From assembly GCF_025370725.1 (NCBI RefSeq), contig NZ_JAMXEZ010000006.1: DNA of 10,583 nucleotides, one strand, 5' to 3'. Positions 1 to 10,583 of the stretch are shown here, in pieces. The DNA comes from Laspinema olomoucense D3c. Its GTDB lineage: Bacteria; Cyanobacteriota; Cyanobacteriia; Cyanobacteriales; Laspinemataceae. Made by a program: the position numbers and the translations under genes. Below the pieces are notes generated by a model, which saw nothing but the letters and a program-made list of their open reading frames with translations, was not told where the DNA came from and made no database searches. The stretch's first letter is position 1. Each line of letters opens with the position of its first letter.

Positions 1-2546
1 AGGGTTCTTACCGAGTCACCATCCCCGGTGAGGGTGCGTTCCTCCTCCCCTGTAGCCAAATTCCAAACTTTCAGGGTGTTATAGTCTGAACCGGAAACCA
101 CCCGTTGCCCATCGCCGCTGATGGCTACGGCATATACCGGCCCACCATGCCCAGTGAGAGTGCGGATTAAGGGACCGCCGGGGGGGGTGAGGTTAGGAAA
201 AAGAGGGCGAATCCAGGGTTTTCTTTGACATTGTTGCGCCTGAGTCAGCAGTTGGGTGATAGCGGGGAACGTCTCCCTTTGAGGAGTCGGCGGATACTTG
301 GGTAAATGCTGACCAATGCCCGGAATCCGCTCCCAGAAATAGCGATAGGCAGGTTTAGGGGGGGTCATCTCCGCAAAAGACAACAACCGCCCCCAGAGTT
401 GCCCCGCCAGTTGGCTGGTATCCTCCTGCACCACATGGGCGGACAACTGTACCGCCTCCCCCACCAGCCCCAGGGCCCGAGTTGCCACGGCCTCTGGAAC
501 TGCCTCAAAATCCGCCAACACCGGCCCCACCCCCAGGCGCTCTATCTTCCCCTGCAACCAGGGAAAATCTAGTAACAGCGTTGGGATGTGGTGTGGGCAA
601 ACTTGGAGATGGTGACGAATGGCGTAGCGAGCAAAATACTCATCCGCCATCGCCTCGTGATAGCCTTGGGGATAGCGTTGACCATAAGCAGCGAAAAACT
701 TCTCCTGACGCGCCGTCAAATCCCCCGCCTGTTGGCGCACATAATCCACCTGCAAATCGTGCAGACTCAGCCGCCCCAACTCATCCCGCAACAGCAACGA
801 CTTCGCCACCAAATCATTCACCACATCCGACACCGCCGAGGCATCCAGCCCGATCGCCCCCCAGAAAATTTCCAGCACCCCCTCGGAAATCGGGGTATCC
901 TCGGGGAAAATCGCCAAATCCAGATACCGAGTCGCCATATCTGACGGCAACGCATCCACACTCACTTGCAGCACTTTCAGCAAATCGGGATGGGGATAAT
1001 TCGGGAACTCGTAGGCAATCCGGGCTAAATCCGCTGCTCTCAATTTTTCCAGCACATTCCGCCAACGGTTTTCCCCGTTCCCACAGACCATTGCCCCGGC
1101 GATCGCCACCGCCAAAGGCAAATAGCCACATTCCTGCACCACCTCCACCGCCTCCGGTGGCAATCCTTCCGGGTGTTCCCCCGCCCACTGCGCCACCAAC
1201 CCTAACCCCTGCTCCTCGGACAACAGCCCCACCTCATGACCTTGGGCCGCCAATCCCGTCACTAACTTCCCATCCCGGGTCGTCAACAACAATTGACACC
1301 GTGGCCCCAACCCATCAAACGCCGCCGCGTGGGACATCTGCCAAACATCATCCAACACCAACAAACAAGCGCGCCCCTCCAACTGTTGCGCCAGTGCCGC
1401 TTTCCCCTGGGGTACATCCTGAAAATAGGGGAGCGTCCCGGTAAAATAGCCCACACAGTCCACCAATCGCGTGAGCAGGTTCGGTTCTTGCCCCAAAGTC
1501 ACCCACAGCACCCCATCGGGAAACCGTTCTCCCACCGCCTCATCCCGCGCCACCGCAGCCGCCAGCACCGACTTCCCAATGCCCCCCATCCCCTGCACCC
1601 CCACCCGCTGCGCCACTCCCGTCATCACCAAAGTTTGGGACTCGGTTCCCAGCAGCTTGGTTTTAATCGCCTCAACTTCTTCTGAGCGGGGCAAAAACTT
1701 CAGAGGCAACGACGGCACATTAAACAACCGGGAACGGGGTGCAGCGGTTGCCCTTCCGTCAATCTTGGCTTCTATGCGCTCTAACTGTCGCGTCTGACGC
1801 CAGAAATTCCGGTCTAAGGTACTCAGCACCCGCTCCACATCTTCCCGGTGCGCCAACTTCGGCAAATACTGCTGAATTTCCTGAATCTGCGCCAAAGTTG
1901 CCCCATGCAAATCCAACACCATCCCGGCAAACGCTTTCGGGTCATCCTTCAACACCTGCCGCAAATACTTGCCAAAATTCGCCGCCAACTCCCCCGCCAA
2001 CGCCGCCACCACCTTCCCATACTTCGCCCTTTCCCCAGGCAAAATCCCCCGCCCAGAGCCCCAATCCACCAAATCCTCACTCAACTCCTGCCACTCGTCC
2101 GCCTTCAAAATCGGGTAGTTGCTGAACCCTTCCGGTGCTTGGCTAAACAAGTGATAAAGCTGGTCCTCCTGCAAGGTTTCAAACACATTGATGCGCTGCA
2201 CCCGCTCCAACCAATAGTCTTCCACCCTATCCGCTAACCCATGCAATCCGGCGCGCAACTTTGGGAACTGGGGGATGATGCGCTCCTCTAAGGTTTTCCC
2301 CACCGTCCGTCCCGCCGCCTTCGCTAAATCCTCATTCCGCAACACTTCCCCATGATTGCGAAATCGATCGAGCAACGCCTCGATCTCAGTTGCCCCCAAG
2401 CTACTGATAATCCCACTCGTCACAGTCCATACCGCTTCTGTCCCAGGACTCCCCGCCTTTGCTAGAGTCCACACAGCCCCCAACCCCAGTAGCGCCGTTT
2501 TACCCAATAGGCTTCGATTTACCTTGAGCCACTGCTTCGCATCCAT
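1..2546 (-). CDS. STAND NTPase of the NB-ARC (APAF-1/CED-4/plant R-protein) type with C-terminal WD40 repeats; bacterial NLR-like protein. The N-terminal domain of about 270 aa is unassigned. The 3' end (WD40 array) runs off the left edge of the window, so at least 848 codons lie in the window.
   Basis: Read on the minus strand from ATG (rc of cat at 2544-2546). An in-frame stop (rc of cta at 2550-2552) lies immediately upstream, and GGAGG lies about 8 nt upstream of the ATG. The frame (plus-strand triplets starting at multiples of 3) was checked codon by codon for 180-600 and 2340-2546 and read by reverse complement in between, and no stop was found. The translation shows P-loop GVQGMGGIGKSVLAAAV (about 1570-1610), kinase-2/Walker B ACLLVLDDVW (about 1335-1365), CQLLLTTRD (about 1270-1295) and a GLPLA-type motif ECGYLPLAVAIAG (about 1095-1130). 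WD40 units PLIRTLTGHGGPVYAVAISGDGQRVVSGSDYNTLKVWNLATGEEERTLTGDGDSVRT occupy 1-175. The gene is missing from the supplied ORF track, presumably because no stop codon falls inside the window. The plus strand here is C-rich and gives only Pro-rich antisense ORFs. Confidence 0.85.
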   Translation of the reverse strand, partial: MDAKQWLKVNRSLLGKTALLGLGAVWTLAKAGSPGTEAVWTVTSGIISSLGATEIEALLDRFRNHGEVLRNEDLAKAAGRTVGKTLEERIIPQFPKLRAGLHGLADRVEDYWLERVQRINVFETLQEDQLYHLFSQAPEGFSNYPILKADEWQELSEDLVDWGSGRGILPGERAKYGKVVAALAGELAANFGKYLRQVLKDDPKAFAGMVLDLHGATLAQIQEIQQYLPKLAHREDVERVLSTLDRNFWRQTRQLERIEAKIDGRATAAPRSRLFNVPSLPLKFLPRSEEVEAIKTKLLGTESQTLVMTGVAQRVGVQGMGGIGKSVLAAAVARDEAVGERFPDGVLWVTLGQEPNLLTRLVDCVGYFTGTLPYFQDVPQGKAALAQQLEGRACLLVLDDVWQMSHAAAFDGLGPRCQLLLTTRDGKLVTGLAAQGHEVGLLSEEQGLGLVAQWAGEHPEGLPPEAVEVVQECGYLPLAVAIAGAMVCGNGENRWRNVLEKLRAADLARIAYEFPNYPHPDLLKVLQVSVDALPSDMATRYLDLAIFPEDTPISEGVLEIFWGAIGLDASAVSDVVNDLVAKSLLLRDELGRLSLHDLQVDYVRQQAGDLTARQEKFFAAYGQRYPQGYHEAMADEYFARYAIRHHLQVCPHHIPTLLLDFPWLQGKIERLGVGPVLADFEAVPEAVATRALGLVGEAVQLSAHVVQEDTSQLAGQLWGRLLSFAEMTPPKPAYRYFWERIPGIGQHLPKYPPTPQRETFPAITQLLTQAQQCQRKPWIRPLFPNLTPPGGPLIRTLTGHGGPVYAVAISGDGQRVVSGSDYNTLKVWNLATGEEERTLTGDGDSVRT
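1099..1106. repeat. HIP1 (highly iterated palindrome 1, GCGATCGC). This is the only full copy in the first 3460 bp of the window.
   Basis: Exact octamer at 1099-1106. 7/8 matches occur at about 851-858 and about 2366-2373. Compare 17 full copies in 3461-10583. Confidence 0.8.
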
Positions 2547-2716
2547 ACCCTATCCCTCCACCACTGCACCTATTTTACTGAAGGTTCATCACCTTGGACA
2601 CGATTTGTCAGCAAAAAGTGGGTACGAACAGCGCTATCCGGATTCATGAATTTCACCGCAACGGACGGGAGCCATTAGAATAGAAACGTGAATCTGACTT
2701 AACCGGAGTGTGTGAC
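2547..2716. promoter_or_regulatory. Divergent intergenic region of 170 bp between the NLR-like gene (-) and the small-protein/protease operon (+). It presumably carries both promoters and both ribosome-binding sites.
   Basis: No ORF in this stretch, and it is AT-richer than its flanks. GGAGG precedes the minus-strand ATG at 2546. GGAG at 2705-2708 lies 8 nt before the plus-strand ATG at 2717. No -10/-35 pair could be called with confidence. Confidence 0.3.
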
Positions 2717-2932
2717 ATGGTGCCATCGGAATTAATCTCAACCTTGAGAGCGCTGAGTCGTTCAGATCAGTTCTATATCATGCAGATTCTGCTCTCAGAA
2801 TTAGCCCAGCAGGAACCTACTCTGATTCAGTCTGAGCAATCTTATCCAGTGTGGTCGCCTTATGGTGCGGATGAGGCAGCAGATACAATGTTAAAAGTGC
2901 TACAGGAGTCTAAATCTCAAGATGATGGGTAA
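2717..2932 (+). CDS. Small (71 aa) acidic, predicted all-helical protein of unknown function. It is the first gene of a two-gene cassette and has an antitoxin/adaptor-like flavour.
   Basis: ATG at 2717 with GGAG 8 nt upstream; the ORF track instead starts at an upstream GTG at 2708. Translation: MVPSELISTLRALSRSDQFYIMQILLSELAQQEPTLIQSEQSYPVWSPYGADEAADTMLKVLQESKSQDDG. The stop TAA at 2930-2932 overlaps the downstream start within ATGATGGGTAA, indicating translational coupling. GC is about 45%, well below the flanking genes. Confidence 0.55.
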   Translation: MVPSELISTLRALSRSDQFYIMQILLSELAQQEPTLIQSEQSYPVWSPYGADEAADTMLKVLQESKSQDDG

Positions 2933-3353
2933 TCCTGAACGATATCCATTTTTATCGGGTAATCCGGCATTAGGTGAAGCTAGTTTTTGTCCGTATCTGC
3001 CTTTGACCTTGTTTTACCAGGAGAGTTCACTCAAAACCTCCGGGCTGTTAGATACTGGGGCAAGTGTAAATGTGCTGCCATATTTGACAGGCATTGAGCT
3101 GGGATACGAATGGGAGAGACAAACAACTGCTCTGAGCCTGACTGGTAATTTAGCTCAGTATGAGGCGCGTGTTGTACTTGCTCAAGGGATCATTGGTCAG
3201 TTTGAGCCTGTGCAACTGGTATTTGCCTGGACACAAGCTACAAACGTACCGCTCATTCTGGGGCAGGTAAACTTTTTTATGGAGTTCGATGTCTGTTTCT
3301 ATCGTTCCCAGTTAGAGTTTGCAGTCAGCCCTAAAACTCCTTCCTCCGAGTAG
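2922..3353 (+). CDS. Retropepsin-like (clan AA) aspartic protease, single domain, 143 aa.
   Basis: Catalytic-site signature hydrophobic-hydrophobic-D-T-G-A-S in SGLLDTGASVNVLPY. A second conserved retropepsin motif (hh-G-x-x-hh, as in IIGRNLL) appears in PLILGQVNFFMEF. The size fits a dimeric retropepsin fold. The start overlaps the stop of the upstream small ORF. The gene is low-GC with AT-rich third codon positions. Confidence 0.75.
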   Translation: MMGNPERYPFLSGNPALGEASFCPYLPLTLFYQESSLKTSGLLDTGASVNVLPYLTGIELGYEWERQTTALSLTGNLAQYEARVVLAQGIIGQFEPVQLVFAWTQATNVPLILGQVNFFMEFDVCFYRSQLEFAVSPKTPSSE

Positions 3354-3460
3354 GTTGAATGTTAGGTTGTTTAATCGTTGCCATAATCTTTGCCGGAACG
3401 ATTCGATCTATTCGCTGATATCATGGGTAAATTATGTTCTGACCTTCTGAGCAAGCAACC

Positions 3461-5071
3461 GTGACTCCTAGCTCTAAACCCTTTGATTCTGTCACTCCCC
3501 CGTCTGAAGAAGAACTCACCGATATCGTGGTGATCGGGAGTGGAATTGGTGGATTGTGCTGTGCTGCTTTATTGGCACAGTATGGGTTCGCGGTGACGGT
3601 TTGTGAGAGTCATAGCATTGCAGGGGGTGCAGCGCATGGGTTTTCTCGGAATGGATATACGTTTGATTCGGGTCCGTCGTTGCATTCTGGGTTGTCTGAC
3701 CCTCACTCGGCTCACCCACTTAAACAGGTGTTGGATGCCATTGGTGAAACAGTCCCTTGTGTGACTTATGATACTTGGGGTTGTTATCTTCCGGAAGGGG
3801 AATTGAATATTGCCGTGGGTGCAGACCCGTTTTGTGAGGTACTGCAACAGTTGCGAGGCAGGGGTGCGGTGCAGGAATGGCGGAAGTTGCAACAAGTTAT
3901 GGAACCGTTAGCGGCAGCAGCGAAGGCGATTCCTCCCACTGCGTTGCGCTGGGATTGGGGGGCTGCGATCGCCACAGCACGGTTTGCACCAGCGGTTTTG
4001 CCTCACTTGGGAAACATCGTTAAACTTACCGGGCCCTTTAGTCGAGTCATGGATGAGGTGATTCAGGACCCGTTTATCCGCAACTGGTTGGATTTGCTCT
4101 GTTTTCTGCTCTCTGGACTGCCTGCCTCGGGGACTAGCGCCGCAGAAATGGCCTTTATGTTTGCGGAATGGTATCGACCCGGGGTCGTGCTAGAGTACCC
4201 CATTGGCGGCAGTGGCGCGATCGCAGATGCCTTGGTCCGGGGACTGGAAAAACAGGGGGGACGGTTGCGCCTGAATGCTCATGTAGAACAAGTGCTGGTG
4301 GCAGGCGATTCCCTTCGGGATAGCTTCGCTTCACGCGCGGTAGGCGTACGTCTGCGGGGAGGGAAGGTGATTCACGCCCGTCAAGCGGTGGTATCCAATG
4401 CGTCGGTGTGGGATACTTTGAAATTACTACCCCAGGATGCAGTTCCGAAATCGTTTCGCGATCGCCGTCAAGGCACTCCCGCTTGTGAGAGTTTCATGCA
4501 CCTGCACCTCGGCATCGATGCTGCTGGATTACCGGCTGATTTAGCCTGTCACTATATCATTGTTAACGACTGGAGTCAAGGGATTACAGCCCCGCAAAAT
4601 GTCGTTTTAGTCTCCATTCCCTCGGTGTTAGACCCGTCCCTCGCCCCACCGGGAAAGCACGCCATTCACGTTTATACACCTGGGAACGAACCCTATCATT
4701 TATGGGCGGGACTTGAGCGCAATAGTGCGGCATATCAAGACTTGAAGCAAGAACGGGCGGAGGTGATGTGGCAAGGGTTAGAACGGATTATTCCGGATAT
4801 TCGGCAGCGATGTGAGGTGACTTTGGTGGGAACACCTCTGACTCATGAGCGATTTTTACGCCGCGATCGCGGTTCTTATGGTCCTGCCATTGCGGCAGGA
4901 AGCGGCTTTTTTCCGGGTCCAACGACGCCGTTATCCGGGTTGTTGTGCTGTGGGGATTCCACCTTTCCCGGAATCGGTTTACCTGCCGTTGCTGCCAGTG
5001 GGGCGATCGCCGCTAATACGATCGCCCCCTTGCACAAGCATCTCGCCCTACTTAAGGCGATCGGTTTTTAA
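3461..5071 (+). CDS. FAD-dependent oxidoreductase of the phytoene desaturase / carotenoid isomerase (CrtI/CRTISO-like) family.
   Basis: GTG start at 3461, preceded by an in-frame TGA at 3440-3442. The N-terminal Rossmann dinucleotide-binding motif is DIVVIGSGIGGLCCAALLAQYGFAVTVCESHSIAGG. It is followed by GFSRNGYTFDSGPS, which resembles the GY.FD.G.S segment of CRTISO/CrtH-type enzymes. The 536-aa length is typical of the family. Confidence 0.85.
   Translation: MTPSSKPFDSVTPPSEEELTDIVVIGSGIGGLCCAALLAQYGFAVTVCESHSIAGGAAHGFSRNGYTFDSGPSLHSGLSDPHSAHPLKQVLDAIGETVPCVTYDTWGCYLPEGELNIAVGADPFCEVLQQLRGRGAVQEWRKLQQVMEPLAAAAKAIPPTALRWDWGAAIATARFAPAVLPHLGNIVKLTGPFSRVMDEVIQDPFIRNWLDLLCFLLSGLPASGTSAAEMAFMFAEWYRPGVVLEYPIGGSGAIADALVRGLEKQGGRLRLNAHVEQVLVAGDSLRDSFASRAVGVRLRGGKVIHARQAVVSNASVWDTLKLLPQDAVPKSFRDRRQGTPACESFMHLHLGIDAAGLPADLACHYIIVNDWSQGITAPQNVVLVSIPSVLDPSLAPPGKHAIHVYTPGNEPYHLWAGLERNSAAYQDLKQERAEVMWQGLERIIPDIRQRCEVTLVGTPLTHERFLRRDRGSYGPAIAAGSGFFPGPTTPLSGLLCCGDSTFPGIGLPAVAASGAIAANTIAPLHKHLALLKAIGF
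3965..3972. repeat. HIP1 GCGATCGC, a representative of 17 full copies in 3461-10583.
   Basis: Full octamers start at 3965, 4217, 4458, 4863, 5003, 5760, 5881, 6577, 6967, 7122, 7272, 7579, 8433, 8559, 8695, 8976 and 9285. That is about 1 per 420 bp, the density typical of many cyanobacterial genomes. The two copies at 8433 and 8559 encode Ala-Ile-Ala within the AIAPDG motif of WD40 repeats. Confidence 0.8.
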
Positions 5072-5096
5072 AACTCCACAAACCCTATTATGCAAT

Positions 5097-5130
5097 GTTC
5101 ATAGTCACAACTTCAGTCGTTACTATGAAC
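5097..5130. terminator. Inverted repeat between two convergent genes, a possible bidirectional terminator or RNA structure.
   Basis: gttcatagt (5097-5105) and actatgaac (5122-5130) are exact reverse complements, giving a 9-bp stem with a 16-nt loop. The repeat sits between the TAA of the oxidoreductase (5069-5071) and the TAG of the minus-strand GST (5123-5125), and its right arm overlaps that stop. There is no clear U-tract. Confidence 0.25.
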
Positions 5131-6094
5131 TAAGAGAATGGCTTAAAACCTCGCGATGGTGGGGCTCCTGTAAGTTGGCGATAGTTGGTCCTAATGGAAT
5201 AATTCCCCCGGGATTTAAGGGGAAGAGATTACCGTAATAGTCTCGTTTAATACTATCAAGATTACAAGTGTCTGCTACTCCTGGGAGTTGATAGATATCC
5301 CGGAGATAGGGTCCGAGGTTTTGATAGTCCTGGATGCGGCGTTTATTGCATTTAAAGAGTCCGTGATAAACAATATCAAAACGAAATAATGTGGTAAATA
5401 GCCGCACATCGGCTAGGGTTAGTTTGTCTCCGCATAAGTATCGATTAGTCGCCAAGACTGCATCGATTTCATCTAAAGTATTAAACAGTTCCGTGCAGGC
5501 GGTGTTGTATGCGGTTTGACTTTGAGCAAATCCACAGCGATAGACGCCATTGTTAATGGCAGGGTAAATTTTATCGTTCCAGTATTCTATTTTGTCTCGC
5601 AAGGGTTCGGGATATAAATCCAGTTCTGGATGAGTGCTAAATTTATTAAATTCTGAATTTAGCATGATGATAATTTCCGCACTTTCATTGTTAACAATGG
5701 TCTGGGTTTGGGTATCAAATAGGACCGGAACGGTGCAGCGTCCTTGATATCCGGGACGGGCGATCGCATACAATTCCGGGAGGGTTTGACAGCCGTATTC
5801 GGGTTCATCCAGGACCCAGATTCCGGCATCGGGAGAGGGGGAGACAATGGCAACGGAAATGGCTGATTCTAATCCTTTGAGCGATCGCACCACCAGGGTC
5901 CGATGCGCCCAAGGGCAACCCAATCCCACATACAGGCGATACCGTTCTTTGGCCGGGGGATAGGGGTTTTCGGGTTGGGTTCCGATGGAATTTCTAAACT
6001 CGCTGATGGGACGAATGTATTCTCCAGTTTGATTACGCGGGGCGAGTTTAGACATCATCAGTTGCCATAGGCTCGTCCAGACAAATTTGCCCAT
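5123..6094 (-). CDS. Xi-class glutathione S-transferase / glutathionyl-hydroquinone reductase (YqjG/ECM4-like).
   Basis: The diagnostic Cys-Pro-Trp-Ala active-site motif is present in RYRLYVGLGCPWAHRTLVVRSLKGLE. The N-terminus MGKFVWTSLWQL...SEFRNSIG resembles E. coli YqjG (MGQLIDGVWHDTW...SAFRNW). I place the start at the ATG at 6092-6094, which gives 323 aa, close to the 328 aa of YqjG. The ORF track instead extends the ORF to 6241 by adding an unlikely Lys/Pro-rich 49-aa leader. Confidence 0.85.
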   Translation of the reverse strand: MGKFVWTSLWQLMMSKLAPRNQTGEYIRPISEFRNSIGTQPENPYPPAKERYRLYVGLGCPWAHRTLVVRSLKGLESAISVAIVSPSPDAGIWVLDEPEYGCQTLPELYAIARPGYQGRCTVPVLFDTQTQTIVNNESAEIIIMLNSEFNKFSTHPELDLYPEPLRDKIEYWNDKIYPAINNGVYRCGFAQSQTAYNTACTELFNTLDEIDAVLATNRYLCGDKLTLADVRLFTTLFRFDIVYHGLFKCNKRRIQDYQNLGPYLRDIYQLPGVADTCNLDSIKRDYYGNLFPLNPGGIIPLGPTIANLQEPHHREVLSHSLSS

Positions 6095-6260
6095 TTTAAT
6101 AATAACTTTGGAGGGCAGTTTTTTCCCTTTTTTCGGGGGAGTATTGGTTTGGTTGGAAGGAGTTTCTAAAGACATAATCAATGGGGTGAAGGGGATAAAC
6201 TCATAAAAAATATTTCTCGTCTTACAAGTTGAGTGATGCACAGGCGAGGGCCTGGTTATT

Positions 6261-6791
6261 TTAGTCTGGTAATTGTTGTTTCAAGGAAGAAATAATCTCA
6301 GCATCTAGTTTGAGTTTTACCTCGATTAAGCGGGTGTTATCTCGTAAAATTAAGGTGTGATTGTCTTCTACAAAAATTTCTGGTTCTTGCAAAGTCAAGG
6401 TTTGATATTTCAAGGCAGCGAGTCCGATCTGCATGACGAGGGTGGGTTGGGATTGGGGATAAATGTAGAGTTGCTGCCGTTTGGGGTCGAGTTGCAGTTG
6501 TCTGACGGTGGTATTGCGTTCGTCTGGCATTCCGGGTTTTGTCCAATAGAGGGTAATGCCGCGTATATCGGGGTTGGCGATCGCAAAGGTTTCGTCAAAG
6601 CGTTGGGGTTCCCAATCCAATTCTCGAACATCGCCGTTTCCCGGAAGGATACGCTGGCGCAAGATGATCTCTTTGCCGTTGAGGTTGCGCCACCATTGCC
6701 GGATTGTCTCGAAATTTTCAACCATCTCGGGATTGCTATTCCCAGAGTGCCAGGTGATGAATTGCACGATCGCCCTCCTAATTGCTATCAA
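6261..6791 (-). CDS. Hypothetical protein, 176 aa, with no motif I can recognise.
   Basis: The ORF has balanced, protein-like composition (MIAIRRAIVQFITWHSGNSNPEMVENFETIRQWW...). It is on the same strand as the GST and 20 bp upstream of it. The overlapping plus-strand ORF 6357..6794 is less protein-like. The alternative start M23 (MVENFE...) cannot be excluded. Confidence 0.55.
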   Translation of the reverse strand: MIAIRRAIVQFITWHSGNSNPEMVENFETIRQWWRNLNGKEIILRQRILPGNGDVRELDWEPQRFDETFAIANPDIRGITLYWTKPGMPDERNTTVRQLQLDPKRQQLYIYPQSQPTLVMQIGLAALKYQTLTLQEPEIFVEDNHTLILRDNTRLIEVKLKLDAEIISSLKQQLPD

Positions 6792-6863
6792 TAATTCCCA
6801 TTTTAGAGTTTAAATTAGATTTTAAAGGTGACTGTACCTCGGCAACGCTAAACCTTCCCTGAC

Positions 6864-7781
6864 ATGGACTTACCCATCGTTTATCATCCTGACTATGTGG
6901 CCCCTCTGCCTCCGTCCCATCGTTTCCCGATGGAAAAGTTTCGGTTACTCTATGAAATGCTTTTAGGCGATCGCGTTGTCACTTCCGAACAGTGTCACAC
7001 GCCAGAATTGCCACCCCAGGACTGGATTGAATCCGTCCATGACCCCCAATATGTCCAGGCCTATTGCCAAGGCACTCTCGACCCCAAAGCACAGCGCAGG
7101 ATTGGTTTACCCTGGACTGAGGCGATCGCCCATCGCACTTGTATCTCCATTGGTGGGGCAGTTTTGACCGCTAAACTGGCATTAAAACACGGATTAGCTT
7201 GCAACACCGCCGGGGGAACGCATCATGCCTTTCCCGATTTTGGATCAGGGTTTTGCATTTTCAATGATTTGGCGATCGCCTCCAGGATGATCCAAAAATT
7301 GGCCGGGATTCGCAAAGTCTTAATTGTCGATTTGGACGTCCATCAAGGGGATGGGACAGCCTTTATTTTTAAAAATGACCCGGATGTTTTTACCTTTTCT
7401 CTACACTGTGAGGCCAATTTTCCCGGGCGAAAACAAACCAGTGATTTAGATGTTCCTTTACCCGTAGGAATGGAGGATGATGAATACTTGCAAACCGTCG
7501 CCGGTTATTTACCGGATTTACTCGGACAATTCCAACCCGATTTAGTCTTGTATGACGCAGGAGTTGATGTTCATGCAGGCGATCGCCTGGGTAAATTAGC
7601 CCTGAGTGATACCGGGATTTTTCGGCGAGATATGCAGGTGTTAAGCACCTGTCTCGCCGCTAGATATCCCGTTGCCTGTGTCATTGGGGGCGGATATTGC
7701 GAGGATATGCGCGGTTTGGTGTATCGCCATTCTCTCTTACATCGTGCTGCAGCTCAAGTGTATCGTCAGTATCGACTTTAG
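6864..7781 (+). CDS. Histone deacetylase family protein (HDAC/AcuC/acetylpolyamine amidohydrolase-like Zn deacetylase).
   Basis: Conserved HDAC-fold motifs are present: NTAGGTHHAFPDFGSGFCIFNDLAIA (the His-His catalytic pair), LIVDLDVHQGDGT (the metal-binding DxH...D block) and VIGGGYC (the glycine-rich loop with the catalytic Tyr). Confidence 0.9.
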   Translation: MDLPIVYHPDYVAPLPPSHRFPMEKFRLLYEMLLGDRVVTSEQCHTPELPPQDWIESVHDPQYVQAYCQGTLDPKAQRRIGLPWTEAIAHRTCISIGGAVLTAKLALKHGLACNTAGGTHHAFPDFGSGFCIFNDLAIASRMIQKLAGIRKVLIVDLDVHQGDGTAFIFKNDPDVFTFSLHCEANFPGRKQTSDLDVPLPVGMEDDEYLQTVAGYLPDLLGQFQPDLVLYDAGVDVHAGDRLGKLALSDTGIFRRDMQVLSTCLAARYPVACVIGGGYCEDMRGLVYRHSLLHRAAAQVYRQYRL

Positions 7782-7864
7782 TGGTAACAACCGCTGGGGA
7801 TTAAAACCTCCAGCTAATAGCTTAAGGCAACAACCGCCAATCGATTTATCCCCCGCCTGGTTTG

Positions 7865-9433
7865 CTACTCCCGTTCCAAAATTCTGACCATTCCTTTGGC
7901 ACTGCCACTGATGAGAAGTTGTCCATTTGGACTGTAAACTAAGGACATCACGGCCCCACTTTCTTCCGTTAACGTGCAGAGTAATTTACCTGTGGGTAAA
8001 TGCCAGATTTTGACCGTCCCATCGGCGCTGCCTGTGGCAAAGCTGTTCCCATCTGGGGCGAGGGCGACTGCGGTTACGGGTCCTAAATGGGCACTCAGAC
8101 TCCACAGCAGTTCACCCGTTTCCAAATTCCAGAGTTGAATACTGCCGTCGCCACTGCCGCCGATGAGGAGTTGTTGGGGAGAGATGACGATCGCTTCTAC
8201 CGCCTCTAAACTGCCATTGAGGATCGAAATCGGCTGTTTGGTTTGGAACTGCCACAGGGTAATCGTACCGTCCCCACCGCCTCGGGCGAGAATTTGACCA
8301 TCGGGGGAAATAGCGAGGGAAAAGATGGGTCCGGTATAGTCCGTGAGGGTATCAATTAATTCAGCAGTGGACAAATCCCACAATTTAATCGTCTCGTCAA
8401 AACTGCCACTGACGAGGGTTTTGCCATCAGGGGCGATCGCCAAGGCGCGGACGGAACCCCCATGTCCCGTGAGGGTTTCTTTGGGAATTCCTGTGGGGAG
8501 TTCCCAGAGTTTGATGGTTTTATCCCAACTGGCAGAGGCGAGGGTTTTACCATCAGGGGCGATCGCAATGGCAAATACCCCCCGTTTGTGTTCGGCAAGG
8601 ACTTGCAACAGTTCGCCCGTAGTCAGGTTCCACAGTTTAATACTGGTATCAAAACTGCCCGTTGCTAGAATTTGTCCATCAGGGGTAATCCCCAGCGATC
8701 GCACCCAGTCCGCATGGGCGGGCAAACTGTGGCGACAGATCCAATTCTGGGCCGTGGGTTCTGAGGGGGCCGCAAATGACGGCAGGACGACTTTCGACGC
8801 AGGCGGTTTGGATTTGGCGGGTTGAGAAGGGGTTGCGGATGTGGGGGGTTCCGGCATTGCCAGTTCCGGTTGAGGGCGAGGAGAGGGCGACGGGACCACG
8901 ATTTGCGAGGTTAATTGGGAAATTGCCTCCTCCACTCGTTCTAAGCGGTAGGCAAAGGATGAACGATTCAGATAGGCGATCGCATTGCCCAGACTTTCAT
9001 CCAACAAGGCATATTGCTCTTTCAACCCCGCGATTTCCCCCTGAATCTGGGACAAATCCACCGATTCTAATTTCCCCAATCGGGTTTTAAGCAGAGCCAA
9101 TTCATCCGGGGACCCCGTAGCCACAGGGGGGCGGCTGCCTTCCTCTACTTCCACTTGAGGGAGGGGAAGTTGCTTCTGGGCTTCCACCCGTTGGGTGAGC
9201 ATTTCCAGTTCTTCCGCCAATTGGCGATGCTGTCGATTCGTTGTTCCACTGACTCGGCGAGTTTGGTGTTCCAGGCGATACCGGGCGATCGCATTCAAAA
9301 TCAGGGTACTGCAAATCAAAGGGGCGGCTACATAGATAGCCCCATTAAAAAAAACCGCCACTATCGACGCCACCAATGACGCGAACAAGGAAGCATATTC
9401 TGCGGTTTCTAGCCAATGACGGTGATTTGACAT
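7865..9433 (-). CDS. Membrane-anchored WD40 repeat protein: two N-terminal TM helices, a coiled-coil segment, a Pro-rich linker, then a 7-bladed WD40 propeller.
   Basis: I place the start at the ATG at 9431-9433 (MSNHRHW...), with GGAAGGA 5-9 nt upstream. The ORF track instead uses an upstream GTG at 9451. Hydrophobic segments YASLFASLVASIVAVFF and AIYVAAPLICSTLILNAIA are present. Heptad-like stretches are LAEELEMLTQRVEAQKQ and LSQIQGEIAGLKEQYALLDESL. The linker PSPSPRPQPELAMPEPPTSATPSQPAKSKPPASK follows. Seven WD40 units carry GH...(A/S)IAPDG...(L/I)A(S/T)GS...D.(T/S)IKLW signatures. Confidence 0.85.
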   Translation of the reverse strand: MSNHRHWLETAEYASLFASLVASIVAVFFNGAIYVAAPLICSTLILNAIARYRLEHQTRRVSGTTNRQHRQLAEELEMLTQRVEAQKQLPLPQVEVEEGSRPPVATGSPDELALLKTRLGKLESVDLSQIQGEIAGLKEQYALLDESLGNAIAYLNRSSFAYRLERVEEAISQLTSQIVVPSPSPRPQPELAMPEPPTSATPSQPAKSKPPASKVVLPSFAAPSEPTAQNWICRHSLPAHADWVRSLGITPDGQILATGSFDTSIKLWNLTTGELLQVLAEHKRGVFAIAIAPDGKTLASASWDKTIKLWELPTGIPKETLTGHGGSVRALAIAPDGKTLVSGSFDETIKLWDLSTAELIDTLTDYTGPIFSLAISPDGQILARGGGDGTITLWQFQTKQPISILNGSLEAVEAIVISPQQLLIGGSGDGSIQLWNLETGELLWSLSAHLGPVTAVALAPDGNSFATGSADGTVKIWHLPTGKLLCTLTEESGAVMSLVYSPNGQLLISGSAKGMVRILERE

Positions 9434-9723
9434 AGAGTCCTTCCCACCCACCGGAGCCTATATTACAAGTGCCATTTTATCAAAAATCCCCCTAATCTTT
9501 CCATTTTATGGAGAAATGTTGATATAAGGGGGATACAAATTTTTCACTCAAACCCGGCACAATTGAGCCTAAATTGCCCAAAATTTTGTTTTGAGACTAA
9601 TAATGATTCCTCTAGTTTCAACCCTGAGCGTTCGAGCCTTAAAAATAGGGTAAACAATGAACAAAGAGTTTAATCAATCATTTTTTTGTTTTGCCCCTCG
9701 TTATTGACTCAAGCGGCTGTTAT

Positions 9724-9759
9724 CCAGAAAAATCCCCACCCGGAAAGCAGTGGGTGAGG
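9724..9759 (-). terminator. Putative rho-independent terminator of mgtE.
   Basis: On the minus strand, 5 nt after the TAA stop (rc of 9764-9766), the sequence CCTCACCC-actgctttcc-GGGTGGGG forms an 8-bp stem with one U-G wobble and a 10-nt loop. It is followed by ATTTTTCTGG (rc of 9724-9733). Confidence 0.4.
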
Positions 9760-9763
9760 AAGA

Positions 9764-10583
9764 TTACAATCCTAGAAATAGCTTGGCAATATTAAAGTAA
9801 ATCAGAACACCCAAAACATCTACAGCCGTGGTAATAAATGGTGCTGACATCAGGGCGGGATCTAACTTAATGGCGCGGAATAAAAATGGCAGGGCTGAAC
9901 CGGATACCGATGCCAAAATTGAAATCGCAATCAGAGAGATGCCGACACAGAAAGCCACCTGGAGATTGACTCGCAACAGGAAAAAAGCCCAGATGGTGGC
10001 AAGAGTTCCCAAAATTGTCCCTAGTAATGCACCGGCAATTCCTTCTCGCCAGATAACTTTGAGCGGTCCGAGTAAGCGAATTTCATCGGTATTCATCCCG
10101 CGAATCACCACAGTAGAAGACTGGGCACCGACATTCCCTCCCGTACCCGTCAGCAGGGGAATAAAGGCGGTGAGGACGACGACTTGCTGCAATAGCTCTT
10201 TTTGGGAATTAATAATTGATCCGGTTACGGTATTGGTGAGCAATAAGACGAACAGCCACACGACACGGCGTCGCGCCACTGTCCATAAATTCATTTCAAA
10301 ATAATTATCCCCATCGGTTTGGACCCCACCCAAGGCATAAATATCCTCGGTGGTTTCCTGTTCCATGATGTCGATCGCATCATCGATGGTGATGACCCCG
10401 ACTAAGCGTTGCTCGCGATCGACCACGGGGATCGCGAGGAAATCATAGCGCTGAATCAGGCGCGAGACTTCCTCGCCGTCGGTATCTGTATGGACGAATA
10501 CCACATCCCGAGTCATGATTTCACTAATTTTTTCCTCGGGGGAACTAATCACCAAGTCCCGCAGGGAAACGATTCCGGTTAAC
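9764..10583 (-). CDS. mgtE: Magnesium transporter MgtE, partial: CBS pair plus the 5-TM MgtE domain. The N-terminal part lies beyond the right edge of the window.
   Basis: Translation runs MTRDVVFVHTDTDGEEVSRLIQRYDFLAIPVVDREQRLVGVITIDDAIDIMEQE (CBS), then GGVQT...NLWTVARRRVVWLFVLLLTNTVTGSII...FIPLLTGTGGNVGAQSSTVVIRG...APFITTAVDVLGVLIYFNIA (MgtE TM domain). The reading frame stays open from 10555 to the window end. Confidence 0.9.
   Translation of the reverse strand, partial: LTGIVSLRDLVISSPEEKISEIMTRDVVFVHTDTDGEEVSRLIQRYDFLAIPVVDREQRLVGVITIDDAIDIMEQETTEDIYALGGVQTDGDNYFEMNLWTVARRRVVWLFVLLLTNTVTGSIINSQKELLQQVVVLTAFIPLLTGTGGNVGAQSSTVVIRGMNTDEIRLLGPLKVIWREGIAGALLGTILGTLATIWAFFLLRVNLQVAFCVGISLIAISILASVSGSALPFLFRAIKLDPALMSAPFITTAVDVLGVLIYFNIAKLFLGL

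Follow-up and report, generated by a model that had tools for sequence, protein, structure and literature searches.

The window, a stretch of 10,583 nucleotides, carries at its left end a gene for a protein in which a STAND scaffold of an already known kind is joined to an N-terminal domain that is most likely a new membrane-targeting effector module. Judged by its sequence, the protein, which comes from a filamentous cyanobacterium of the Oscillatoriaceae/Laspinema type, is an Apaf-1-like STAND NTPase (a bacterial NLR), and it runs in the order N-terminal output domain, NB-ARC, winged helix, helical domain 2, Pro-rich linker, and WD40 array. By profile searches, residues 1-264 (hereafter the “N-domain”) constitute a previously unannotated, portable family that is restricted to protein N termini and, so far, to cyanobacteria. 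Our best reading, to which we give a probability of roughly 0.4, is that this module would attack membranes when clustered by the scaffold, leading to cell death or arrest.

Retranslation of the reverse complement yielded 848 codons without a stop at 3..2546, open at the left edge of the window, just as a sequence-only reading of this DNA had proposed. That reading had also pointed out that the gene is missing from the list of open reading frames, and it is missing because the list omits frames that run off an end. The start codon is the ATG at 2546. Among close orthologues, a dN/dS of 0.15-0.7 over most of the gene indicated purifying selection, and this is therefore a functional gene rather than a chance open reading frame; the STAND gene in the left 2.5 kb is real and intact.

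3..2546, minus strand: 5′ portion (848 codons) of the NB-ARC/WD40 STAND NTPase gene, which continues past the left window end
2547..2575, minus strand: translation start region, with a GGAGGG Shine-Dalgarno sequence ~8 nt 5′ of the ATG and an in-frame TAG two codons upstream

The scaffold and its linkers could be mapped from Pfam matches, motif positions, and alignment with Apaf-1 as follows.

1638..1754, minus strand: linker joining the N-domain to NB-ARC, aa 265-303
954..1637, minus strand: NB-ARC NTPase module, aa 304-531 (Pfam, Apaf-1 alignment, motifs)
1569-1592, minus strand: NB-ARC P-loop GMGGIGKS, aa 319-326 (motif location)
1341-1364, minus strand: Walker B LLVLDDVW, aa 395-402 (motif location)
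1272-1283, minus strand: TTRD (RNBS-B, TTR), aa 422-425 (motif location)
1104-1124, minus strand: GLPL-like YLPLAVA, aa 475-481 (motif location)
741..941, minus strand: APAF-1-like winged-helix domain, aa 536-602 (Pfam)
756-767, minus strand: MHD-like SLHD, aa 594-597 (motif location)
426..704, minus strand: helical domain 2, aa 615-707 (weak Pfam APAF1_C match; within the phmmer alignment to Apaf-1)
174..425, minus strand: Pro-rich linker (17% Pro), aa 708-791, N-terminal to the propeller
3..173, minus strand: first WD40 repeat and start of the second, aa 792-848 (Pfam, orthologues)

The Pfam scan returned the two families that had been expected from the letters, NB-ARC at aa 304-531 (E = 4.8e-28; 98.5 bits, the cutoff being 23.5) and WD40 at aa 792-829 (E = 6e-9), along with APAF-1-like_WHD at aa 536-602 (E = 4e-8), a weak APAF1_C match at aa 615-707 (E = 0.052), and NACHT at E = 0.12. 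A Pfam score above the gathering threshold, together with P-loop, Walker B, TTR, and GLPL-like motifs, places the module in the NB-ARC clade, and all four strings of the motif set that had been picked out from the letters (GMGGIGKS, LLVLDDVW, TTRD, and YLPLAVA) were located. C-terminal to the NTPase lies a winged helix (APAF-1-like_WHD) with an MHD-type motif, SLHD. When the PDB was searched with phmmer, Apaf-1 was the closest solved relative (E = 2.8e-40 over NBD-HD1-WHD-HD2, an alignment that covers Apaf-1 residues 119-526), with plant NLRs far behind; published work names cyanobacteria as the source of the closest homologues of Apaf-1 (PMC13581612). The window protein has in common with Apaf-1 both the NTPase module and the order NBD-HD1-WHD-HD2 followed by WD40 propellers, where the window itself is truncated and the repeats were counted in orthologues. 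It departs from it at either end: Whereas Apaf-1 and bacterial caspase-like variants begin with a CARD or a caspase-like N terminus, the window protein begins with a 264-residue unannotated helical domain containing a hydrophobic hairpin (Pfam matched no CARD, Death-like, or peptidase domain in aa 1-303 and found no other output domain anywhere in the 848 residues), and the WD40 repeats of proteins of this type are, from the orthologue data, near-identical tandem copies.

About 1.3 WD40 repeats fall within the window, C-terminal to NB-ARC as the sequence-only reading had it. The rest of the array we infer from orthologues in Laspinema and other Oscillatoriaceae, which are 1388-1390 aa long and 87-92% identical; one of them (L005) carries 13 tandem 126-nt WD40 repeats that are near-identical (81% matches), and another (P0161) likewise has 13. 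The genome scan, run with a tight alignment, reached close relatives only. Pseudogenes and split forms were frequent; the apparent truncated alleles in L025 and L029 were rejected as biology, with homopolymer assembly junk found in L029.

The N-domain is predicted to be built entirely of helices, the last of which (aa 234-263) is coiled-coil-like, and it contains the following features.

1755..2546, minus strand: N-terminal domain, aa 1-264, all-alpha with 11 predicted helices, unannotated family
2367..2510, minus strand: Gly/Ala/Ser/Thr-rich hydrophobic helical hairpin, aa 13-60
2298..2345, minus strand: family signature motif 1, VLRNEDLAKAAGRTVG, aa 68-83, consensus L-x-N-x-D-L-x-K-A-V-G-x-A-I
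1902..1976, minus strand: family signature motif 2, FGKYLRQVLKDDPKAFAGMVLDLHG, aa 191-215, consensus F-P-x-A-L-R-E-V-L-K-x-D-x3-G-G-K-A-F-A-G

Residues 1-~280 had no match in Pfam, PADLOC, or NCBIfam at E ≤ 1. Searches of Pfam, NCBIfam, PADLOC, and the PDB assigned the N-terminal ~264 aa to no TIR, caspase/CHAT, nuclease, PNP, or other family, nor to a well-known housekeeping domain, and comparison of the AlphaFold model with PDB libraries showed no resemblance to a known pore-former or enzyme family, so that the early impression of a region unlike any familiar domain held in both sequence and structure. A literature search turned up nothing on the motif strings of the domain, nor on PDC-M52. 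The model used was built from a deep alignment (pLDDT 76.8; a shallow first model with pLDDT 57 was discarded), with low confidence at residues 1-69 (pLDDT 46-60). In the family alignment, conservation is led by W112, W152, F191, L187, and a few charged residues, and the Gly/Ala-rich hydrophobic segment(s), motif 1, W112 and W152, and motif 2 that mark the family were all located in the window protein. Against the 40-member family profile the window protein scored 219.5 bits (E = 6.6e-66), its own domain being among the 40 rows, and independent relatives scored E = 1e-60 to 1e-81. Conserved polar residues (N71, D73, R196, E197, K200, and D202) would suit a soluble enzyme or small-molecule signaling domain with a catalytic or ligand site in residues 61-215, comparable to the TIR or PNPase found at VMAP/STAND N termini, and the domain does occupy the slot that nucleotide-utilizing signaling domains take in VMAPs. 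We nevertheless regard this as quite improbable: The family has no conserved His, Cys, or Ser and therefore no catalytic-looking set, the all-alpha fold matches no enzyme family by sequence or structure, and the family-wide hydrophobic hairpin would be left unexplained.

The hydrophobic segment that had been noticed at the start of the domain is indeed present, weak in this copy and a trait of the whole family. In the window copy, the Kyte-Doolittle 19-residue maximum (KD19) is 1.21, a moderate to weak hydrophobicity, and the hydrophobic stretches comprise 13-15 uncharged residues, with Lys16 and Lys30 flanking a 13-residue core; membrane insertion by these short stretches appears plausible. 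Relatives have a median KD19 of 1.78, which is TM-grade in most of them, and a segment with KD19 ≥ 1.6 lies within the first 95 residues in 97 of 114 members (85%) and further on in 1 of 114. Residues 11-60 of the family are 13.6% Gly and 18% Ala, and the charge flanking the segment is +0.78 before and −0.75 after it, without a clear positive-inside signal. Among close orthologues, aa 22-60 behave as a hypervariable, mosaic, fast-evolving cassette, a pattern that membrane segments do not usually show.

The family became visible only through an exhaustive HMM search, which recovered 182 representatives at E ≤ 1e-3 and 97 at E ≤ 1e-10; a word-indexed search, with the single domain or with the 40-sequence profile, found 5-6 close fragments only. 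The N-domain starts within 20 residues of the N terminus in 148 of 153 members. Its fusion partners among 104 long members are NB-ARC in 46 and NACHT in 26, and further fusions join it to nSTAND1, AAA_35, VMAP-M/C, CHASE2, Pkinase, and TPR-only bodies. A complete VMAP-MoxR-(TPR/CHAT) operon of Limnospira has the N-domain at its head. It thus holds the N-terminal effector/signaling position on at least seven different scaffolds, and this slot of STAND and VMAP proteins is known to carry effector/signaling domains (PMC7159879; 10.1101/2022.07.19.500537). An apparent loss of the P-loop in a third of members, suggested by a Walker-A regular expression, was dismissed, as Pfam shows these to be VMAP, CHASE2, or kinase architectures or variant P-loops.

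The same slot is used by EADs and other VMAP N-terminal modules, which head VMAP, STAND, and AAA_35 conflict proteins (PMC7159879), and the N-domain, non-enzymatic in appearance and all-alpha like most EADs, could in principle be a homotypic adaptor following Death-domain logic. Such an adaptor would call for a second copy at the locus; even with HMMER filters off, no second copy was found in the window, at 30 related loci, or at the 22-kb Limnospira VMAP locus. The presence of just one copy at each locus speaks against an adaptor, and by this test we rejected the reading, which we consider highly improbable. The N-domain is, moreover, not small (~260 aa), it has the hydrophobic hairpin that sets it apart from EADs, and the Pfam models EAD1-11 gave a single match among 40 members (EAD11, E = 0.058), at chance level. 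Occupancy of one slot on at least seven scaffolds and this missing adaptor signature lend support to the original suggestion of a novel effector on an NLR-like scaffold.

A less likely alternative is that the hairpin constitutively anchors the scaffold to a membrane, the helical core serving in juxtamembrane signaling or docking and a separate protein, if any, doing the killing. The fusions to signaling proteins for which a death effector would be superfluous (Pkinase and CHASE2), the TM-grade hydrophobicity of most homologues, and the CHAT/TPR giant that forms an obvious effector in the Limnospira VMAP operon would all suit such a tether. The kinase and CHASE2 fusions are equally compatible with a membrane-localizing role for the N-domain. 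In VMAP systems, the killing effector usually sits on the vWA component, and there the N-domain could therefore be the signaling or localizing part instead of the killer. Many such conflict systems also act at the membrane (Kaur et al., PMC7159879). However, the window protein lacks any further output domain and its surroundings yielded no partner effector gene, its hairpin falls short, in length and in hydrophobicity, of what a standard constitutive TM hairpin requires, the C-terminal flank shows no positive-inside signature, and the conserved 200-residue core far exceeds the needs of an anchor. If anchored hairpins clustered upon oligomerization, this alternative would in effect turn into the pore model.

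The genes around the STAND gene are mostly housekeeping genes in a synteny kept across several species, which is not a classic defense island; the exception is one PADLOC candidate pair that adjoins the gene. PADLOC yielded one chance-level match for the window protein (PDC-M02A, E = 0.048), with no system model fitting, and for the full-length orthologue it yielded only HEAT-ARM_XIII, via the WD40 repeats. The stable synteny and the absence of a PADLOC system call are what a regulatory or developmental STAND switch (with MalT/AfsR-like logic) would lead one to expect, its N-domain output then being unrelated to immunity or cell death; the best NCBIfam partial matches are likewise regulators and RiPP-associated TPR proteins, via the shared NB-ARC only. 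This appears improbable, as Pfam finds neither a DNA-binding domain nor any other output domain of a regulator, the N-domain also heads VMAP ternary conflict systems, and several traits of the gene are hallmarks of conflict genes: WD40 repeats that are near-identical and diversify rapidly, pseudogenes, split genes, and a hypervariable cassette. The pseudogenes, split forms, fast-evolving hairpin, and neighboring PADLOC candidate fit a conflict gene, and we infer an anti-phage or cell-death function for the STAND protein.

In the membrane-attack reading that we favor, the WD40 propellers would bind a trigger, be it a danger signal or a protein of an invader, upon which the NB-ARC would exchange nucleotide and, in the manner of Apaf-1 and plant resistosomes, assemble into an oligomeric ring. 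Ring formation would cluster the N-domains. At rest, the conserved ~200-residue helical core would hold the Gly/Ala-rich hydrophobic hairpin; clustering would expose the hairpins, which would then enter the membrane, either cytoplasmic or thylakoid, whose integrity would collapse, and the affected cell of the filament would die or arrest, in a form of abortive infection or programmed cell death. Counted against membrane attack are the moderate hydrophobicity of the hairpin (KD 1.21) and the low pLDDT (46-60) at residues 1-69, as well as the lack of a positive-inside signal, of resemblance to known pore-formers, and of a PADLOC model, and the housekeeping neighbors. STAND/NLR-like proteins with N-terminal death effectors connect bacterial, plant, fungal, and animal immunity, and the N-domain, if it acts in this way, would be an independent solution to the “oligomerize, then puncture the membrane” strategy. 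As a portable module across NB-ARC, NACHT, nSTAND1, AAA_35, and VMAP-MoxR systems that no database now annotates, it would then allow the N termini of ~180 protein clusters, among them genes of industrially grown Limnospira/Arthrospira, to be named and assigned a function that can be tested. A bolder proposal, possible and in our view somewhat unlikely, is that residues 1-264 represent a new class of NLR-coupled membrane-permeabilizing death domain, specific to filamentous cyanobacteria and functionally convergent, with an unrelated fold, with the CC domains of plants, HeLo of fungi, MLKL of animals, and Bell of bacteria; under positive selection, its hairpin would be exchanged as a cassette and diversify either against phage-encoded inhibitors or for inter-filament self/non-self recognition. 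Hairpin diversity could be the mark of an arms race fought at the effector end of this bacterial NLR.

The proposed logic is shared with CC/HeLo/MLKL/Bell and 2TM effectors, to which the N-domain is unrelated in sequence and predicted fold. With Avs and bNACHT, the window protein has in common the tripartite layout of effector, STAND NTPase, and repeat sensor, here with NB-ARC in place of NACHT; PADLOC models of Avs or bNACHT matched neither the window protein nor the full-length orthologue. Bell/HeLo-type modules are all-alpha, stand N-terminally on or beside NLRs of multicellular bacteria, and carry a hydrophobic N-terminal helix (10.1101/2020.01.06.895854; 10.1101/2024.11.07.622273). Like Bell/HeLo/Hell/MLKL-4HB/plant CC modules, the N-domain is an N-terminal all-alpha module with a hydrophobic N-terminal element, an acidic position 2, and a proposed oligomerization-triggered release. 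However, Bell/HeLo-like domains are ~80-140 aa long and consist of four or five helices bundled around a hydrophobic helix 1, which starts at the N terminus (MEPIS-type motif); of these traits the N-domain, with its 264 aa, 11 helices, and hairpin from about residue 13, shares only the acidic position 2. No similarity to HeLo, Hell, MLKL, CC, or Bab was found in sequence or structure, and on size, topology, and this lack of similarity we rejected Bell/HeLo membership and kept it as a functional analogy. SLATT-type and other 2TM effectors of CBASS/Pycsar-like systems were reportedly described by Burroughs et al. in 2015; in them, a pair of hydrophobic helices at the N terminus precedes a helical region in the cytoplasm, and they are predicted to kill by disrupting membranes once an upstream sensor oligomerizes them. 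Pfam models of the SLATT family matched neither the window protein nor family members at E ≤ 1. The N-domain has the same arrangement of two hydrophobic N-terminal helices and a helical region, but where SLATT/2TM effectors are activated by a nucleotide signal, it is fused covalently to its sensor NTPase.

Translation of the reverse complement of 3..2546 yielded 848 stop-free codons, bearing out the proposal of the sequence-only reading that the minus strand carries a continuous, unlisted ORF of at least 848 codons. The ORF was absent from the mechanical ORF list because only ORFs that do not run off the window ends were listed there; over this stretch, the list gave antisense and overlapping ORFs. 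The start of this NLR gene is well defined, and the strongly negative GC skew over 500-2500 is consistent with a single long minus-strand gene. All the NB-ARC motifs quoted earlier were located, and a Pfam scan returned both the NB-ARC and the WD40 match that had been predicted:

ATG at 2546, minus strand: NLR start codon, preceded by a GGAGGG Shine-Dalgarno at ~8 nt and, two codons before it, by an in-frame TAG
aa 304-531, minus strand: NB-ARC, Pfam E 4.8e-28, 98.5 bits vs a cutoff of 23.5
aa 536-602, minus strand: APAF-1-like winged-helix domain, Pfam E 4e-8
aa 594-597, minus strand: MHD-like motif SLHD
aa 615-707, minus strand: APAF1_C helical domain, a weak Pfam match, E 0.052
aa 792-829, minus strand: WD40 repeat, Pfam E 6e-9

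NACHT matched the protein at E 0.12 only (Pfam). Among solved structures, the best match of the NTPase-WHD-HD2 block was Apaf-1 (E 2.8e-40, Apaf-1 residues 119-526), with plant NLRs ranking behind it (1e-20 and weaker). The PADLOC models for known anti-phage STANDs did not match the protein, and NCBIfam gave partial matches only, via the shared NB-ARC. The scaffold is of a known kind, i.e., a cyanobacterial Apaf-1-like NLR. The window edge truncates the gene after 1.3 WD40 repeats, and a long array, the rest of which had been expected outside the window, was seen in two orthologues: a 1390-aa Laspinema protein (P0161) that is 87% identical across all 848 residues before continuing into a long WD40 array, and a 1388-aa ORF in an Oscillatoriaceae MAG (L005; 92.8% nucleotide identity to the window), the 3′ third of which is a 126-nt unit repeated 13 times in tandem (81% matches). 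These near-identical WD40 units resemble the internal repeats reported for the NLR sensors of fungi and bacteria (10.1101/2020.01.06.895854). One relative, a 97% identical 188-aa fragment (P0001), is labelled as coming from a Vampirovibrionales MAG, whereas all others are Oscillatoriales cyanobacteria; the label probably reflects a binning error in that MAG.

The N-terminal region had been described as matching no recognised domain, and indeed Pfam, PADLOC, and NCBIfam all gave no match to residues 1-~280 at E<=1. A word-indexed homologue search with the N-domain (aa 1-264, predicted all-alpha) found six close fragments only. An exhaustive HMM search with a six-sequence profile against 1.84 billion representatives recovered 182 proteins at E<=1e-3, 97 of them at <=1e-10. 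The match spans ~240-280 residues and starts within 20 residues of the N-terminus in 148 of the 153 retrieved proteins. Source annotations cover the C-terminal parts alone. When 40 diverse N-domains were scanned one by one, no Pfam family was common to them; a 40-domain profile against PDB sequences gave nothing beyond coiled-coil noise in the last helix, and no occurrence of the signature strings was found in 8 million full-text papers. Every member with an organism name is cyanobacterial, mainly from filamentous Oscillatoriales plus Nostoc, with hosts that include Laspinema, Phormidium, Geitlerinema, Arthrospira/Limnospira, Spirulina, Oscillatoria, Kamptonema, and Roseofilum. Judged by Pfam (2025), NCBIfam (2026), PADLOC, the PDB, and the searchable literature, the N-domain is an undescribed portable family, so far seen in cyanobacteria only.

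The partners of this family place it within conflict systems. NB-ARC was found in 46 and NACHT in 26 of the 104 long members scanned, and others have nSTAND1, AAA_35, or AAA_16/22, combined with TPR or WD40 repeats. Individual scans added VMAP-M1/VMAP-C (two clusters), CHASE2, a protein kinase, and TPR-only or unannotated bodies. The VMAP form in Limnospira indica is an intact 716-aa gene that stands first in its operon, and its public annotation leaves the N-terminus without a name:

L032 10001-19372 (Limnospira indica chromosome): complete VMAP ternary operon, VMAP with N-domain, then MoxR-type AAA+ ATPase, then 2054-aa TPR/CHAT protein

In a second example, an AAA+ gene likewise follows the VMAP gene. 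These operons correspond to the vWA-MoxR ternary conflict systems described by Kaur et al. 2020 (PMC7159879), in which the VMAP N-terminus bears peptidases, nucleotide-utilising signalling domains, or EAD adaptors. Since the N-domain heads both STAND and VMAP scaffolds at the effector/signalling output position, it is an N-terminal module shuffled among the scaffolds of conflict systems (PMC7159879; 10.1101/2022.07.19.500537); a non-conflict role of the NLR protein is less likely. The suggestion of a candidate novel effector on an NLR-like scaffold gains support from the recurrence of the N-domain at this position.

What kind of output the N-domain may provide was approached through its anatomy. 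A 19-residue segment with a Kyte-Doolittle mean of at least 1.6 lies within the first 95 residues in 97 of 114 full-length N-domains, and beyond them in just 1 of 114. Residues 11-60 comprise 13.6% Gly, 18% Ala, and 15% Ser+Thr across the 114 domains. The hydrophobic N-terminal segment noted earlier is thus family-wide, but the window copy of this hairpin (aa 13-60) is at the weak end (19-residue maximum 1.21), with a 13-residue hydrophobic core flanked by Lys16 and Lys30, and may insert into a membrane. Two motifs follow:

aa 68-83, minus strand: motif 1, L-x-N-x-D-L-x-K-A-V-G-x-A-I, after the hairpin
aa 191-215, minus strand: motif 2, F-P-x-A-L-R-E-V-L-K-x-D-x3-G-K-A-F-A-G

W112, W152, L187, and F191 are invariant or nearly so. 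Few polar residues are conserved (N71, D73, R196, E197, K200, and D202), and the family alignment has no conserved His, Cys, or Ser. This pattern is unlike the active site of a hydrolase or transferase, and an enzymatic N-domain appears less likely. An EAD-type adaptor is likewise less likely: EADs are small domains whose hallmark is a second, enzyme-fused copy on an adjacent gene (PMC7159879), and we rejected this identity because the N-domain has ~260 residues and occurs once per locus when the window and 30 related loci are scanned by HMM in six frames. L015 holds an additional 75-residue remnant, and no second copy was found in the 22-kb Limnospira VMAP locus (filters off, E<=1). Bell domains are ~100-aa five-helix bundles with a hydrophobic helix 1 from the N-terminus, often with amyloid-motif partners (10.1101/2020.01.06.895854; 10.1101/2024.11.07.622273); the N-domain differs from them in size, topology, and context, and has in common with them only the overall logic and an acidic second residue.

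Our reading takes as observed the architecture, the Apaf-1 homology, the N-domain family with its partners, and the hairpin, together with the lack of a second copy and of conservation of a catalytic type. By analogy, the WD40 propellers would bind a ligand, upon which the NB-ARC would exchange nucleotide and assemble a ring, as in Apaf-1 and plant resistosomes. Ring assembly would cluster the N-domains, and the hairpins could then be exposed and inserted into the membrane, akin to MLKL/HeLo/Bell and 2TM effectors, such that membrane integrity would be lost and the cell within the filament would die or arrest. We give this sequence of events a probability of roughly 40%. Its main rival, judged less probable, holds that the N-domain serves as a membrane tether or as a signalling module next to the membrane while another protein kills; the kinase and CHASE2 fusions, and those to VMAPs that have a CHAT partner, fit such a role, but the window protein has no other output domain, its hairpin is weak, and the conserved core of the N-domain is large.

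Across six orthologues, dN/dS was ~0.15-0.7 over most of the NLR gene, i.e., moderate purifying selection, and the gene is therefore functional. Outside the window orthologues, the family often decays, with decayed copies coming from L001-L003, L004/L020, and L010. The same two frameshifts occur in three independent assemblies (L001-L003), a broken Spirulina copy adjoins an IS605 OrfB gene, and the Phormidium pseudopriestleyi copy has in-frame stops. An apparent truncated allele at L029 8280-11730 (also L025) was dismissed as an assembly artefact across this repeat-rich gene, with long homopolymer runs after the first ~97 codons. The gene of Spirulina subsalsa and that of an Oscillatoriaceae MAG (L015 8001-12148 and L017 8001-12307) are each split into two ORFs with a 4-nt overlap, encoding N-domain+NB-ARC (647 aa) and then WD40 (735-788 aa), which are fused in other genomes; the split arrangement points to a two-protein form of this NLR with coupled translation. 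Part of the hairpin is hypervariable:

2367-2480 (aa 22-60), minus strand: hairpin cassette, mosaic among orthologues

Two allelic classes occur here, between which nucleotide identity falls to ~0.5 (flanks 0.9-1.0) and dS rises to 0.8-1.0 (~0.1 elsewhere). Such a pattern indicates a recombined cassette and not relaxed constraint alone. Within one class, the window and L006 differ over the 39 hairpin codons by 20 amino-acid-changing and 1 silent change, vs 64 and 58 over the rest of the gene (Fisher p 1.7e-4); other within-class pairs gave no significant excess, the sample being small.

Synteny of the NLR gene with amine-oxidase, GST, and HDAC-like neighbours is conserved in at least six related genomes, which assigns the window to a filamentous cyanobacterium of Oscillatoriaceae/Laspinema-like type. 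Amid it, the slot between the NLR and amine-oxidase genes (2547-3460) is a small variable hotspot: in the window, L025, L026, and L029 it holds PDC-M52A/B, a cassette of two overlapping genes that in the window is transcribed away from the NLR gene and lies 170 nt upstream of its start; L005 (5616-7898) has a 576-aa eCIS_core (DUF4157) protein instead, and the slot is shorter in L006 and L008. Further ORFs of the window are included here:

2717-2932, plus strand: 71-aa ORF, PADLOC candidate PDC-M52A, E 3.5e-6
2922-3353, plus strand: 143-aa retropepsin-like (Asp_protease_2) ORF, PDC-M52B, full length, E 4.9e-50
6261-6791, minus strand: 176-aa ORF between the GST and HDAC-like genes, no match in Pfam or PADLOC
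7865-9451, minus strand: 528-aa WD40 protein with N-terminal hydrophobic segments (YASLFASLVASIVAVFFNGAIYVAAPLICSTLILNAI), coiled coil, Pro-rich linker, and seven-blade WD40 propeller

We found no mention of PDC-M52 in the literature. This context gives weak support to a small variable defence-related spot around the NLR gene. We rejected a classic defence island, as the neighbours beyond the PDC-M52 cassette are an FAD amine oxidase, GST, HDAC-like deacetylase, MgtE, and the membrane-anchored WD40 protein. The latter lacks an NTPase domain, and the PADLOC model HEAT-ARM_XIII matches its WD40 part and the NLR repeats alike.

Follow-up and report, generated by a model that had tools for sequence, protein, structure and literature searches.

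Results

The window, that is, the whole 10,583-nucleotide stretch of the Laspinema olomoucense D3c contig NZ_JAMXEZ010000006.1 analyzed here, contains a cassette on the + strand (2652-3353) that extends from a promoter-like element through the end of the second of two genes. Gene 1 (2717..2932, + strand) encodes a helical protein of 71 amino acids with a pI of 4.06, and gene 2 (2925..3353, + strand) encodes a 142-amino-acid aspartic protease with a predicted retropepsin fold. They match the PADLOC families PDC-M52A and PDC-M52B, respectively, and we propose that the former is the neutralizing partner of the latter, the putative effector.

The ORF listing gives the same boundaries as the first-pass annotation (gene 1, 2717-2932; gene 2 ending at 3353), and the overlap junction that it had described, ATGATGGGTAA, is present in the sequence. 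Alignment places the conserved start of gene 2 at the second ATG (2925); this start yields the protein of 142 amino acids and forms an ATGnnTAA junction in 76/79 related loci. The codon aligned to the first ATG of the window (2922) is ACC or ATC in most related loci and ATG in a few; judged by this alignment, 2922 is a nonconserved alternative start. The true overlap is therefore 8 nt (ATGGGTAA; 2925..2932, + strand), with gene 2 beginning within the final codons and the stop codon of gene 1, and the same ATGnnTAA geometry is found in the distant pairs L089, L092, and L093. For gene 1 the ORF listing offers an alternative GTG at 2708; the codon aligned to 2717 is ATG in 76 of the 79 related genes, and three Microcoleus variants start further upstream than this position. 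With one short leader and two overlapping genes, both proteins are therefore expected to be made from one mRNA by coupled translation. Thus, the earlier description of a compact, translationally overlapped operon is upheld, and on its sequence layout the pair is a co-transcribed two-gene operon.

The cassette was also said to be unique in the window for its low GC content. Its GC content is indeed lower than that of the rest of the window (45.8% versus 52.0%), but it is not unique, as a GST-like gene (5123-6241) has 45.1% GC and a GC3 of 0.45 and several 300-nt segments have 38 to 47% GC. The claimed contrast is thus overstated. The ORFs, the junction, the protease motifs, and the acidic, helical nature of gene 1 were all recovered.

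Upstream of gene 1, a consensus scan located a promoter-like element (TTCACC, an 18-nt spacer, and TAGAAT; 2652..2681, + strand), apparently the cassette's own, followed by a short 5' leader (2682..2716, + strand) with a GGAG Shine-Dalgarno sequence at 2705-2708. The scan by itself is not significant (1 site found versus 1.7 expected). In 27 of 43 nonredundant related loci, drawn from different genera, a TAnAAT/TATGAT-type hexamer lies 39 to 42 nt 5' of the gene 1 ATG. TTCAC-like −35 elements are also recurrent, and the promoter-like element appears to be conserved together with the cassette. The leader keeps the consensus ActgGAGtg.TTt.cATGGTT across related loci when these are anchored at the ATG. 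Column conservation in these loci is 0.33 at −80 and climbs to 0.59 at −10; mean pairwise identity is 0.37 for positions −45 to −1 versus 0.29 over the 45 nt that follow gene 2. There is no operator-like inverted repeat between the promoter-like element and the start of gene 1; the sole palindrome of the upstream region is short and lies 5' of the element (2625-2640). No intrinsic terminator was found 3' of gene 2 on the + strand, and Rfam and tRNA scans of the window gave no matches. A recurrent "ORF" in 22 loci is an antisense frame of gene 2 and was disregarded.

The AF2 model of gene 2 has high confidence (pLDDT 95.8, pTM 0.88) and shows a retropepsin fold, which together with the conserved catalytic motif bears out the proposal of a retroviral-type aspartic protease. 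Both sequence signatures on which that proposal was based, LLDTGASVNVLP and LILGQVNFF, are present. The catalytic motif D43-T-G-A (3051..3062, + strand) aligns with the active-site loop of the HTLV-1 and RSV proteases. Across 76 members of the gene 2 family, down to 31% identity, D43 never varies and G45 reaches at least 90% conservation, which answers the earlier question of whether the D-T/S-G motif is conserved; G113, F117, and F118 are likewise at least 90% conserved. The C-terminal half contains a hydrophobic-hydrophobic-Gly motif, L-I-L-G113 (3252..3263, + strand), which we take to be the psi-psi-Gly motif of the retropepsins (family A2). The profile matches are weaker. Pfam Asp_protease_2 (PF13650), the expected family, matches the window protein with an E-value of 2e-4, and the score of 22.3 bits lies below the curated gathering threshold of 24.3; most close homologues carry a precomputed PF13650 match. 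Pfam gag-asp_proteas gives a weak match (E = 0.005), and TIGR02281 (clan_AA_DTGA), which had also been expected, reaches 12.3 bits versus the NCBIfam cutoff of 57.95. Hence, the assignment as a protease is based on the modeled fold and the invariant motif and leaves the Pfam score aside. By direct reading of the sequence, gene 2 has no N-terminal hydrophobic segment; its pI is 4.42. A word-indexed search found 3858 homologues, and 857 cluster representatives at 50% identity were found as well.

Gene 1 was described as an acidic helical protein, in agreement with its pI and with the AF2 model, in which helices span residues 4-11, 15-32, and 51-69 (pLDDT 71, pTM 0.44). A single-sequence search found 209 homologues and a profile search 1352, none of them annotated. 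Helices 2 and 3 are separated by an 18-residue nonhelical linker that includes the motif Y43-P-V-W46-S-P-Y49 (2843..2863, + strand), whose last four residues (W46, S47, P48, and Y49) do not vary in alignments A1 and A5. The model suggests a protein that is flexible alone and has a conserved nonhelical linker, and we infer that the Y43-Y49 motif may be the segment that contacts the protease. Divergent partners keep a W-S-P-type motif, degenerate in places, followed by a helix. In Microcoleus variants the N terminus is replaced, and the WSPY motif and the C-terminal helix are retained; the replacement shows a subthreshold similarity to FitA-like_RHH (E-values of 0.009 to 0.03; 14.7 to 16.4 bits versus a cutoff of 27). 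These variants, together with the best PDC-M52A match at residues 45-69 (see below), are evidence that gene 1 is modular, with the C-terminal half as the probable constant part.

The guess that gene 1 belongs to a DUF2281-like or other antitoxin family found no support, as it has no Pfam or NCBIfam match at E-values up to 10. The same search with seven further partner sequences left most without a match and gave two weak, unrelated, subthreshold hits. Gene 1 of the window has no DNA-binding domain in Pfam or NCBIfam, no PHROG match, and no PDB sequence match, and a Foldseek fold search returned only noise.

The two genes are found together wherever we looked. Gene 1 lies directly upstream of gene 2 in 79/79 related loci and in 11/11 divergent pairs examined (L012b, two pairs in L089, L090, L091, L092, L093, L095, and three Microcoleus loci), which answers the earlier question of their co-occurrence; L094 contains a partial, truncated pair. 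The pairwise distances of the two genes correlate in a mirror-tree comparison (r = 0.55). Both are under strong purifying selection, with pN/pS values of 0.17 for gene 1, which is thus clearly coding, and 0.18 for gene 2, whose median dN/dS is 0.09. Protein identity across cyanobacterial orders is 75 to 87%, and dS is saturated. With homologues of each gene numbering in the hundreds to thousands and with such low pN/pS values, the cassette is far beyond what chance would produce. Natural variants include tandem duplicates of the pair (L012 and L089), a singleton in-frame fusion of gene 1 to gene 2 on a 1.1-kb metagenome contig (P0308/L088), and a single case, L042, in which a 164-bp insertion splits exactly the D-T-G-A motif, disrupting the protease and leaving gene 1 intact.

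The pair is patchily distributed across cyanobacteria, which are nearly all of the named sources of the gene 2 family, an abundant group of stand-alone proteins of about 140 amino acids. Among 185,579 species-representative genomes, 250 relatives were confirmed, which is a lower bound because the genome scan was pattern limited. The flanking genes vary between genera and include a PIN pair, ParE/Unstab_antitox, PemK, HicAB, ParA, and IS elements; many of these toxin-antitoxin (TA)-type neighbors are not independent observations, because they come from one syntenic Nostoc locus. Divergent pairs reside on three cyanobacterial plasmids, where they adjoin ParA, HicAB, and IS elements, and a Gloeobacterales copy nests beside Nostoc copies, incongruent with the species tree. 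The copies cluster by genus, and the GC content of the cassette follows that of the host (r = 0.71); these two features imply a long vertical residence and are equally compatible with a cellular function. A tblastn search of 50,697 phage records gave no match and neither did IMG/VR, which argues against a phage origin of the cassette. The window copy is chromosomal and lies beside ordinary metabolic genes. Its neighbors have no specific match to defense HMMs and do not form a defense island; the only defense-type matches in the window are a desaturase-like one and those of the two WD40-repeat proteins to HEAT-ARM_XIII, a repeat-rich PADLOC model.

The pair was initially thought to correspond to no described system. 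However, PADLOC-DB v2 holds HMMs for exactly this pair, PDC-M52A and PDC-M52B, and it is thus already cataloged as a defense candidate, PDC-M52. Gene 2 matches PDC-M52B over residues 4-138 (profile positions 3-137 of 139; E = 4.9e-50, 166.8 bits). The best match of PDC-M52A is limited to the C-terminal 25 residues of gene 1 (E = 3.5e-6, 25.5 bits; residues 45-69, profile positions 60-84 of 86), and the N-terminal half is more divergent. The gene order is that of PDC-M52, with A immediately upstream of B on the same (+) strand, so that families, order, and orientation are shared. PDC-M52 is the cassette CAS_00170 (FAM_01284>>FAM_00696) of Payne et al. (bioRxiv 10.1101/2024.01.29.577857). It is one of 145 phage defense candidates that they proposed by "guilt-by-embedding," from genes that lie within BREX, DISARM, or type I RM loci. 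The entry has no domain description or mechanism, and, unlike its source loci, the window copy is not embedded in a recognizable defense system. Full-text literature searches returned nothing on PDC-M52 by name and no paper that joins retropepsin-like with toxin-antitoxin or aspartic protease with anti-phage; the papers found for PF13650 all concern eukaryotes or retroelements.

Discussion

Our analysis describes a pair of genes in which a small acidic protein invariably accompanies a retropepsin-like protease. The sequence data are best explained if the two genes and their upstream region (2652-3353) form a module that is self-contained and horizontally mobile. We give about an even chance to the proposal that gene 1 is the neutralizing partner of a cytoplasmic protease effector, in a TA-like or inhibitor-enzyme module. 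The protease would be cytoplasmic and would need to form a homodimer, as all retropepsins do, to build one active site. Gene 1, flexible alone, would bind to it via the Y-P-V-W-S-P-Y linker and the C-terminal helix and hold it inactive, by occupying the cleft as a pseudo-substrate or by preventing dimerization. If gene 1 were depleted or displaced, for example, under stress, on phage infection, or when the element is lost, the protease would cleave cellular or viral proteins and cause growth arrest. The module might then serve addiction or an abortive-infection-type defense, as the label PDC-M52 proposes.

Such an inhibitor-protease module fits the variable genomic context, the TA-rich neighborhoods, the plasmid copies, the tandem duplication, and the L042 knockout. 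The natural fusion, which joins gene 1 and gene 2 physically, and the L042 knockout are indirect hints of neutralization by binding; the tandem and plasmid copies, the Gloeobacterales placement, and the apparently conserved promoter-like element are traits of a selfish or mobile element; and the pair was listed independently as a defense candidate. On the other side, its conservation is unusually high for a TA or defense system, there is no defense island at the window and no copy in phage collections, and GC content and clustering follow the host. Gene 1 of the window is strongly acidic and has no DNA-binding domain, and the protease is acidic too. Moreover, the fusion is a singleton, the knockout is a single case, and the Nostoc TA neighbors are nonindependent.

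A rival reading is a cellular regulatory protease that serves host physiology, as RimB and RloA-C do in Pseudomonas, together with a dedicated adaptor, activator, or chaperone. In this case, gene 1 would deliver or position substrates or stabilize the protease. The very strong purifying selection with saturated dS, the genus-level clustering with partial GC amelioration, the acidity of both proteins, the chromosomal site beside metabolic genes, and the absence from phage collections all agree with such a role, and physiological bacterial retropepsins are known (PMC11957791, PMC12239564). We nevertheless consider it unlikely, if by no means negligible, because the relatives number just 250 in the pattern-limited scan, the flanking genes are not conserved between genera, tandem duplicates exist, plasmid copies sit beside ParA, HicAB, and IS elements, disruption of the protease by an insertion is tolerated in a close relative, and the Gloeobacterales copy is incongruent with the species tree. 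Another possible role for gene 1 is that of a precursor or substrate which the protease cuts, e.g., between Tyr43 and Pro44, to release a signaling or bioactive peptide, much as leader peptides are cut by their maturation proteases. Type 1 cleavage sites of retroviral proteases (family A2) have an aromatic residue before proline, and the near-invariant Q-S/A-Y-P-V-W-S resembles such a site, lies in a nonhelical linker, and belongs to a protein co-translated with the protease. However, several distant partners (VYEVWSPY, MEYWSPF, and KWWSPQ) have lost Tyr-Pro, and gene 1 is conserved from end to end, whereas processed peptides typically have a hypervariable core. The pair is not accompanied by modification or export genes, and direct reading of the sequences shows no signal peptide in either protein. 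Processing of gene 1 is therefore quite improbable in our view.

Enzymes serve as antitoxins in other TA types, and the roles could accordingly be reversed, with a harmful small protein that the protease removes; alternatively, the retropepsin fold could be a mere binding scaffold, in keeping with the subthreshold Pfam score of the window protein. We assign very little weight to either version. The invariant catalytic Asp and the conservation of the D-T/S-G and psi-psi-Gly motifs in 76 relatives speak for catalysis, and gene 1, which is acidic, has 71 residues, and contains a flexible linker, shows none of the traits of known toxins. If gene 1 were toxic, one would expect the reverse of L042, in which the protease is disrupted and gene 1 is intact. 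The likeness of the motif to those of retroviral proteases and the weak gag-asp_proteas match could also point to a remnant of a retroelement or of a retrovirus-like gag-protease, or the ORF pair could have arisen by chance. However, there is no reverse transcriptase, integrase, or LTR-like repeat nearby, the family is abundant, stand-alone, and, by its named sources, nearly all cyanobacterial, and its closest solved structure is the bacterial APRc. The homologues, the 79/79 pairing, the purifying selection on both genes, and the APRc-like fold effectively refute this last explanation, to which we attach almost no probability.

Work on bacterial immunity and on TA systems pays much attention to protease effectors. 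More speculatively, and with rather less than even confidence, we propose that the pair may be the first TA or abortive infection module with a clan-AA retropepsin-type effector, checked by a Trp-Ser-Pro pseudo-substrate linker in its cleft, and that the N-terminal half of the partner is exchangeable (RHH-like in Microcoleus). If the inhibitor-protease model is true, the pair would represent a new effector class and would supply an aspartic protease together with its inhibitor in compact, genetically encoded form; if the pseudo-substrate reading is also true, a cyanobacterium-wide family would be a bacterial counterpart of aspartic protease inhibitors such as IA3. If the model is false, many cyanobacteria still possess a strongly selected gene pair that awaits an explanation. 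In either case the family is abundant, well conserved, and always found with the same small partner. To its catalog entry our work adds corrected gene boundaries, the invariant residues D43 of the protease and W46-S-P-Y49 of the partner, evidence for a constant C-terminal half of the partner, and the natural variants, namely, the duplicated pairs, the gene 1-gene 2 fusion, the RHH-like chimera, and the L042 knockout.

How does the pair compare with known systems? In several respects it is like a type II TA system: the first gene is small and overlaps the larger second one, both strictly co-occur, they apparently have their own promoter, they are patchy and mobile with plasmid copies, they occur among TA loci, and the effector has decayed in one case (L042). 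They differ in that the common form of gene 1 has no DNA-binding domain, that both proteins are acidic, and that sequence conservation is far above the usual for TA pairs. Classic type II autoregulation appears unlikely for the window copy, because its gene 1 is strongly acidic and lacks a detectable DNA-binding domain, and with a protease that is also acidic, the pair is not the usual case of an acidic antitoxin and a basic toxin. We know of no aspartic protease toxin and of none among the characterized protease effectors.

For the proposed inhibition there is a mechanistic analogy, and only an analogy, in IA3 (PDB accession number 1dp5), a protein of 68 residues that inhibits yeast proteinase A. 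IA3 is small and intrinsically flexible and neutralizes its aspartic protease by folding onto the active-site cleft. Gene 1 is of similar size, is helical, and gives a low-confidence model on its own, and proteinase A is among the structural matches to gene 2 (rank 29). However, no homology between IA3 and gene 1 was detected, and IA3 is eukaryotic, targets a two-lobed pepsin-type enzyme, and is not encoded beside that enzyme.

On the side of the protease, the retroviral enzymes (HIV-1, EIAV, FIV, HTLV-1, and RSV) and the RVP domain of Ddi1 are cut out of polyproteins or belong to multidomain proteins. Gene 2, in contrast, is free-standing, with 142 amino acids and about 20 extra N-terminal residues (a strand and a helix in the AF2 model), and it has its own separate, obligate partner gene. 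The closest solved structure to the gene 2 model is APRc (ApRick) of Rickettsia conorii (PDB accession number 5c9b), at an identity of only 14%. APRc is membrane anchored, acts on surface proteins, and has no small overlapping partner gene (PMC4140852), whereas gene 2 of the window lacks a hydrophobic anchor. In Pseudomonas, RimB acts within the RimABK ribosome modification complex, and the Rlo enzymes (RloA-C) are secreted (PMC11957791, PMC12239564). These proteases belong to a different family (DUF785 type), and none of them has a gene 1-like partner.

Results

Gene 1 and gene 2 form one unit. Gene 1 lies directly upstream of gene 2, which encodes a retropepsin-like aspartic protease, in all 79 related loci having upstream DNA, and a gene 1-type partner also precedes the protease in every divergent pair inspected; the functional module proposed in the first-pass annotation, which depended on such co-occurrence elsewhere, is supported on this point. 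That annotation also placed both open reading frames correctly (gene 1 at 2717-2932, 71 amino acids [aa]; gene 2 ending at 3353). An exact look-up located gene 2 in Laspinema olomoucense (GCA_025370715.1, contig JAMXEY010000002.1), and a protein named from this species is 100% identical to gene 1. In 76 of 79 relatives, gene 1 starts with an ATG that aligns with 2717, rather than at the GTG at 2708. Because the junction reads ATGnnTAA in 76 of the 79 loci and the codon matching the first gene 2 ATG of the window (2922) is ACC or ATC in most of them, the conserved start of gene 2 is 2925, giving a protein of 142 aa and an overlap of 8 nucleotides.

With 209 homologues found by single-sequence search, 1,352 by profile search, and a pN/pS ratio of 0.17, which confirms its coding signal, gene 1 is a real gene. 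Its product is acidic (pI 4.06) and has no family match in Pfam, NCBIfam, PHROG, or PDB; the guess that it belongs to a DUF2281-like or other small antitoxin family thus found no match in Pfam or NCBIfam. The AlphaFold2 (AF2) model contains helices at residues 4 to 11, 15 to 32, and 51 to 69 and an 18-residue nonhelical linker with the invariant W46-S-P-Y49. Judging from the model's scores (pLDDT of 71, pTM of 0.44), the protein is probably flexible on its own. Short similarities between the two proteins, SELAQQE (about 2795-2815) with GNLAQYEA (about 3144-3167) and EAADTMLKV with EARGIILTA, sufficed to make MAFFT place homologues of gene 1 on the protease and are probably due to chance.

For gene 2, the expected matches to Asp_protease_2 (22.3 bits; cut-off, 24.3) and gag-asp_proteas (E = 0.005) are present, but both are subthreshold for the window protein, and the TIGR02281 profile, also expected, failed. 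The retropepsin fold is nevertheless unambiguous in the AF2 model computed from an alignment of 76 relatives (pLDDT of 95.8, pTM of 0.88). The D-T-G motif is conserved: D43 is invariant in these relatives, down to 31% identity, and G45, like G113, F117, and F118, is conserved in at least 90%. The family is large: a word-indexed search found 3,858 homologues, 857 representatives of 50%-identity clusters were recovered, and nearly all members are free-standing proteins of 135 to 142 aa. As the N terminus lacks a hydrophobic segment, gene 2 is presumably cytoplasmic.

Divergent pairs with a partner include the second pair of locus L012, two tandem pairs in L089 (protease 33% identical), three loci in which the partner had not been called as a gene (L090, L091, and L095), and pairs on the plasmids pP880101 of Rippkaea orientalis PCC 8801 and pC052_A of Nostoc sp. 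C052. At the N terminus, distant partners retain an 'EL..L..L....K...V..LL' helix, and toward the C terminus they have a Trp-(Ser)-Pro motif with a helix after it, in places in degenerate form. In three Microcoleus loci (L074:1587-1829, L079:4766-5008, and L075), gene 1 encodes 80 aa, its N-terminal half being swapped for 'MNLTLNLSPELEQYLLQSAERRGLSVEEV', whose match to a FitA-like ribbon-helix-helix domain is weak and subthreshold; the WSPY motif and C-terminal helix are kept. The PADLOC A-model scores best on residues 45 to 69 of gene 1. From these sequences we infer that the part of gene 1 that stays constant and faces the protease is its C-terminal half. In the fusion protein P0308 (L088:432-995; JGI metagenome 3300062794, a singleton on a 1,094-bp contig), a gene 1-like segment (residues 1 to 65) continues in frame into the protease at about residue 17 of the latter, as would result from the loss of roughly 64 nucleotides across the junction. 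Tandem divergent copies of the whole pair at L012:5743-6370 (39% and 50% identity to the proteins of the window) and L089:3126-4429 (70 plus 138 aa and 75 plus 142 aa) suggest paralogous, possibly non-cross-reacting pairs.

The flanks of the cassette vary between genera. In the window, it has the divergently transcribed gene of an NB-ARC/WD40 protein on one side and an FAD-dependent oxidoreductase on the other; in Microcystis, it adjoins a PIN pair, other small gene pairs, and an IS605-type element; and the pP880101 pair lies between HicAB/ParA and transposases. Recurrent neighbors are Uma2, Unstab_antitox with ParE, XisH/XisI, DUF433, PIN, and PemK, and these are not independent because many come from one syntenic Nostoc locus. 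We found no cassette in phage records or IMG/VR contigs. A -10-like hexamer recurs 39 to 42 nucleotides upstream of the gene 1 ATG in 27 of 43 nonredundant loci, and conservation is higher in the leader, with its GGAG, than in the sequence that follows gene 2; hence, the cassette seems to come with a promoter of its own. Copies from one genus cluster together, but a Gloeobacterales copy nests beside Nostoc copies and Caldora copies split, a sign of some horizontal transfer in addition to vertical descent. The locus of Oscillatoria sp. HE19RPO, about 95% identical to the window in nucleotides, carries a 164-bp MITE-like insertion (L042:2145-2308), flanked by a TTAG duplication, that separates the L-L from the D-T-G codons of gene 2 and adds stop codons; its gene 1 is intact (96% identity). 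Four metagenome-assembled contigs are labeled Saccharibacteria (L013), Chloroflexaceae (L015), Acetobacteraceae (L065), and Maritimibacter (L076). Their gene 2 proteins are 76 to 82% identical to the window protein and their pairs cluster among cyanobacterial copies, that of L065 inside the Nostoc cluster; the labels probably reflect binning contamination and not the true host range.

The GC content of the cassette is 45.8% (GC3, 0.43) versus 52.0% in the remainder of the window. It is thus lower, as first noted, but a sharp difference from everything else was overstated because the GST-like gene at 5123-6241 (45.1%; GC3, 0.45) and several intergenic stretches are just as low. Across 72 related loci, cassettes have 45.3 ± 2.5% GC and flanks 46.2 ± 5.6% (r = 0.71); the cassette is compositionally buffered yet partly adapted to its hosts. 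The intergenic stretch at 9452-9763, which separates a WD40 gene from a tandem pair of MgtE genes, is low in GC (about 38 to 42%) and contained no Rfam family or tRNA when scanned.

The gene divergent from the cassette (3-2549, minus strand, cut off by the start of the window; complete at L081:5645-9625, minus strand) encodes a 1,327-aa STAND ATPase with NB-ARC, APAF1-type winged-helix, and WD40-repeat regions. Its DNA has 57.8% GC, a GC3 of 0.66, and a strong negative GC skew on the plus strand. Its sole PADLOC match is the repeat-rich model HEAT-ARM_XIII, which also matches the other WD40 protein of the window (528 aa; 7865-9451, minus strand). The repeats of the latter are evident from translation and follow what looks like a membrane/coiled-coil-like N-terminal region and a Pro-rich linker; the look-up held no precomputed Pfam entry for it. 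The GST-like and histone-deacetylase-like genes flank a 176-aa open reading frame (168 aa in the public record) at 6261-6791 on the minus strand, which has neither a recorded Pfam entry nor a PADLOC match.

Discussion

The pair is a real and well-conserved system of two genes; within its family, which is catalogued yet uncharacterized, it is an ordinary member. PADLOC-DB v2 holds HMMs for exactly this pair, PDC-M52A (gene 1, E = 3.5e-6) and PDC-M52B (gene 2, full-length match, E = 4.9e-50). PDC-M52 (cassette CAS_00170; count, 55) is among 145 phage defence candidates drawn from cassettes embedded in BREX, DISARM, and type I RM loci (Payne et al., bioRxiv 10.1101/2024.01.29.577857). The earlier statement that no such system had been described therefore does not quite hold. 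The text and supplements of the preprint describe neither domains nor a function for PDC-M52. Full-text literature searches returned no paper naming PDC-M52 and none connecting retropepsin-like proteases with a role in toxin-antitoxin systems or against phages.

How might the two proteins work together? Operon structure, obligate pairing, purifying selection, and a protease fold with an invariant Asp are established, and we also count the modularity and predicted flexibility of the partner and the mobile, toxin-antitoxin-like genomic habit. We hypothesize, with about even confidence for and against, that the pair is an inhibitor-protease module behaving like a toxin-antitoxin pair. Gene 2 would dimerize, the WSPY linker and helix 3 of gene 1 would bind the protease and thereby inhibit it, and loss of the partner would release it. 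The main rival, in our view rather unlikely, is that the protease serves the cell and has an adaptor dedicated to it; this reading is favored by the unusually high protein conservation (75 to 87% identity across orders with saturated dS), the clustering of copies at the genus level, and the acidity of both proteins. The retropepsin-like Tyr43-Pro44 bond in gene 1 suggests yet another arrangement, a precursor and its maturation protease; however, conservation extends over all of gene 1, and distant partners have lost the Tyr-Pro pair. The case for the defence role proposed by PADLOC is weaker still than that for inhibition of the protease by gene 1; the window showed no defence-island context.

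In summary, the pair is not new as an entity, and the residues and natural variants found here make its mechanism directly testable. The characterized bacterial retropepsins APRc, RimB, and RloA-C differ from it in having other architectures and no gene 1-like partner.
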